Shown here in pieces: positions 1 through 64,000 of a DNA stretch of 64,000 nucleotides. Under the pieces are notes generated by a model, which was not told the DNA's origin, did no database searches, and worked only from the letters and a program-made list of their open reading frames with translations. The stretch comes from Candidatus Multivoradales bacterium (GTDB lineage: Bacteria; Acidobacteriota; Thermoanaerobaculia; Multivoradales; JAHEKO01). Made by a program: the position numbers and the translations under genes. Numbering within the stretch: the first letter of the stretch is position 1; every line of letters begins with the position of its first letter. Location of the stretch: contig CBDCXM010000009.1 in NCBI GenBank assembly GCA_965223855.1, forward strand, positions 672,001 through 736,000, written 5' to 3'.

Positions 1-1219
1 CCACCTTGGCGGCGTTCTCGGCCGTGCCGAGATCCGACACCACCAGCATGAACTCGTCGCCGCCGAGTCGCGCCACCGTATCGCCCGACCGGGTGCGGGT
101 CTCGAGCCTGCGACCGACTTCGCTCAGGAGCTGGTCGCCCACCACGTGGCCGAGGGTGTCGTTGATCGTCTTGAAACGATCGAGATCGATGAAGAAGACC
201 CCCAGCAGCTCGTCGCCCCGCGCCGCCGATCCGAGCGCCTGATCGAGGCGGTCGTAGAGCAGCGTCCGGTTCGGCAGGCCGGTCAATCCGTCCCGGTAGG
301 CGTGCAACCGGATGGCCTCTTCCGCCTTCTTCTGCTCGGTGACGTCGCGAAAGCTCCAGACCCGCCCCCCCTGATCGGTCGGCTGGGGCCGGGAATAGCG
401 CTCGAAGACACGCCCGTCGCGAAACTCGAGGATGTCGAAGCTCTCCGTCTCATGATCGGCGTAGAGCTCACGGACCTTGGACAGGAAGGACTCCGGATAG
501 ACGAGCTGCCCGAGCACATGCTGAATCGCCCGCTCGTCGTCGCGCGACTGCAGGATCTCGGGAGGGATCTTCCAAAGCTCGCGGAAGCGCTCGTTGAAAG
601 CGCTGATCCGTCCCTCCCCGTCGACCACGAGAATGCCGTCGGCGGTCGAGTCGAGGGTCGCCCGCAACAGCGCGAGGGAGCGCTCGAGCTCCCTCGACGC
701 CTCGACCTCCCGCGTCACGTTCCTGACGAGCGCCAGCAGTTGGCCGTCGTGCATCGGAACGATGCGCGCCTCCCAGGAGTGTTTCGCGCCGCCGATCGCA
801 AGGTCGTACTGCAGGCGAACCATCGTCTCGCCGTCGCGCGAGCGACGCAGGGCGTCCCGAAAGAGGCCGGCGACCCCTTCGTCGGGCACCGACTGGATCC
901 TGCGGCCGACGAGATCGGGAGCCGGCCTCATCAGATGGGCCTTCGGACTCCCCCGACACTCGACGATGCGACCGTCGGGCTCGAGCCGGAAGAACAGGTC
1001 GGGGAACGCCTGCAGGACCGCGCGGATCTGCGAGTTGGCCTCGAGCAGCTCCTCGGAGCTCAGATCGAAGGCTCGTTCGAGCATCGCCCTGTCGCCGTCG
1101 GCCTGGCGATAGGCGGAGTCGATCGAGTCGAGAAACGCCGCCCAGGCTTCCGGGATCTGGAAGTTGCGACCGAAGTGGCGGCGCAGTTGACGGGCCAGCA
1201 GTGCGTGGTGCGACTTCAC
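1..1219 (-). CDS. PAS-domain diguanylate cyclase (GGDEF), truncated by window edge
   Basis: Not in the ORF track (no stop in window). Translated manually from GTG at 1219: MKSHHALLARQLRRHFG...LERAFDLSSEELLEAN, a PAS-like segment, and DTVARLGGDEFMLVV near positions 40-90. Lies directly downstream of the FIST gene. Confidence 0.9.
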   Translation of the reverse strand, partial: MKSHHALLARQLRRHFGRNFQIPEAWAAFLDSIDSAYRQADGDRAMLERAFDLSSEELLEANSQIRAVLQAFPDLFFRLEPDGRIVECRGSPKAHLMRPAPDLVGRRIQSVPDEGVAGLFRDALRRSRDGETMVRLQYDLAIGGAKHSWEARIVPMHDGQLLALVRNVTREVEASRELERSLALLRATLDSTADGILVVDGEGRISAFNERFRELWKIPPEILQSRDDERAIQHVLGQLVYPESFLSKVRELYADHETESFDILEFRDGRVFERYSRPQPTDQGGRVWSFRDVTEQKKAEEAIRLHAYRDGLTGLPNRTLLYDRLDQALGSAARGDELLGVFFIDLDRFKTINDTLGHVVGDQLLSEVGRRLETRTRSGDTVARLGGDEFMLVVSDLGTAENAAKV

Positions 1220-1332
1220 CGGCGTCGGATCCCGCGGGCCGCGCCCGCCAGCGCGCCGAAGAGCGACGGAGTGGGGCAACCCGGTGGCTGGTACAACATG
1301 ACTTGACGGCCGGGGCTGAGGAGACGTCCCGG

Positions 1333-2469
1333 CTAGATCTCCCTCAGAGTCGTGATCGTCAGAGTCTGATTGTGGAGGTCGCAGGGCCCGGGCGCAAGAA
1401 GTGGCGAGATTTCGCCGTTCGAGTAGAAGCCGCAGAAGGCCGCCGACCCACCGATCACGTCGCGGGCGCTCTCGATCTCCTCTTCGACCCGCTGTTGCAG
1501 CACGAGCTTGCGGCCGATGCAACTGATGAGGATCGCGAGCTCGGCGGTATCGTCCCCTTCCAGGCGGGCCTTCCTCGCCGCCCCCACCGCGCCGTCGATC
1601 AGGCGGTCGAAGTTCGCCTTCATGAAGCGGGCGTACCCCCCCTGCGGAATGTTGCCGGCGAAGGTCATCGAGCCGCCTTCGTCGTCGATCGCGACGACGG
1701 TTCGCACGAGCGGCTCGCTCTCCCTCGAGGGCCGCACGCTCAGTGGAAAGAGGAGGCCGGAAGCAGGGAGCCGATCGGCGTAGTCGCCGAGGTAGCGCCT
1801 GTAGAGCTCCAGAGCGGAGCGACCGTCGAGCTCGAAGAGCTGGTTGCCTTCCGACGAGGTGACCAGCCGCTCCGGTCCGAAGGGATCCCAGCCGCCCAGC
1901 GACCCGAACCCGACGCTCAGGCGCGAGCCGTAGAAGCCGACCGCCGCCACCAGCCGGGTGCAGGCGCGGCCCTCGAACAGCACACGAGTTTCCTCCAGCC
2001 TGATGCCGTCGCTCGCGAGTCCGCCGGTGACGACGACCGACTCCGGCAACCGCTCGTTGAGCCCGCGCACCAGCTCAGAGCCGTTGATGTGGATGCCGTC
2101 GGAGAGCACCAGGACGTGCGTGAGGTCGGGCGACGCGAGCTGCTCGGCGAGTTCACGTCCGGCGAGGTGGCTGGTGGCGGGCTCGCAGATCGACGCGCTG
2201 GCGAGTCTCGCCTCGGTGTTCTCCAGGTAGATGGCCGAGACGACGAGGGTGTCGTCCCGAACCTGGTCACCGAGGATCTCGCCGGCGGTCGAGCAACCGA
2301 CGAGACTCTTCGAGCCGTAGACCCGCGCGAGCTCGTCGATGAGGTCGGAGCGCTCCAGCAGTCCTGTAGCACCGAACACGAGAGTCACGTCGGGGAGCCG
2401 CCCCTGGTGAGCGCAGGGCGGCGGGTTCCAGCCGCCATCCACCGACCAGCACGCTTGCATCACCTCCAT
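1333..2469 (-). CDS. FIST N/C-domain sensor protein (NosP-like)
   Basis: Motifs GCSTAGEI, VLSDGIHING, GGLASDG, GGWDPFGPER, ISCIGRK, GFYSNGEI. Start moved to ATG 2469, preceded by GAAGGGG. Confidence 0.9.
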   Translation of the reverse strand: MEVMQACWSVDGGWNPPPCAHQGRLPDVTLVFGATGLLERSDLIDELARVYGSKSLVGCSTAGEILGDQVRDDTLVVSAIYLENTEARLASASICEPATSHLAGRELAEQLASPDLTHVLVLSDGIHINGSELVRGLNERLPESVVVTGGLASDGIRLEETRVLFEGRACTRLVAAVGFYGSRLSVGFGSLGGWDPFGPERLVTSSEGNQLFELDGRSALELYRRYLGDYADRLPASGLLFPLSVRPSRESEPLVRTVVAIDDEGGSMTFAGNIPQGGYARFMKANFDRLIDGAVGAARKARLEGDDTAELAILISCIGRKLVLQQRVEEEIESARDVIGGSAAFCGFYSNGEISPLLAPGPCDLHNQTLTITTLREI

Positions 2470-2583
2470 CACAACCCCTTCCGTCGCAATCCGCCGAAAA
2501 AACGGAGTGTATTGTGGCGGAAAACGGCACTCGTCGGCAAAGAGCCTTTCGTGCAGGTGCAAACAGGGCGAGCGGCAACCATG

Positions 2584-2613
2584 AAAAAAGCGGAGGTCGA
2601 AACCTCCGCCTTT
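2584..2613 (-). terminator. Rho-independent terminator of rpsU
   Basis: Minus strand reads GCGGAGGT-TTCG-ACCTCCGC-TTTTTT, just after the rpsU stop. Confidence 0.85.
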
Positions 2614-2636
2614 CGGACTGCTCGTTGAGCCGGATC

Positions 2637-2846
2637 TCAGGCGAGACCCATGCGCCGTTCTTCCGCGAGCTTGCGCATCATCTTCTTACGAGCCTGCGCC
2701 GCCTTGCGCTTGCGCTTGATCGACGGCTTCTCGTAGTACTGACGCTTCTTGAGCTCCGTCAGAACCCCGGACTTCTCGCACTTGCGCTTGAAGCGCCGCA
2801 GGGCTCCCTCGAAGTTCTCGTCCTCGCGAATAAAGACTACCGGCAC
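2637..2846 (-). CDS. rpsU: 30S ribosomal protein S21
   Basis: 69 aa, [28 protein letters not shown] signature; GAGGTG SD upstream. Confidence 0.97.
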
Positions 2847-2921
2847 GGAAACATCACCTCACTCTCGTCTGCCGTGATTTCCTACCTGTGAAGGAGGGCC
2901 GCCGGAATCGGCGGGACGCGT

Positions 2922-2950
2922 ATTGTCCCCACCGACTCCAGGGGTGTCAA
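2922..2950 (-). promoter_or_regulatory. sigma70-type promoter of rpsU
   Basis: TTGACA-17 nt-GACAAT on the minus strand, overlapping the upstream gene's stop codon. Confidence 0.65.
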
Positions 2951-3768
2951 GCGGCCTCTTCCTCCTCGGCCTTGCCTTCGACGGCTTCGAACTTCATCTG
3001 GTAGACCTTGGCCACGCCGTCGTCGTCCGGCCGGAACCAGACCGCCGCCGCCGCGCCGTTGTCCGCGGTCGGGTAGAACCAGGCGGTGACGCCGTTGTCG
3101 TCGTAGGTGCGGACGTTGTAGTGAAGGGGCGTACCGAGGGCGGCGCGGATCTCGGCCTCGGTCATGCCGTTCTGAGCGGCCTCGAACCGCTCCAGGCTCA
3201 TGAAACGCTCGGACTCGGCACTCGCCAGAGCCGCCTTGAGCGCATCGTTGTCGGGGTCGAGCACCAGCGCCTGGTTGTAGATCTGGATCGCCTTCTTGTA
3301 GTCGCCACCCTCGCTGATCCACTCCTTGGCGAGCTCCATGTCCTCGGTGCTCTTCATGCGGATCGCCGCGAGCTGGCGCTCGTTGATCGGTTCCCCTTCG
3401 ATCATCGGATCGGCGTTGAGAAAGCCGACGATGTTGGTACCGAACTGCTCCGCCATCGCGGCCACCTCTGCCTTGGCCTGCTCGACCTGGCCCGAAAGAT
3501 CCTCGCCGGCGGTCGCAGCGCCCTCTTCGCCCTCGGCGGTCGCCTCGTCCGTGCCCTCGGCGTCGGTCGCAGCGGCTGCGGCAGCCGCAGCCTGAGCGAC
3601 GAGGTCTGCGTACTCGGCACGCTTGGCGTCGAGCGCCGCCTTCTCGGCCTCCAGGGCCGCGAACTGCTCGTTGAGCGGATCGGCCGCCTCGCCACCGCAA
3701 GCGGCGAGCGAAAGCACCCCTGTCAGCGCCAGCGCCACGGCGACCAGCGTCTTCGCTTTGTCTCTCAT
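2947..3768 (-). CDS. Lipoprotein with TPR and C-terminal SmpA/BamE-like domain
   Basis: Lipobox LAAC; TPR-like GDYKKAIQIYNQALVLDPDN; GMTEAEIRAALGTP...AWFY is SmpA/OmlA-like. Confidence 0.7.
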   Translation of the reverse strand: MRDKAKTLVAVALALTGVLSLAACGGEAADPLNEQFAALEAEKAALDAKRAEYADLVAQAAAAAAAATDAEGTDEATAEGEEGAATAGEDLSGQVEQAKAEVAAMAEQFGTNIVGFLNADPMIEGEPINERQLAAIRMKSTEDMELAKEWISEGGDYKKAIQIYNQALVLDPDNDALKAALASAESERFMSLERFEAAQNGMTEAEIRAALGTPLHYNVRTYDDNGVTAWFYPTADNGAAAAVWFRPDDDGVAKVYQMKFEAVEGKAEEEEAA

Positions 3769-3896
3769 CGTCTTGCCTCCCTGGGAGCGTGCAAAGAGGC
3801 GTCAAACTACCACAGGGGTCGGAGACGACAAAACGCCGCGCCTTCGCGAGTTCGCCATAAACCCCTTGACTACAATGCTTTTCGCGTCCTGCTTCC

Positions 3897-3925
3897 TTGA
3901 CACACCCAGGGGGCTGCCTGATAAT
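3897..3925 (+). promoter_or_regulatory. sigma70-type promoter
   Basis: TTGACA-17 nt-GATAAT upstream of the gene at 3973. Confidence 0.65.
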
Positions 3926-3972
3926 CAACCGCCCCGAAACCGCCCGTGTGGCCTCCGGAGACGCTGCTCAAG

Positions 3973-5307
3973 ATGACTACGTTCGAGCCCAGCCCCGATC
4001 TCGATCCCGCCGTAGCCCAGGCGATTCAGGACGCGATGAGTGCTCTGCGTGCCGAGTTCCTCGGCGGCGGCGCGAAGAACGAGACGGATCGTATCGAACA
4101 GCTCGACGAAGCGGTCCGGGCGCTCGACCGCGCGGAAGGCCAGACCGAGCTGCTGGCAGCACTGCTCGAGGAGGCGGGGAGGTTCGCCGAACGATCGCTG
4201 TTCCTCGTTCGCGACGACCACCGCTTCACCGGCTGGGCCGCGTTCGGATTCGGTTCGAGCGACGACGAGGTCGCAGCGGTGGAGGTCAGCGGTGGCGCCT
4301 GGTCGCGACTGACGGACGATCGCGAGCCGGTCGATCTGTCGGCGGCCGACTGCGGGGAAGTCTGCGCGGCGCTCGGAGCGCGGCACGCCGAAGGCGGGCT
4401 CGCCGTGCCGTTCGAGTTGCGAGGCTCGACCGCCGGGGCTCTCTATGCCGACGGATCGACGATCGATCGTGCTGCTCTGCGCCTGCTCGTTTACATCGCC
4501 GCGCAGGCGCTCGAGACGTTGCCGGTGAGAAGGGGCGCTGCACCGGCCGCCCCTGCCGAGCGTGTGGCGGCACCGCCACCGGTCGAGCCCCCCACGCCCG
4601 CGGCCCCCGCCGCAGACGAGACGCCGGAGCCCGAGCCGACCCCCGAGCCGACCCCCGAGAAGCGCGTCCGCGACGAGGAGGTCGAGGACGCAATCGCCAG
4701 CGCCACCGAGAGGGTCGTCCCCGAGGAGACCACGAAGGCGCCCGAGCGGGACGATCTGGTGTCGATCCATCAGGACGTCACCCCGGAAGGCTTCGACACC
4801 GTGGTGGAGGACTTCACCACCTCCGAGGAGGTCGATCTCGATCAGGTGGTGACAGCCGAAATCGACGACCTCGAGGCCATCGACGAGCCCGAGGTGGATC
4901 CGGGCTTCGCCACCCAGGAGATCTCGACTCTCGAGGAGCCACCGCCGGAGCCGGAACCGAAAGCACCGAGCCGGTCGATCGAGCAGAGTGAGTTCGCGCC
5001 TCCCGCCGAGCTCGACGGTCCCGGCTGGGCGTTCGGCGACCGCAAGAACGAGGACGACGCCGGGCACGAGGAAGCGCGCCGTCTGGCGAGATTGCTGGTC
5101 ACCGAGATCAAGCTCTACAACGAAGAGAAGGTGCGCGAGGCGAGAGAGAGCGGCTCTCTGTACGAGGCTCTCAAGGAAGACATCGACCGCTCTCGCAGGA
5201 TCTACAGCGAGCGGATCGAAGAGACCGTCCGCGACTCGAGCGACTACTTCCAGGACGAGCTCGTCCGGATCCTCGCCGGCGGCGACGCGTCCGCTCTGGG
5301 CGCTTGA
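3973..5307 (+). CDS. Conserved hypothetical protein: GAF-like N-domain, acidic/Pro linker, C-terminal helical domain (RomX-like)
   Basis: GAF-like LAVPFELRGSTAGALYAD; PE-rich linker; C-terminal HEEARRLARLLVTEIKLYN...EDIDRSRRIY. Confidence 0.7.
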   Translation: MTTFEPSPDLDPAVAQAIQDAMSALRAEFLGGGAKNETDRIEQLDEAVRALDRAEGQTELLAALLEEAGRFAERSLFLVRDDHRFTGWAAFGFGSSDDEVAAVEVSGGAWSRLTDDREPVDLSAADCGEVCAALGARHAEGGLAVPFELRGSTAGALYADGSTIDRAALRLLVYIAAQALETLPVRRGAAPAAPAERVAAPPPVEPPTPAAPAADETPEPEPTPEPTPEKRVRDEEVEDAIASATERVVPEETTKAPERDDLVSIHQDVTPEGFDTVVEDFTTSEEVDLDQVVTAEIDDLEAIDEPEVDPGFATQEISTLEEPPPEPEPKAPSRSIEQSEFAPPAELDGPGWAFGDRKNEDDAGHEEARRLARLLVTEIKLYNEEKVREARESGSLYEALKEDIDRSRRIYSERIEETVRDSSDYFQDELVRILAGGDASALGA

Positions 5308-7547
5308 CGCGCGCGGCGGCCGGCCTCGCGCTCGCCGTCGCCCTGACGGCCATCGCCCTTGCCGGAAGCGAGGGCACCGCGGGTGCTCTCGCTCCGACGA
5401 CGACGGCGTCAACGGCTACCGCATCTCATCGGCCGCTCGCCACGGGCCCGGCACTGCCGACCGCGGTCGCCGAAGGCTGGCCGCTCGAGAGCCTCTCGGC
5501 CGCAGCGGCAGCCTTCCGGGAAGGAGGGCCGGGGGCGGCGCGACGCATCCTCGGCGACGGTTCCGATCGCGGGCACCGCGCCTTGCTGCTCGGGCTCTAC
5601 GCCTGGTCGGCCGGCGAACCGACGACGGCGGCCTCGCTGCTCGAGCACGGTCGTGACCCTACCGGGCTGCTCGAGGACTGGCGACTCCACGCACTGGCAG
5701 AAGCGCTCGCCGAAACCGGCGCCCACGAGCGATCGCTCGCAGAACTCGAGCGCCTTCTGGCGGCCCACGCCGACTCCCCCCTGCACGCCGAGAGCCATCG
5801 CCGCCGCCTCGAGACGACCTACCGCTCGGGGGACTGGCTCGGAGCGCTGCGCGGCATCGAGGCGGCTCGGCAGCTCGGCCTTCACGATGACCTGGCACCG
5901 CGACTCGACCTGCTGGAATGGGAGATCGCCGAGGCGCGCGAGCTTCCCGACCTGCAGCGCGAGACGGCGCGGCACCTGCTCGTCCACCATCCGCTCGAGG
6001 CGTCCGAGCTTCGAGCCGTGGAGTTGTTCCGGCGCCCGGACGGCGAGGTGCCGTGGGAACAATTCCTGAGCGACGCCGACCTCGTCGAACGAGCCCGTCA
6101 ACTGCTGCGCAGCGGTGTCGCTTCCGCTGCCTTGCCGGCGCTCGAGGCGGTGCCCGAGGTCCGTCGCGACCTCGACTGGTTCCTGCTCGAGGCCGAGGCG
6201 CTGACCCTCGAACGCAGGGGAGCCGACGCGCTCGCCGCCCTGGCTCGCCGCCCATCGACGCCGCACGATCGATTGACCCAGATCCGGCAGGCGAGGGCCG
6301 CTGCGGCGCTCGAAGCGGCGACCGTGCGACGGGGGAGGGCAAACGCCGACGCCGAGCAGCGCTCACGCTGGCGCGATGCCGCCTGGCAGGATCTGTGGCG
6401 CATCGCCCTCGACGCCGAGGACAGCGGGGACCGTATCGCTGCGCTGCGCCGTCTCTACCGTCTTGCCGACCTCGAAGAGAACTTCGAGCTCGCCGTCGAC
6501 GTGCTGCGCCGCCTGAGAATCGAGGACCCGGAGGAGATCACCGGTTATCGCGACCTGTGGAAGCTCGGCTGGCGCGCCTTCCGCGAGGACGACCTGACGG
6601 TGGCGATCGGCATCTGGCGGGAGCTTCAGAACCTCTATCCCGAGGTGTCGACGGCCCGTCAGGCGCTCTACTGGTCGGCGGTCGCCCATCAGGGGCTCGG
6701 CGACACCGACCGCTCGCGACGCCTGCTCGCTCAGGTCGTGTCTGCCGACACGTTCGACTTCTACTCCCGGCACGCCGCTCGCCGGCTCGGCAGCGCCCCT
6801 CGCCGCGGACGGCCGCTGCCGGTCTCCGAGCCGTGGCCGTCCTCCGGTCTCCTCGCCCGCACCGCTCTGCTGAGCGAGCTCGGCCTGGACACTGCGGCGG
6901 CCTACGAACTCGAGCTTCTGCGGGAGCGGGCCGAGCCGCGGGCGGTCGAGGCTCTCGACGCTCTGATCCTCGCGCGGCGCGGCAACCGCCGCGACAGCGT
7001 GCAGGCTGCCTGGCGAGCCTTCAAGCGACTCGGCAAGCCGGGGCAGACCGCCGTACCGAGGTCGATGCGCGAGCTCTACTACCCGCTCGAGTACGAGGCG
7101 TCGATCTCGCGCTGGGCGAAGGAGCGCGGGCTCGACCCCGAGCTGGTGTTCGCCATCGTGCGCCAGGAAAGCGCGTTCGATGCAGCAGCGGTCAGTCGGG
7201 CGGGAGCTCGCGGGTTGATGCAGCTCATGCCCGCGACCGGTCGCGAGCTCGCCGGCAAGCTCGGCCTCTCGTACTCGACGACGCGTCTGCTCGATCCCGA
7301 GTACAGCGTGCGGCTCGGAACCCGCTACTTCGCTCAGGTACTCGCGATGTTCGACGGTGACGTCGAGCTGGCGCTCGCCGGCTACAACGGCGGCCCCTAC
7401 CGGATCCGTCGCTGGTGGCGGGAAGCGGGACCGGACCACGGTGTCGACCGCTTCGTCGAAGGTCTCGCCCTTGCGGAGACGACGAGCTACGTCAAGAGGA
7501 TCGTCAGCCTCCGCGACAGCTACGAAGCGCTCTACGGAGCGGGCTGA
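5304..7547 (+). CDS. Soluble lytic murein transglycosylase (Slt70-like, TPR + SLT domain)
   Basis: IVRQESAF, GARGLMQLMPAT, ALAGYNGGP, ETTSYV motifs; signal peptide; TTG start overlaps the previous stop. Confidence 0.9.
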   Translation: MTRAAAGLALAVALTAIALAGSEGTAGALAPTTTASTATASHRPLATGPALPTAVAEGWPLESLSAAAAAFREGGPGAARRILGDGSDRGHRALLLGLYAWSAGEPTTAASLLEHGRDPTGLLEDWRLHALAEALAETGAHERSLAELERLLAAHADSPLHAESHRRRLETTYRSGDWLGALRGIEAARQLGLHDDLAPRLDLLEWEIAEARELPDLQRETARHLLVHHPLEASELRAVELFRRPDGEVPWEQFLSDADLVERARQLLRSGVASAALPALEAVPEVRRDLDWFLLEAEALTLERRGADALAALARRPSTPHDRLTQIRQARAAAALEAATVRRGRANADAEQRSRWRDAAWQDLWRIALDAEDSGDRIAALRRLYRLADLEENFELAVDVLRRLRIEDPEEITGYRDLWKLGWRAFREDDLTVAIGIWRELQNLYPEVSTARQALYWSAVAHQGLGDTDRSRRLLAQVVSADTFDFYSRHAARRLGSAPRRGRPLPVSEPWPSSGLLARTALLSELGLDTAAAYELELLRERAEPRAVEALDALILARRGNRRDSVQAAWRAFKRLGKPGQTAVPRSMRELYYPLEYEASISRWAKERGLDPELVFAIVRQESAFDAAAVSRAGARGLMQLMPATGRELAGKLGLSYSTTRLLDPEYSVRLGTRYFAQVLAMFDGDVELALAGYNGGPYRIRRWWREAGPDHGVDRFVEGLALAETTSYVKRIVSLRDSYEALYGAG

Positions 7548-7656
7548 CCCAGTCCCCATAGAACCGGTATACTTCAAGGCTATTTCGGAGGCCCGGCGAA
7601 GCAATCAGGCCGGGTGCCGGGGGCGGGCCGGCGCGACGCTGGAATCCGCGGTACAC

Positions 7657-7729
7657 GGGTCCATAGCTCAGCGGTTAGAGCATCCGGCTCATAACCGGCA
7701 GGTCCCTGGTTCGAATCCAGGTGGACCCA
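7657..7729 (+). tRNA. tRNA with CAT anticodon, most likely tRNA-Ile2 (lysidine-modified); CCA not encoded
   Basis: GGGTCCA/TGGACCC acceptor stem, TAGCTCAG D-arm, CCGG-CTCATAA-CCGG anticodon arm, GGTTCGAATCC T-arm. Lacks initiator features; Ile2 versus elongator Met is inferred. Confidence 0.92.
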
Positions 7730-7742
7730 CATAGGAGAGTCG

Positions 7743-8501
7743 ATGTCGGCGAGTTCAACGACCACAACGATTGACGTCATTGTCGAGCTGCAGGAGACCC
7801 ACGACGAGCTGACCGCGGCGGAAGCGCTGCTCGGCGGGATCCCCGACTGGATGCAGGAGCTGCATGCCGAGTACTCCGAGCGGCGCGCCGCGATCGACTC
7901 GATTCAGGAGGGCATCGACCAGGCGGCCTCCGACCGCAGGACCGCCGAGGCCGAGATCGCCGACGCGCAGGAGAAGCTGGCGCACTACCAGGACCAGATC
8001 GGCCGGGTGCGCAATCAGCGTGAGTACAGCGCCCTTCTGCAGGAGATCGACATCGTCAAGCAGGCGATCCAGACGCACGACGAGAGCAGTCTGGAAGCGC
8101 TCGAGCGGCACGAGGCCGAGACCGGCCGTCTGGAAGAGGAACGGCAGGCGTTCGCGGATCTCGAGGAGCGCTACAACGGCGAGCTCGCCAAGTGGGAGGC
8201 GCAGAAGCCCGACGTCGCCGCCAACGCTGCGAGCCTCAAGGCAAAGATCGACGAGTTGCGGGAACAGCTCGAGCCCGGCGATCTCAGGGCTTTCGACGTC
8301 AACTACGAGCGGTTCGGCGGCGCCGCCCTCGCCCGGATTCAGCTGGTGCAACGACCCGGCAAGGGCCCTCAGATGTGGCACTGCAGCAACTGCAACTATC
8401 GGGTTCTGCCGCAGGCGCTCGTCGAGGTGCGCAATCACGGGTCCGTCGTGCTCTGCGACAGTTGTAAGCGCATTCTCCACTTCGTCGAGAGCGACGACTG
8501 A
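7743..8501 (+). CDS. Coiled-coil protein with C-terminal C4 zinc ribbon (DUF164/HP0958-like)
   Basis: Long coiled coil, RNQREYSALLQEI, then CSNC...CDSCKRIL; AGGAG SD right after the tRNA. Confidence 0.85.
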   Translation: MSASSTTTTIDVIVELQETHDELTAAEALLGGIPDWMQELHAEYSERRAAIDSIQEGIDQAASDRRTAEAEIADAQEKLAHYQDQIGRVRNQREYSALLQEIDIVKQAIQTHDESSLEALERHEAETGRLEEERQAFADLEERYNGELAKWEAQKPDVAANAASLKAKIDELREQLEPGDLRAFDVNYERFGGAALARIQLVQRPGKGPQMWHCSNCNYRVLPQALVEVRNHGSVVLCDSCKRILHFVESDD

Positions 8502-8530
8502 GGAAGCTCCGCGTCCGGCGGAGACGACCC

Positions 8531-9244
8531 TTGACCGACCCGCACGGCGTCGCCTCACGGCTGGCGGCGGTCGAGGAGCGGATCTCGGACGCCTGCCTCG
8601 AAGCAGGGCGGCCGCGCGGCGGTGTCACCCTGATCGGCGCCAGCAAGGTGCACCCTCCGGAGGTGCTGGCAGCCGCCTACGATGCCGGTCTGCGCACCTT
8701 CGGCGAGAACCGCGTGCAGGAGGGGCTCGAGAAGGCGCCGCAGCTGCCGGACGACATCGACTGGCATCTGATCGGACCGCTCCAGTCGAACAAGGTGCGC
8801 AAGGCGGTGACGCTCTTCTCGACGATCCACTCGATCGACCGCCTCAAGATCGCCCGCGCCATCGATCGCGTCGCCGCCGAGAGCGGCGCCAGGAGGACCG
8901 GCCTGATCGAGGTCAACGTCGGCGGCGAAGCGAGCAAGCACGGCTTCGATCCGGGGACTCTCGCGCGCGATCTCGAAGAGCTGGTGAGGCTCGAAGCGCT
9001 CGACATCGCCGGCCTGATGACGATCCCCCCGTTCGGCGGCACCGCTGAGGCGTCGCGCCCCTGGTTCGAGCGGCTGCGCACCCTCGCAGAGGAGATCGGC
9101 GGCCTCGGACTGCCCGGTTGGCGAGGCTGGCTGTCGATGGGGATGAGTCACGACCTCGAAGTCGCGATCGAGTGCGGCGCCACCCATGTGAGGGTCGGCA
9201 CCGATCTCTTCGGGCCACGACCGCCCCGTGGAGCGCCTCGATGA
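8531..9244 (+). CDS. yggS: Pyridoxal phosphate homeostasis protein (YggS/PROSC)
   Basis: FGENRVQE, WHLIGPLQSNK, GLMTIPP, LSMGMSHD, GATHVRVGT. Confidence 0.95.
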   Translation: MTDPHGVASRLAAVEERISDACLEAGRPRGGVTLIGASKVHPPEVLAAAYDAGLRTFGENRVQEGLEKAPQLPDDIDWHLIGPLQSNKVRKAVTLFSTIHSIDRLKIARAIDRVAAESGARRTGLIEVNVGGEASKHGFDPGTLARDLEELVRLEALDIAGLMTIPPFGGTAEASRPWFERLRTLAEEIGGLGLPGWRGWLSMGMSHDLEVAIECGATHVRVGTDLFGPRPPRGAPR

Positions 9245-9531
9245 GCGCGACCGGCAGAGCCGCATCGATGGCGCGCCACGCGCCTCACTACCGATCCGAG
9301 CTCCTCGAGCAGGACGAGTGGGCATCGTGGCGCGTAGCGACCCTGCTCGAGGACGGCGATCGTCGCGAGTTGCGCGCGCTCGTCGAGGACGTCGGAGCGA
9401 AGCGGCTGAGGCAGTGGCTCGTCGAACGAGGCGCGCGGCAGCTGTCGCGTCGCAGCCTCGCCTTCTGGGCGCTCGTTCTCGATGCGAAAGTGACGGCGAC
9501 CTCCGGACGGGACGAGCTGTGGCCGCTGTGA
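9241..9531 (+). CDS. Small DUF6922-like protein (putative antitoxin partner)
   Basis: ATGA overlap with yggS; VATLLEDGD...RQLSRRSLAFW pattern recalls DUF6922; coupled to the downstream nucleotidyltransferase. Confidence 0.55.
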   Translation: MSATGRAASMARHAPHYRSELLEQDEWASWRVATLLEDGDRRELRALVEDVGAKRLRQWLVERGARQLSRRSLAFWALVLDAKVTATSGRDELWPL

Positions 9532-10235
9532 CGCCCGTCGCCGGCGAGGTACTCGCCCCCGAGGCCCGGGAGAGCCTGCGCACCCTCGCCCGGGTGCCGG
9601 CGATCGCCGACATGTACCTCGCCGGGTCGGCGGCGCTGGCCCTCTACCTCGACCATCGCCCGGTCCGCCAGCTCGACTTCATGGCCGCCGGCAACCGGCT
9701 GCTGCCGCCCGACCGCCGCGACCTGCTGGAGGCGCTGCTGGCCCGGGACACGGGCACCAGCGTCGAGACGGCCCGCGACGGCTTGCTCCACGTCCGGACG
9801 GGCAACGACACGGTCGTGCGTTTCTACTACTACCCGTACCCGCTGATCGACCCGGAAGAGGAGGCGCTCGGGCTGCCGGTCGCCTCGCTGCTCGATCTCG
9901 GATTGATGAAGCTGGGAGCGATCATCAGTCGCGGCACGCGGCGCGACTTCGTCGATCTCCATCTGTTGACGCAGGTGCTGCCGCTGGCGACCCTGCTCGA
10001 ACGCTCCCACGAGAAGTTCGGTCATGTGCGCGACTTCCCGCTCCAGGCGCTCAAGGGGCTCGCCGACTTCTCGCTCACCGAGGGAGAGCCGATGCCGCGC
10101 CTCAACACGGCGCTCGACTGGCACGAGGTCCGCGAGCGACTCGAGACCGAGGTCGCGCACCTGGCAGGAGGGGAGTTCGGCCTCCCGGGTGGCCGCCCGG
10201 TAGAGACGGCTCCAGATGGAGGAGAGCGATCGTGA
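9528..10235 (+). CDS. AbiEii/AbiGii-family nucleotidyltransferase-like protein (degenerate motif)
   Basis: YLAGSAALALYLDHRPVRQLDF and MKLGAIISRGTRRDFVDL resemble AbiEii motifs; GTGA overlap with the upstream gene. Confidence 0.8.
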   Translation: MTPVAGEVLAPEARESLRTLARVPAIADMYLAGSAALALYLDHRPVRQLDFMAAGNRLLPPDRRDLLEALLARDTGTSVETARDGLLHVRTGNDTVVRFYYYPYPLIDPEEEALGLPVASLLDLGLMKLGAIISRGTRRDFVDLHLLTQVLPLATLLERSHEKFGHVRDFPLQALKGLADFSLTEGEPMPRLNTALDWHEVRERLETEVAHLAGGEFGLPGGRPVETAPDGGERS

Positions 10236-11503
10236 CGATGTTGTGGATCGAGGGAGCGACGGACCTGGCGACTCCGCTGGGCGACACCCCGCGTGCCGGG
10301 GCGGCGCAAGGGCGCCTCGAGCGACACTCGAACGTCGATCTGCTGTGCCGCGACGGTGAAATCGTCGCGATCGGCCCCGCCGCGGAGATCGCCGCCGCGG
10401 TAGAGGCGGCCGGCGACGAAGGCATCGAGCGCTTCGACGCGCGCGGCCGCACGCTGATCCCCGGCTTCGTCGATCCGCACACCCACCTGCCGTGGGCGGG
10501 CAGTCGGGAAGGGGAGTTCGCACAGCGCCTCGCCGGGCGCAGCTATCAGGAGATCGCCGCAGAGGGCGGCGGCATCCTCTCGACGGTCCGGACCACCCGT
10601 GAGGCGGACGAGGACGAGATTGCACGGCTGACCCGCGCGCGACTCGACCGGATGCTCGCCTGGGGCACGACGACGGTCGAGGCCAAGAGCGGGTACGGGC
10701 TTTCGGTCGAAGCCGAGCTCAAGCAGCTGCGCTCCCTCGACAAGGCGGCCGAAGACCACCCTCTCGACGTCGTGCCGACGCTCCTCGCCGCCCACGAGAC
10801 ACCGCCCGAGCTGCGTCCCGACACCGATCGCTACGTCGACATCGTGTGTAGCGAGATCGTACCGGCGGTGGCCGAGGCAGAGCTCGCGACCTACTGCGAC
10901 GTCTTCTGCGAGGAGGGGGTGTTCTCGCCGGAACAGTCGCGTCGGGTGCTCGAGGCGGGGCTCGCCCACGGCCTCGTCCCCCGGCTGCACGCAGACGAGT
11001 TCGTCGATTCCCACGGCGCCGAGCTGGCCGCTGAGGTCGGAGCCGTCACGGCGGACCATCTGATGGCCGTCTCGACGCGGGGCCTCGAATCGCTGCGCGA
11101 CGGCGGCGTGCTTGCCGGTCTGCTCCCCGGGACTAGCTTCTTCCTCAAGAAGAAGGTGTACGCCCCGGCGCGGCGACTGATCGAAGAGGGGGTCGCCGTG
11201 ACGCTGGCGACCGACTGCAACCCCGGTTCGTCCCACACCGAGTCGATGCCGATGATCTTCTGGCTCGCGGTTCTCGAACTCGACATGACGGTCGAGGAGG
11301 CTCTGACCGCGGCCACTCTCAACGCCGCCTGCAGTGTCGGCATGGGAGAGCGCATCGGCTCGCTGGAGATCGGCAAGCAGGCCGACGTCGTGATTCTGGA
11401 GGGGTCGAGCTTCGACTCTCTCGCCTACCACTACGGAATCCACCCGATCCACGCGGTCGTCAAGCGTGGAAGGGTCGTCTTCGAGGCTTCGGACCCGGCC
11501 TGA
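10232..11503 (+). CDS. hutI: Imidazolonepropionase
   Basis: PGFVDPHTH, SYQEIAAEGGGILSTV, EAKSGYGL, DVFCEEG, ATDCNPGS. Confidence 0.95.
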   Translation: MTMLWIEGATDLATPLGDTPRAGAAQGRLERHSNVDLLCRDGEIVAIGPAAEIAAAVEAAGDEGIERFDARGRTLIPGFVDPHTHLPWAGSREGEFAQRLAGRSYQEIAAEGGGILSTVRTTREADEDEIARLTRARLDRMLAWGTTTVEAKSGYGLSVEAELKQLRSLDKAAEDHPLDVVPTLLAAHETPPELRPDTDRYVDIVCSEIVPAVAEAELATYCDVFCEEGVFSPEQSRRVLEAGLAHGLVPRLHADEFVDSHGAELAAEVGAVTADHLMAVSTRGLESLRDGGVLAGLLPGTSFFLKKKVYAPARRLIEEGVAVTLATDCNPGSSHTESMPMIFWLAVLELDMTVEEALTAATLNAACSVGMGERIGSLEIGKQADVVILEGSSFDSLAYHYGIHPIHAVVKRGRVVFEASDPA

Positions 11504-11536
11504 CGACTCGGTCTCCCTCGAGGCGGGGTGCGATCG

Positions 11537-12169
11537 TCAGTCCTGTACGAGAGCCAGACGGGCGGCCGTGATGAGGGCGTTCTCGCCTTCGACCAGCTGC
11601 GCTCCGCGACGGCCGAGCGAGAACTTGATCTCGATCGCCGTATCGAGATCCGCGGCCCTCCGAACCCGCACCAGCTTGGCTGGCAGCGTCTCCGGAGCGT
11701 AGCGCCAGATCTCGACCTGTACCTCACGCATCGTCGAACGTGACCCTCGGCGCCCTGGCTTCCAGGCCAGCGAGTCTTCGGTCGCGATCTGCATGTGCGG
11801 CGGAGGGCCGAGAAGGATGAGGGCACGGCCACGAGCGGTGAGACTCCCCCGTTCGTTCCTCTCTGCATAAAGCAGATCGGCGGCCTCGACCCGGGCCAGG
11901 AACTGAGCGCGGAACTCGTTGTCGATCGTCGCCGGCTCCGGATCGCGCAACTGCCAGAAGCGCTCGACGAAGTTGGCAGCCTCGGCGGGTGTCTCGACGC
12001 GCCGGATCTCGCGCCAGTCGCTGGGGAGCAGGAGCCATCTCACCGGACCCTGGGCCCAGTCCATCAACTCCTCCGTGCCGTCGGACGACTGACCGGTCGC
12101 GACCGCCGGTTGGATCACCGCCAGGGTCACCGCCAGAGCGGCCAGTCGGTACCTCCGAGTCCTGCTCAG
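11537..12169 (-). CDS. GWxTD-domain protein (divergent), probable CTG start
   Basis: FVERFWQLRDPEP...NEFR...RV...GSLTARGRALILLGPP...EIWRY. The ORF track starts at GTG 12130; in-frame CTG 12169 has a GGAGG SD and gives a full signal peptide. Confidence 0.75.
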   Translation of the reverse strand: MSRTRRYRLAALAVTLAVIQPAVATGQSSDGTEELMDWAQGPVRWLLLPSDWREIRRVETPAEAANFVERFWQLRDPEPATIDNEFRAQFLARVEAADLLYAERNERGSLTARGRALILLGPPPHMQIATEDSLAWKPGRRGSRSTMREVQVEIWRYAPETLPAKLVRVRRAADLDTAIEIKFSLGRRGAQLVEGENALITAARLALVQD

Positions 12170-12444
12170 TTGAGCGGGCCTCCGGAAGGCTCGGCTGCCT
12201 CGACGATCTCGCCGAAACGGTCCTCGTAGCGTCTCAGGTTGTCCCCCAGCGCGTGGAGGATCCGTTTGAGATGCCCCGGGCTGGTGACGATCCTCGCCGT
12301 GACCGCCCCTTGCGGCGGCACCACGTTGATGAAGTCGAGGATGAACTCCTCCCGGGTATGGGTGATGCGGAGCAGATTCGAGTAGCGCCCTTTGAGCTCC
12401 TCGTCCGCGATCTTGATGTTGATGCCGTTCTCGGAATCGGCCAT
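12166..12444 (-). CDS. DUF3467-family protein
   Basis: GRYSNLLRITHTREEFILDF...ARIVTSPGHLKR...YEDRFGEI; GAGGAG SD. Confidence 0.85.
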   Translation of the reverse strand: MADSENGINIKIADEELKGRYSNLLRITHTREEFILDFINVVPPQGAVTARIVTSPGHLKRILHALGDNLRRYEDRFGEIVEAAEPSGGPLN

Positions 12445-12574
12445 GGCTGTCTCCTCAGGTGCAACGAATCATGCTAGCAATCCCGTCGCGAGCGGCCACG
12501 ACTGCGGTCGTCGGCCGACGTCCCGTCGATTCGGCTTTCTGCCGGTCCTGCCGCCCGGGGCGGTCCCGGGAGGA

Positions 12575-13744
12575 TCAGTTGCCCCGGCGGCGGCGCTCTT
12601 CGAGCTCGCGCAGGCGCTCCATGATCTCCTTGCGCTTGAGCTCGATTTCCTTCTTGTAGTCGACCAGCCGGCCCTCGTTGATGACGAAGACGCGCGGGAA
12701 CTTCTGGACGTCGCCGCGCTCGTCGAACTGCAGCATTCCGGTCACGCCCTGAAAGTCGCGCAGGCCGCGCAGACCACTCCACAGTTCGCTCGGGAACTCG
12801 CCACCCGACTGCTCGATCGCCGCTGCGAGCACCAGCACCGAGTCGTAGCCGTGTGCCGCGTAGAGGTCGGGGGTGAGTCCGTACTTCTCGCGGTAGGCAT
12901 CGACGAACGACTTGATCTGCTCCTCTTCGCTCTTGGTGTCGAATCCGGCCTGGGTCAGGAAGACACCCTCTGCCGGCTCACCGACCTGCTCGATGATCTC
13001 CGGCGACGCGAAGGCGGCTGTCGAGAGAATCCGCCCCGCGAACTCGCGCGACCGAAGCTCGCGGATGATCTCTGCGATGTCGTCGGCGTAGGCGGCGAGG
13101 TAGACCGCATCCGGCTCGAGGGTCATCACTCGATCGACGAGACCGGTGAAGTCCCCGCCGGCCGGGAAGACGATCTTCTCCAACACCTCTCCTCCCTGGC
13201 GCTCGAAGTTGGTCTCGAAGACCTCTCGATTGCCCTGGGCGTAGGCGTCCTCCTTGGCGAGGATCACGGCGGTCGCCACCTTGAGCTCCTGGGTGGCGAA
13301 GTTCGCCATCGTCGTGCCTTCGCGCGCGTCGGAGACGAACACCCGGTAGAAGTACTTCGAGATCCCGGTCAGCTCCGGTGTCGACGCCGACGGTGAGAGC
13401 AGCACCCGGCTCGCCCCGTCGGCGACCGCGACGGCCTTGAGCGCCTCCGGTGTCGTCACTCCGCCGATCACGGCCGTCGCACCGTCGATGTAGAGCTGCT
13501 CCACGAACTGCGCGGCCTTGTCGGGGTCGCTCTCGGAGTCGAGCACCGAAAGCTTGTACTGAACTTCGGTCTCCTGTTGCAGCAGCCGCTCGAAGGCAAG
13601 TTGGATCCCCTTCTCGATCGACTGGCCGTAGAGCTGGAAATCGCCGGTCAGTGGGAGAACGGCTCCGATCTGGACGGACGTTTCGCCCCCGCATCCCGCG
13701 AGGGCCAGGGACGTCAGGAGGAAACAGATCAGCGCTCTTCGCAT
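12575..13744 (-). CDS. Periplasmic binding protein type 1 lipoprotein (LivJ/LivK-like)
   Basis: Lipobox LAGC; IGAVLPLTG, SPSASTPELT, AHGYDSV, FQGVTG. Start moved to ATG 13744 (GGAGG SD). No adjacent ABC permease. Confidence 0.85.
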   Translation of the reverse strand: MRRALICFLLTSLALAGCGGETSVQIGAVLPLTGDFQLYGQSIEKGIQLAFERLLQQETEVQYKLSVLDSESDPDKAAQFVEQLYIDGATAVIGGVTTPEALKAVAVADGASRVLLSPSASTPELTGISKYFYRVFVSDAREGTTMANFATQELKVATAVILAKEDAYAQGNREVFETNFERQGGEVLEKIVFPAGGDFTGLVDRVMTLEPDAVYLAAYADDIAEIIRELRSREFAGRILSTAAFASPEIIEQVGEPAEGVFLTQAGFDTKSEEEQIKSFVDAYREKYGLTPDLYAAHGYDSVLVLAAAIEQSGGEFPSELWSGLRGLRDFQGVTGMLQFDERGDVQKFPRVFVINEGRLVDYKKEIELKRKEIMERLRELEERRRRGN

Positions 13745-13783
13745 GGGCCAGCCTCCACTCGAGAATGACGGGTATCTGCCCGG

Positions 13784-13812
13784 TTTGTAACCCACGGCCC
13801 TGAGGGTGTCAA
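13784..13812 (-). promoter_or_regulatory. Putative sigma70 promoter
   Basis: TTGACA-17 nt-TACAAA on the minus strand upstream of the binding-protein gene. Confidence 0.45.
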
Positions 13813-13859
13813 GCTGGCGCGGTCGATCCAAACCGGTTCGGGCGTGGCACAATCCACTC

Positions 13860-14168
13860 GTGAGCGAGACCCGCAAGTTGCGCGTGCGCTGCCCCGACTG
13901 CCAGAGCCGGCTGGTCGTGGACGCCGCCACCGGAGAGGTTCTGGCCCACGAGACGCCCGACCGACCGGCCGCCGCCGGGCAGGACTTCGAAGAGCTGCTC
14001 GCCGACCTCGACCGCGGCAAGGCCGAGGCGGAAGCGGTGTTCGCGCGCGAAGTGGCCGCTCACGAGGATCAGGATCGCCTGCTCGAGGAGAAGTTCCGCG
14101 AGGCGATGAAGCGAGCTGCCGACGAGCCGGAGGACGAGCGGCCGCCGAGTCCCTTCGACTACGACTGA
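13860..14168 (+). CDS. Small conserved hypothetical protein with N-terminal CxxC
   Basis: VRCPDCQSRLVVDAATGEVL...LLEEKFREAM...SPFDYD; GTG start 6 nt after a -10-like box. Confidence 0.7.
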   Translation: MSETRKLRVRCPDCQSRLVVDAATGEVLAHETPDRPAAAGQDFEELLADLDRGKAEAEAVFAREVAAHEDQDRLLEEKFREAMKRAADEPEDERPPSPFDYD

Positions 14169-14193
14169 GGGTCGCACTCCCGGGCAGAGGGGT

Positions 14194-16407
14194 TCAGCGC
14201 AGATAGATCGGCGAGTCGCCGACGGTGACGGGTGTACCCTCCTCGAGACCGGAGAGAGCCTCGATGGCAGCACCGTCGCGAGCGTTGGCCGTCCCGATCC
14301 CGATCGGCACCTCGGCCTGACGGTGCCCTCCGGTCGACCAGCCAACCCAGCGCTCCTCGCCGCCTACGTCGAAGCCGTACCACCAGACCCCCTCGGCGGT
14401 CACCCGCCGGTGCCTGAGCCGGCCGCCGCCGAGACGTTCGCACAGCGTCGAGAGTGCCTCGAACGCCGGCCGGCGCCGCAGCGATCCGTCCGCCTCCTGC
14501 ACCACAAGCCCGTAGCCACGGGCGATCAACTGCCACCAGTAGGCGCGCTCGACCATCCCCGAAGCGAGGGCCTGCACGTAGAAGCGCACCAGATAGTCGG
14601 CCTGGCGCTCCTCGTCGACCGAGACCTTGCGACCGGCCGGAGAGTGCGGCCCCTCCCACAACGGCCAGTTGAACTCGGTGATCCAGTTCTCGCCGGCGGC
14701 GTTGCGCGCGGTGTCGGCGATCGCCCGCAGCAGCGTCACCTTGCCGATCGTGTCGAGGCCGAGCTGGCGGTTCTCCGGCGCCCCTCTGCGATCGACGTAG
14801 AGCAGGCTCGCGACACCGTCGAGGGCCAGCCCTTCGCGCCACCTGGCGTTGAGCAGCGAGGCGGTGGCGTAGAACTCGAAGTCGATCACCGCCGGGCCGA
14901 AGAGCTGAGCGTCGTAGGGCTCGAAGGCGTCCCGCGCCGCCATCAGCAGACGTTCGTACTCGTCGTAGCGCCACACCCCCCACTTGCTGCGGTTGACCGC
15001 CTGGCCGACCTGGAAGGTCGAACCGTAGGGGGTGAAGCGCGCCGCCAGCTCGTCGAGTGACGCACGCCAGCGTCCGAGGTCCTTCACCAGCTCACGATTC
15101 TGCGGCAGGCTGTAGACGAGGTCGTAGCCACGGCCGGCGAGCTCACGCGCGAGGGCCTCCTCGTCGTCGTGCTCGTTCTGCCAGGGATGGAGTCGCAGCA
15201 GGAGCTTGCGCACCCCCAGCGCCTCGAGCTCGCGCAGCAGACCGTCGGGATCGGCCGGCCACGGGCGCAAGGCCAGACCGATGCCGTCGAGACCGATTCC
15301 GTCGAGACCGACCTCTGACGTCTCTCGAGCCCCCGGGTCGGCGGCGGATGCCAACACGACAGGGCCGCCGCCGTTGCGAAGCCGCCGGTAGCGCCCGGCG
15401 ATGCGTGGCAGTGCGGCGGCACAGACGGCGAGCTCGCGAAGGTGAGCGCCGGAGTCGGCAAGCCGCACCCCGAGACGCTGCCACCTGCCGGCGTGCTGGT
15501 GAGGCTGATCGGAGAGGTGGTCCCACACCGAGCGGTCGCGGGCGCCGGCTTGCTCGGGCGCCGCCGGGATGTGAGCGTGCGGGCGCCGCGGTGCGAAGCC
15601 CGAGAAGGGCGAGCGCAGCCAGCGTTTGGTTTCATTGCGCCACAGAAAGGCGTTCGAGTAGAGCGAGTAGAGGAAGCGCTTCCAACCGCTCTCGCCATCG
15701 TCCCAGTAGGCCTCGAGAAAGCATCGCTGATGCGCCGGATCGAAGATTCGCAACCGGCACAGGTCTCGCACCCGCTCGACCGTGGTCGGCACGGGGCCGA
15801 CGCGCGCTCGGTTCAGATCGACGATCGCCACCTCGGGAAGTCTCCCTTCGCGCGGACAGACGAGCAGGTTGCCGACCGAGACGTCGCGGTGCCAGATGCC
15901 GGCGTCGTGCATCCCGCGGAGGAAGAGCGCCAGCGCGGTCAGCAGATCTTCGACCGAGAGCTGCGGGAACTCCTCCTGAGCCAATCCCCTCTCGAGGGCG
16001 CGGAAGAAGTAGCGCGACTCGAAGCAGTCGGCGATGCGGCGCGAAACGAAGAGCGACGGGCCCTCGGGGTCTCGCGACTCGATGAGGAGTAGAGGTTCGG
16101 CCGTGGCGACACCATGTTCGACGCAGTAGCGCGCCACCCGCCAGCTCTTCTCCGCCTTGCTCCCCTCGAAGCGGCGGCGCAAGCGCGCCTTCCAACCCTG
16201 ATTGCGAAACTGCTTGACGACGACGTCGACGGCCCCCGACTCAGTCGGAAGCTGCTGGCGATAGAGATAGTTTCTCCCCCAATGGATCGTCTCGGTCGCC
16301 CGCCCCGGATCGACGAGCTCCACGACCGCGGCCTCGAGGTCGAGCGGTCTCGCGCTCGCGAGCACCTCTCCCCTCCAGGCGTCGAGCTCGAACGACTCCG
16401 TCCTCAA
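14194..16407 (-). CDS. Fusion: LPS/Kdo-kinase-like (WaaP/InaA) domain + glycoside-hydrolase-like TIM barrel
   Basis: Kinase motifs VVVKQF, HDAGIWHRDVSVGN, IVDLN; C-half has WITEFNW, YLVRFY, ERAYWWQL, GYGL (clan GH-A-like). Confidence 0.75.
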   Translation of the reverse strand: MRTESFELDAWRGEVLASARPLDLEAAVVELVDPGRATETIHWGRNYLYRQQLPTESGAVDVVVKQFRNQGWKARLRRRFEGSKAEKSWRVARYCVEHGVATAEPLLLIESRDPEGPSLFVSRRIADCFESRYFFRALERGLAQEEFPQLSVEDLLTALALFLRGMHDAGIWHRDVSVGNLLVCPREGRLPEVAIVDLNRARVGPVPTTVERVRDLCRLRIFDPAHQRCFLEAYWDDGESGWKRFLYSLYSNAFLWRNETKRWLRSPFSGFAPRRPHAHIPAAPEQAGARDRSVWDHLSDQPHQHAGRWQRLGVRLADSGAHLRELAVCAAALPRIAGRYRRLRNGGGPVVLASAADPGARETSEVGLDGIGLDGIGLALRPWPADPDGLLRELEALGVRKLLLRLHPWQNEHDDEEALARELAGRGYDLVYSLPQNRELVKDLGRWRASLDELAARFTPYGSTFQVGQAVNRSKWGVWRYDEYERLLMAARDAFEPYDAQLFGPAVIDFEFYATASLLNARWREGLALDGVASLLYVDRRGAPENRQLGLDTIGKVTLLRAIADTARNAAGENWITEFNWPLWEGPHSPAGRKVSVDEERQADYLVRFYVQALASGMVERAYWWQLIARGYGLVVQEADGSLRRRPAFEALSTLCERLGGGRLRHRRVTAEGVWWYGFDVGGEERWVGWSTGGHRQAEVPIGIGTANARDGAAIEALSGLEEGTPVTVGDSPIYLR

Positions 16408-17816
16408 GAGCTCACCTCGGTCAGCTCGAAAGTCCCGGCCTCGAGATCGGCGGCGGTCTCGACTTCGAGGCGCCCTTCGAGATCCTCCTGCAACCTGCGC
16501 GCAGCCGGATCGGCAAGCTCGCTCTCGCCGGGGAGAGCCGCCGGGAGTCGCAGGCGCCAGCGCCGGCCGCCGGCCCGCCGCTCGGCCGAACGCAGTTCCC
16601 GGCCGGCCGAACGCACCGTTTCGAGCAGCGACGGCAGACGGCCGGATCCCTGACAGGCCCCGCAGCGCGTCGTCGTGCGGCGCCAGAGGTCTTCGCGGCC
16701 CCGCTTGCGGGTGACACCGACCAGGCCGAACGCCCCCAACGCCTCGACCTGAGTCGCCGCCTTGTCGGCTTCGAGCGCGCTCCTCAGCGCATCGAGCACC
16801 CGCTCCCAGTGATCGGGCTCCTCGAGATCGATGAAGTCGATGACCACGATCCCGGCGAGATCGCGCAGCCTGAGCTGGCGCGCGACCTCGGCGGCGGCCT
16901 CCAGATTGGTGGCGAGCGCGGTCTCCTCGAGCCGCATCGCGCCCAGGTCGCGTCCCGAGTTGACGTCGACCGCCAGCAGTGCCTCCGTCGGCTCGATCAC
17001 CAGCGAACCCCCCGACGGGAGGGGCACGCGGCGCGACGCGAGTCCTGCGATCTGCGCCTCCGCGCCGTAGGCCGCCAGCAGCGACTCGGGGTCCGTGTGG
17101 ACGTTCAGCCGCTCCACAAGCTCGGGCGACGCGACCTCGAGCACCGCACGCACCCTTCGCTCCATCGCCTCGTCGTCGACGACGATCTCATCGATCCCGG
17201 AGTGCAACCGGTCGCGCAACCACCGTTCGATCGGATCGAGGTCCCGATGCAGTCGGCGGACCGGTCGACCTTCGGCCGCCCGTCGGCAGAGGATCCGGTA
17301 GAGGGCGAGCAGCTCCTCCCCCTCTGAACGCAACGTGTCGACGCTCACGCCAACCGCTGCCGTTCGGACGATCCAGCCGACACCGTCGCCGATCCCTTCC
17401 AACGCACCCGCGAGCCGGAGCGCCTCGTCTTCGTCCTCGATCCGGCTCGAGACGGCAACCCCGTCTCCAGGGGCGAGCAACACGGCGAAACGCCCGGGAA
17501 GGGACATGCCGCGCCGTACCCGCGCCCCCTTGCCGGGAAGCGGATCACGGTAGACCTGAACGACGATCGGAGCGTTCACCTCGAGCCGTTCGCCCTCCTC
17601 CAGGTGGAAGTCCGACTCGTGGAGAAAGGCGTGCCGCTCCCCGCCGATGTCGACGAACGCGGCGTCGATCGCCGGCGCCAGCCGGCGGATCCTCCCGTGG
17701 TAGACGTCGCCGACCAGCGAGTCGCCCTCTATCTCGGAGAGAAACTCGGTCAGGCGCCCGTCCGCGAGCAGCGCCATCCTCACCCCGACGGGGTCGCTCT
17801 CGATCAGCAGCCTCAC
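16404..17816 (-). CDS. rng: Ribonuclease E/G family (RNase G)
   Basis: S1 domain (GDVYHGRI, AAFVDIG), LPSGGSLVIEPTEAL-AVDVNSG, RLRDLAGIVVIDFID, CGACQGSG; GTGA overlap with the rodA stop. Confidence 0.9.
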   Translation of the reverse strand: MRLLIESDPVGVRMALLADGRLTEFLSEIEGDSLVGDVYHGRIRRLAPAIDAAFVDIGGERHAFLHESDFHLEEGERLEVNAPIVVQVYRDPLPGKGARVRRGMSLPGRFAVLLAPGDGVAVSSRIEDEDEALRLAGALEGIGDGVGWIVRTAAVGVSVDTLRSEGEELLALYRILCRRAAEGRPVRRLHRDLDPIERWLRDRLHSGIDEIVVDDEAMERRVRAVLEVASPELVERLNVHTDPESLLAAYGAEAQIAGLASRRVPLPSGGSLVIEPTEALLAVDVNSGRDLGAMRLEETALATNLEAAAEVARQLRLRDLAGIVVIDFIDLEEPDHWERVLDALRSALEADKAATQVEALGAFGLVGVTRKRGREDLWRRTTTRCGACQGSGRLPSLLETVRSAGRELRSAERRAGGRRWRLRLPAALPGESELADPAARRLQEDLEGRLEVETAADLEAGTFELTEVSS

Positions 17817-18943
17817 CGGTTCACGTAGCGCCGCAGATCGACGTTGAGAATCAGCCCGGCACTCATGAAGGACGCCAGGGTGAACGACCCGCCGTAGGAA
17901 AGAAACGGCAGCGGGATGCCGGTGATCGGCAGCAGCCCGACGACCATGGCGGTGTTGTAGATGACGTGAAAGCCGAAGCCTGAGAGCAGGCCGATCACCA
18001 GGAAGATGCCGGCCCGGTCCCTCGCCCGCATCGCCACCTGGGCGCCGTTGTAGAGGTAGAGGGTATAGAGCATCAGCACGACGACGACACCGAAGAACCC
18101 CCACTCCTCCGCCAGCACGGCGAAGATGAAGTCGGTGTGCCGCGCCGGCAGAAACCGCAGCTGGCTCTGCGTCCCCTGCAGGTAGCCGCGGCCGGCGAGC
18201 TGCCCGGAGCCGACCGCGATCTTGCTCTGCTGGAGCTGGTAACCGGCACCCAGCGGTTCGCGCTCGGGGTCGAGGAAGGTCCGCACCCTCTCCTTCTGGT
18301 AGTCGAGCAGGGCGAAGTTCCACACCAGCGCCAGGACGAGCACGCCGAGGACGAGCGCCGCGACGACCCACTGCCAGCGCACTCCGGCGACGAACAGCAT
18401 GCCGGCGAAGATCGGCAGGAACATGACCGCGCTTCCGAGGTCACGTTCGAGGATGATGAGCGACATCGGCGCCAGCACGATGCCCGACGCCAGGAGGATC
18501 TGCGACAGCCGCAGGTAGCGGCGGTTGGTGCCCGACAGGTAGCGCGCCAGCAGCAACGCCGTCGAGAGCTTGGCGAACTCCGAAGGCTGGAGCCCGAAAC
18601 CGCCGATGCCGAACCAGCTCCGTGCCCCCCCGCGCACCGCGCCGACGAACAGCACCGCTACCAGAGCCGCCATGCCGAGCGCGTAGATCACGACCGAGAA
18701 CTTGGTGAGCGTCTGATAGTCGAACGAGAGCATCGCCACGAACGCCACGAGCCCGATGAGGATCCACACCCCCTGCCGCGGCACGTAGTCGATGCCGAGC
18801 TCGGAGCTCGCGCTGTGGACCGTCGCCAGCCCGACTGCCGCCAGCAGCAGCGCCGCCAGCAGCAATGCCCAGCGAACGTCGGCGAGGCTGCGCAGCAGCG
18901 GCCGGTCGTCAGCCAGCGTCAGGGTCGTCGAAGTAGGTTTCAT
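17813..18943 (-). CDS. rodA: Rod shape-determining protein RodA
   Basis: GARSW, LQPSEFAK, GYQLQQSKIAVGSG, HTDFIF, PITGIPLPFLSYGGS; follows mrdA. Confidence 0.95.
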   Translation of the reverse strand: MKPTSTTLTLADDRPLLRSLADVRWALLLAALLLAAVGLATVHSASSELGIDYVPRQGVWILIGLVAFVAMLSFDYQTLTKFSVVIYALGMAALVAVLFVGAVRGGARSWFGIGGFGLQPSEFAKLSTALLLARYLSGTNRRYLRLSQILLASGIVLAPMSLIILERDLGSAVMFLPIFAGMLFVAGVRWQWVVAALVLGVLVLALVWNFALLDYQKERVRTFLDPEREPLGAGYQLQQSKIAVGSGQLAGRGYLQGTQSQLRFLPARHTDFIFAVLAEEWGFFGVVVVLMLYTLYLYNGAQVAMRARDRAGIFLVIGLLSGFGFHVIYNTAMVVGLLPITGIPLPFLSYGGSFTLASFMSAGLILNVDLRRYVNR

Positions 18944-20687
18944 AGATGGTCCTGGCGATCGGAGCCGCCGCCTCCGAGCCGTGGCCGCCGTGCTCGACGA
19001 ACGCCACCACCACCAGCTCCGCATGTTCGGTCGGCGCGAACGCGGCGAACCAGGCGTGGTCGCGCTGCTCGAACGGCAGATCCTCGCTGCGGGTCCAGGT
19101 GCGCTGCTCCACCACCTGGGCGGTACCGGTCTTGCCGGCCACGGCGACGTGCGGCAGCCGCGCCACGCCGCCGGTGCCTCGCTCCTCGTTGACCACCGCC
19201 CACATGGCGTCCTTCACCGTGTCGAGAATCGCCGGATCGATCTCGATCGTCTCGACCCGCGGAGCGGTACCGGCGATCACGTGCGGTGTCACCAGCCTGC
19301 CGCCGTTGGCGATCGCGGCGATCATCCGGGCCGTCTGCAGCGGCGTGACCAGGATCGGCCCCTGGCCGATCGCGACCGAGACCGTCTCTCCCGGATACCA
19401 CGGTGATCCGCGCTTCGCGAGACTCCACTCGGCATCCGGGATGAGACCGGATTTCTCGCCGGGGATGTCGAAGCCGGTCCTCGAGCCGAGCCCGAACAGA
19501 CGGGAGTAGTGGGCGATCCTGCTGATGCCGAGCTTCATCCCGAGCTGGTAGAAGTAGATGTCGCACGAGCGCTGGATCGCGGTGCGCAGGTTGACCCAGC
19601 CGTGGCCGCTGCGAAGCCAGCAGCGAGTGCGCCTGTTGTAGATCTTCGTATGGCCGGCGCAGTAGACCGAGTCGCGCTCGCTGACCACCCGCTCGGCGAG
19701 ACCGGCGGCCGCCACCAGCACCTTGAACACCGATCCGGGCGCGTGCGCGTTCTGCACCGCGCGGTTCTGAAGCGGCTGGTGCGGTGCCTCTATCACCGCC
19801 TGCCACTGCTCGTTGTCGAGCCGCCGCGTGAAGAGGTTCGGGTTGTACGAGGGCGCCGAGACGAGCACCAGCACCTCTCCCGTTCTGGCGTCGAGAGCCA
19901 CCACCGAGCCGACCCGGTCGCCGAGCTGACGCGCCGCCTGCTGCTGCAGCTCGAGATCGAGCGTCAGATCGAGACGTCGACCGGCAACCGCCGCGCGTCG
20001 CCCGTGTTCGTCGCGGGTGCGTCCGAACGAGTCGACCACCAGCTCCCGCTCGCCGTCCTCGCCTCGAAGGCGACCGTCGAACGCGCGCTCGACCCCCTTG
20101 CGACCGACGAGATCGCCGGCGCGGTAGGCGCCGTCGGCCCGGGTCAGATCGGCCTCGGTCGCCTCGCCCAGATAGCCGAGCGCATGAGCGGTGATCTCTC
20201 CCTGGCGGTAGAGGCGCAGATGCTCGATCTGGATCTCGAACTCCGGGTGCTCGAGCTCCGCGACGCCGAAGCGGGCCACCTCGGCCAGCGACAGGTTCTC
20301 TGCCAGCAGCACCGGTTTGAAGCGCGAGCTCCCCTCGCTGCGCGCGACCGCCTCGTCGAGCTCGGAGCGTTCGAGCTCGAGCGTTCGCGCCGCGAAGTCG
20401 AGCGCGAGGTCGAGATCGGCGGTGACGCTGCGATCGAGCAGCAGGTTGTAGCTCGGTACGTTGTCGACCAGCAGCCGACCATGACGGTCGTAGATCAGTC
20501 CACGCGGAGCCTGGATCGGTGATCGGCGCAGCCTGTTGTTCTCGGCCAGCTCGCGGTAGTAGTCCCCCTGCACCACCTGAACCCGCCAGTACGCCGTCGC
20601 GATCACCACCAGCAGCACCATGCAGGCGATCTGCAGCATCGGCACCCTCGAGACGAGGTCGTCGCGTTGCTCCCGAACTCTCTTCAT
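18909..20687 (-). CDS. mrdA: Penicillin-binding protein 2
   Basis: APRGLIYDRHG, SxxK (GSVFK), SCD, KTGTAQ; start at ATG 20687. Confidence 0.95.
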   Translation of the reverse strand: MKRVREQRDDLVSRVPMLQIACMVLLVVIATAYWRVQVVQGDYYRELAENNRLRRSPIQAPRGLIYDRHGRLLVDNVPSYNLLLDRSVTADLDLALDFAARTLELERSELDEAVARSEGSSRFKPVLLAENLSLAEVARFGVAELEHPEFEIQIEHLRLYRQGEITAHALGYLGEATEADLTRADGAYRAGDLVGRKGVERAFDGRLRGEDGERELVVDSFGRTRDEHGRRAAVAGRRLDLTLDLELQQQAARQLGDRVGSVVALDARTGEVLVLVSAPSYNPNLFTRRLDNEQWQAVIEAPHQPLQNRAVQNAHAPGSVFKVLVAAAGLAERVVSERDSVYCAGHTKIYNRRTRCWLRSGHGWVNLRTAIQRSCDIYFYQLGMKLGISRIAHYSRLFGLGSRTGFDIPGEKSGLIPDAEWSLAKRGSPWYPGETVSVAIGQGPILVTPLQTARMIAAIANGGRLVTPHVIAGTAPRVETIEIDPAILDTVKDAMWAVVNEERGTGGVARLPHVAVAGKTGTAQVVEQRTWTRSEDLPFEQRDHAWFAAFAPTEHAELVVVAFVEHGGHGSEAAAPIARTIYETYFDDPDAG

Positions 20688-20691
20688 CGTC

Positions 20692-21210
20692 TCAGTCCAA
20701 CCTGATCCTCGTGCGACGGGTGCGCTTCCACAGATCGACCCGGCTGCTGAGCCGCTGCCGGACGGCGAAGAGCGCCGCTCCCAGCAAGCCCGTGACGGCG
20801 ATCCGCGTCGCCACCCAGGGCATGGCGGGCACCTCCGGGCCGACGGAAAGCAGCCCCGAAAGGCCGAGCACCAGCAGCTGCTGGGCTGTCGCCACGAGAG
20901 CGAACAGCCACGCCGCACCGGACGGCCTCTGAATGACGACGCGCTGCACCGCGAAGGCGGTGCCGTAGCCGAGAATCGTATCAACGGCCCCGAAGAGGCC
21001 GAACGGCGAGCCGTACACTGCATCGGTCATCCAGCCCGCCGCGAGGCCTCCCGCCAGACCCGCAAGGGTGTTGCCGTCGAGGGAGTTGAAGATGGCGACG
21101 AGCAGGAAGAGATCGACGGCCACCGACCACGAGTCGAACCAGCGCACCGCGACCGTGTGCAGGACGAGCGCGGCCAGCAGGGCTGCGACGAACTTCGCCA
21201 GCCGCCTCAC
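20692..21210 (-). CDS. mreD: Rod shape-determining protein MreD
   Basis: Hydrophobic ~172 aa between mreC and mrdA; GTGA overlap with the mreC stop. Confidence 0.8.
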   Translation of the reverse strand: MRRLAKFVAALLAALVLHTVAVRWFDSWSVAVDLFLLVAIFNSLDGNTLAGLAGGLAAGWMTDAVYGSPFGLFGAVDTILGYGTAFAVQRVVIQRPSGAAWLFALVATAQQLLVLGLSGLLSVGPEVPAMPWVATRIAVTGLLGAALFAVRQRLSSRVDLWKRTRRTRIRLD

Positions 21211-22055
21211 GGTGTCGGTGTCTCCGACGGCGCACCAAGGTCGCGCAGGCTCTCGTCGAGCACCTGCACATCGAGCAGGTAGGCATGATCGATCGCCCCG
21301 AAATCGGCGGCCGGAGTCACCGTCACCTCGAAGAACAACTCGCTGCCCGGCTCGACGGCGGTGACGGTGCCGATCGTCAGCCCGCGGGGGTAGACGCCGT
21401 CGATCCCCGCCGTGACGAGCCGGTCGCCGACCGCCAGATCCGCCTGCAACGGAATGAAATCGAGCACCAGACCGCCGCCCTCTCCGCGCACGACCCCCTG
21501 CCGGCGGGTGCGCTCGACCATCGCACCGACCGCCGCCGACCGGTCGGTGATGAGCTGCACCCGGGCATAGCTGCCGCTCGTCGAGACGACGCGCCCGACA
21601 AGCCCGTCGGCGGTCACCACCGGCTGGTTCGGCACCGCCGTCGTCTCCGGGACCTTGAGCCACAGCCCCTTCATCCACGAGCCACGATCGAGGTAGATCA
21701 CGTCGGCCAGCCGCACCTCGACCGCGCCCGAACGCTCGTACTCGACGGCGCCGCGCAATCGCTCGAGGTCGGCCGCCAGACCCTGCTGCCGCACCGCTTC
21801 CCGGCGCAGCGCTTCGGTGAGCTCACGCAAACGCTCGTTCTCCGCCAGCAGGCGCTGGCGCGTGGTCAACGCGACGGCGCGACCGGCGACCCAGTCGGCA
21901 ACGCCGTCGACCACCGCCGCGAACGGCGCCACCGCACCGAGCACGCCACCGGTCAGGACGCTGCGCTCTCCGCTGCCCGGCACCTGCGCCGACAGCAGCA
22001 GGAGCTGGATGACGACGACCAGCACCAGCACCCAGAGGGTGCGTCGCTCGGTCAA
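21207..22055 (-). CDS. mreC: Rod shape-determining protein MreC
   Basis: TM helix, coiled coil (ENERLR), GLVGRV, TAGIDGVYPRGLTIG. Confidence 0.92.
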   Translation of the reverse strand: MTERRTLWVLVLVVVIQLLLLSAQVPGSGERSVLTGGVLGAVAPFAAVVDGVADWVAGRAVALTTRQRLLAENERLRELTEALRREAVRQQGLAADLERLRGAVEYERSGAVEVRLADVIYLDRGSWMKGLWLKVPETTAVPNQPVVTADGLVGRVVSTSGSYARVQLITDRSAAVGAMVERTRRQGVVRGEGGGLVLDFIPLQADLAVGDRLVTAGIDGVYPRGLTIGTVTAVEPGSELFFEVTVTPAADFGAIDHAYLLDVQVLDESLRDLGAPSETPTP

Positions 22056-22149
22056 GCTCCCACCTCACCGAGACACGCGGGCAGCGGCCGCGCGCCGCCG
22101 GGCGGAGGGAGGTTCGCCACCATGCGCTCCCGCCAGCCTCGCCGCCTGA

Positions 22150-23178
<1,029 letters not shown>

Positions 23179-24390
23179 CTAGAGGGCCTCGGCGGTTGAT
23201 TCTTCGTCAGCGGGTTCGGGCGGCGCCGGCGCCACGACCTGGAAGCGGCGCGGAGTGCTCCACGGCCCGAGCACTCCCTCGGAACCGATCGCCGCGACCC
23301 GCCACACGAAGGTGCCGTCGCCACCCAGTCCGAGCGTCGCCCGCGTCGTGGAGCGGTCGTCGACGTCGATGATGTTGCGCGCGAAGAGCCGGTTGCGCGC
23401 CACCTGCAGAGCATAGCGCTCCGCACCGGGGACCGGCTGCCAGCTCAGCACCACCTGCGCCTCGTCGGTCAGCTCGACCTCCAGGTTGTCTCCCGGATCG
23501 ACCGGCAAAGGCGCCGCGGGCAGCCTGCGCTTCGCTGACAGCGCGTCGCCGGTCTGCACCACCTGCTCCATATGGCGCAGATTGCGGCGCTGTCCGCCGT
23601 TGGAGGCGATATCCATCGTGCCGCTGTAGGTGGCGAAGCGACCGACCCTGCGGGTGCCGTCGTAGGCGACGAGAGCGCTCGAGTCCTCGTTGACCTCGGC
23701 CTTGGCCGCCGGGGTGGCGATCGTGCTCGCCGCCTTCGCCGTGCTGAGGTTGACCCAGCCGTAGTCGATGGAGATCGAGCGCTGTGTGCGGGTGCCGCCG
23801 AGCCCCGTGGTGCGGCCGATGAGGATCACCGTGTCCTCACGCACCGTGTAGACCGTGCCGTCGATCCCCATGATCTCGGCCGTGCCGCTCGATGCCGTCT
23901 TGACGTAGTCGCCGGCGTAGAGCACTCCGCGACTGAAGGCGCGCTGCCATTCACCACGCTCGCCGCGACGGAAGTCCACACCTCCTTCGACGGCGATGAA
24001 CTGCGCCTGGCCACTGCTCTCGGCACGCTCGATCCCGCGCATCACGGCGCCGAGGATCGAACGGCTGCGCTCGGCGCTCTGGAGCGCCGGCTCCCAGCGC
24101 GCCTCTCCGGCGAACTCCTCGGCCGCGCGCAGGCTCGAGCGCGCGCGGGTGTACTCGTCGCCGTACTCGGCGAGTGCGCGGTGCTCGCGCACGCTCGCCA
24201 GCAGGCCGCGCGCTTCGTGAAGCACCCGCTGGTACTTGCCACGCTGGTAGCGGCTCTCGATCTCGTCCCACCCCTTCCAGGTGAGGAACAGTCCGACGAC
24301 GATCGCGACGAGGATCAGCGCCCCGCGGACGGTGTCGACGTCGATCTGGTACCAGTCTCTCTGCCAGCGATCCCGAGAGCGAGGAGCCAC
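23179..24390 (-). CDS. Membrane-anchored FecR-domain protein with C-terminal FN3-like domain
   Basis: N-terminal TM; FecR-like LYAGDYVKT...TPAAKAEV; C-terminal LSWQPVPGAERYALQV...WRVAAI...GPWS. Confidence 0.7.
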   Translation of the reverse strand: MAPRSRDRWQRDWYQIDVDTVRGALILVAIVVGLFLTWKGWDEIESRYQRGKYQRVLHEARGLLASVREHRALAEYGDEYTRARSSLRAAEEFAGEARWEPALQSAERSRSILGAVMRGIERAESSGQAQFIAVEGGVDFRRGERGEWQRAFSRGVLYAGDYVKTASSGTAEIMGIDGTVYTVREDTVILIGRTTGLGGTRTQRSISIDYGWVNLSTAKAASTIATPAAKAEVNEDSSALVAYDGTRRVGRFATYSGTMDIASNGGQRRNLRHMEQVVQTGDALSAKRRLPAAPLPVDPGDNLEVELTDEAQVVLSWQPVPGAERYALQVARNRLFARNIIDVDDRSTTRATLGLGGDGTFVWRVAAIGSEGVLGPWSTPRRFQVVAPAPPEPADEESTAEAL

Positions 24391-24598
24391 TCTCCACCCC
24401 TTCTAGTCAAGGTGCGGCAATATAGCACAACGCCTTGATTCATCGATGTTTGCGGCGATTCGCCCGGCTCGGGCGAACCTTGCCGCCCCCAGCGGCCCCC
24501 TGCTAGAGTTCACCCCCTTTCGGGGCCGCCCGAGTGGTGGGACCGCGCCCCGCCAGATGCCCCGGTCAACAGCCGGTCCCTCGACGGAGTTTCCCGCC

Positions 24599-26536
24599 AT
24601 GCTGCAAGTTTTCCGCGACAATCTGAAGTACCTCAGCTGGGTTCTGTGGGGTGTCATCCTGGTGTTCGTCCTGTTCTCGTTCACCGACTTCGGCACTCAG
24701 CAGTTCACACCCGGCGCTCCCGCCAACACCGCCGCTACCGTCGGCGACCTCGACGTCAGCTACCGCGAGTTCCAGGACGCCTACCAGCGGGCCGAGCGGC
24801 GCTACCGCGAAGACTTCGGCGATCAGTTCTCGACCGAGCTCGCCAACCAGCTCGGACTGCCGCTTCAGGTGCTCAACGGGCTCGTCGACCAGCGCATCCT
24901 CCAGCAGGAAGCGGACCGAATCGGCCTCGTCGTCACCGACCGGGAGCTGCAGAAGGCGATCCTCGAGATTCCGGTGTTTCAGGAGGACGGCGTGTTCGTG
25001 GGCCAGGATGCCTACCGCAACATCCTCGCCAGCAACCGGATGCGGCCCGAGGAGTTCGAGGGCATGCTGCGGCGCGATCTCGTGACCGACAAGGTGCGCG
25101 CGGCCCTGACCGGGAGCGTCTACGTCTCGCCGGAGGAGGTCGAGGAGGCCTTCCGGGAGGAGGCGGAGACCGCGACGATCCGCTTCGTGCGGCTGCCCTC
25201 GAGCCGGTTCGCCGCCGAGGTGGAGGTCGACGACAGCGCTCTCGCCGACTATTTCTCCGCCTCCGGCGACGCCTACCGGCTGCCGGAGCGCCGCGTCGTC
25301 GACTACCTGATGGTGTCGCCGACGGGCCTCGCCGACCAGGTGACGGTGAGCGACGAAGAAGTGAGGACGTACTACGAGGACAACCTGGCGCTCTTCGAAC
25401 GTGAAGAGCAGGTCCGGGCGCGGCACATCCTGGTGCGAACCGGCGCCGACCGCACGGTGGAGCAGGCGAAGGAGCAGGCGGCAACGATCCGCGGCCGCAT
25501 CGAAGCTGGGGAGGATTTCGCGGCGCTGGCGGCTGAGCTGTCCGACGACCCCGGAAGCAAGGACAAGGGAGGGGACCTCGGCTTTTTCGGCCGCGGCGCC
25601 ATGGTCAAGCCGTTCGAGGACGCCGCCTTCGCCGCCGAGCTCGGCGATCTCGTCGGGCCGGTCGAGTCGACCCACGGCGTCCACCTGATCCAGGTGCAGG
25701 CGAAACGTCCCGGCGGCGCGCAGCCTCTGGACGAGGTCGAGACGGGGATCCGAGCCCGCCTCGTCGACGAGCGATCCCGCGAACTGGCCGCAAGCTCCGC
25801 TCGTGAGCTCGCCGCCGCCATCGGTTCCGAGATCGGCGACACTGCGGCGCTCGAGGCGCTGGCCGCCGATCGACCGGGCACCACCCTGGTCTCGACGCCG
25901 CCCTTCTCCCGCGACGACAACGTGCAGGGGATCGGTCGCGCGACCGATTTCTCCTCGCGCGCGTTCGAGCAGCCGATCGGCGAGCTGTCCGAGCCGATCG
26001 AGGTAGCCCGCGGTTGGGCGCTGGCGGTGGTGCGCAAGATTCAGCCGCCACGGATGCCGGAGCTCGACGAGGTCCGCCAGCGGGTGACGACCGACTACCG
26101 GCGCGAGCGTCAGCTCGAGATCGCCCGCGAACGACTCGCCGCGGCGCTGGCAGCCGAAGGCTCCGACCTCGACTCGGTCGCCGCGACCTTCGAGGTGACG
26201 CCCGAGGAAGCCGGCCCGTTCGGCGCCGAAGGGACGGTCGGCCCGCTCGGCCGGGCGGCCGAGGTCGCCCGCAGAGCGCTCCAGCTCGAGACGGGCGACC
26301 TGAGCGAGGCGATCGTGCGTGACAACGAGGTCGTCGCCTTCGAGGTGACGGAGCGGACCCACTTCGATCCGGTGGCCTTCGAGCGCGACAAGGACACGTT
26401 GCGCACCCGGCTCGAGAACCAGCGGGCCGGTGAGGTGCTTCAGAGCTTCCTCAACCGCCGGCGCGAGGAACTCGACGTCACCTTCGATCCGCAGGTGCTG
26501 GCCGCTTTCGGCCCCGACTCCGGCAGCGCCTCGTGA
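24599..26536 (+). CDS. Peptidyl-prolyl isomerase, PpiD/SurA N-terminal family
   Basis: N-terminal TM, parvulin domain VRARHIL...SDDPGSKDKGGDLG...MVKPFEDAAF...GVHLI. Confidence 0.9.
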   Translation: MLQVFRDNLKYLSWVLWGVILVFVLFSFTDFGTQQFTPGAPANTAATVGDLDVSYREFQDAYQRAERRYREDFGDQFSTELANQLGLPLQVLNGLVDQRILQQEADRIGLVVTDRELQKAILEIPVFQEDGVFVGQDAYRNILASNRMRPEEFEGMLRRDLVTDKVRAALTGSVYVSPEEVEEAFREEAETATIRFVRLPSSRFAAEVEVDDSALADYFSASGDAYRLPERRVVDYLMVSPTGLADQVTVSDEEVRTYYEDNLALFEREEQVRARHILVRTGADRTVEQAKEQAATIRGRIEAGEDFAALAAELSDDPGSKDKGGDLGFFGRGAMVKPFEDAAFAAELGDLVGPVESTHGVHLIQVQAKRPGGAQPLDEVETGIRARLVDERSRELAASSARELAAAIGSEIGDTAALEALAADRPGTTLVSTPPFSRDDNVQGIGRATDFSSRAFEQPIGELSEPIEVARGWALAVVRKIQPPRMPELDEVRQRVTTDYRRERQLEIARERLAAALAAEGSDLDSVAATFEVTPEEAGPFGAEGTVGPLGRAAEVARRALQLETGDLSEAIVRDNEVVAFEVTERTHFDPVAFERDKDTLRTRLENQRAGEVLQSFLNRRREELDVTFDPQVLAAFGPDSGSAS

Positions 26537-26543
26537 TCGCGCG

Positions 26544-27803
26544 GTGAGCGGCGACCCCCCGATCTCGAAGCCCCAGACCTCGAAGGCGGAGACGCCAGGC
26601 CCGGGGACCCGAGGAGCGGGGACCCCAGAATCGGGGTCTTCGAGCCCGGCGACACGCGCGGTGCATGCCGGAGAGCGGCAGCGACCGCGGCACGAGCCGG
26701 CCGCGGTACCGATCTACCAGACCGCTCCGTTCGCCTTCGACTCCTCCGCGGCGCTCGACGCCGGGTTTCACCAGCCGGACCAGCAGGCGCTCTACACCCG
26801 CTACGGCAACCCGAGCCTGCGCGTCGTCGAGGAGAAGCTGGCGGCACTCGAAGGGGCCGAAGACGCGATCGCCTTCGCCTCCGGCATGGCGGCGATCACC
26901 GCGACGCTGTCGACCGTTCTGCACTCGGGTGACCGCCTGCTGGCCGCCGCCGACCTCTATGGCGGCACCTCCGGCTGGCTCGAGTGGCTGGTCGAGCGCC
27001 ATCCCGACGTCGGCATCGACCGGGTGCCGCTCGATGAGCTCGTCGAGCGCCTCGAGGCCGGTCCGGCTGCCGGAACGAAACTCGTCTACCTCGAGACCCC
27101 GACCAACCCGCTGCTTCGCACCTGCGATCTGAAGCAGGTGGGCGAACTGTGCCGTCGCCACGCTCTGCCGTGGATGATCGACAACACGTTCGCCACGCCG
27201 ATCCTGCAGCGACCGATCGAACACGGCGCGTCCTACGTCGTCCACAGCGCCACCAAGTACCTCGCCGGCCACAGCGATCTGGTCGCCGGTCTCGTCGCGG
27301 GCAGCCACGACGACCTCGAGCCGGTGCGGCGGACGCTGCGACTGTCGGGCGGCTGTCTCGACCCGCACGCGGCGTTCCTGCTCGCCCGGGGCATGCGCAC
27401 CCTGGCGCTCAGAGTCGAGCGCCAGTCTTCGACCGCCGCGCACCTGGCAGCGACGCTCGCCGCGCACCCCGGGGTCGACGCGGTCTACTACCCCGGAGAC
27501 GACCCTGTCGCCCGGCACCAGATGAGCGCCGGCGGCGCCATGCTGTCGTTCGAGGTCGCCGGCGGGCTCGAAACGGCCTCCAAACTGCTCGACGCCCTCC
27601 GGCTCTTTCGCCTGATGGCGAGCCTCGGCGGCGTCGAATCGAGCGCCGTGCTGCCGGCGGTCACCTCCCACAAGGGGCTGACCGCCGAGGCGCGCGCGGC
27701 GCTCGGCATCCGCGACGGCCTGGTTCGACTGTCGGTCGGCATCGAGTCGCCGGAAGATCTCGAAGCCGATCTCCTCCAGGCTCTCGAACGGAGCGCCGCG
27801 TGA
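26544..27803 (+). CDS. PLP-dependent trans-sulfuration enzyme (cystathionine gamma-synthase/lyase, Met gamma-lyase family)
   Basis: YTRYGNP, FASGMAA, ETPTNP, DNTFATP, HSATKYLAGHSD, RLSVGIE. Confidence 0.9.
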   Translation: MSGDPPISKPQTSKAETPGPGTRGAGTPESGSSSPATRAVHAGERQRPRHEPAAVPIYQTAPFAFDSSAALDAGFHQPDQQALYTRYGNPSLRVVEEKLAALEGAEDAIAFASGMAAITATLSTVLHSGDRLLAAADLYGGTSGWLEWLVERHPDVGIDRVPLDELVERLEAGPAAGTKLVYLETPTNPLLRTCDLKQVGELCRRHALPWMIDNTFATPILQRPIEHGASYVVHSATKYLAGHSDLVAGLVAGSHDDLEPVRRTLRLSGGCLDPHAAFLLARGMRTLALRVERQSSTAAHLAATLAAHPGVDAVYYPGDDPVARHQMSAGGAMLSFEVAGGLETASKLLDALRLFRLMASLGGVESSAVLPAVTSHKGLTAEARAALGIRDGLVRLSVGIESPEDLEADLLQALERSAA

Positions 27804-28393
27804 TCGGCTTCCTCCGAGGGCGGCTCCACAGCTCGTCGCCCGACGGCCTGATCCTCGACGTCGGGGGCGTCGGCTACCGGGTGCAGGTGCCGATGTCGAC
27901 CTACTACGAGATCGAGCGAGCGGGCAGCGAAGAGGTGGCCCTCCACATCCACACCCACGTGCGCGAGGACGCGATCGAGCTCTACGGCTTCTGGACCGAG
28001 CGCGAACAGCAGCTCTTCGAGAAGGCGATCTCGGTCTCTGGCATCGGCCCCAAGCTGGCGCGGGTGATCCTCTCCGGGATGGCGCCGGCGGACCTGGTGG
28101 CGGCGATCTCCGCCGGCGACATCGCCCGCCTCTCGACCATCCCCGGCATCGGCAAGAAGACCGCCGAGCGGATGGTGCTCGAACTCAAGGACAAGGTGAA
28201 GGCCCTCGCCGCCGAGCTCCCGGAGCCGGTCGCCGAAGCCGGCGGTGACGACGACCTCGTCGGAGCCCTCGTCCACCTCGGCTACAAGGAGAACCAGGCC
28301 CGTCGCGCCGCCGTCGAGACCCGCGAGGCGCACTCCGACGCGGCCTTCCATGACCTGCTGCGGTTGACCCTCAAGAGGCTGTCGAAGGTCTGA
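27800..28393 (+). CDS. ruvA: Holliday junction DNA helicase subunit RuvA
   Basis: MIGFLRG, VGGVGY, HVREDAIELYGF, GIGPKLA, IPGIGKKTAER. Confidence 0.96.
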   Translation: MIGFLRGRLHSSSPDGLILDVGGVGYRVQVPMSTYYEIERAGSEEVALHIHTHVREDAIELYGFWTEREQQLFEKAISVSGIGPKLARVILSGMAPADLVAAISAGDIARLSTIPGIGKKTAERMVLELKDKVKALAAELPEPVAEAGGDDDLVGALVHLGYKENQARRAAVETREAHSDAAFHDLLRLTLKRLSKV

Positions 28394-28441
28394 GACCGCC
28401 GCGGCGGCCTCGTCGTCAACCGCCGGTCGGACACCCGGTCG

Positions 28442-29854
28442 ATGAGAGTCCCCGCACACCTGCTGGCCGCGATCGTCGCGCTGACGTCCGCCTGCGCTCC
28501 ACCCGAGGAGCCGGGACCGTCCGGACAGCGCGGGCAGCCCGGGCGGCCCGAGCCGCCCGGCGACATCGTCCTCATCGGCGTCGACACACTGCGCTTCGAC
28601 CATGTGAGCGCCAACGACCCGGCGAGCCCCGCCACCACGCCGGCGATCGACTCGCTGGCGCGCGACGGCGTGCGCTTCGAGCGGGCGTGGAGCCCGATCT
28701 CCGTGACCGGGCCGGCGTTCGCCAGCCTGCTGACGGGAAGGACCATCGCCGAACACGGCGTGGCCACGAACCTCTTCCGCGGCGGCGCCCCACTCGCGGA
28801 CGAGCAGCTGACCCTCGCGGAAGTGCTGTCGGACGTCGGATATCGCACCGGCGCCTTCGTCTCCGGCTTCACGCTGCGCAGGGAGGTCGGCCTCGACCAG
28901 GGCTTCGCGGTCTACGAGTCGCCCGAGTCGGTCGAGCGCTGGTGGGGAGAGCACACGCTGGGACTCACCCTTCGGTGGCTCGACCGCAACCCCACGCCGG
29001 TCTTCCTCTGGTTCCACTCCTTCGACCCCCACGGCCCGCTCGACCGCTGGCCGGGCCCGGAGGCGCCGGCTGCGGGCTGGACCGTTCGTGAGGACTCTCC
29101 GATCTCCCCCCACCAGCAGATCGACGGCATCGCCGACCCGAGCTTCTACCGCTTCAAGTACGCCCGCGCCGTCGAGGGTGCCGATGCGAACCTCGGCACC
29201 CTGCTCGCCTACCTGAAGCGCACCGGGCGCTACGACAGCGCGCTGATCGCACTGGTGGCGGATCACGGAGAGGGGCTCGACGAGAGGGAGATCTGGTTCG
29301 AACACGGTTCGAACGCCTACGCCGAGCAGCTCCATGTCCCGCTGATCGTCAAGCTGCCGCACAACCGCGAGGCCGGCAGCACGAGACGGGTCGACGTTTC
29401 GACCGTCGGTCTGGCGCGGACGCTGCTCGAAGAATCGGGAATCACACCGCCCGACTCGTTCGGCAACCGCAACCTGCTCCGGACCGCCGGGTCGATCCAG
29501 CTGGGGGAGTCGAGCCACTGCAAGCCGTCGCTGGCGATCGACTGCTTCCCTGGAGGCGCGGCCGGCAAGATCTTCGTCGTGCGAGATGCCGACACGACCC
29601 TGCTGAGAAAGTCCCTGCGCTCCGGATCCCGGCTCGAGATCTACGATCGACGCAACGACCCCCGCGAGCTCTCGGCGACGAGAGTCCTCGAGGGCCCGGC
29701 CGATGGCGTTGCGCAAGTCGACGGATCGGTCCTCGAGAACGTGCTTCGCGGTGTCGTTCGCGAGCGGCTGGCCGAACAGGGGGATCAGCCTCCGGCAGCC
29801 GAGACCGACGAGGCGACCCTCGAGCTCCTCCGATCCCTCGGTTACGTGAACTAG
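28442..29854 (+). CDS. Sulfatase-like (alkaline phosphatase superfamily) lipoprotein
   Basis: Lipobox TSAC; [34 protein letters not shown]; C-terminal LRSLGYV. Confidence 0.85.
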
Positions 29855-29915
29855 GTCCCCGGGCACCCCCACACCGCGGGATCCCTGTCGCCGCGACGGC
29901 CGCTACAATGCCGCG

Positions 29916-30941
29916 GTGACGATCGAACGCCAGCTGCTCTCGGGGGCGGCGCACGACGAGGAGCTCGGATTCGAGGCTTCGCTGCGACCGAAGACGCTCG
30001 ACGAGTACATCGGCCAGGACAAGGTCGTCGAGAAAATGCGGCTTTTCATCCAGGCCGCTCGCGAGCGCGGCGAAGCGCTCGACCATGTCCTGCTGTTCGG
30101 CCCTCCCGGGCTCGGCAAGACGACGCTCGCCCACATCATCGCCAACGAGATGGAGGCGCCGTTGGGAGCCACTTCGGGGCCGGTGCTCGAGCGGCCGGGA
30201 GATCTGGCGGCGATTCTCACCAACATGGAGCCCGCGCAGGTTCAGTTCATCGACGAGATCCATCGTCTCGGCCCCACCGTCGAGGAGATCCTCTACCCGG
30301 CGCTCGAGGACTTCCATCTCGACATCGTGCTCGGCCAGGGACCGGCGGCGAGGACGATGAAGATCGACCTGCCTCGCTTCACCCTCGTCGGAGCGACGAC
30401 CCGAGCTGGCCTGATCACGGCCCCTCTCAGGGCGCGCTTCGGCATCGTCCACCGGCTCGACTTCTACCAGCCCGAGGCTCTGGCACAGATCGTCCATCGC
30501 TCCGCCAGGCTCCTCGGCGTCGCCGTCGACGAGGCGGGGGCGCTCGAGATCGCCCGTCGCAGCCGCGGCACGCCGCGCGTCGCCAACCGGTTGTTGCGGC
30601 GGGTGCGCGACTACGCCCAGGTGCACACCGACGACCGGATCGACCACGATTCCGCCCGCAAGGCGCTCGAGCTGCTCGAAGTCGACGAGTACGGCTTCGA
30701 CGAGGTCGATCGCAAGATTCTCGGCACACTGATCGAGCACTACCAGGGTGGGCCCGCCGGCATCCAGGCGCTGGCGGCGGCGGTCGGCGAGGATCGCGGC
30801 ACGCTCGAGGACCTCTACGAGCCCTACCTGATCCAGGAAGGCTTCCTGCAGCGCACCCCGCGCGGCCGGGTGGCGACTCATCGCGCCTACGAGCACCTCG
30901 GCGTGCAGCCGCCTCCGGGCACCTCCGGTCGCCTCTTCTAG
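29916..30941 (+). CDS. ruvB: Holliday junction DNA helicase RuvB
   Basis: [43 protein letters not shown]. Confidence 0.98.
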
Positions 30942-30950
30942 CCCGTCCCC

Positions 30951-31841
30951 GTGGAACCGGCCGTCCTGATTCACAATCCGCGCGCCGGCCGTATCGGTCG
31001 CCGCCGTCTGGTGGAGCGCCTCGTCGAAGTGCTCGAGGTCGACGGCCCGACGGTCGAGCCGGTCGCCACCCGCGGCCCCGGTGACGCCACCCGCCTCGCT
31101 CGCGAGGCCGCCGCGCGGGGGGCACCGATGGTGGTCTCGCTGGGGGGCGACGGCACCCTGCGAGAAGCGGCAGCAGGCCTCCTGGGGAGCGACTGCGCGC
31201 TGGCGCCGTTGCCCGGAGGCACCACCAACGTCGTCACCACCGCCCTCGGCCTGCCGGCCGACCCGCTGGCCGCAGCGGCCATGCTCAAGACGCTGCCGCT
31301 GCTGGAGCTCGACGTCGGGCTGTGCGGCGAGGAGGTCTTCCTCATGCAGGCGTCGATGGGGATCGACGCCCTCGCGCTCGATGGCGTCTCGGCGCCGCTC
31401 AAGCGTGTCCTCGGCAAGGTGGCGGTCGGACTCGCCGGGCTCGCCGCGTGGTGGCGCCACGACTATGCGGAGTTCGAGCTGCTCGTCGACGGCCATCCGG
31501 TGCATGCCACTTTCGCGGCGGTGTGCAACCTCCCCTACTACGCCGGGCGCCTCGCCCTGGTGCCCGAGGCACGCACCGACGACGGTCGTCTCGATGTCCT
31601 GCTCTTCCGCGGCCGCGGCCGTCGCGCCACCCTCTCCTTCGCCCGCGACCTCGTCGCCGGCCGCCACCTCGAGCGCGACGACGTCTCCGTGCTGCCGGCC
31701 GAAGAGGTGGTGCTGACCGACATCGACACACCGCTCCAGATCGACGGCGATCCGCGACCGTGGCGGCTCGGGCTCGAGATCCGTCTGGCACCGGAGCGCC
31801 TCCGGATCCTCGGACGGTCGACTATCATCACCGGACGATGA
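30951..31841 (+). CDS. Diacylglycerol/lipid kinase family protein (YegS/DAGK-like)
   Basis: HNPRAG, GGDGTLRE, PGGTTN, DDGRLDV, QIDGD. Confidence 0.9.
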   Translation: MEPAVLIHNPRAGRIGRRRLVERLVEVLEVDGPTVEPVATRGPGDATRLAREAAARGAPMVVSLGGDGTLREAAAGLLGSDCALAPLPGGTTNVVTTALGLPADPLAAAAMLKTLPLLELDVGLCGEEVFLMQASMGIDALALDGVSAPLKRVLGKVAVGLAGLAAWWRHDYAEFELLVDGHPVHATFAAVCNLPYYAGRLALVPEARTDDGRLDVLLFRGRGRRATLSFARDLVAGRHLERDDVSVLPAEEVVLTDIDTPLQIDGDPRPWRLGLEIRLAPERLRILGRSTIITGR

Positions 31842-32089
31842 ACACGCCGCAGCGCACCCTCATCGAGTCGTTCCTCGGCAAGCTCCGCTTCCCGCAGCTG
31901 TTCCTGCTGGCCGGTGCCCTTTTCGTGGTCGACCTGATCTTCCCCGACATGATCCCGCTGATCGACGAGATCCTGCTCGCGATCGGCACCCTGATCCTCG
32001 GAACCTGGAAGAAGAAGGTCGACCCGATGGAGGTCGAAAAGCCGCCGATGAAAGACGTCACCCCGGGCGAGGACGGCAACCTCAACTGA
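31838..32089 (+). CDS. Small membrane protein (DUF6116-like)
   Basis: LRFPQLFLL...DLIFPDMIPLIDEILL; ATGA overlap with the upstream gene. Confidence 0.7.
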   Translation: MNTPQRTLIESFLGKLRFPQLFLLAGALFVVDLIFPDMIPLIDEILLAIGTLILGTWKKKVDPMEVEKPPMKDVTPGEDGNLN

Positions 32090-32201
32090 GCCCTCCGCGG
32101 AAACCACGGCCGTTTCCGCGCGTAGAAGTCAACAAGACCGAATCCAGGACCCGGTGCGGCTCGATGCCGGCACCGCGGTCACCCCTGACAGGAGATCCAC
32201 C

Positions 32202-34040
32202 ATGCGAAAAACCACCCTTCTGGCCGCGCTCGCCTTCGCGCTCGTCGCGATGCCGGGCGCCGCCGACGACCTCGACTCCCAACGCCAGTCGCTCTTCGAT
32301 CGCGGGACGCGCCTGGAGCAGAACGCCGACAACCTCTCCGAGAGCGAGCGGCTGCAGGAGTTCCTCGACCTCTACTTCGAGTACGCGATGCTCGAGTTCC
32401 CCGAGTTCGCCACCTTCATCGGCGTGCCGGGCGATCACGGGCGCTGGACCGACAACTCACTCGCCGCCGAGGAGCGGCGCGAGCAGGAAGAGATCCGCGC
32501 CTACGAGATCCTCAAGTCGATCGACCGTGAGCAACTCGAAGGCGAAGACCGGCTCAACTACGACCTGCTCCACCACGACATGGGCGAGTCGATCGCCGGC
32601 CAGAAGTTCATGAACGAGTTCCTGGTGCTCAACCAGATGAACGGCGTCCACCAGAACATCTCGCAGATGACCGCCATGATGCCCGGGCGCTCGGTCGGCG
32701 ACTTCGAGAACATCCTCTCGCGCCTCGACGGTGTCGAGACGCTCGTGACCAACGCCATGGAACGGCTCCGCATGGGGCTCGAGAAGGGGGTCACGCCGCC
32801 CAAGGTCACCCTGCGCGACGTACCCGGTCAGATCGAAGCGCTCCTGACGGAAGACCCGAAGCAGAGCGCCCTGCTCGCCTCGTTCCAGCGGATGCCCGAA
32901 TCGATCGACGAGAGTGAGCGGGAACGGTTGATGGCGGAGGCCGTCGGCATCTACGAGCGCGAGCTCCGGCCGTCGTTTCAGGCACTCCACACCTTCCTCG
33001 TCGACGAGTACATCCCCGGCGCACGTGAGTCGATCGCCACCCGCGACCTTCCCGACGGCGCCGAGTGGTACGCCTTCAACGCCCGCCAGTCGACCACCAC
33101 CACCATGACGCCGCAGGAGATCCACGACATCGGCCTTTCCGAGGTCAAGCGGATCCGCGGCGAGATGGACCGGGTGATCGAGGAGTCGGGCTTCGAGGGC
33201 TCGTTCACCGAGTTCACCGACTTCCTGCGCACCGACCCGCAGTTCTACTTCGAGACCGCCGACGAGCTGCTGATGGCCTACCGCGACATCGCCAAGCGGG
33301 CCGACGCCAAGATGGTGAGCCTCTTCGGCACCCTGCCGCGCCTGCCCTACGGCATCGAGCCGGTGCCCGACTTCATGGCACCGTCGCAGACCACCGCGTA
33401 CTACCAGCCCGGCTCCCTCGAAGCGGGTCGCCCCGGCACCTACTTCGCCAACACCTACGCGCTCGACACGCGGCCGAAGTGGGAGATGGAGGCGCTCACC
33501 CTCCACGAGGCCGTCCCCGGCCACCACTTCCAGATCGCCCTCCAGCAGGAGATCGAGGACCTCGCCTGGTTCCGCCGCTTCGGCGGCTACGGCGCCTACA
33601 TCGAGGGCTGGGGCCTCTACTCCGAGAGCCTCGGCGAGGAGATCGGCTTCTACGAGGACCCGTACTCCAAGTTCGGCCAGCTCACCTACGAGATCTGGCG
33701 CGCCATCCGCCTCGTCGTCGATACCGGCATGCACTACCTCGGCTGGAGCCGTCAGGAGGCGATCGACTACTTCATCGCCAACACCGGCAAGCAGGAGCAC
33801 GACATCATCGTCGAAGTCGATCGCTACATCGTCTGGCCCGGCCAGGCGCTCTCGTACAAGATCGGCGAGCTCAAGATCAAAGAGCTCCGCAAGTGGGCCG
33901 AGACCGAGCTCGGCGACTCCTTCGACATCCGCGCCTTCCACGACGTCGTCCTCGGCAACGGCGCCCTCCCCCTCGACGTCCTCGAGATCCAGGTCAAGGA
34001 GTGGGTCGGCGGCGTCAAAGACGCCATGGCCTCCACCTGA
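32202..34040 (+). CDS. DUF885 family protein (secreted, metallopeptidase-like)
   Basis: Signal peptide; HEAVPGHHFQ, YIEGWGLYSE, RLVVDTGMH, WPGQALSYKIG; AGGAG SD. Confidence 0.92.
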   Translation: MRKTTLLAALAFALVAMPGAADDLDSQRQSLFDRGTRLEQNADNLSESERLQEFLDLYFEYAMLEFPEFATFIGVPGDHGRWTDNSLAAEERREQEEIRAYEILKSIDREQLEGEDRLNYDLLHHDMGESIAGQKFMNEFLVLNQMNGVHQNISQMTAMMPGRSVGDFENILSRLDGVETLVTNAMERLRMGLEKGVTPPKVTLRDVPGQIEALLTEDPKQSALLASFQRMPESIDESERERLMAEAVGIYERELRPSFQALHTFLVDEYIPGARESIATRDLPDGAEWYAFNARQSTTTTMTPQEIHDIGLSEVKRIRGEMDRVIEESGFEGSFTEFTDFLRTDPQFYFETADELLMAYRDIAKRADAKMVSLFGTLPRLPYGIEPVPDFMAPSQTTAYYQPGSLEAGRPGTYFANTYALDTRPKWEMEALTLHEAVPGHHFQIALQQEIEDLAWFRRFGGYGAYIEGWGLYSESLGEEIGFYEDPYSKFGQLTYEIWRAIRLVVDTGMHYLGWSRQEAIDYFIANTGKQEHDIIVEVDRYIVWPGQALSYKIGELKIKELRKWAETELGDSFDIRAFHDVVLGNGALPLDVLEIQVKEWVGGVKDAMAST

Positions 34041-34064
34041 GCCCAGCTTCAAGAAGTCCTTTCC

Positions 34065-34097
34065 CGGCCGGCCCGCAAGGGCCGGCCGTTCTCTTTT
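34065..34097 (+). terminator. Rho-independent terminator
   Basis: CGGCCGGCCC-GCAA-GGGCCGGCCG followed by TTCTCTTTT. Confidence 0.85.
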
Positions 34098-34137
34098 CCC
34101 CTCCTTCCACCCGGGGTGGAGGCGTGCAACAACGCTA

Positions 34138-34310
34138 GGTCCGCGCCGGCCATTCGCGCTGAGAGCCGAGGGGGCTCGAACCGAGGCCCGAAAGCCTCGG
34201 CGACAGATCGCAGGCCGTCGGCCGAAGGTGAGAGAGCGCGCGTCGACGAGAGTCCTACCGAGTACGCGCGACGTCCCCCTCGGGCTCAGCGCGAATGGCC
34301 GGGGCGGACC
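34138..34310 (+). repeat. Structured dispersed repeat, copy A (conserved ~110-nt core in a ~35-bp closing stem)
   Basis: Arms GGTCCGCGCCGGCCATTCGCGCTGAG..CCGAGGGGG / CCCCCTCGG.CTCAGCGCGAATGGCCGGGGCGGACC; core shared with 42336-42471, 42521-42604 and 43113-43283. Confidence 0.85.
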
Positions 34311-34352
34311 GGCTCCCACCACCATCCTGACGCTCCCCATAGACTCCACCCC

Positions 34353-36746
34353 ATGCCCACCCTCTCCCCAGCCACCGCCCGAGCCCTCGAGCTCCCGTCG
34401 CTGCTCGCGGTGCTGGCCGAGTTCACCACCACCGGCCCCGGTCGCGATCTAGTCCTCGCCCTGACTCCCGACCTCGCCGATGACGAGCTCGATCTGAGGC
34501 GTCGCCGCTACGAGGAAGCCCGCGTCGCCCTCGTCGACGCACCCCTGATCGGCGCCCTCGATGTCGACGTCCCGCTGCTGCTCGAGCGGGTGGCCGACCC
34601 GCGGGCGCTGCTCGAAACCGCCGACGTCCTCGCCGCCGCCGACCTGTTGCGGGTCGTCGGGCGCTGTGCCACCCGTCTGCGCATGGACGACGCCGACCGC
34701 TTCCCGCTCCTTGCCGAACTCGTCGCCGACCTCCCCGAGACCCGCCCCTTCACCCGCCGGGTCGCCCAGGTGCTCGACCCCCGCGGCCGGGTGCGCGACG
34801 ACGCTTCGCCGAAGCTCGGCAAGCTGCGCAACCGCGTCGGCAAGCTGCGCGACCGCGTCTACGGCGAGCTCCAGGGCGCGGTAGGCCGGCACGCCGCCCA
34901 CCTGTCGGAGGAGACCATCCCGCTCCACGAGGGGCGGCTGGTTCTGCTCTTGAAGAGCGGCGCCCGCGGGCAGGTCGACGGCCTCGTCCACGGCCGCTCC
35001 GGCAGCGGCCGCAGCTTCTACTTCGAGCCGCTCTCCGCGGTCGAGAGCAACAACGAGCTGCGCTCGGCGATCGACGACGAGGAGGCCGAGCGCGCCCGTC
35101 TCGTCGCCGAGCTGCTGGAGGCGCTGCGAGAACTCGCACCGGCGCTCGAAGAGGCGGCCCGGATCACCGCCGAGCTCGACGCGCTGCAGGCGCTGTCGCG
35201 CTTCGCCGAACGCAGCGCCGCACGGCTCGCGGAGCTCGGAGACGAACGAGAGTTGAAGCTCGTCGGCGCCCGCCATCCGCTGCTCGATCCCGAGCTGGCG
35301 CCGGAGCGCGAGCGCGCCCTCGGCAGCCCCGGCCACCTGGAGCCGGTCGTGCCGCTCGATCTCGAGCTCGGCGGCGACGGCCGGCTGCTGGTCGTCACCG
35401 GACCCAACGCCGGCGGCAAGACGGTAGCGCTCAAGACCCTGGGGCTGCTGGCCGCCGCCACCGCCTGCGGAGTGCCGGTGCCGTGCGAGCGCGGCACCCG
35501 GCTGCCGCGCCTCGACCATCTCGTCGCCACCGTCGGCGACGAACAGGATCTGCTGCACGACCGATCCACCTTCAGTGCCCGCCTGCTGCGACTCGCCGAA
35601 GCGTGGGAGGCGGCCGGCGAGCGGACCCTGGTCCTGCTCGACGAACTCGGCTCGGGGACCGACCCCGACGAGGGCGCGGCGCTCGCCATCGCGCTCCTGG
35701 CCCACCTCCACGAGTCGGGCTCGCTGACACTCGTCACCACCCACCTGACCCGCGTCGCCGCCATGGCACTAGAGACCGAAGGCGCCCGGTGCGCGGCGAT
35801 GGAGTTCGACGCCCAGCGAGGAGTGCCCACCTTTCGCCTGCGCCCCGGCCGTCCGGGGGCGAGCGAAGCGCTGGCGCTGGCGACCCGGCTCCGCCTTCCC
35901 CAGCGGTGGATCCGGGAGGCCGAGCGCCTCGTCGATCCCGAGCGCCGGCGCCTGCAGGCGGTGCTCGACGAAGTCGAGCGGGAACGCCAGGCACTCGAGC
36001 AGGAGCGAGAGGAGGTCCGTGAGGCCCTCGACGCGGCCGAGGCGACTCGCGCCGAGGCCGACGCCGAACGCGCGGCGCTCGAGAGCGAACGGCGCTCGCT
36101 CGCCCGCCGCCTGAAGGCGCGCTTCGCCGCCTTCGAGGAAGAGGTGCGGGGGCGCCTCACCGCCGCCGAGGCGAGCCTGCGTGAGGAGTTGGCGGCCGGC
36201 AGCCGCAAGGGGGCCGGCGCCCGGCGGGCCGCCGAGCTGCTCGACGAGGCACCGCTCGAACTGATCGAGGGGGAACGCCCCGCCACGGTGCCGATCGAGG
36301 TCGGCGGGCGGGTGCGCCACCGCGGTCTCGGCTGGGAGGGGACGCTCGTCAGGCTCTCGCGCGGCAAGGCCGAGGTCTCGGTGCGAGGCAAGACGATGCG
36401 TTGCGGCGAGAACGATCTCGAAGGTCTCGCAGCCGACGACGACTCGGCTGGGAAGCCGGCTCGTCGACCCGCGACGCCGAAGCCCTCGACCTCCGCCGCC
36501 GGCACCGCCGAGATCGATCTCATCGGTCGCCGCGTCGACGCCGGCCTCGACGAACTCGACCGCCAGCTCGATCGGGCGCTGCTCGCGGGTCACGACACCG
36601 TGCGGGTCATCCACGGCCACGGCACCGGTCAGCTGCGCAAAGCGGTGCGGAAGCATCTCGTCGAGCACCCCGCTGTCCACAGCCACCGCCCGGGGGGAGA
36701 GGAGGAGGGCGGCGATGGCGCGACGATCGTCACCCTGGCGGGGTAG
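34353..36746 (+). CDS. mutS2: Endonuclease MutS2 (MutS ATPase + KOW + Smr)
   Basis: TGPNAGGKT, STFSA, LDELGSGTDP, TTH, coiled coil, Smr IHGHGTGQLRKAV...GGDGAT. Confidence 0.93.
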   Translation: MPTLSPATARALELPSLLAVLAEFTTTGPGRDLVLALTPDLADDELDLRRRRYEEARVALVDAPLIGALDVDVPLLLERVADPRALLETADVLAAADLLRVVGRCATRLRMDDADRFPLLAELVADLPETRPFTRRVAQVLDPRGRVRDDASPKLGKLRNRVGKLRDRVYGELQGAVGRHAAHLSEETIPLHEGRLVLLLKSGARGQVDGLVHGRSGSGRSFYFEPLSAVESNNELRSAIDDEEAERARLVAELLEALRELAPALEEAARITAELDALQALSRFAERSAARLAELGDERELKLVGARHPLLDPELAPERERALGSPGHLEPVVPLDLELGGDGRLLVVTGPNAGGKTVALKTLGLLAAATACGVPVPCERGTRLPRLDHLVATVGDEQDLLHDRSTFSARLLRLAEAWEAAGERTLVLLDELGSGTDPDEGAALAIALLAHLHESGSLTLVTTHLTRVAAMALETEGARCAAMEFDAQRGVPTFRLRPGRPGASEALALATRLRLPQRWIREAERLVDPERRRLQAVLDEVERERQALEQEREEVREALDAAEATRAEADAERAALESERRSLARRLKARFAAFEEEVRGRLTAAEASLREELAAGSRKGAGARRAAELLDEAPLELIEGERPATVPIEVGGRVRHRGLGWEGTLVRLSRGKAEVSVRGKTMRCGENDLEGLAADDDSAGKPARRPATPKPSTSAAGTAEIDLIGRRVDAGLDELDRQLDRALLAGHDTVRVIHGHGTGQLRKAVRKHLVEHPAVHSHRPGGEEEGGDGATIVTLAG

Positions 36747-36839
36747 ACGAAGGGTGGCCGCGGACGAGAATAGGGCGCGCTCACGGGGCGTTGCGCTGTT
36801 ACGTCAGGACCACTTCGCTTTGATAGAAACGCCCCCGCC

Positions 36840-38687
36840 ATGGCGGTAAGCCTGCTGACACGAGCCCCCATGGGCCGCACCCTCGCCCTCCTGGTCGCCG
36901 TGCTCCTGGCAACGGCTTTCCTGGCAACGGCTTCCCCGGCGACGGCGTTCTCCTCCACCGCTCGCGCCGCGGACACGTGGTTGCGTCTCGACACGCCGTC
37001 GTTCACCTTCTTCAGCAACGCGGGCGACGGCGTCACCCGGCGCTATGCGGCCGAGCTCGAGACGTTCCGCCGCTTCGTCGCCCGGGCGCTCGGCAACGGC
37101 GCCGTCGAAAGCCCGCTGCCGACCCACGTCTATCTGTTCCGCGGCGGCTTCGACGAGGTCAGTCTCGGGGAGGGCAACGTCGGATGGTTCACCACCTCGC
37201 GGCAGGCCAACGTCATCGCCGTCGATACCTCCTCGGCCGAGGGGCTCGAGATCGCGTACCACGAGTACGTCCACTTCGTCGTCGAGAACTCCACTCCGGC
37301 GGTGCCGCTGTGGCTCAACGAGGGGCTGGCGGAGTTCTACTCGACCTTCCGGGTGAGCGACGGCAACGTCGAGTTCGGGCGCGAGGTCGACCGCCACGTC
37401 GACTACCTGCGGCGGCACCGACTGATCCCGTTCGCCGATCTCTTCGCCGTCACCCGCGACTCCGACGACTACACGGAGGAGCGGCGGCGCGGCGTGTTCT
37501 ACGCCCAGTCGTGGGCGTTCGTGCACTACCTGCTGGTCGGGCGGCACGAGTTCGACATCGAGGTCGACGACTTCCTCCGCCGGCTGCGCGACGGAGTCGA
37601 AGCAGAGGAGGCTTACCGCGCCGCCTTCGGCACCTCGACCGTCGGTCTGCGACGCGACCTCGAACACTACGTCTCGCGGCCGGCCTTCGACTTTCTGCGC
37701 CTCGACGGACGCCCGCCGACCCCCGAGACCCTCGGCTGGGCGGCGATGCTCGACGACGCGGAGGCGACCGCCCGCCTCGGACTGCTGCAGACCGCCGGAC
37801 GGGTCGATCTAGCCGCAGCGGCCGATCGATTCCGCGAAGCCCTGGACCTCGACCCGGCCAACGCCACCGCGATGCGCGGCATGGGCGAGTTGGCTCTCCT
37901 CGCGGGCGACGACCGCCAGGCCGAGAGCTGGCTCGCCGAGGCGCAGCGCCATCGCAGCGGCGATCCGGCGCTCTACGACCTTCACGGCCTCGCCCTGCTC
38001 CAGGGGGCGGAGAACCTTCAGGTTGCCGAAGGCGACGCCCAGCGCGCTGCCGAACGGCGCCGGCTCGCCGAGCGCGCCCGTCACAGCTTCGCCCGCGCGA
38101 TCGATCTGTTGCCGTCATTCGCCCCTGCGCTCTCCGGCTACGGCCGCTCGTTCTTCTGGGAGGACGACCCGAGCGAAGGGATCCAGGTGTCGGCGCGCGC
38201 CGTGCGACTGCTGCCGCGCAACCCCTATCTGCTGTCGACCCATCTGGCGCTGGTGGCGCAGGCGGGAGATGTCGAATCGGCGCGGCGCGTCTACGCCTGG
38301 CTCAGGCGGCCGGCGGTACGCGCCGAGCCGCAGGTGCTCGCCGATGCCGACCGCGCACTCTTCAACGCCGAGTATCAGGCGCTGGTGCGAACCCATACGA
38401 CCCCGGCGAGCTACGGCGCACTGCTGGAAGGTCTGGAAGAGCTGAGTCGTCGCGCTCCCGATGCCGAGCTCGCCCGGGACCTCGACGCCAGGCTGGACGA
38501 GCTGCGGACGGTGGTGGAGCGCAACCGCTGGGCCGACACCTACAATCGAGCCCTCGAGCTGCTGGCCGCCGGCGAGCGGCGCAGCGCCCGCCGGCTGCTC
38601 GAAGACGTCGCCGACCAGCAGATCGACCGAGAGATCGCCGACGAGGCGCGGCGGTTGCTGCGAAGCTCCGCCGCCAGCGGTCGCTGA
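36840..38687 (+). CDS. Secreted DUF1570/gluzincin-like domain + TPR protein
   Basis: Signal peptide; HEYVH...PLWLNEGLAEFYS, FYAQSWAFVHYL; TPR-like C-half. Start may be 36870. Confidence 0.75.
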   Translation: MAVSLLTRAPMGRTLALLVAVLLATAFLATASPATAFSSTARAADTWLRLDTPSFTFFSNAGDGVTRRYAAELETFRRFVARALGNGAVESPLPTHVYLFRGGFDEVSLGEGNVGWFTTSRQANVIAVDTSSAEGLEIAYHEYVHFVVENSTPAVPLWLNEGLAEFYSTFRVSDGNVEFGREVDRHVDYLRRHRLIPFADLFAVTRDSDDYTEERRRGVFYAQSWAFVHYLLVGRHEFDIEVDDFLRRLRDGVEAEEAYRAAFGTSTVGLRRDLEHYVSRPAFDFLRLDGRPPTPETLGWAAMLDDAEATARLGLLQTAGRVDLAAAADRFREALDLDPANATAMRGMGELALLAGDDRQAESWLAEAQRHRSGDPALYDLHGLALLQGAENLQVAEGDAQRAAERRRLAERARHSFARAIDLLPSFAPALSGYGRSFFWEDDPSEGIQVSARAVRLLPRNPYLLSTHLALVAQAGDVESARRVYAWLRRPAVRAEPQVLADADRALFNAEYQALVRTHTTPASYGALLEGLEELSRRAPDAELARDLDARLDELRTVVERNRWADTYNRALELLAAGERRSARRLLEDVADQQIDREIADEARRLLRSSAASGR

Positions 38688-38798
38688 CGCCGACAGCTTC
38701 ATGCGACCACGCTGCGGCGCGGCGCCGGTTGATACTCTGACGGGCCGACCGCGCCGGCCGACCGTGGACCGACCGGCCGACCGGCCGCCCACCCACCC

Positions 38799-40547
38799 AT
38801 GGCTCTCGGCAACATCCAGCTCACTCCGCAGTTCGTCCAGGCGGTCCGCGACGCTGTCGACATCGTCGACATCGCCGGCGAGCACACCCGGCTGACGAAG
38901 GCCGGCCAGCGCTACAAGGGCCTGTGTCCGCTCCACAAAGAGAAGACACCGTCGTTCTCGATCGAGCCGGTGCAGGGTCTCTACTACTGCTTCGGCTGCG
39001 GCGAGGGGGGCGACGCGATCGACCTCTACATGAAGACCTCCGGGGACGACTTCCCGGCGGCGATCGAGGCGCTGGCAGGGCGTTACGGCGTGCCGCTGCC
39101 GGCACGCTCGAGCGGCAGCCGCCGCAGCGACGAGCCCGACGTAGAGGGAGCGTTGGCGGCCGCCCAGGAGTTCTTCCGCGACCGGCTCTCCCGGCACGAG
39201 ATGCCGCGCCGCTACCTGGAAAAGCGCGGCTTCGACAAGGAGCTCGTGGAACGCTTCGGTCTCGGCTACGCCCCTCCCGGCTGGGAGAACCTGCTCGAAA
39301 CGCTCCAGGGCAAGGTGCCGGTCAAGACGCTCGTCGCCGCCGGCCTCGTCGGCATCTCGCGCAAGTCGGGCAAGCACTACGACCGCTTCCGCGAGCGGCT
39401 GATGTTCCCGATCCACTCGTTGTCGGGCCGCATTCTCGGCTTCGGCGGTCGCGCGCTCGACGACGACAAGGCGAAGTACGTCAACACCGCCGAGACCGAG
39501 CGCTTCCACAAGGGATCGCTGCTCTATGGCATGCACCACGCCAAGCGGGCGTTGCGCGACGGCGGCAGGGTGCTTCTGGTCGAGGGCTACTTCGACCTGC
39601 TCGGCGCGGTCGCCGCCGGCATCGACTGGGTGGTCGCCAGCATGGGGACGGCGCTCACCGAGGAGCAGGCGCGTCTCATGGCCCGCTACGCCGAAGAGGT
39701 CTATGTTGCCTATGACGGTGACGAGGCGGGTGAGCGCGCCGCGCGCAAGGCGCTGCCGCTCCTGCTGGCCCACAACCTCGGCGTGCGGCGACTGCGTCTC
39801 GGGGAGGGTCACGATCCCGACTCGCTGCGCCTCGAGAAGGGAGCCGAGGCGCTGCTCGCAGCGGTGGAAGAGGCGCCCGACGCCGTCCAGCTCGAGTTCC
39901 AGCGGCTCGCCCCGCCGGGAGTCGGACGCGAGCCGCGCAAGCAGGCGGCGGCGGCGCGCGCGATCACCGAACTGCTCGAGCCGATCCCCGACGGCGTGCT
40001 GCGCTTCGGCTACGCCCGCCAGGCGGCCGACCGTCTCGGCGTGCCGTCGGATCTGTTGTGGCGGCGTCTCGGCGGCCGCGCCGACCTCGAGCAGGCACAG
40101 GCGCAGCGCCCGCGCGACACCGTGGTGCGCAGCGAGGAGGAGAAGCTGCTGCGCCTCCTGATCGTCGAGCGGGCCGAGATCGGCGCCGAGGAGTGGCCCG
40201 AACCGGAGGAGTTCTTCGATCGCGAGCTGCGGCGGATCTACGAAGCGTGGCGCCAGCTCGCCGAGGAGGAAGGCGCCCCCGAGCTTCGACCGCTCCTGGA
40301 GGCGCTCGGCGAAGAGGGTTCAACGGTTGCGAGATGGGCTCAGGATGACGTACAATTCCCGGCTGCTCAGGTCGGCGACGAGTACGACGCCGCCCGGGCG
40401 AAGTTGCGTCGTCGTTGGCAGCGTCAACGAGCGCGGGAATTGACGGCGAAAATCGCCGAGGCCGAGCGTCAGGGAGACACGGACACCGTGACCGCCCTGC
40501 TACAGGAAAAGGCCACCCTCAGCCGCGCCCTCCATACACGCCACTAG
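38799..40547 (+). CDS. dnaG: DNA primase
   Basis: [11 protein letters not shown]...CFGC zinc finger, [30 protein letters not shown]. Confidence 0.97.
40327..40356 (+). promoter_or_regulatory. Possible rpoD promoter internal to dnaG
   Basis: TTGCGA-18 nt-TACAAT in an AT-richer patch at the dnaG 3' end. Confidence 0.35.
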
Positions 40548-40590
40548 CGACCGCGTTCTCCCCCCACGGAATCGAAGGAGTCCAAAGAAC

Positions 40591-42288
<1,698 letters not shown>

Positions 42289-42291
42289 GCG

Positions 42292-42318
42292 TTCGAGCAG
42301 GACCTTCTCGGTAGGACC
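42292..42318 (-). repeat. Fragment E of the structured repeat (3' variant GTCCTACCGAGAAGGTCCT)
   Basis: Reverse complement ggtcctaccgagaaggtcctgctcgaa matches the tail of copy D (gtcctactgagcaggtccttcgcgaa). Confidence 0.5.
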
Positions 42319-42335
42319 CGGCCCCCTGACGGCAG

Positions 42336-42471
42336 CGGATCGTTGCCGCCAGGGGTACGTCGCGCGTACTCGGTAGGCACCTTCAGCGCGCGCTCTTTCG
42401 GCGTCGGACGGCCTGCGGTCTAGCGCCGTGGCTTTCGGGCCTCGCCTCGAGCCCCCTGGCAACAACGATCC
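42336..42471 (-). repeat. Structured dispersed repeat, copy C
   Basis: Arms CGGATCGTTGCCGCCAGGGG / CCCCTGGCAACAACGATCCG enclose the reverse complement of the shared core. Confidence 0.85.
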
Positions 42472-42520
42472 GACTCTGTAGTCGCGGTGAGTATCAGCGG
42501 ACCGCCTTCGCGAAGGACCT

Positions 42521-42604
42521 GCTCAGTAGGACGAGGGTCAGCGCGCGCTCTTTCGGCGTCGGCCGACGGCCTGCGGTCTACCGGAGTGGCTTTCGGGTCT
42601 CGCC
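42521..42604 (-). repeat. Structured dispersed repeat, copy D (partial, no closing stem)
   Basis: Reverse complement ggcgagacccgaaagcc...agaccgcaggccgtcggccgacgccgaaagagcgcgcgctga...gtcctactgag. Confidence 0.8.
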
Positions 42605-42692
42605 ATCGCCGACCGGAGGTCGGCGCAAGGACACAGCCCCCCAGGGCCGGCCCTGCCGGCCCCCAGGCAGCAGGGAGCCGCTGCCTGGCGAT

Positions 42693-43080
42693 CTACCGCC
42701 TTCTTGCTCTCACGGCCTTCAAAGCAAGGGTCCCAAGGCAACGGGCCAAGCTGCAAGGTCACACAGCTACCCGAGTCGTAAGAGAGAGTGCAAGTCGATC
42801 GAAAGTAGCCGAGGAAGAACGACCGATCCTCTCGACCCAATCGAGAGCCCAAAGCTGCAAGGTCATCGCTCCCAAGAAGGCAAACGAAGCGCTTGCGGTC
42901 TCGTGCATTGAACCGGGCTAGAACCGTTTCGACGCCGAAGAGCGGGAGCGCCAACGCGAACGCAGAGCCAATCAAGGTTACTCGCCCATTGCTCAGCTCT
43001 GCTCGCGGGAACGGCCATGCCGGCCAGGACGAGGACACTCCGCTTGGATGGCTTTTCCGATCTTCCTGCCTAGCACTGCA
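42693..43080 (-). pseudogene. Possible decayed membrane-protein gene in an AT-richer patch
   Basis: Hydrophobic stretches fall in different minus frames (VLVLAGMAV; VTLIGSAFALALPLFGV; FAFLGAMTLQLWAL); TAG at 42693 followed by hairpin 42663-42688. Confidence 0.3.
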
Positions 43081-43112
43081 CCTAGCAGGTACTGTCGGGA
43101 GACCCTCAGATA

Positions 43113-43283
43113 GGCCTCGCCCGCCCGGCAACCGGGTGCTCAGGGGGCTCGAAGCGAGGCCCGAAAGCCGTCGTGCCAGATCGCAAGCCGTCGGCCGAAC
43201 GCTGAGAGAGTGCGCGCTGAAGGTCGTCCTACCCAGTACGCGCGACGTCCCCCTGGGCACCGGGTTGCCGGACGTGCGAGGCC
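43113..43283 (+). repeat. Structured dispersed repeat, copy B
   Basis: Arms GGCCTCGCCCGCCCGGCAACCGGGTGCTCAGGGGG / CCCCCTGGGCACCGGGTTGCCGGACGTGCGAGGCC around the shared core. Confidence 0.85.
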
Positions 43284-43315
43284 GGTCGTACCACCCAATC
43301 GACGCCCGGCGCTGA

Positions 43316-43344
43316 TTGACACAAGTGCCGCCCCTACTTAGGAT
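43316..43344 (+). promoter_or_regulatory. sigma70 promoter of tRNA-Asn
   Basis: TTGACA-17 nt-TAGGAT followed by a GC-rich discriminator. Confidence 0.75.
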
Positions 43345-43380
43345 TGGCGGCCCGACAGCGGCGCGCGCGCCGCACGATTG

Positions 43381-43455
43381 TCCTCGGTAGCTCAGTGGTA
43401 GAGCGGTCGGCTGTTAACCGATTGGTCGGCGGTTCGAATCCGTCCCGGGGAGCCA
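43381..43455 (+). tRNA. tRNA-Asn(GTT)
   Basis: TCCTCGG acceptor, GGTAGAGC D-arm, TCGG-CTGTTAA-CCGA anticodon arm, GGTTCGAATCC, encoded 3' CCA. Confidence 0.97.
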
Positions 43456-43463
43456 TCTGATTC

Positions 43464-43495
43464 GCGGCCGCCCTTCACGGGCGGCCGCTTGCTTT
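43464..43495 (+). terminator. Terminator after tRNA-Asn
   Basis: GCGGCCGCCC-TTCAC-GGGCGGCCGC then TTGCTTT. Confidence 0.7.
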
Positions 43496-43534
43496 GAAGG
43501 CCCGATCTCCGAAGGCCGAAGAAAGCCACCACGG

Positions 43535-44329
43535 ATGCTCGACAGAATCGCCCACGACTCGATCACCGAGCTGCGACTGGCACGGCCGCCGGCGAATGCG
43601 CTCAATGCCGACCTGCTGGCGACGCTGAGGGAGGCGATCGCCGCCGAGGTGGAGGCGGGGACCGAAGCGATCGTGCTCTCGGGCCGTGAGGGGCTGTTTT
43701 CGGCCGGGCTCGACGTGCCGGAGCTGCTGACGCTCGATCGCGACGGCATCGCGCGGCTGTGGCGCGAGCTCTTCGGTGTCATCCGCGCCCTCGCCTCGTG
43801 CCCGGTACCGGTCGCCGCGGCGGTGACCGGGCACAGCCCGGCGGGGGGCGCCGTGCTGACGCTCTTCTGCGACTGGCGGGTGATGGCGGAAGGGCCCCCT
43901 TCAGAGACTCAGTTCCGGATCGGCCTCAACGAGGTGCAGGTCGGGCTGACTCTCTCGGAGTCGATCTACGGACCGCTGCGGCGCCTCGTCGGGCGGCGCT
44001 CGGCCGAGAAGCTGGCGGTGGCGGGCGCGCTGCTACCGGCAGCCGAGGCGCACCGGCTCGGATGGATCGACGAACTGGCGCCGGTCGGCGAGGTCGTCGA
44101 GCGGGCCGTCGGCTACCTGCGCGGCCTGCTGGCGCTGCCGCGCACGGCGATGCTCTCGACCCGTGCGTTGCTGCGCGCCGATCTGATGGCGATGATCGAC
44201 GAGGACGAAGGGGTCGAGGAGCGGGTGACGGAACTGTGGTTCAGCGACGAGACACAGGCCGCCATGAAGGCGATGGTCGCCCGCCTCGCCGATCGCAAGA
44301 AGGATCCATCGCAGAAGGAGTCGTCATGA
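43535..44329 (+). CDS. Enoyl-CoA hydratase/isomerase family protein
   Basis: RPPANAL, FSAGLD, GHSPAGG, IGLNEVQVG. Confidence 0.9.
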   Translation: MLDRIAHDSITELRLARPPANALNADLLATLREAIAAEVEAGTEAIVLSGREGLFSAGLDVPELLTLDRDGIARLWRELFGVIRALASCPVPVAAAVTGHSPAGGAVLTLFCDWRVMAEGPPSETQFRIGLNEVQVGLTLSESIYGPLRRLVGRRSAEKLAVAGALLPAAEAHRLGWIDELAPVGEVVERAVGYLRGLLALPRTAMLSTRALLRADLMAMIDEDEGVEERVTELWFSDETQAAMKAMVARLADRKKDPSQKESS

Positions 44330-44664
44330 CGAAAGAACTGGCATCCCGCGAGTGCATCCCCTGCCGTGGGGCGGTCGAGCCGCTCACCGGCGACGCGCTC
44401 GACGCGCTGGCCGCCGAGCTCGACAACGGCTGGCAGGTGGTCGATGGACACCATCTCGAGAAGCGCTACACCTTCCCCGACTTCGCCTCGGCGCTCGAGT
44501 TCACCAACAAGGTCGGTGCGCTGGCCGAGGAGGTCGATCACCATCCCGTGATCGAGCTCACCTGGGGCCGGGTCGACGTCGAGATCTACACCCACAAGAT
44601 CGACGGCCTCCACGAGGCCGACTTCGTCTGGGCGGCGCGGGCCGACGCACTCCTCGACAGCTGA
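44326..44664 (+). CDS. phhB: Pterin-4a-carbinolamine dehydratase
   Basis: CIPC, FPDFASAL, AEEVDHHP, THKIDGLHEADF; ATGA overlap. Confidence 0.92.
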   Translation: MTKELASRECIPCRGAVEPLTGDALDALAAELDNGWQVVDGHHLEKRYTFPDFASALEFTNKVGALAEEVDHHPVIELTWGRVDVEIYTHKIDGLHEADFVWAARADALLDS

Positions 44665-44676
44665 GCCCCGGAGGTA

Positions 44677-44689
44677 GGGAATTTTTCCC
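44677..44689. promoter_or_regulatory. Putative enhancer (UAS) GGGA-N5-TCCC
   Basis: GGGAATTTTTCCC about 90 bp upstream of the + strand sigma54 box; the same palindrome occurs at 45433-45445. Confidence 0.55.
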
Positions 44690-44775
44690 GGGTTGCCCGC
44701 GGGTTGGACCGCCCGTGAGCTTCCTTCTTCGCCGCAGGGTCCGATCCCGGCAGGCTTCCGCGCGACGGTCCGCGC

Positions 44776-44790
44776 TGGCACGCAGGTTGC
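44776..44790 (+). promoter_or_regulatory. sigma54 (-24/-12) promoter
   Basis: TGGCACGCAGGTTGC matches the TGGCACG-N4-TTGC consensus. Confidence 0.75.
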
Positions 44791-44801
44791 GCCGGAAGCG
44801 G

Positions 44802-44870
44802 TGCATGAGTGAGCCCCGACAGCGGCGCCGGGTCGGCGGCAGCACGCGGCGACCGCCGACCCGCCCCTCG
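44802..44870 (+). ncRNA. Candidate sigma54-dependent small/antisense RNA
   Basis: Starts about 12 nt after the sigma54 box, no credible ORF/SD; hairpin GGGTCGGCGG...CCGCCGACCC (44830-44862). Boundaries are guesses. Confidence 0.35.
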
Positions 44871-44881
44871 CCGCGCGGCCG

Positions 44882-45277
44882 CTACGCCGGCTTGCTCTCG
44901 CCGATCGTCAGCAGCGCGATGCAGGTACCCTCCGTGCCCTCGAAGTCGAGCTGCCACGAGCCGGGCAGCGCCGCACTCAGGTCGAGATGCGCCAGGAGGT
45001 CGCCCACCAGAGCTTCCTCGGGCACCTCGAAGCCGATCACCTCGATGCCGCTCTCCTCTTCGGCACGCACTTCGGCGAGCGGGCCGGGATCGCGGCTGAA
45101 CTCGACTGTGAGCGACGAGGCTTCGGCTTCGATCAGCACCTCGGCGGGCGCCAGCGCGGCGCGGCAGAACGGTTCCTCCTCGGCCGCCGCGGCACGGTGG
45201 TCGACGGCGCCTCCCCAACTGGCAAGGGTCACCAGGACGGTGAGCAGGATGAAGGCGGTGGGGTCGAGACGTTTCAT
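44882..45277 (-). CDS. Small secreted hypothetical protein (131 aa, two Cys, beta-rich)
   Basis: Last 131 codons of the 1144-aa shadow ORF; AAGGA SD; MKR + hydrophobic signal; own sigma54 promoter. Confidence 0.7.
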   Translation of the reverse strand: MKRLDPTAFILLTVLVTLASWGGAVDHRAAAAEEEPFCRAALAPAEVLIEAEASSLTVEFSRDPGPLAEVRAEEESGIEVIGFEVPEEALVGDLLAHLDLSAALPGSWQLDFEGTEGTCIALLTIGESKPA

Positions 45278-45326
45278 TTCGGTTCCTTTCCCGGGCTCCC
45301 CCAGGCACGGTCTGAGATACCCCTGC

Positions 45327-45341
45327 GCAACCCGCGTGCCA
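45327..45341 (-). promoter_or_regulatory. sigma54 (-24/-12) promoter
   Basis: Minus strand TGGCACGCGGGTTGC, 50 nt upstream of ATG 45277. Confidence 0.8.
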
Positions 45342-45430
45342 CGGGGGAGGCGACCGGCGACCGTCCAGACTTCGCCTGACGGGAGGCCCGACGGCCTGCC
45401 ACACCCGGCCCGGCGAAGCGAGAGATCTAA

Positions 45431-45447
45431 CAGGGAGAACTTCCCTG
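45431..45447. promoter_or_regulatory. Putative enhancer (UAS) CAGGGA-N5-TCCCTG
   Basis: Palindrome about 90 bp upstream of the minus-strand sigma54 box and just before the regulator ATG. Confidence 0.55.
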
Positions 45448-45469
45448 CTTCCTGCACACTGGTGGCTCG

Positions 45470-46843
45470 ATGAGGGACGCCCTTCGCTCCATCCTCGTGG
45501 TCGACGACGAGCCGGCGTTGCGCGAAGTGCTCGACGTGCGGCTGCGCGACGCGGGTTACGAGGTCGCTCTCGCCGGCAGCGGCGAGGAAGCGCGCTCGGC
45601 GCTCGACGCCGGCGACCCCGACCTGGTGCTCTCCGACGTCGTCCTGCCCGATGCGTCGGGACTCGACCTGCTCGATCTCCTCCGCGGGCCGGCGCCGGGG
45701 CGGCCGGTGATCCTGATGACCGCCTTCGGCAGCATCGACGTCGCCGTCGAGGCGATGAAGCGGGGCGCTTTCGACTTCCTCACCAAGCCGCTCGACTACG
45801 ACAAGTTGGCGGCGCTGCTCGAGGCGGCGCGCAGGACCCTCCATCGGCAGCTCGAGACCGAGGCGATCGAGCGCACGCTCGAACAGGAGGCCTCGGTCGC
45901 CGGGCTGATCGGGCGCAGCAAGCCGATGCGCAAGGTGCAGGAACTCCTGCGTACGGTAGCGGAGAGCGAGGCGTCGGTGATCCTGACGGGCGAGAGCGGT
46001 ACCGGCAAGGAGGTCGCCGCGCGGGCGATCCATCGGCTGAGCCGTCGCGCTCGCGGGCCGCTGGTGGCGGTCAACGCAGCAGCGCTCCCGGAAGGGCTGG
46101 TCGAGAGCGAGCTCTTCGGCCACCAGGCCGGAGCGTTCACCGGCGCGACGACCGCCCGCCCCGGCTGTTTCGAGATGGCGGACGGCGGCACGCTCTTCCT
46201 CGACGAGATCGCGGAGATGCCGGTCGAGCTCCAGCCGCGCTTCCTGCGTGTGCTCGAGGACGGCAGGGTGCGCCGGCTCGGGGCCCGCAACGAGATCGCC
46301 GTCGACGTGCGGGTTCTGACGGCCACCAATCGCGACCCGGAGGACGCCGTCCGTGCCGGCAAGCTGCGTGAGGATCTGTTCTACCGGCTCAACGTCTTTA
46401 CGGTCGAGCTGCCGCCGCTGCGCGACCGGCTCGACGATGTCGCGCTCCTCGCCCAGCACTTCATCGAGGCGTTCAACGACAAACATCGCGTCGAGGTCCG
46501 CGGCGTCGCCGCCGACGCGCTCGAGCTGATGACCGGCTATCACTGGCCGGGCAACGTACGCGAGCTGCGCAACGTCGTCGAGCGATCGATGATCCTCGCC
46601 CGCGAGGGATGGATCGAGAGCACCCACCTGCCGCCGTTCCTGCGCGACAGCTCTCTGGCGCGCGGCGCGCGCATCGTGCTGCCGCCGGACATCACCGCCC
46701 AGGAGGCCGAGCGCATCGTCATCCTCGAGACGCTCGAGCGCTGCGGCAACAACAAGTCGCAGGCCGCCCGTCGCCTCGGGCTCGACGTCAAGACGATCCG
46801 CAACAAGCTGCGTACCTACGGTGTGACCGCCGAGCGGCGCTGA
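45470..46843 (+). CDS. sigma54-dependent response regulator (NtrC family)
   Basis: REC (ILVVDDE, LSDVVLP), GESGTGKE, ESELFGH, GAFTGA, FLDEI, WPGNVREL, C-terminal HTH. Confidence 0.95.
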   Translation: MRDALRSILVVDDEPALREVLDVRLRDAGYEVALAGSGEEARSALDAGDPDLVLSDVVLPDASGLDLLDLLRGPAPGRPVILMTAFGSIDVAVEAMKRGAFDFLTKPLDYDKLAALLEAARRTLHRQLETEAIERTLEQEASVAGLIGRSKPMRKVQELLRTVAESEASVILTGESGTGKEVAARAIHRLSRRARGPLVAVNAAALPEGLVESELFGHQAGAFTGATTARPGCFEMADGGTLFLDEIAEMPVELQPRFLRVLEDGRVRRLGARNEIAVDVRVLTATNRDPEDAVRAGKLREDLFYRLNVFTVELPPLRDRLDDVALLAQHFIEAFNDKHRVEVRGVAADALELMTGYHWPGNVRELRNVVERSMILAREGWIESTHLPPFLRDSSLARGARIVLPPDITAQEAERIVILETLERCGNNKSQAARRLGLDVKTIRNKLRTYGVTAERR

Positions 46844-46846
46844 ATC

Positions 46847-48451
46847 GTGAAGGTCGCGACCAAGATCGTCACCCTCGCCGGCACGCTGATCGTGCTGTTG
46901 ACCGTGGTGCTCGCGCTTCACGTCTGGTGGGTGCAGGAGCTCGCCCGGGCGACCCAGCGGCTGCCGCAGACGATCTTCCGCGTCGGCTCTTCGCAGCTCG
47001 AGATCGAGCGCGGACTCCACGAACTGATCCAGTTCTCGCGCAAGGCGGCGATCGTCCCCGACTGGGAAGAGGGAATCCCGGCGATTCGCGAGCGGGTACA
47101 GGCCGAGATGCGAACCCTCGCCACGTTCGAGCTCGACCCGGCCGAGCAGAACGCGCTCATCGAGCTGCAGAGCCAGTGGCAGACCTACGCCCGTCTCGAC
47201 CCGCTCACCGCCCAGCGGCTCGAGACCGACCCCGACCCGGCGGCCGACCGGACGGAAACCGCGGACCGTGAGGCCGCTCTCGAGGAGCCGGCGGTCGCCG
47301 GAGAGCCGGCCCCGGTCGATCTCGCTCTTCTCGCCGCCCACCTCGAGCAGCTCGGAGAGCTGCGCTCGCGGCTGCGCGAGTTCCAGGAGGCCACCGAGTT
47401 CCACGTCGGGGCACGGCGACGCGAGGCGGCGCGCACCGTGTCGCTCACCAAGCGCATCGCCTGGGCGACCGTCGTCGGGGTGCTCCTGCTGACGCTGCCG
47501 CTCCTGTGGTGGACGATCCGCTCGATTCATCGACCGCTGCGGCGGCTGACCGCCGGGACGCGCGACGTCGCCGAGGGTCGGTTCGCACTGCAGCTCGACA
47601 CTTCGAGCGGTGACGAGCTGGCCGAGGTGGCGGCGAGCTTCAATCGCATGGTCGGGCGGCTGCGGGAGCTCGACGAGCTCAAGCGGGACTTTCTCTCTCA
47701 TGTCTCGCACGAACTCAACACGCCGTTGGTGGCGATGCGCGAGACCAACGAGCTGCTGCTCGACGGGTTGGCGGGACCGCTGACCCGCGAACAGAGCCGC
47801 ATGCTCGAGCTCAATCGGGACGGCGCGATGAGACTGTCGGGAATGATCGGCAAGATCCTCGACTTGTCGCGGCTGGAAGCAGGAGCCATGGAATACGAGT
47901 TCACGACCGTCGATCTCAACGACCTGATCCGCCAGGTGGTCGAGGAGTTCGGCGCCGCGGCTCACGACCGCGACGTCACCTTCGACACCCGCCTCGCCGA
48001 GCCGCCGGTAAGGGCGACCTGCGACCGCGACCGGATGCTCCAGGTGCTCGAGAACCTGGTGTCGAACGCCCTCAAGTTCGCCCCCCGCTCGAGCGTCGTA
48101 CGGATCGAGGTCGAGCGCCCCGACAGGGGCCGCGGCCTGGCCGCGCGGTTGCAACGACCCGGGCGGCGCGCCGTCGTCACCGTCAGCGATCGCGGCCCGG
48201 GAGTGGAGGAGAGCGAGCGCGAGGCGATCTTCGAGCGCTTCCACCGCTCGGGCAGCGACTCGCCGCCCGGCTTCGGGCTCGGGTTGGCGATCAGCCGCGA
48301 GATCGTCGAAGCACACGGCGGCCGGATCTGGGTGCGCGACAACCCTCCCGGCGGGAGCACCTTCGGCGTCGAAGTCGCCGCCGCAAACGAGCCGGTGACG
48401 GCCGAGGTCGATCCGGGGACGCCCCGGGCGGCGGCGGGAGGAGCGTCATGA
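46847..48451 (+). CDS. HAMP-domain sensor histidine kinase
   Basis: Two TMs, HAMP, VSHELNTPL, NLVSNALKF, DRGPG, GLGLAI. Confidence 0.95.
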   Translation: MKVATKIVTLAGTLIVLLTVVLALHVWWVQELARATQRLPQTIFRVGSSQLEIERGLHELIQFSRKAAIVPDWEEGIPAIRERVQAEMRTLATFELDPAEQNALIELQSQWQTYARLDPLTAQRLETDPDPAADRTETADREAALEEPAVAGEPAPVDLALLAAHLEQLGELRSRLREFQEATEFHVGARRREAARTVSLTKRIAWATVVGVLLLTLPLLWWTIRSIHRPLRRLTAGTRDVAEGRFALQLDTSSGDELAEVAASFNRMVGRLRELDELKRDFLSHVSHELNTPLVAMRETNELLLDGLAGPLTREQSRMLELNRDGAMRLSGMIGKILDLSRLEAGAMEYEFTTVDLNDLIRQVVEEFGAAAHDRDVTFDTRLAEPPVRATCDRDRMLQVLENLVSNALKFAPRSSVVRIEVERPDRGRGLAARLQRPGRRAVVTVSDRGPGVEESEREAIFERFHRSGSDSPPGFGLGLAISREIVEAHGGRIWVRDNPPGGSTFGVEVAAANEPVTAEVDPGTPRAAAGGAS

Positions 48452-49041
48452 GCCGCCGGACCATACTCGGCGCCGCCCTGATCGTCCTGGCGACGGCGTG
48501 CGTGCCACGGCACGCCGACCGGCTTTTCCTCGCGCAGGACTATCCTTCCGCGATCGCCGCCTACGAGGCGTATCTGGTGCGGCGCGGCGAGTTCTCGGCC
48601 GACGACGCGCCGATCCTGCTGCGTCTGGCGCTCGCCTACGATCGTGCCGAGGAGCCGCAACGCGACCTCGAGACTTCGCGCTACTACCTGCAGCTACTCT
48701 CCCGGCAGTTTCCCGACACCCAGGAGGGGATCGCGGCACAGATGCTGCTCGACGGAGCACGCGCCCGGGTCGAGGCCTCGCGGCTCGCGGTCCAGATCCG
48801 TCAGCGCGACGAGCGCCTCGCCGCCCTGCAGCGGGTGCTCGATCTCGTCGCCGAAGAAAAGCGCGAGCTCTCGGACGAGGTCGCCGGCCGCGAACGCGAG
48901 CAGCAGGACCTCGAGGGGCGGGTGCGCGAACTCACCCGGCAGGCACGGGTGCTCTCCTCCGAAATCGCCGAGCTCGAGGGGGAGCTCGAGGCGCTCAAGC
49001 AGATCGACCTCGAGAGCGTCGCCGGCGAGCCGCCTCCCTAG
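48448..49041 (+). CDS. Lipoprotein with TPR-like region and C-terminal coiled coil (QseG/YfhG-like)
   Basis: Lipobox ATAC; coiled coil ending ELEALKQIDL; ATGA overlap with the kinase. Confidence 0.65.
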   Translation: MSRRTILGAALIVLATACVPRHADRLFLAQDYPSAIAAYEAYLVRRGEFSADDAPILLRLALAYDRAEEPQRDLETSRYYLQLLSRQFPDTQEGIAAQMLLDGARARVEASRLAVQIRQRDERLAALQRVLDLVAEEKRELSDEVAGREREQQDLEGRVRELTRQARVLSSEIAELEGELEALKQIDLESVAGEPPP

Positions 49042-49067
49042 CCCTGAGAACCGCTCAGCCCGCGCCG

Positions 49068-49264
49068 TCTGGCTCTAGCCTGCATAATTCACGAGTTCCC
49101 TCCTGCAAGGTCGATTTGCCCGCCATCTCGGGCCGTCCTCGCTCCTCGCCTCCTCGACGTGCTGCAAGTACGCCTGCGGGGCTCGTCGCTGCGAGTGGCC
49201 CGATCTGACGGACACCTCGACCTTGCGCGACGGGATCTCATGAATCATGCAGGCTAGAGCCAGA
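49068..49264. mobile_element. MITE/REP-like palindromic element
   Basis: 18-bp perfect terminal inverted repeat TCTGGCTCTAGCCTGCAT; imperfect pairing continues almost to the centre; CTAG near both ends; no transposase. Confidence 0.75.
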
Positions 49265-49943
49265 AGCTGAAGCCGTCGCGCTCGAGCTGGCGGTAGCGCC
49301 GCCGGTCGAAGCGGTAGAGCCGCGGGGCGCGGTAGGCGACTCCCTGCTGCACCTCTCCGGTGTCGACGAGCAGCCCCATGGCGAGGATCTTGCGCCGGAA
49401 GTTGCGTTTGTCGAGCTTCTCGTCGAGGACCACCTCGTAGATCTGCTGGAGCTGCGTGAGGGTGAAGCGCCGCGGCAGCAGCTCGAAACCGAGCGGGGCG
49501 TAGCGCACCTTGCCCTGCAGGCGTTGATGGGCGACGTCCAGGATCCGATCGTGGTCGAAGGCGAGCGGCGGCGGCGCAGCCACCGGATGCCATGCGACCC
49601 GCGCCGCATCGGAGGCCGCCACCGGGCGCGCGCGACGGGAGTCGACCAGGGCATAGTAGGCGACGCTCACCACCCGGCCGCGCGGGTCGCGCTCGGGAGC
49701 GCCGAAGGTGTAGAGCTGCTCCAGGAAGACGTCCGTGAGGCCGGTCTCTTCCTCTAGCTCTCTGCGCGCGGCGCTCTCGAGGTCCTCGTCCATGTCGACG
49801 AAGCCTCCCGGCAATGCCCAGGCACCGGTGTGCGGCTCGTGCGCCCGCTCGATCAGCAGCACTTCGAGACCGTCCGCTCCGATCGCGAAGACGACACAGT
49901 CGACCGTCAGCGCCGGCCGCGGATGCTCGTAGGTGGGGCTCAC
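49254..49943 (-). CDS. nrtR: NrtR-family Nudix transcriptional regulator
   Basis: Nudix box WALPGGF...[25 protein letters not shown], w[12 protein letters not shown]...PRLYRF; coupled to nadE. Confidence 0.85.
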
Positions 49944-51913
49944 TCCGCGGTCGCCGCTCTCAGCCGTTCGACCTCTCGCGCCAGTCTCTCGAGCTCACGC
50001 TCGAAGCCGCCGGAGAGGATCGGGAAGCGGCACCAGGTCTTCGGATCGAGGTTCTTGTCATCGAGGTGGAACGACGGCGCATAGCGCTCGCGCTTCCACT
50101 GGTTGCGGCACCACAGACGGAAGAAGCGGGTGACGTAACCGCCCAGCCGCGGCACCTCGATCTCCGGGAAGGCGGCTCTCATCTCGCGGAACACCTCGAG
50201 CGGCGTGTGCTTGTCACGAATCGCCGCCCCCTCGATCGCGTCGAGCAGCGGGTAGGGCATGAGATCGCCCTCGTCGGTCTGCTCCTCGCCGGGAGGCCGC
50301 AACTCCGCCGTCGGCGGCTGCGCGTTGACCGCCGCCAGCGCCGGGAGGCGCGGCTCGAGCCATGCGAGCCAGCGGCGCAGGAACGCCTTGTCGATGCCGG
50401 CGATCGGGGAGAGACCGCCGCAGGTGTCGCCGTCCATGGTCGCGTAGCCGACCGCCGCCTCCGAGCGGTTGGAGGTGGCGAGCAGCAGAGCATTCTCGAG
50501 GTTGGCCAGCATCCACACGGACGGGCCGCGGGCGCGCGCCTGGATGTTCTGGAGAGTCAGGTCGTCACGCTCCCAGCTGAGCTCCCGGCCGACCGCCGCC
50601 TCGACCCGCTCGCGATAGCCGGTCACCAGACCGTCGACGTCGATCTCGAAGTAGGTGGCGCCGATCGCCGCTGCGACCCCGCTCGCCGCGGCGCGCGTCG
50701 TCTCGGAGCTGTTGCGGGTCGGCTGGTAGACGCAGGTCAGAAGCCGGGCGACGATCTCGGCGGCGGACTTCGCGCCGCCCAGGTCGATCGACTCCAGACG
50801 GGCGTCGAGCCCGTCGCGGCCGAGCTCATCGAGCGCCAGCGCCACCATCTCGGCCACCAGGCACGCCACTGCCGCCGAGTCGGCGCCGCCCGAGAGCGAG
50901 ACGACGAAGCCGCCCGAGCGGCTCTTGCGCAGGTAGTCGAAGAGCCCCAGCGAGACGGTACGCCGGAACTCCTCTTCCTTGACAGCGTCGCCAGCCTCCC
51001 ACCCATCGGTGTCCGGCTGCGCCGGTTCCGGATCGAGGGCGGGGAAACGGATCGGCGCTGCCAACGGGGCCTCGTGGCGAGGCTTGAAGCCCGACGTCTG
51101 CGCCTGACGCATCCGATTCTCGGAGAGATCGACGACCGCGGTGGCGATGCCGTGATCGGCGAACGAGAAGCGCTCGGCGGCGGCGACGATCCGGCCGTCG
51201 TGAGCGATCAGCGTGCCGCCGTCGTAGATCACCCGCCCGGCCTCGTTGCCGAGGAGGTTGCTGTAGAGATAGGTGACGCCGAACGCTCTCGAACTCTCGG
51301 CGACGTAGCGTCTCCTCACCTCCTGCTTGCCGAACGCGAAGTGACTGGCGCTCGGATTGAGGATGACGTCGGCACCGGCCAGGGCGAGGTCGGTCCCGGG
51401 GCGATCGGCCACCCAGGCGTCTTCGCAGATCTCGAAGCCGACCAGCACGCCGCCGCAGTCGAACAGGAGGTCACCGAGCGGCAGGCGCCGACCGGCGATC
51501 TCGATCTCCTCGCGCAGATCGTCCGGCCAGGGCTTGAACCAGCGCGGCTCGTAGTGAACCCCGTCGCCCGGCAGGAACTGCTTCGCCACCACGCCGATCG
51601 GCTCGCCGTCGACCGCCACGCACATCACGTTGTAGATCGCTTTGCGGTGGAGGATCGGCAGCCCGAAGCAGGTGACGAGGCCGCGGGACGCCGGCAACAG
51701 CTCCTCGAGGACCTCGATCGCCGTCTCGTGGACACCGGTCGAGAAGAAGGCGTCCTCGCAGCCGTAGCCGCTGATCGCCAGCTCCGGCAGGCAGACGATC
51801 GAGGCGCCGATGCCGCGACACTCCTCGAGCGCCGCGACGATGCGATCGCGATTGCCGTCCCAGTCGAGCGGCGTCTGATTGAGAGAGGCGGTGGCGACGC
51901 GGATGAGCTGCAT
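49940..51913 (-). CDS. nadE: Glutamine-dependent NAD+ synthetase
   Basis: Nitrilase-like domain ([20 protein letters not shown]) + [30 protein letters not shown]; start ATG 51913. Confidence 0.95.
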
Positions 51914-51940
51914 CAGGGGCTCCCGTGGAAGCGAACCCCC

Positions 51941-51961
51941 AAAGTGTACCATCCACACTCT
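51941..51961. promoter_or_regulatory. Putative NrtR operator
   Basis: AGTGT-ACCATCC-ACACT palindrome (GT-N7-AC core) about 30 nt upstream of nadE. Confidence 0.7.
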
Positions 51962-51991
51962 TGCGTCGAGCGGTGAGATACTGCCCCCGGC

Positions 51992-53272
51992 ATGGCCTCC
52001 GCACCGACCGCACTTCGCGTCGTCTCGCGCTGGCAGATCGTCGCCCTGGCGCTGAACGACGTCATCGGGTCGGGTATCTACCTGCTTCCCGCGGCGGCCG
52101 CCCTGCTGCTCGGCGGCGCCAGTATCGGGGCGGTGGTCGTGGCCGGCGTCGCGGTGCTTCTAGTGGTGCTGTGCTTCGCCGAGGCGTCGAGCCATTTCGA
52201 CCAGCCTGGGGGCGCCTATCTCTATGCCCGCGAGGCGTTCGGCGACTTCATCGGCTTCGAGGTCGGATGGATGACGTGGCTGGCCAGGGTCGCTTCGGTC
52301 GCGTCGCTCGCCGCCGGGTTCGCTCAGGCGCTCGGTTATCTGTGGCCGGCGGCCGACGGCGGTGCCGGGCGCGTCGTCGCGATCGTCGTGCCGACGCTCG
52401 TACTGACGGCACTCAATCTGATCGGGGTCCGCAGCGGAGTCCGCACCGCTGTCGTGCTGGTGGTGGGCAAGCTCGTCCCGCTAGCCTTCTTCGTCTTCGT
52501 CGGCTGGCGCTTCACGAGCGCCGACACGCTGGCGGCTCAGCCGGCCGGCAGCGGCGACCTCGGAGCGGCGGCGCTGCTGCTGCTCTATGCCTACGCCGGG
52601 TTCGAGAACACGACCGCCCCCGCCGGTGAATACCGCGACCCGCGCCGTGACCTGCCGTTCGCCCTGCTGGTCCACATCGCCGTCATCACCACGCTCTACG
52701 TCACGATCCAGTGGATCGCGCTCGCCACCCTGCCCGATGCCGGCGCTTCCGGGACGCCGCTCGCCGATGCGGCGCGGCGCTTCGGCGGCCCGGCGGCCGG
52801 TCTCCTGTTGACCGTCGGCGCGACGCTGTCGATCCTCGGTACCCAGAGCAACACGATCCTCATCGGGCCGCGCTACCTCTACGCTCTCGCTCGCGACGGC
52901 TACGGCCCGCGAGCGCTGGCCCGGCTCCACCCGCGCTTCCGCACACCGGCGGCGGCACTCGTCCTTCAGGTCGGGCTCGCTCTGCCATTGGCGCTCACCG
53001 GAAGTTTCGCCCGGCTGGCGATGCTCTCGGTCGTCGCCCGGCTGGCGACCTACTTCGGCACCATCGCCGCAGTGCCGGTGCTGCGACGGCGCGCCACCCC
53101 CGGGGCGTGGCGGCTGCCGGGAGGACTCGCGATTCCGCTCGCGGCCGCGGTGGTGACGGCGGGGCTGGCGGCAAGCGCCACCCGCGGCCACCTGCTGGCG
53201 GCCACCGCGGCCCTGCTCGTCGGCGCACTGCTTTTCCGATGGCGTCGCAGCGGCGAGACCGATCCCCCGTAG
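51992..53272 (+). CDS. APC-family amino acid permease
   Basis: IGSGIYLLP, GGAYLYAREAFG, YAGFE, multiple TM segments. Confidence 0.9.
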   Translation: MASAPTALRVVSRWQIVALALNDVIGSGIYLLPAAAALLLGGASIGAVVVAGVAVLLVVLCFAEASSHFDQPGGAYLYAREAFGDFIGFEVGWMTWLARVASVASLAAGFAQALGYLWPAADGGAGRVVAIVVPTLVLTALNLIGVRSGVRTAVVLVVGKLVPLAFFVFVGWRFTSADTLAAQPAGSGDLGAAALLLLYAYAGFENTTAPAGEYRDPRRDLPFALLVHIAVITTLYVTIQWIALATLPDAGASGTPLADAARRFGGPAAGLLLTVGATLSILGTQSNTILIGPRYLYALARDGYGPRALARLHPRFRTPAAALVLQVGLALPLALTGSFARLAMLSVVARLATYFGTIAAVPVLRRRATPGAWRLPGGLAIPLAAAVVTAGLAASATRGHLLAATAALLVGALLFRWRRSGETDPP

Positions 53273-53310
53273 CCCGAAGGCCGCGCGACAGGTTGCCGCA
53301 CGGCCGCGAC

Positions 53311-54516
53311 TCAGAGCGCGACGCGTGCCATTCGCAAGCCGCTGACGCGGTCGTCTTCGGTGGCGACCCAGACGACGAGCAGTGACTCACCGAGGCGGGC
53401 GAGGCGGGGGATGCCGCTCGCGCGCGACGCACCCGTGACGGCGACCTCATGTCGCTCGAGCTCGCCCGCTTCGGCGAGCCGCGCGATCATTACGCCACCA
53501 TCCTTCTCCCCCTGCTCGATCCAGCTCAGCCACAGCTCATCCCCCACCCCGTGAGCCAGATCGACTCGCCCGAGCGGTCGCACGTTGGCGAGCTCGAACG
53601 GCTCCGAGAAGGTGTCGCCGCCGTCCGTCGAACGCGCCCACCTGATGCGGGCATCTCCCTCCGGAGCGGTGAACCAGGCGATCGCCACCCGGTCGCCGTC
53701 CGCTACCGCCGCCGGCCCGTTGACCGGACAGCCGGGAATCGTCCAGCCGTCGTCCCACACCGCCGCCGGGTCGCTCCAGGTTTCGCCGCGCGCCGCGACT
53801 CGTGCGATGTTGCGCAGCTCTGTGTCACCTCGGTCACGGTAGAAGGCGACCGCGCCCCCGGCGGTCGCCACCAGCTCGGTCGGACAGCATTCGCAGACCC
53901 GCTCGTCCAGCACTTCCGACCCTCCGACCGTCGACCCGAGGACGGCGGTGCGCACCGCCATCGGCCCCTCGCGCTCCATCTCGCGGCCGTCGAGCCAGAC
54001 GGCGCGCAGGCTCTCGCCCTCGGCGGCGTAGGAGACGAACCCGTGCTCGGTCGGGCTGCTGTCCTCCGCGTGGAGGAGCCCCTGCGGCTCCCAGCTCTCG
54101 CCGCCGTCGTCGGAACGGGCGAGCTGAATGCCGTAGGCGTAGGTCGAGGCGCCGAGTTTGGCGAGCCAGTGCGCCCACAGGGTGCCGTCACCGGCGACGC
54201 CGATCTTCGGCACGTCGGCCCAGTTGGCGAAGAAGTCGTCCCCGCGCGCGATCTCCACCGGCGGCGACCATTGCCGGCCGTCGAAGCGCGCCGCCCGCAG
54301 GCTGTACCCCTCATCCGTCGGCTCCAACCAGCTCAGCCAGACGGCGCCGTCCGCCTCGACGAGCGAGGGAGCCATCGCGCCTGCCCCGGCCGGTGAATCG
54401 ATCGGTTGAAGCCTCGGTGCCGGCGTCACCGGCTCGCCGGCCGTAAGCTTCTCTCCCCGGTCGGGCGCCGAGCAGGCGAGCGCGAAGATCGCGAGCAGGG
54501 CCAGGCGGCGGCTCAC
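53311..54516 (-). CDS. BNR/sialidase-like beta-propeller lipoprotein
   Basis: Lipobox ALAC; Asp-boxes SDDGGESW, STDGGDTF; FFANWAD, CECC, GCPVNGP. Confidence 0.8.
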   Translation of the reverse strand: MSRRLALLAIFALACSAPDRGEKLTAGEPVTPAPRLQPIDSPAGAGAMAPSLVEADGAVWLSWLEPTDEGYSLRAARFDGRQWSPPVEIARGDDFFANWADVPKIGVAGDGTLWAHWLAKLGASTYAYGIQLARSDDGGESWEPQGLLHAEDSSPTEHGFVSYAAEGESLRAVWLDGREMEREGPMAVRTAVLGSTVGGSEVLDERVCECCPTELVATAGGAVAFYRDRGDTELRNIARVAARGETWSDPAAVWDDGWTIPGCPVNGPAAVADGDRVAIAWFTAPEGDARIRWARSTDGGDTFSEPFELANVRPLGRVDLAHGVGDELWLSWIEQGEKDGGVMIARLAEAGELERHEVAVTGASRASGIPRLARLGESLLVVWVATEDDRVSGLRMARVAL

Positions 54517-55184
54517 GGTTCGATCTCCAATCGCACCGTCGCCATCCTCCTCTCGAGGGCGATTTCGATCGGCGTCGCCCGGTCGTCATTGGCGAGATAG
54601 AGGTCGAGCTTACCCTTCCACAGACGCTCCCCCGGCACCTTGCGCGCGCGGATCGCATAGTGGCTGGCGAGATACGGACGACCGTTGACGGTTCGCTGTA
54701 CCGTGCCCCGTGGCTGAATGACGACCGGGTAGAGCTTGCCGTCGTTCCAGATCCGCAGCTTCCGGTCCTGAGTCGGCCTCTCGCGACGCAGCAGGATGAT
54801 GCCGGAGGCCGTGTCGATGACCTCCTCTTCTCCCAGCTCCGAGCGCTCGCTCTTCTCCTCGCCGCGGAACCGGTAGGAGCTCCACGCCCGCAGCGTGCGC
54901 TGGTCGGCGGGGTCGATCGCCGACCCGTAGCGCCAGTACTCCCCCTCCTCGGCACTCGACGCGGTGATGTCAAGCTCGACCTGGAGCTCCCCGCTCGGCG
55001 CCTGGCGGGTCGTCAGGGTTCCTTCTCCACGACCCGGCAGGAAGAGCCGCGCGAAGGTGCCGACGAAGCCGCCGAGCTTCCACGAGTAGCGGAGCACCTC
55101 GCTCTCGTCTGCGCGCACCGGTGCCGCCAGCGACGCCGCAAGAGCAAGCGACACGATTGCCGCTGTCACCGGGGCTCGATTCAT
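54513..55184 (-). CDS. Secreted DUF3108-like protein
   Basis: Signal peptide MNRAPVTAAIVSLALAA; E-LRYSW, beta-rich, YLANDDRATPIEI. Confidence 0.6.
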   Translation of the reverse strand: MNRAPVTAAIVSLALAASLAAPVRADESEVLRYSWKLGGFVGTFARLFLPGRGEGTLTTRQAPSGELQVELDITASSAEEGEYWRYGSAIDPADQRTLRAWSSYRFRGEEKSERSELGEEEVIDTASGIILLRRERPTQDRKLRIWNDGKLYPVVIQPRGTVQRTVNGRPYLASHYAIRARKVPGERLWKGKLDLYLANDDRATPIEIALERRMATVRLEIEP

Positions 55185-55341
55185 GCTGCGCACTATAGCG
55201 TCGGGCCGCGGACCACGGCGCCGGGTCGGACTCCGGCAGGTCGAGAAGAAGCGGGTTGACGAGCGCTCACGCAGAGCCACAACCCCACCGACCCCTCGGG
55301 CTGTTCCCCACGGCGCTATGCTACTTTCGCCGGTCGAGCGC

Positions 55342-56031
55342 ATGAAACTCTCGGTCGCCATCCCCGTCTTCAACGAAGAGCGGACGCTCGAAGAGCTCGT
55401 CGGTCGCGTCCTCGCGACGCCGCACGACAAGGAGATCGTGCTGGTCAACGACGGTTCGAGCGACGGCTCGGCGGCGATCATCGACCGGCTGGCCGCCGAG
55501 CACCCCAACGTCCAGGCGTTCCACCACGACCGCAATCGCGGCAAGGGGGCGGCACTCGCCACCGCGTTCTCGAAGGTCAGCGGCGACGTTGTCGTCATTC
55601 AGGACGCCGACCTCGAGTACGACCCCGGTGACTACGACGCATTGCTCGAGCCGATCGTCAAGGCGAAGGCCGACGTCGTCTACGGCAGCCGCTTCCTCGG
55701 CGGGCGCTACAGCAGGGTGCACCTCTTCTGGCACTTCGTCGGCAACCGTTTCCTCACGACCCTGTCGAACGTCTTCACCAACCTCAATCTCAGCGACATG
55801 GAGACCTGCTACAAGGTCTTCCGGCGCGAGATCGCTCAACAGCTCGACATCCGGTCGAAGAGTTTCGCCGTCGAGCCGGAGATCACCGCCAAGGTGGCAC
55901 GGCTGAAGGCGAGGGTCTACGAGGTGCCGATCAGCTACTCGGGGCGCGACTACGGCGAGGGCAAGAAGATCGGGCCCAAGGACGCGGTGATCGCGGTGTT
56001 CGCGATCCTGCGCTGGGGCCTCTTCCGGTGA
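55342..56031 (+). CDS. Glycosyltransferase family 2 (polyprenol-phosphate sugar synthase-like)
   Basis: SVAIPVFNE, NDGSSDGS, NRGKGAA, QDADLEYDP, GSRF, DMETCYK. Confidence 0.93.
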   Translation: MKLSVAIPVFNEERTLEELVGRVLATPHDKEIVLVNDGSSDGSAAIIDRLAAEHPNVQAFHHDRNRGKGAALATAFSKVSGDVVVIQDADLEYDPGDYDALLEPIVKAKADVVYGSRFLGGRYSRVHLFWHFVGNRFLTTLSNVFTNLNLSDMETCYKVFRREIAQQLDIRSKSFAVEPEITAKVARLKARVYEVPISYSGRDYGEGKKIGPKDAVIAVFAILRWGLFR

Positions 56032-58691
56032 TCGGATCCCAGCGGTTCGGCCGGACGGGCCGGGCTCTCCTGGCGTTGCTGATCGCCGGCTGCGGCGCTC
56101 CTTCCGATGACCTCGGCCGTACGCGCATCGCCGCGCGGCTGATCACGGAGGCGTCACCCAGCCTCGCGGCGCGCGACCCCGGCGAGCTTTTCGACACCGC
56201 CACCTCCGTCGACTGGCGGTTCTCGCCCGAGATCGCGTCTCCGTGGAAGCTGTCGGACCCCGCGATCCCCGGCGAACTCAAGCCGGGCCGGCTGCAGTTC
56301 GACTGCGCCGTCTCGCCGTGCCGCCTCGAGGCGCAGGTCGATCTCGAGGCGCGCGAGATCGACGCCCTCGAGATCTCGCTCTCCGGCGCCAACAAGAGCA
56401 GCGCTCGCCTCCGCTGGGCGACCGACGGTGGACCCCTCGAGGAGGACCGGGTGCTGGTCGAACGGCTGCCGGCAGGGCGAGACAAGCTCGTACGCTTCGA
56501 CGTTGCCCGCCACCCCCAATGGCGCGGCCGCATTACGGCACTGTCGCTCGAGCCGACGAGGGTCGCCGATCAGAGGGTGTGGATCCAGCAGATCCGCGGT
56601 CTGCGCTACGCCCTCGACGGGGCGGACTCCGCCACCTTTGCCGACGCCTCCTGGTCGGTGCTCGTCGGTGACGAGGCGCGACCCTCACGACTGGCGATCC
56701 CGGGAAGGGCCTTCTCGTGGTCGATCGAGGTGCCCCCCGGCGGCCGGCTCCGCTTCGGCACCGCGGTTCCGCAGACCTGGTCCGAGCCCCTGACGTTCCA
56801 GGTCGCAGCCGTCTCCGGGGGCAGCGAGGTCGAAGTCTTCGAAGCGGCCCGGCAACCGGGGGCGGGGTGGGCCGAACACGAAGTCGATCTTTCACCGTTC
56901 GCCGGCGGCGAGCTCGAGCTGACCTTCGCGGCGGAGGGCTCCGGAGCGCCTCCGATCGCTGGCTTCGCCGCCTGGTCCGGCCCCGAGATCCACGTCGCCG
57001 ACCGCGAGGAGCGACCGCACGTCGTCCTGGTCTCCGTCGATACCCTGCGCGCCGACCATCTGTCGCTCTACGGCTATCACCGGCCGACGACCCCGAATCT
57101 CGACCGTTTCGTCGCCGAGCGCGGGGTGTGGTTTCGCAACACCGTCACCTCGGCCCCCTGGACGCTCCCGGCTCACGTCTCGATGCTGACGGGCATCGAC
57201 TCGCTCGCCCACGGCGTCAATCATCAGAGCCCGATGCCGGAGGCGCTGGTGACGGCGGCGCACCTCTTCCGCGCCGCCGGTTACCGCACCGTGGCCTATA
57301 CGGGTGGAGGCTGGCTCACCGATCGCTACGGCTTCGACCGCGCCTTCGATCGCTTCCACTCGTGGCCTCACGGCCGGCCGCGCGACAGCGAGCTCGCGAC
57401 CAGCATCGATCTGTTGCTCGAAACGTTCTACGAGGCGACGACACCGGTTTTCGCCTTCCTTCACACCTTCGAAGTCCACAGCCCTCACGACCGCCGCGAA
57501 CCGTTCCGGGAGGACTCTCCGTGGCCGGAGGGGACCCGGTTCTTCGACGCCTCGATCGAGACTCGCCGCGAAGCGGGCTACGCCGTCGAGAAGAAGCTCA
57601 TGCTCGGGACCCGCCCCGAGGACGCACGCCGGGTGGAGACCGAAGCCGACTGGCGACAGGCTCGCGCCGCCTACGACAACGGCATCGTCCACATGGACGC
57701 AGAGCTCGGGAGGCTGCTGACGGCGCTCGACACCTTCGGTCCGAACGCAGTCGCCGTCACCTCGGATCACGGCGAGGCGTTCGGCGAGCACGGACTCGCG
57801 TCGCACGGTTATCTCTACGACCACAACGTCCTCGTGCCGCTCGTCCTGGCACCACCGAACGGGGCCCGGGCGGGTGAGGGGCTCCCCGGCCGGGAGATCG
57901 AGCAGCAGGTGCGCGTCGTCGATCTGCTGCCGACGCTGCTCGACTACGCCGGGCTCCAGCCGCCGGCCGGTATCGACGGTCGCTCGCTCGCGACCCTGGT
58001 CGCCAACGGGCGCGACGACTCGCTGCCGCGCATCGCCACCACCTACGCCACGTCGAGCAACCTCGGCCTGGCACTGCGGACGGCCAACCGGATGAAGTAC
58101 GTCTTCAACAACTCGCCCTGGCCGCCGATCGCCGGCCAGCAGTCGCTCTTCGACCTGCGCGCCGACCCGGGCGAGCTCGACGACCTCTCGATCGGAGCCG
58201 ACGACGAGCTCGAGCGGATGCGCAGCCTCACCCGCAGCGCACAGACGACCCGTTCCGGAGTCGCGGTGCTGCGGCTCGCCAACGACGGTTCGTCCCCGCT
58301 TTCCGGAACCCTCGCCGGCCGCTGCCTGCAGCCGTTGAGAGTTACCTCCACCGAGGCCGGGGCGGGGGAGCTGCGCTGGCTCGGCACCCACGCCACCTTC
58401 GAGCTGCCCGCCGGGCGCTCGATGCCGCTCTTCTTCGAGGCTCCGAGCCAACCGTGCGTCACGATCACCCTCGAGCAGGGCGGCCGCACGTTCGAGTGGT
58501 CGATCGACGATCCCGATCAGCCGGCTGCCGGTCGTGCCCTGGGCGCCGACGGCCTCGTGGCGATCGATGCGGAGTCGGCGCTCGGCACCGGGCTGTGGTG
58601 GACACCTCCGTCCGCGCGCCTCGTCGATCTCGACCCGACGACCGACCCGGCGCTGCGAGCGGAACTCGAGGCGCTCGGCTACCTCAACTGA
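56028..58691 (+). CDS. Large sulfatase-like lipoprotein with N-terminal beta-sandwich domains
   Basis: Lipobox IAGC; SVDTLRADH, APWTLPAHVSMLTG, SDHGEAF; C-terminal LEALGYLN. Confidence 0.85.
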   Translation: MIGSQRFGRTGRALLALLIAGCGAPSDDLGRTRIAARLITEASPSLAARDPGELFDTATSVDWRFSPEIASPWKLSDPAIPGELKPGRLQFDCAVSPCRLEAQVDLEAREIDALEISLSGANKSSARLRWATDGGPLEEDRVLVERLPAGRDKLVRFDVARHPQWRGRITALSLEPTRVADQRVWIQQIRGLRYALDGADSATFADASWSVLVGDEARPSRLAIPGRAFSWSIEVPPGGRLRFGTAVPQTWSEPLTFQVAAVSGGSEVEVFEAARQPGAGWAEHEVDLSPFAGGELELTFAAEGSGAPPIAGFAAWSGPEIHVADREERPHVVLVSVDTLRADHLSLYGYHRPTTPNLDRFVAERGVWFRNTVTSAPWTLPAHVSMLTGIDSLAHGVNHQSPMPEALVTAAHLFRAAGYRTVAYTGGGWLTDRYGFDRAFDRFHSWPHGRPRDSELATSIDLLLETFYEATTPVFAFLHTFEVHSPHDRREPFREDSPWPEGTRFFDASIETRREAGYAVEKKLMLGTRPEDARRVETEADWRQARAAYDNGIVHMDAELGRLLTALDTFGPNAVAVTSDHGEAFGEHGLASHGYLYDHNVLVPLVLAPPNGARAGEGLPGREIEQQVRVVDLLPTLLDYAGLQPPAGIDGRSLATLVANGRDDSLPRIATTYATSSNLGLALRTANRMKYVFNNSPWPPIAGQQSLFDLRADPGELDDLSIGADDELERMRSLTRSAQTTRSGVAVLRLANDGSSPLSGTLAGRCLQPLRVTSTEAGAGELRWLGTHATFELPAGRSMPLFFEAPSQPCVTITLEQGGRTFEWSIDDPDQPAAGRALGADGLVAIDAESALGTGLWWTPPSARLVDLDPTTDPALRAELEALGYLN

Positions 58692-58709
58692 GCGTCACGG
58701 CGGCCCCTT

Positions 58710-60197
58710 CTACTGCGACCGGTCCCGCCGCGCCGGGGTGGTGACGAGCTGCGCCGGTTCGATCTTGCGCGCCTGGCCGAGAGCGATCGTGATCGCGTCA
58801 GCCGCGGGCGGACTCCTCTCGAGCTCTCGCCTTCGCCCGGCCTGGATGTCCACACCGGGCCGCGCCAGCATCGCCCAGGCGCGAATCGAGTACGGCGCGA
58901 GGACCGCGATCTGGCGATAGCGGTCGGGCACCGCCGCCCGCACCACGGAAGGATAGGGCCCCGCCTCGATGCGCGTTCCGGGCTCGGCCGCCGCGAGCTC
59001 AGGGCCGAGGGCGGAGAGGAACGTGGCCGATTCCGCCCCGGCGCGCCGGAGCTCGACCGTTCCCGCCCATTGCGGTGCGCCGATCAGCGCCCGGCCGACC
59101 AGCAACCCGACCGCCGCCACCAGGACGGCTGAGCGCAGGGGTGACTCCTGTCTGTGGGTAAGGGCGATCCTGGCGAGCGCCGCCAGAGCCAGGGCCAGCG
59201 GCGCGATGCCGGCATAGGCGTACCACGGGCTGAACCTGCCGGCGCTCGAGAGCAGCAGGGCAAGGGCCACGCCCCACCCGGAGGCGAGGAGCAGAAGACG
59301 GCGCCCACCCTCGCTCCCGCCTGCCAGCGACAGCGCAGCGGCCGCCGCCGTTGCAAGTGCCGCCCAGTGCCACCACGGTACGGCGTTCACCGACAGGAGC
59401 GCTTCGCACAGCTTGCGCACGTGCCCGGCCACGAGATCGGGATTCCAGCCGCTCGTCTTGTGGCCGCCGAGGCCGCCGAGCACCCACCAGCGCAGTCCTA
59501 CGTAGAGCCCCGCCGCGATCGCCGGTGCCGTGGCGAGCCGGAGGGCACGGCCGATGCGGCCTCGACTCGACAGCCGCTCCCGATCTTCCAGCAGACCGAC
59601 ACCAACGGCGACGACCGGCGCAATCAGACCGACTTCTTTCGCCAGCATCGCACCGAGCGCCAGGAGTCCTGCCCGGTAGCCACTGCTCGAGGCGTCGGCT
59701 CGCGAGAGAACACTCACCATCCACAGGAGCAGTGTCGCCGACAGCAGGTCCGGACGACGGGCGAGATAGGGCAGCACGGACCCCTGGGCCGGATGGAGCA
59801 CGAAGACCGTCGTCGCCAACGCCGCCGCCCACGGGGCGCCCGGCAGCCATCGCCGGACGATCCGGTAGAGCGCCAGTGCAGCGAGCGCCAGAAGGACCGC
59901 TCCGACGAGCGCGTTGGAGCGCGCCGTGCCGCCGAGCAGAGCACGGTCGAGCGCCACGCTGGCGGTCGTCAGCGGCCGGTAGAACTCGCCCGGATAGAAG
60001 CCGGGCATCAGCCGCCCGGCGGCGAGATCGATCAGATCGCTCCAGGAGGAGACGGCGGAGGTCAGCAGGATCGGATAGGTGTCCCAACCGAGATGACCGA
60101 CCTCTGCCAGCAGGTCGACCCAGAAGATCGCCGCCAGCGCCACGGCCGTGAACGCCACTCCGGCGCACAGGGTGCGGACGTTGCGCGACCCGCTCAC
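58710..60197 (-). CDS. Multi-TM GT-C-fold glycosyltransferase-like membrane protein
   Basis: WD, FYRPL, FVLHP...YLARRPDLL, LAKE motifs typical of TMTC/PMT-like proteins. Confidence 0.7.
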   Translation of the reverse strand: MSGSRNVRTLCAGVAFTAVALAAIFWVDLLAEVGHLGWDTYPILLTSAVSSWSDLIDLAAGRLMPGFYPGEFYRPLTTASVALDRALLGGTARSNALVGAVLLALAALALYRIVRRWLPGAPWAAALATTVFVLHPAQGSVLPYLARRPDLLSATLLLWMVSVLSRADASSSGYRAGLLALGAMLAKEVGLIAPVVAVGVGLLEDRERLSSRGRIGRALRLATAPAIAAGLYVGLRWWVLGGLGGHKTSGWNPDLVAGHVRKLCEALLSVNAVPWWHWAALATAAAAALSLAGGSEGGRRLLLLASGWGVALALLLSSAGRFSPWYAYAGIAPLALALAALARIALTHRQESPLRSAVLVAAVGLLVGRALIGAPQWAGTVELRRAGAESATFLSALGPELAAAEPGTRIEAGPYPSVVRAAVPDRYRQIAVLAPYSIRAWAMLARPGVDIQAGRRRELERSPPAADAITIALGQARKIEPAQLVTTPARRDRSQ

Positions 60198-61555
60198 AGG
60201 TAGCCGAGCGCCTCGAGCCGCTCCCGAGCCTCCTCGTCGAGCGGCTCCGGCTCGCTTCCCGGCTCCAGATCGAGCGCCTCCAGCAACGCGTCGAGTCTTG
60301 CCGCGAGCTCCGCGACGATCTCCGGGTGCTGCGCGGCCAGGTCGTGCTCCTCATCCGGGTCACGTTCGAAATCGAAGAGCCAGCGACGTCCCTGCACCCG
60401 GTCTTCGACCAGCTTGAGGCGTCGCTCGGCGTCGAGCCAGTAGTGGAGCGAGCGCTCGGAGCGCCGCGTCTCGCCATAGACGCTCGGTACACGAACCCTG
60501 CCGCCTTCGAGCGCCGCGGCAAGACTGGTGCCGTGGAACTCCTCCGGCGCCTCGAGGCCGATGAGATCGAGAATCGTCGGCGCGACGTCGATCAGCCGCA
60601 CCGGATCATCGATCCGGCGCCCACCCTCGGCGCCCGCCGGCAGGCGAATCATCAACGGCACCCGTACCAGCGCATTGGTGACCGACTTCGAATGACCCCA
60701 GCGGCCCTTCTCGTCGAACTCCTCTCCGTGGTCGCCGACGAGGACGACGAGGTAGCGATCGAGATCGACCCGCTCGGCAGCGGCGGCGAAGAAGCGCCGG
60801 ATCGAGTCGTCGGTCGCGCGGAGCTTGCGGTCGTAGTCGCGCTTCGTGCTCGCGACCGGATCCGGCAACTCCTCGTCGCCGAACATCTCGCCGTAGCCCG
60901 CCGGGGGGCGGTAGATCGGCGGCGCGCCCGCCTTGTCGAAGTGAGGGTCGAAGAGATGCACCCACAGCAGATGGCGCTCGCTCTCGAAACGCTCCAGCTC
61001 GGCCAGCGCCACTTCGAAGGCGCAGGCGGCCGTGCCCCACATGCAGCTTGTTTCGTCGAAGCGGTCGAACCCCTGGGAGAAGCCCTGGCGTTCGATGAGG
61101 TGACCGTTGGTCGAGATGCCGGCGGTCTCGTAGCCCGCCTTCTGCAAGGCCTCCGTCAAGGTCGGGTGGCTCTCCGAGAAGCGCTCCACCTCGACCCCGG
61201 CGACGCCGCCCCGGCGGCCACGTGGCGCGGGCCTGACGCCGTCGTGAACCCCGAGCGCGGGGGTGTCGAGCCCCGAGAAGAGCGACAGCATCGACGGCAG
61301 CGTCCAGGAGCTCTGTGCGAGGGCGGCGTCGAAGACCACCGACTCGCGCGCCAGCTCCTCGAGGAACGGCGTGGTGTCGCGCTCGTACCCGAAGAGGGAG
61401 AAGTGGTCGGCACGCGTCGTGTCGAGCGTCACGAGAAGGATCGGAGCTCCGTCGGCACCGGGTGCCGCTGCGGCGACCGAGCCCTCCTCCACCCGTCGGT
61501 CGCAGCCCGCCGTCACGACGAGCAGCATCGCCGCCGGAACTCGCCACATCCTCAT
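60194..61555 (-). CDS. Sulfatase-like lipoprotein
   Basis: Lipobox TAGC; TLDTTRADH, SSWTLPSMLSLFSG, FDPH, GDHGEEF; C-terminal LEALGYL. Confidence 0.85.
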   Translation of the reverse strand: MRMWRVPAAMLLVVTAGCDRRVEEGSVAAAAPGADGAPILLVTLDTTRADHFSLFGYERDTTPFLEELARESVVFDAALAQSSWTLPSMLSLFSGLDTPALGVHDGVRPAPRGRRGGVAGVEVERFSESHPTLTEALQKAGYETAGISTNGHLIERQGFSQGFDRFDETSCMWGTAACAFEVALAELERFESERHLLWVHLFDPHFDKAGAPPIYRPPAGYGEMFGDEELPDPVASTKRDYDRKLRATDDSIRRFFAAAAERVDLDRYLVVLVGDHGEEFDEKGRWGHSKSVTNALVRVPLMIRLPAGAEGGRRIDDPVRLIDVAPTILDLIGLEAPEEFHGTSLAAALEGGRVRVPSVYGETRRSERSLHYWLDAERRLKLVEDRVQGRRWLFDFERDPDEEHDLAAQHPEIVAELAARLDALLEALDLEPGSEPEPLDEEARERLEALGYL

Positions 61556-61610
61556 GGACGGCATCCTGTCAGATCCTCCACCTGTCGCCGGCCGGGGCAG
61601 ATCGACGTGC

Positions 61611-61647
61611 AAACGAAAACGGGTAGCCCGTGAGGACTACCCGTTTC
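61611..61647 (-). terminator. Rho-independent terminator
   Basis: Minus strand AAACGGGTAG-tcctcacggg-CTACCCGTTT followed by TCGTTT, after the 61682 gene. Confidence 0.75.
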
Positions 61648-61681
61648 GCGCCGCTCAAGGCGGCGAGCTGTCGCGCTCCGC

Positions 61682-62308
61682 TTAGCGGGTCGCGACGTAG
61701 CTGTCGAGAGCGTAGGTGCCGCTGGTCGTGGTGTCGGGGCCCTGAGCGGCTCCGAGACGGACGACATCGACGACCGTACCGAAGTTCGGAATGTCGAGCT
61801 TCTCGTACTGCACCGTGTCGCCCTTGATGAGGCGGAAGAAACCGTCGTCCGCACCGGCACCGCTCGCACGGCCCCACTCGTAGCCGACGCGGCCACGGTT
61901 GGTCGCCGGGTTGATCGTGAACTTGCCGGCCCAGCGGAAGGCGCCGTTCTCGCGCTTCACGAAGGCGACGATCTTGAACTCGTTGTTCTGGCGAACCAGG
62001 TTGACCTTGATCACGTTGTCGCCGGGCTGACGGGACATGTGAACCGTGTGATTGGTGAACTCGGCCATCGTGAGGTCGTCGGCATCGATACGGAACTCGA
62101 TGTTGTGGGTGACCTCACTGTTGTGAGCCGTGTTCTCTGCCACGTAGGTCGTGTTGGTACCGCTGTTCATCTGCATCTCGAGACCGAAGCTTCCCTCGAT
62201 CGCTGCAGCGGCGGTCACCGCCAGGGTGTTGGCGCCCGCATGGGCTACGCCGGCCGTCGTGAGCACTCCCAACCCGATCACGGCTACCGAAAGCAGGACT
62301 TTACGCAT
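61682..62308 (-). CDS. Secreted beta-sandwich (LamG/ConA-like) hypothetical protein
   Basis: Signal peptide ending VAHA; GGGAG SD; Asn/Thr/Gly-rich beta pattern; own terminator. Confidence 0.7.
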   Translation of the reverse strand: MRKVLLSVAVIGLGVLTTAGVAHAGANTLAVTAAAAIEGSFGLEMQMNSGTNTTYVAENTAHNSEVTHNIEFRIDADDLTMAEFTNHTVHMSRQPGDNVIKVNLVRQNNEFKIVAFVKRENGAFRWAGKFTINPATNRGRVGYEWGRASGAGADDGFFRLIKGDTVQYEKLDIPNFGTVVDVVRLGAAQGPDTTTSGTYALDSYVATR

Positions 62309-62516
62309 CTTGAACTCTCCCTTTCTTGGGCCTATCTCGAGGCTCACGCCCCAGTGGTCTCTTAACCGCTCAGGCACCGTAGCAAAGGAACCAGGCGAGG
62401 GCAAGTGACTTTTTCAACGGACGTCAGAGGTTAGCACAGGCTTCGAGGGGGTCGTTGGGCACCCTTCCGCCGCCGCGATAGGCTCTCCCGGTCCAGCGCG
62501 CCGTCAGGGCCTTCCG

Positions 62517-64000
62517 ATGCAGACTCCGCATTCCAAGCTCCTGTCCGCCGCGAAACCGGCTCGCGGCGCCGCAACGCCCGTCCGTCTCGCCGCCGCCGTG
62601 CTGTTCGGCCTGCTGAGCGCGGCCTGCGACGTCTCGGACGGCGTCCCGCCCTCCGAGAGGTTTCTAGCCGAGCGCATGGCCGCGGCTCCTCCCTCCTCCC
62701 GCGTCGCCAGAGAGGCGGTCCTCACGCCGGTGCCTCTGCTTTCGTGGAACTTCGGCGTCGAGGCCGATCGACGCCCCTGGAAGGTGATCGGAGACGACAG
62801 CGTCGAGGAGACCGCGGGGGGCTTTCTTATCGAGTCGCGGTCCGGCGAGGGCCAGGGGCGGGTCCGCTTCCACCTGCCGCTGACGGTGCCGGCGACCCGG
62901 ATCGACACGATCACCTTCGCCTTCACCGGCGAGCAGACGCCGATGATGCGCCTCGACTGGGCGCGTGCCGACGAGCCCTGCCGCCTCGGACAGCTTCGAA
63001 CCCGGCAGCAGCTCACCGAGCCCGGGGAGCCGGCCGTCGTCCGCTTTTTCGTCGCCGACGATCCGGACTGGGACGATCGCGTCGAGCGCATCTGCCTCGC
63101 GATCCTCTCGTACGCCGTGCCCGCCGAGCTGCAGCGGGCGGCGCTGATTCAGGAGCGCCACCGCCCCGGCGAGCACGCGGGCGACGTCTCTTTCGCCCGC
63201 GTCCAGGTCGCCGGCGAAACACGCCCCGGTTGGGTCGGCTCCACGGCGACGACCCCGTCCTGGGAGGTCGAGGTGCCCGCGACGGGCAGGCTCGAGTTCG
63301 GCTTCGGCACCACCGCCCACTCTGCCGGCTCGGTCGAGGTCCGGGTGCGGGACCGCTCCGGCGAGCAGGAGGTGTTCGATGCCGACGTCGGATCGGCCGA
63401 CGGCCTGGCCGCCAACCGGTGGCACGATCGAACCCTCGACCTCGGTCGCTGGGCCGGCGGTTCGGTCGAGCTGCTCTTCGCCACCAGCAGGCAACAGGAC
63501 GCCCGGGGCCTGCTGTTGTGGAGCGAGCCGAAGATCTGGGTCGAGGCCGAGCGGTCACGACCCGACCTGCCGAACCTGGTGGTGGTGTCGATCGACACCC
63601 TGCGCCCCGACCACCTGCCGTTCTACGGCTACCCGACCGACACCGCGCCGAATCTCACCCGGTGGGCGAACGGCGCGGTGGTGTTCGAGAACGCCGTCTC
63701 TTCCTCTCCCTGGACCCTTCCGGCACATCTGTCGATGTTCACCGGCCTCGACGCTTTGCGTCACGGAGTCAACCATCGCGCCTCCGTCCCGGCGAGCCTC
63801 GATCTGCTCGCTCCGCGGCTCCAGGCGCTCGGATACGAGACCCTCGCGGTGACCGGCGGAGGCTACATGCACGCCGATCTCGGTCTGGACCGCGGTTTCG
63901 ATCGCTACCGCTCCTGGGCCGACCGCAAGGACTCCGCCCGCGAGATCGACAGCACGGTGGCGACCGCGCTGCGCTGGCTCGAGGAGAAGCCCGACCGGCC
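62517..64000 (+). CDS. Sulfatase-like lipoprotein (truncated by window edge)
   Basis: Not in the ORF track. Manual translation gives lipobox SAAC; in-frame PNLVVVSIDTLRPDH at ~63570 and SSPWTLPAHLSMFTG; paralogous to 56028..58691. Confidence 0.85.
   Translation, partial: MQTPHSKLLSAAKPARGAATPVRLAAAVLFGLLSAACDVSDGVPPSERFLAERMAAAPPSSRVAREAVLTPVPLLSWNFGVEADRRPWKVIGDDSVEETAGGFLIESRSGEGQGRVRFHLPLTVPATRIDTITFAFTGEQTPMMRLDWARADEPCRLGQLRTRQQLTEPGEPAVVRFFVADDPDWDDRVERICLAILSYAVPAELQRAALIQERHRPGEHAGDVSFARVQVAGETRPGWVGSTATTPSWEVEVPATGRLEFGFGTTAHSAGSVEVRVRDRSGEQEVFDADVGSADGLAANRWHDRTLDLGRWAGGSVELLFATSRQQDARGLLLWSEPKIWVEAERSRPDLPNLVVVSIDTLRPDHLPFYGYPTDTAPNLTRWANGAVVFENAVSSSPWTLPAHLSMFTGLDALRHGVNHRASVPASLDLLAPRLQALGYETLAVTGGGYMHADLGLDRGFDRYRSWADRKDSAREIDSTVATALRWLEEKPDR

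What the first reader, a model, noticed from the sequence alone, without database searches (positions are those of the whole stretch)
34138..43283. Undescribed dispersed structured element: conserved ~110-nt core held in long closing stems of different sequence
Seen: three full copies (34138-34310 +, 42336-42471 -, 43113-43283 +) and two partial ones (42521-42604, 42292-42318) share the core GGGGG-CTCGAnnCGAG-GCCCGAAAGCC-N8-AGAYCGCARGCCGT(CGG)CCGA..GARAGAGYGCGCG..GA....CCTACCnAGTACGCGCGACGTnCCCC. Each full copy is closed by a 20-37 bp near-perfect stem whose sequence differs between copies while pairing is kept, so structure appears selected rather than just recently duplicated. The core has hairpin-like modules and a GAAA/GAGA swap that preserves a GNRA pattern. 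All copies are intergenic. Inference: a multi-copy structured ncRNA (possibly a ribozyme or RNase III-excised RNA) or a non-autonomous mobile element. The CCTAC (GTAGG on the other strand) recalls GTAG-type REPs handled by RAYT transposases. I cannot match it to any RNA family I know.
Basis: partly seen in the sequence, partly recalled or inferred. Interest (0 to 1): 0.8.

Follow-up and report, generated by a model that had tools for sequence, protein, structure and literature searches.

The report
Dispersed structured repeat family in Thermoanaerobaculia
The window holds copies of a non-coding repeat, not in the RNA family library and not found in my two paper searches, that folds into a long hairpin around a conserved three-way junction, sits at different places in related species, and is probably a structure-dependent mobile element whose moving enzyme is unknown.

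Summary
The window has three full copies and one partial copy. The genome has 21 copies. All those examined lie between the genes I called.

Each copy has a 100-nt core: a P2 arm with two GA-rich internal loops, a P3 GC hairpin, and a 4-nt ACGU linker. A 20-40 bp stem (P1) closes the core. Its middle 15 nt differ between copies but stay paired.

Covariation is strong: 23 of 28 pairs change on both sides, and 92.6% of cells are paired against 35-57% in slid controls. Stem mismatches are G-U 51 versus A-C 15, so one strand is selected to fold.

Sites filled here are empty in congeners, and the reverse also occurs. Copies also form head-to-head pairs and tandem arrays.

A refined model finds the family in 34 of 151 genomes of the order and in 0 of 114 from other orders of the class.

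There is no Rfam match, and no neighbouring transposase, reverse transcriptase or TnpB.

Best reading (0.45): a non-autonomous mobile element resembling REP/BIME repeats, recognised through its fold. Main rival: a processed non-coding RNA family. No expression data were available.

The parts
34126..34324 (+). Full copy A, from 5' leader to 3' tail. P1 5' arm 34138-34174, core 34175-34274, P1 3' arm 34275-34310, tail ending about 34324.
   Evidence: Sequence. Fold -123.9 kcal/mol, z -8.06. R1 134.6 bits. It lies between the DUF885 gene (stop at 34040) and mutS2 (ATG near 34354).
34175..34236 (+). P2 arm of copy A: CUC-[GA]-NCC-[GA]-GG ... CC-[GAA]-GGU-[GAGA]-GAG, with a variable distal part.
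   Evidence: Consensus structure and pair counts. Helices 2-5 show changes on both sides of pairs.
34237..34270 (+). P3 hairpin of copy A: CGCGCG stem with a 22-nt loop ending CCUACCGAGUA. The linker ACGU (34271-34274) follows.
   Evidence: helix 6: 5 of 6 pairs change on both sides across 47 copies.
42292..42489 (-). Full copy B. The 3' tail (42292-42335) starts 3 nt after the rpoD stop codon. Hairpin and core 42336-42471. 5' leader 42472-42489.
   Evidence: 104.3 bits. The junction with the rpoD stop is shown.
42490..42626 (-). Partial, variant copy C. The 5' arm of P1 is replaced by another small hairpin module and the 3' part is missing.
   Evidence: R1 36.5 bits, R2 59 bits, nhmmer profile positions 21-107. 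It shares its variant 5' module with the copy at genome C9:1914152.
42627..43099 (.). Non-coding spacer between the 5' ends of the head-to-head copies. It is part of the block missing in congeners.
   Evidence: No sigma-70-like promoter was found in it.
43100..43298 (+). Full copy D, head-to-head partner of B and C. Hairpin 43113-43283, tail ending about 43298, just upstream of the tRNA promoter.
   Evidence: z -5.71; 113.8 bits. Right junction.
42292..43298 (.). The whole block of about 1 kb (B, C, spacer, D) that is present here and absent in four congeneric genomes.
   Evidence: In G001-G004 the rpoD stop is followed after a short spacer (at most about 35 nt) by the tRNA promoter TTGACA-N17-TAGGAT.

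Best explanation
This is a family of non-autonomous mobile intergenic elements. A unit is 200-330 bp including leader and tail. Its propagation depends on the fold of one strand.

The sense strand, as single-stranded DNA or as a transcript, forms a long hairpin (P1) that presents a conserved three-way junction (P2 with two GA-rich internal loops, P3, and the ACGU linker).

I infer that this junction, plus the inner 17 bp of P1 with its conserved bulge, is the recognition module for an enzyme encoded elsewhere in the genome. The middle of P1 then only has to be paired, so it drifts by compensatory change.

Copies land in short intergenic spacers, often right after stop codons. They accumulate as head-to-head pairs and tandem arrays, as REP/BIME repeats do.

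Shown: the family, its structure and covariation, the strand asymmetry, insertion polymorphism, and the lack of a linked gene.

Inferred: mobilisation in trans, the single-stranded intermediate, and which enzyme does it.
For: Multi-copy and dispersed.
- 21 copies in G000 next to unrelated housekeeping genes (58 flanking proteins, none a transposase or reverse transcriptase).

Insertion polymorphism.
- The rpoD-tRNA site is empty in 4 of 4 congeners.
- The relA-pilM site is short in 4 of 4 congeners: flank matches 17-79 nt apart against about 350-400 nt in G000.
- The fumC site is empty in G001.
- Two G002 copies have empty sites in G000: 77 and 134 bp against about 358 and 411 bp.
- Copy number among five congeners is 21, 20, 1, 0, 0.

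Recent burst.
- 10 G002 copies are near-identical in core, stem, leader and tail.

Structure is selected.
- 23 of 28 pairs show double changes.
- 92.6% of cells are paired against 35-57% in slid controls, and 0 of 500 shuffles reach this.
- An independent set of 33 copies from other genera gives 17 of 28 pairs and 81.9%.

One strand folds.
- P1 mismatches in 43 copies are G-U 51, A-C 15, other 64.

Resident copies decay.
- The orthologous pair G156/G171 has flanks about 94% identical. The G171 copy carries 5 unpaired positions and 1 gap in its stem.
- This fits selection acting at propagation rather than at each locus.

Arrangement.
- G000 has four head-to-head arrangements: three pairs and the rpoD block. 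There is a decayed partner at relA and a four-unit tandem array with a period of about 205 nt.

No promoter of its own.
- None was found in two pair regions.
Against: - No mobilising enzyme was identified. None of the 16 Y1_Tnp hits lies near a copy.
- The roughly 300-aa Y1-like family occurs in 34 of 45 family genomes, against 9 of 45 for the element with model R1. It is present in G003 (10 hits, no element) and was not found in G022, which has the element.
- The RAYT-like gene carries other repeats.
- No clear target-site duplication or fixed target emerged from the junctions read.
- Termini are less conserved than the core and differ between subfamilies. That is the reverse of ordinary transposon ends and is what a functional RNA would show.
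- Core sequence and fold are kept across four families of an order. That is long persistence for a purely selfish repeat.
- The replication-strand bias is strong in G000 (11 of 12 unpaired copies) but weak elsewhere (22 of 33).
Confidence: 0.45

Rival explanations
1. A multi-copy family of genuine non-coding RNA genes. The sense transcript is cut out of longer precursors by RNase III at the long P1 stem. The 100-nt junction RNA then acts in trans, for example as a protein scaffold or a regulator. Mobility is only how the gene family spreads.
For: - The core is better conserved than the ends, with covariation in P1, P2 and P3.
- G-U exceeds A-C 51 to 15, against the direction expected from replication- or transcription-linked deamination on the opposite strand.
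- The internal loops are GA-rich and some copies have a GNRA-type GAAA loop.
- The near-perfect 20-40 bp duplexes are classical RNase III substrates (established knowledge, not tested here).
- The tandem arrays could be polycistronic precursors.
- The sense strand tends to lie opposite the leading strand (33 of 45 copies), where most genes usually lie (recalled). This could mean the sense RNA is harmful inside mRNAs.
Against: - No sigma-70-type promoter lies next to copies, while the neighbouring tRNA promoter is found easily.
- 5' leaders differ between copies beyond about 15-55 nt.
- There is no T-rich terminator after the 3' arm.
- Orientation relative to neighbouring genes is mixed.
- The one orthologous pair examined shows decay.
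- There is no Rfam relative.
Confidence: 0.27
2. A host-used cis element of the REP kind. Placed after genes, the hairpin protects the 3' ends of mRNAs, stops read-through between convergent genes, or binds nucleoid or topoisomerase proteins. The conserved core is a protein-binding site.
For: - Five G000 copies lie 0-21 nt from the stop codon of a convergent gene (relA, rpoD, thiI, an alkylation-repair gene, a sulfotransferase). Two G002 copies do the same.
- Copies lie between convergent or co-directional genes, as reported for REPs (PMC3733652, abstract read).
Against: - In those cases the adjoining gene would transcribe the antisense of the strand that the G-U excess marks as the folding one.
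- Sites are empty in sister species with no visible replacement.
- A plain hairpin would do for this job, so a 100-nt junction conserved with covariation is not explained.
Confidence: 0.12
3. A retro-mobile RNA of the SINE kind. The folded sense RNA is copied back into DNA by a reverse transcriptase encoded elsewhere.
For: - RVT_1 hits occur only in the two multi-copy congeners: G000 has 1 and G002 has 3, against 0 in G001, G003 and G004.
- The 3' tail junctions are tight against flanking genes, while the 5' sides are ragged.
Against: - No copy lies at any of the four reverse-transcriptase loci, even with filters off.
- The G000 hit is weak (47.5 bits).
- There is no poly-A or other 3' priming signature, and no promoter.
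- Two of the three genomes without a hit are only 77-80% complete.
Confidence: 0.06

Closest known systems
REP / BIME / REPIN repeats mobilised by RAYT (Y1 HUH) transposases
   Same: - Intergenic, multi-copy and palindromic.
- Placed after genes.
- Predominantly head-to-head dimers and clusters.
- A GTAG-like tag at the 5' foot in part of the copies, and short unpaired tails.
- Hairpin arms that co-evolve.
(PMC3733652: abstract and the CGTC section read. PMC3116915 and PMC3337134: abstracts only, from the search listing. Here.)
   Different: - The unit is 5-8 times longer.
- The loop is a 100-nt conserved three-way junction.
- The stem sequence is not conserved within a genome.
- The GTAG tag is absent in the g27 subfamily.
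- No RAYT gene is flanked by these copies.
Repeated 'atypical secondary structures' that flank class 3 TnpA-Y1 genes in Acidobacteria and Planctomycetes
   Same: Same phylum. They are high-copy DNA secondary structures tied to HUH enzymes and described as intermediate between IS and REPtron (PMC6006769, Class 3 section and matching passages read).
   Different: - Those structures flank the enzyme gene and carry a CnGA foot. Ours flank no Y1 gene.
- I could not see that paper's Figure 7 or its supplementary table, so identity with one of their structures is not excluded.
Hairpin-forming MITEs such as ERIC and the Neisseria Correia elements (recalled, no call)
   Same: Non-autonomous repeats of 100-200 bp that fold as long RNA hairpins when transcribed and affect mRNA processing.
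   Different: Those have conserved terminal inverted repeats and defined target duplications, with variable interiors. Here the interior is conserved and the stem is variable. Target duplication is unresolved.
Bridge or seek RNAs of IS110/IS1111 elements (recalled)
   Same: Structured RNA of about 150-200 nt with internal loops. IS110-family genes are abundant in carrier genomes: 14 hits in G160 and 21 in G171.
   Different: Those RNAs are encoded inside the IS next to the recombinase. Only 2 of 12 IS110 loci examined have a copy within about 1.5 kb. G000 has 21 copies but a single IS110 hit in a short open frame of 206 aa.

Membership tests
REP/REPIN-RAYT system | Short palindromic unit of 20-40 bp | tested here: not met
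   The hairpin plus core spans 136-173 nt, and the full unit is 200-330 nt.
REP/REPIN-RAYT system | Conserved GTAG (or CGTC) tetranucleotide at the foot of the hairpin | tested here: inconclusive
   GTAGG is present in 6 of 18 G000 copies read, and NTAGG in 11 of 18. It is present in most G002 copies. It is absent in g27 copies, whose leader reads CCGACGACCTCCAGCC.
REP/REPIN-RAYT system | A RAYT gene flanked by the same repeats (REPtron) | tested here: not met
   There are 16 PF01797 hits in G000 and none adjoins a copy (coordinates). The classical RAYT-like gene at C9:452706-453365 is flanked by an inverted GGTGACAGGATACC-type repeat.
REP/REPIN-RAYT system | Head-to-head dimers and clusters | tested here: met
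   Four head-to-head arrangements in G000, more in G002, and tandem arrays in G120 and G160.
MITE derived from a DDE transposon | Conserved terminal inverted repeats, a target-site duplication, and a related autonomous IS | tested here: inconclusive
   A 9-bp GGTAGGNCC / GGNCCTACC inverted pair at the ends is seen only in some G000 copies. No consistent duplication appears at five junctions. No IS sharing these ends was found, but no full IS census was made.
IS200/IS605 derivatives (PATE, TnpB guide RNA) | Presence of TnpB, or an IS200/IS605 element with matching ends | tested here: not met
   PF07282 gives 0 hits in 5 of 5 congeneric genomes, while 8 of 14 control genomes are detected.
IS110/IS1111 bridge RNA | Encoded within the IS end next to the DEDD recombinase gene | tested here: not met
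   2 of 12 IS110 loci have a copy nearby. G000 has one IS110 hit, in a short open frame of 206 aa, against 21 copies of the element.
Retron non-coding RNA | Immediately next to a retron reverse transcriptase | tested here: not met
   Four RVT_1 loci in G000 and G002 were scanned with filters off. The best score was 12.2 bits.
Any Rfam 15 family, including the self-cleaving ribozymes | A score at or above the family's gathering threshold | tested here: not met
   The whole window gives only two tRNAs. Copy A at E up to 10 gives only Xoo1 (13.9 bits against a threshold of 70) and a CRISPR repeat (12.2 against 35).

The most novel reading that the evidence does not exclude
The element is a new kind of self-propagating structured nucleic acid. 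Its conserved three-way junction would itself be an active module, for example an unrecognised ribozyme or the specific handle of a dedicated nuclease or recombinase. The hypervariable, perfectly paired mid-stem would be a processed or programmable segment rather than a passive spacer. That would make it a mobile RNA or single-stranded DNA device with no described counterpart.
Probability: 0.15. Interest if true: 0.9.

Novelty: new variant of a known kind. Interest (0 to 1): 0.62.

Why it matters
Structured interspersed repeats have been studied mostly in Proteobacteria. This one comes from a little-studied class of Acidobacteriota known to me mainly from metagenome bins.

It inverts the usual layout: the centre is conserved and folded, the arms are free to vary but paired. 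It has persisted across at least four families of an order.

Three uses follow.
- It is a clean test case for separating selection on RNA from selection on single-stranded DNA structure.
- It is a marker for strain typing and assembly breaks in these genomes.
- It is bait for finding the enzyme that recognises it.

If the junction proves catalytic, or is the handle of a new nuclease, it would be of wider interest.

Tried and rejected
- **Rfam.** Searched at gathering and at permissive thresholds. Nothing.
- **Pattern scan of genome contigs**. 10 loci: 5 on one public MAG titled Thermoanaerobaculia bacterium, carrying real copies. I rescored the other 5 with R1 and read them as chance hits: 3 scored 12.7-13.9 bits and 2 were not listed.
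- **Pattern scan of metagenome contigs.** 5 loci, 0 confirmed by the model. The exact-pattern approach only reaches close relatives.
- **Plasmid and phage collections.** No match by distant blastn.
- **Sequencing runs.** No RNA holder listed.
- **Shared neighbour.** A penicillin amidase neighbours a copy in both G000 and G156, but the two proteins are 24% identical, so this is not synteny.
- **Orthology of four g27 copies.** Only G156/G171 are clearly orthologous, G113 partly, and G160 not. I therefore dropped the claim of compensation in place.
- **Genes between head-to-head pairs.** In G160 and G171 there is nothing transposase-like: one TPR protein, and one IS110 gene that proved not to be a general association.
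- **A short REP family with GTAGGTCC feet.** GGTAGGTCC occurs 24 times in the genome, which by my estimate is not above chance. Only 2 of those lie at copies.
- **Mid-stem as a guide.** 14-mers of 17 stems hit other loci only at a level that I estimate to be chance for this G+C content. The longest runs are 17 nt.
- **Pseudoknot between the P3 loop and distal P2.** Read by eye only. It was not consistent across copies.
- **Conserved upstream region.** Beyond the leader, only partner copies match.
Full report
**What is there**

Copy A (34138-34310, +) has three parts:
- a 37-nt 5' arm,
- a 100-nt core,
- a 36-nt 3' arm.

It folds at -123.9 kcal/mol with z = -8.06. Copy D (43113-43283, +) has z = -5.71. 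Copy B (42336-42471, -) and the partial copy C (42490-42626, -) are real. The "partial copy" at 42292-42318 is the 3' tail of copy B.

**Family size in this genome**

- blastn of the core finds 18 places.
- A covariance model (R1) built from 24 copies finds 21.
- An nhmmer profile built from 47 copies also finds 21.
- No called gene contains a copy. Two called frames overlap a copy's edge by 6 and 11 nt, and one over-extended frame crosses copy A.
- The 58 flanking proteins scanned are ordinary housekeeping genes with nothing in common: cytochrome oxidase, CorA, ThiI, UvrD, RelA/SpoT, PilM, ThrRS, L20, fumarase, AcrB, MutS2, RpoD and others. None is a transposase or reverse transcriptase.

**Structure**

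RNAalifold gives a three-way junction.
- P1 is the closing stem. Its inner end is GGGGG/CCCCC, and many copies carry a conserved AG/G irregularity about 8 bp out.
- P2 is an arm in which 3-bp helices (CUC/GAG, GCC/GGC) alternate with GA-rich internal loops (GA opposite GARA, and GA opposite GAM). Its distal part is variable.
- P3 is a CGCGCG hairpin with a 22-nt loop ending CCUACCGAGUA.
- ACGU links P3 back to P1.

On 47 copies from several genera (A7):
- 92.6% of cells pair, against 35-57% when partners are slid;
- 23 of 28 pairs show changes on both sides;
- 0 of 500 shuffles reach any of the five measures.

That alignment was fitted to the model, so it leans towards the structure. A second set of 33 copies from other genera (A9) gives 81.9% paired, 17 of 28 pairs with double changes, and slid controls of 33-54%.

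**The variable stem**

I compared four copies whose cores are 81-91% identical and whose inner stems are 76-100% identical. The middle 15 nt of the stem are only 35-69% identical between them. In each copy that segment is nevertheless close to the reverse complement of its partner.

Every homologue folded has a long closing stem of unrelated sequence. The exceptions are degenerate copies such as C8:177946.

**Which strand folds**

I used 43 of the 47 A7 copies. I dropped two partial copies, one palindromic artefact hit, and one truncated G002 copy. Aligning the 5' arm to the reverse complement of the 3' arm gives:

| Class | Count |
|---|---|
| Watson-Crick | 1246 |
| G-U | 51 |
| A-C | 15 |
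| Other mismatches | 64 |
| Gaps | 59 |

A-C here would be G-U on the other strand, so the strand as modelled is the one selected to pair. The copies are related, so these counts overstate the number of independent events. Still, the excess holds separately in G000 copies (about 25 against 6, my hand tally of the per-copy rows) and in the distant copies (about 19 against 7).

The excess cannot separate RNA from single-stranded DNA, because G-T wobble is tolerated in both.

**Mobility**

*Sites filled in G000 and empty in congeners*
- At rpoD-tRNA, four congeners have the rpoD stop, then a short spacer (at most about 35 nt), then the tRNA promoter TTGACA-N17-TAGGAT. G000 carries a block of about 1 kb (42292-43298) made of B, C, a 470-nt spacer and D.
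- At relA-pilM, the two flank matches are 17-79 nt apart in the four congeners and about 350-400 nt apart in G000. Here the element's end supplies the TAG stop codon of relA, and a decayed partner copy lies upstream.
- At fumC, G001 has 46 nt between flank matches where G000 has about 300.

*The reverse*
- Two G002 copies sit where G000 has 77 and 134 bp. In one of them G000 has only about 6-8 nt between two convergent stop codons.
- One locus, between thrS and rplT, is filled in both species.

*Copy number and age*
- Model R1 finds 21, 20, 1, 0 and 0 copies in the five congeners. Two of them are only 77-80% complete.
- Ten G002 copies are near-identical across core, stem, a leader of about 55 nt and a tail of about 75 nt. 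This points to a recent burst and shows that stems are inherited.

**Arrangement**

- G000 has four head-to-head arrangements (5' ends facing): three pairs with spacers of about 144-197 bp, and the rpoD block with a 505-bp gap.
- G120 has a four-unit tandem array with a period of about 205 nt, in which arms appear to have been exchanged between units.
- In 20 regions of 20 kb centred on 20 known copies, 13 further copies turned up.

**Distribution**

Five contigs hit by an exact pattern belong to a public MAG titled Thermoanaerobaculia bacterium (Acidobacteriota). They carry G002-type copies.

R1 found the family in 9 of 45 genomes of the family. The refined model R2 found it in 34 of 151 genomes of the order:

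| Family | Genomes with a match (G000 not counted) |
|---|---|
| f1 | 14 of 22 |
| f8 | 16 of 21 (genus g27: 16 of 19) |
| f10 | 2 of 10 |
| f7 | 1 of 21 |
| Eight other families | 0 of 76 |

It was found in 0 of 114 genomes from other orders of the class.

Three cautions apply. These tallies include the unpublished genome G005. In the order and class searches the tool scored at most 22 candidates per genome, so counts of 17-22 are lower bounds. E-values from my models are rough.

**Resident copies**

G156 and G171 carry an orthologous copy, with flanks about 94% identical over 1.2 kb on both sides. One stem position is compensated. However, the G171 copy has 5 unpaired stem positions and a gap. 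Pairing therefore looks selected when copies propagate rather than maintained at each locus.

**Search for a partner**

- TnpB: none in the five congeners.
- Reverse transcriptase: 1 weak hit in G000 and 3 in G002, with no copy nearby even with filters off.
- Y1 HUH transposase domain: 16 hits in G000, 10 in G002, 3 in G003, and 0 in G001 and G004.
- Most of these Y1 hits belong to a family of about 300 aa. That family has 27 tblastn matches in G000 and occurs in 34 of 45 family genomes. It does not track the element and has its own 145-nt tandem repeat downstream.
- A classical RAYT-like gene is flanked by a different inverted repeat.
- IS110-family genes are abundant in g27 genomes, but only 2 of 12 such loci have a copy nearby.

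**Promoters and orientation**

No sigma-70-type promoter was found in two pair regions, while the tRNA promoter scores 10 of 12. Orientation relative to neighbouring genes is mixed.

GC skew places the origin near 760 kb and the terminus near 2.98 Mb on C9. I set aside 9 copies that lie in head-to-head blocks. Of the 12 unpaired G000 copies, 11 have the folding strand on the lagging-strand sequence.

In four other genomes the same rule holds for 22 of 33 copies judged by local skew, or 18 of 29 with tandem units collapsed. This is a modest bias. It may reflect replication or the direction of gene transcription.

**Reading**

The data establish a real structured, mobile, gene-less repeat family. 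I found no description of it: it has no Rfam match, and my two paper searches turned up nothing on it.

The layout (head-to-head dimers, arrays, placement after genes, a GTAG-like foot in part of the copies) is closest to REP/BIME/REPIN repeats. For these I read the abstract and one section of PMC3733652. I saw PMC3116915 and PMC3337134 only as abstracts in the search listing.

It is also close to the high-copy secondary structures reported beside class 3 Y1 genes in Acidobacteria (PMC6006769, Class 3 section and passages read; its figure and supplement were not seen).

It fails the defining tests of each of those families. I therefore file it as a new variant of that kind, not as a member.

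The conserved junction, and termini that are less conserved than the centre, keep the RNA-gene reading alive. Expression data would decide between the two.

Noticed in passing
G000 C9:525706-526617 and about 26 other places (outside the window); repeat at C9:525160-525614: A multi-copy family of proteins of about 300 aa with a Y1 HUH transposase-like N-terminal domain (motifs NHAH and RYLLEQG). It has 27 tblastn matches in G000 and occurs in 34 of 45 genomes of the family. A different 145-nt repeat is tandemly arranged just downstream of at least one copy.
   Followed up: partly
G000 C9:452706-453365; related repeats at C8:510448-510487 and after C8:514425: A classical RAYT-like gene (219 aa) is flanked by inverted GGTGACAGGATACC-type repeats. 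The same short repeat follows the 3' tails of two element copies on C8.
   Followed up: partly
window 43316-43344 and 43381-43452: A tRNA gene with a promoter TTGACA-N17-TAGGAT that is conserved in all five congeners. It gives a working promoter consensus for this genus.
   Followed up: yes
window 42700-42870: The spacer inside the 1-kb insertion looks lower in G+C by eye and holds two copies of AAGCTGCAAGGTCA about 110 nt apart. Its origin is unknown.
   Followed up: no
G000 C9, about 760 kb (window ends at 736 kb): The cumulative GC-skew minimum, the likely replication origin, lies about 24 kb beyond the window's right end. The maximum is near 2.98 Mb.
   Followed up: partly
G160:C1 and G171:C1 (loci L203, L204, L207, L208, L211, L212): Bursts of IS110-family elements: 12 hits with the same score in G160, and 11 plus 8 in G171. 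One lies about 130 nt from an element copy.
   Followed up: partly
window 34116-36746: The longest open frame for mutS2 runs across copy A. The likely true start is the ATG near 34354, as the alignment with G004 suggests.
   Followed up: partly
L035 (G002:C32:42002-45136), around 1393-1750: In one G002 copy the usual 5' leader is replaced by an inverted duplicate of the 3' tail, which extends the hairpin to about 50 bp.
   Followed up: no
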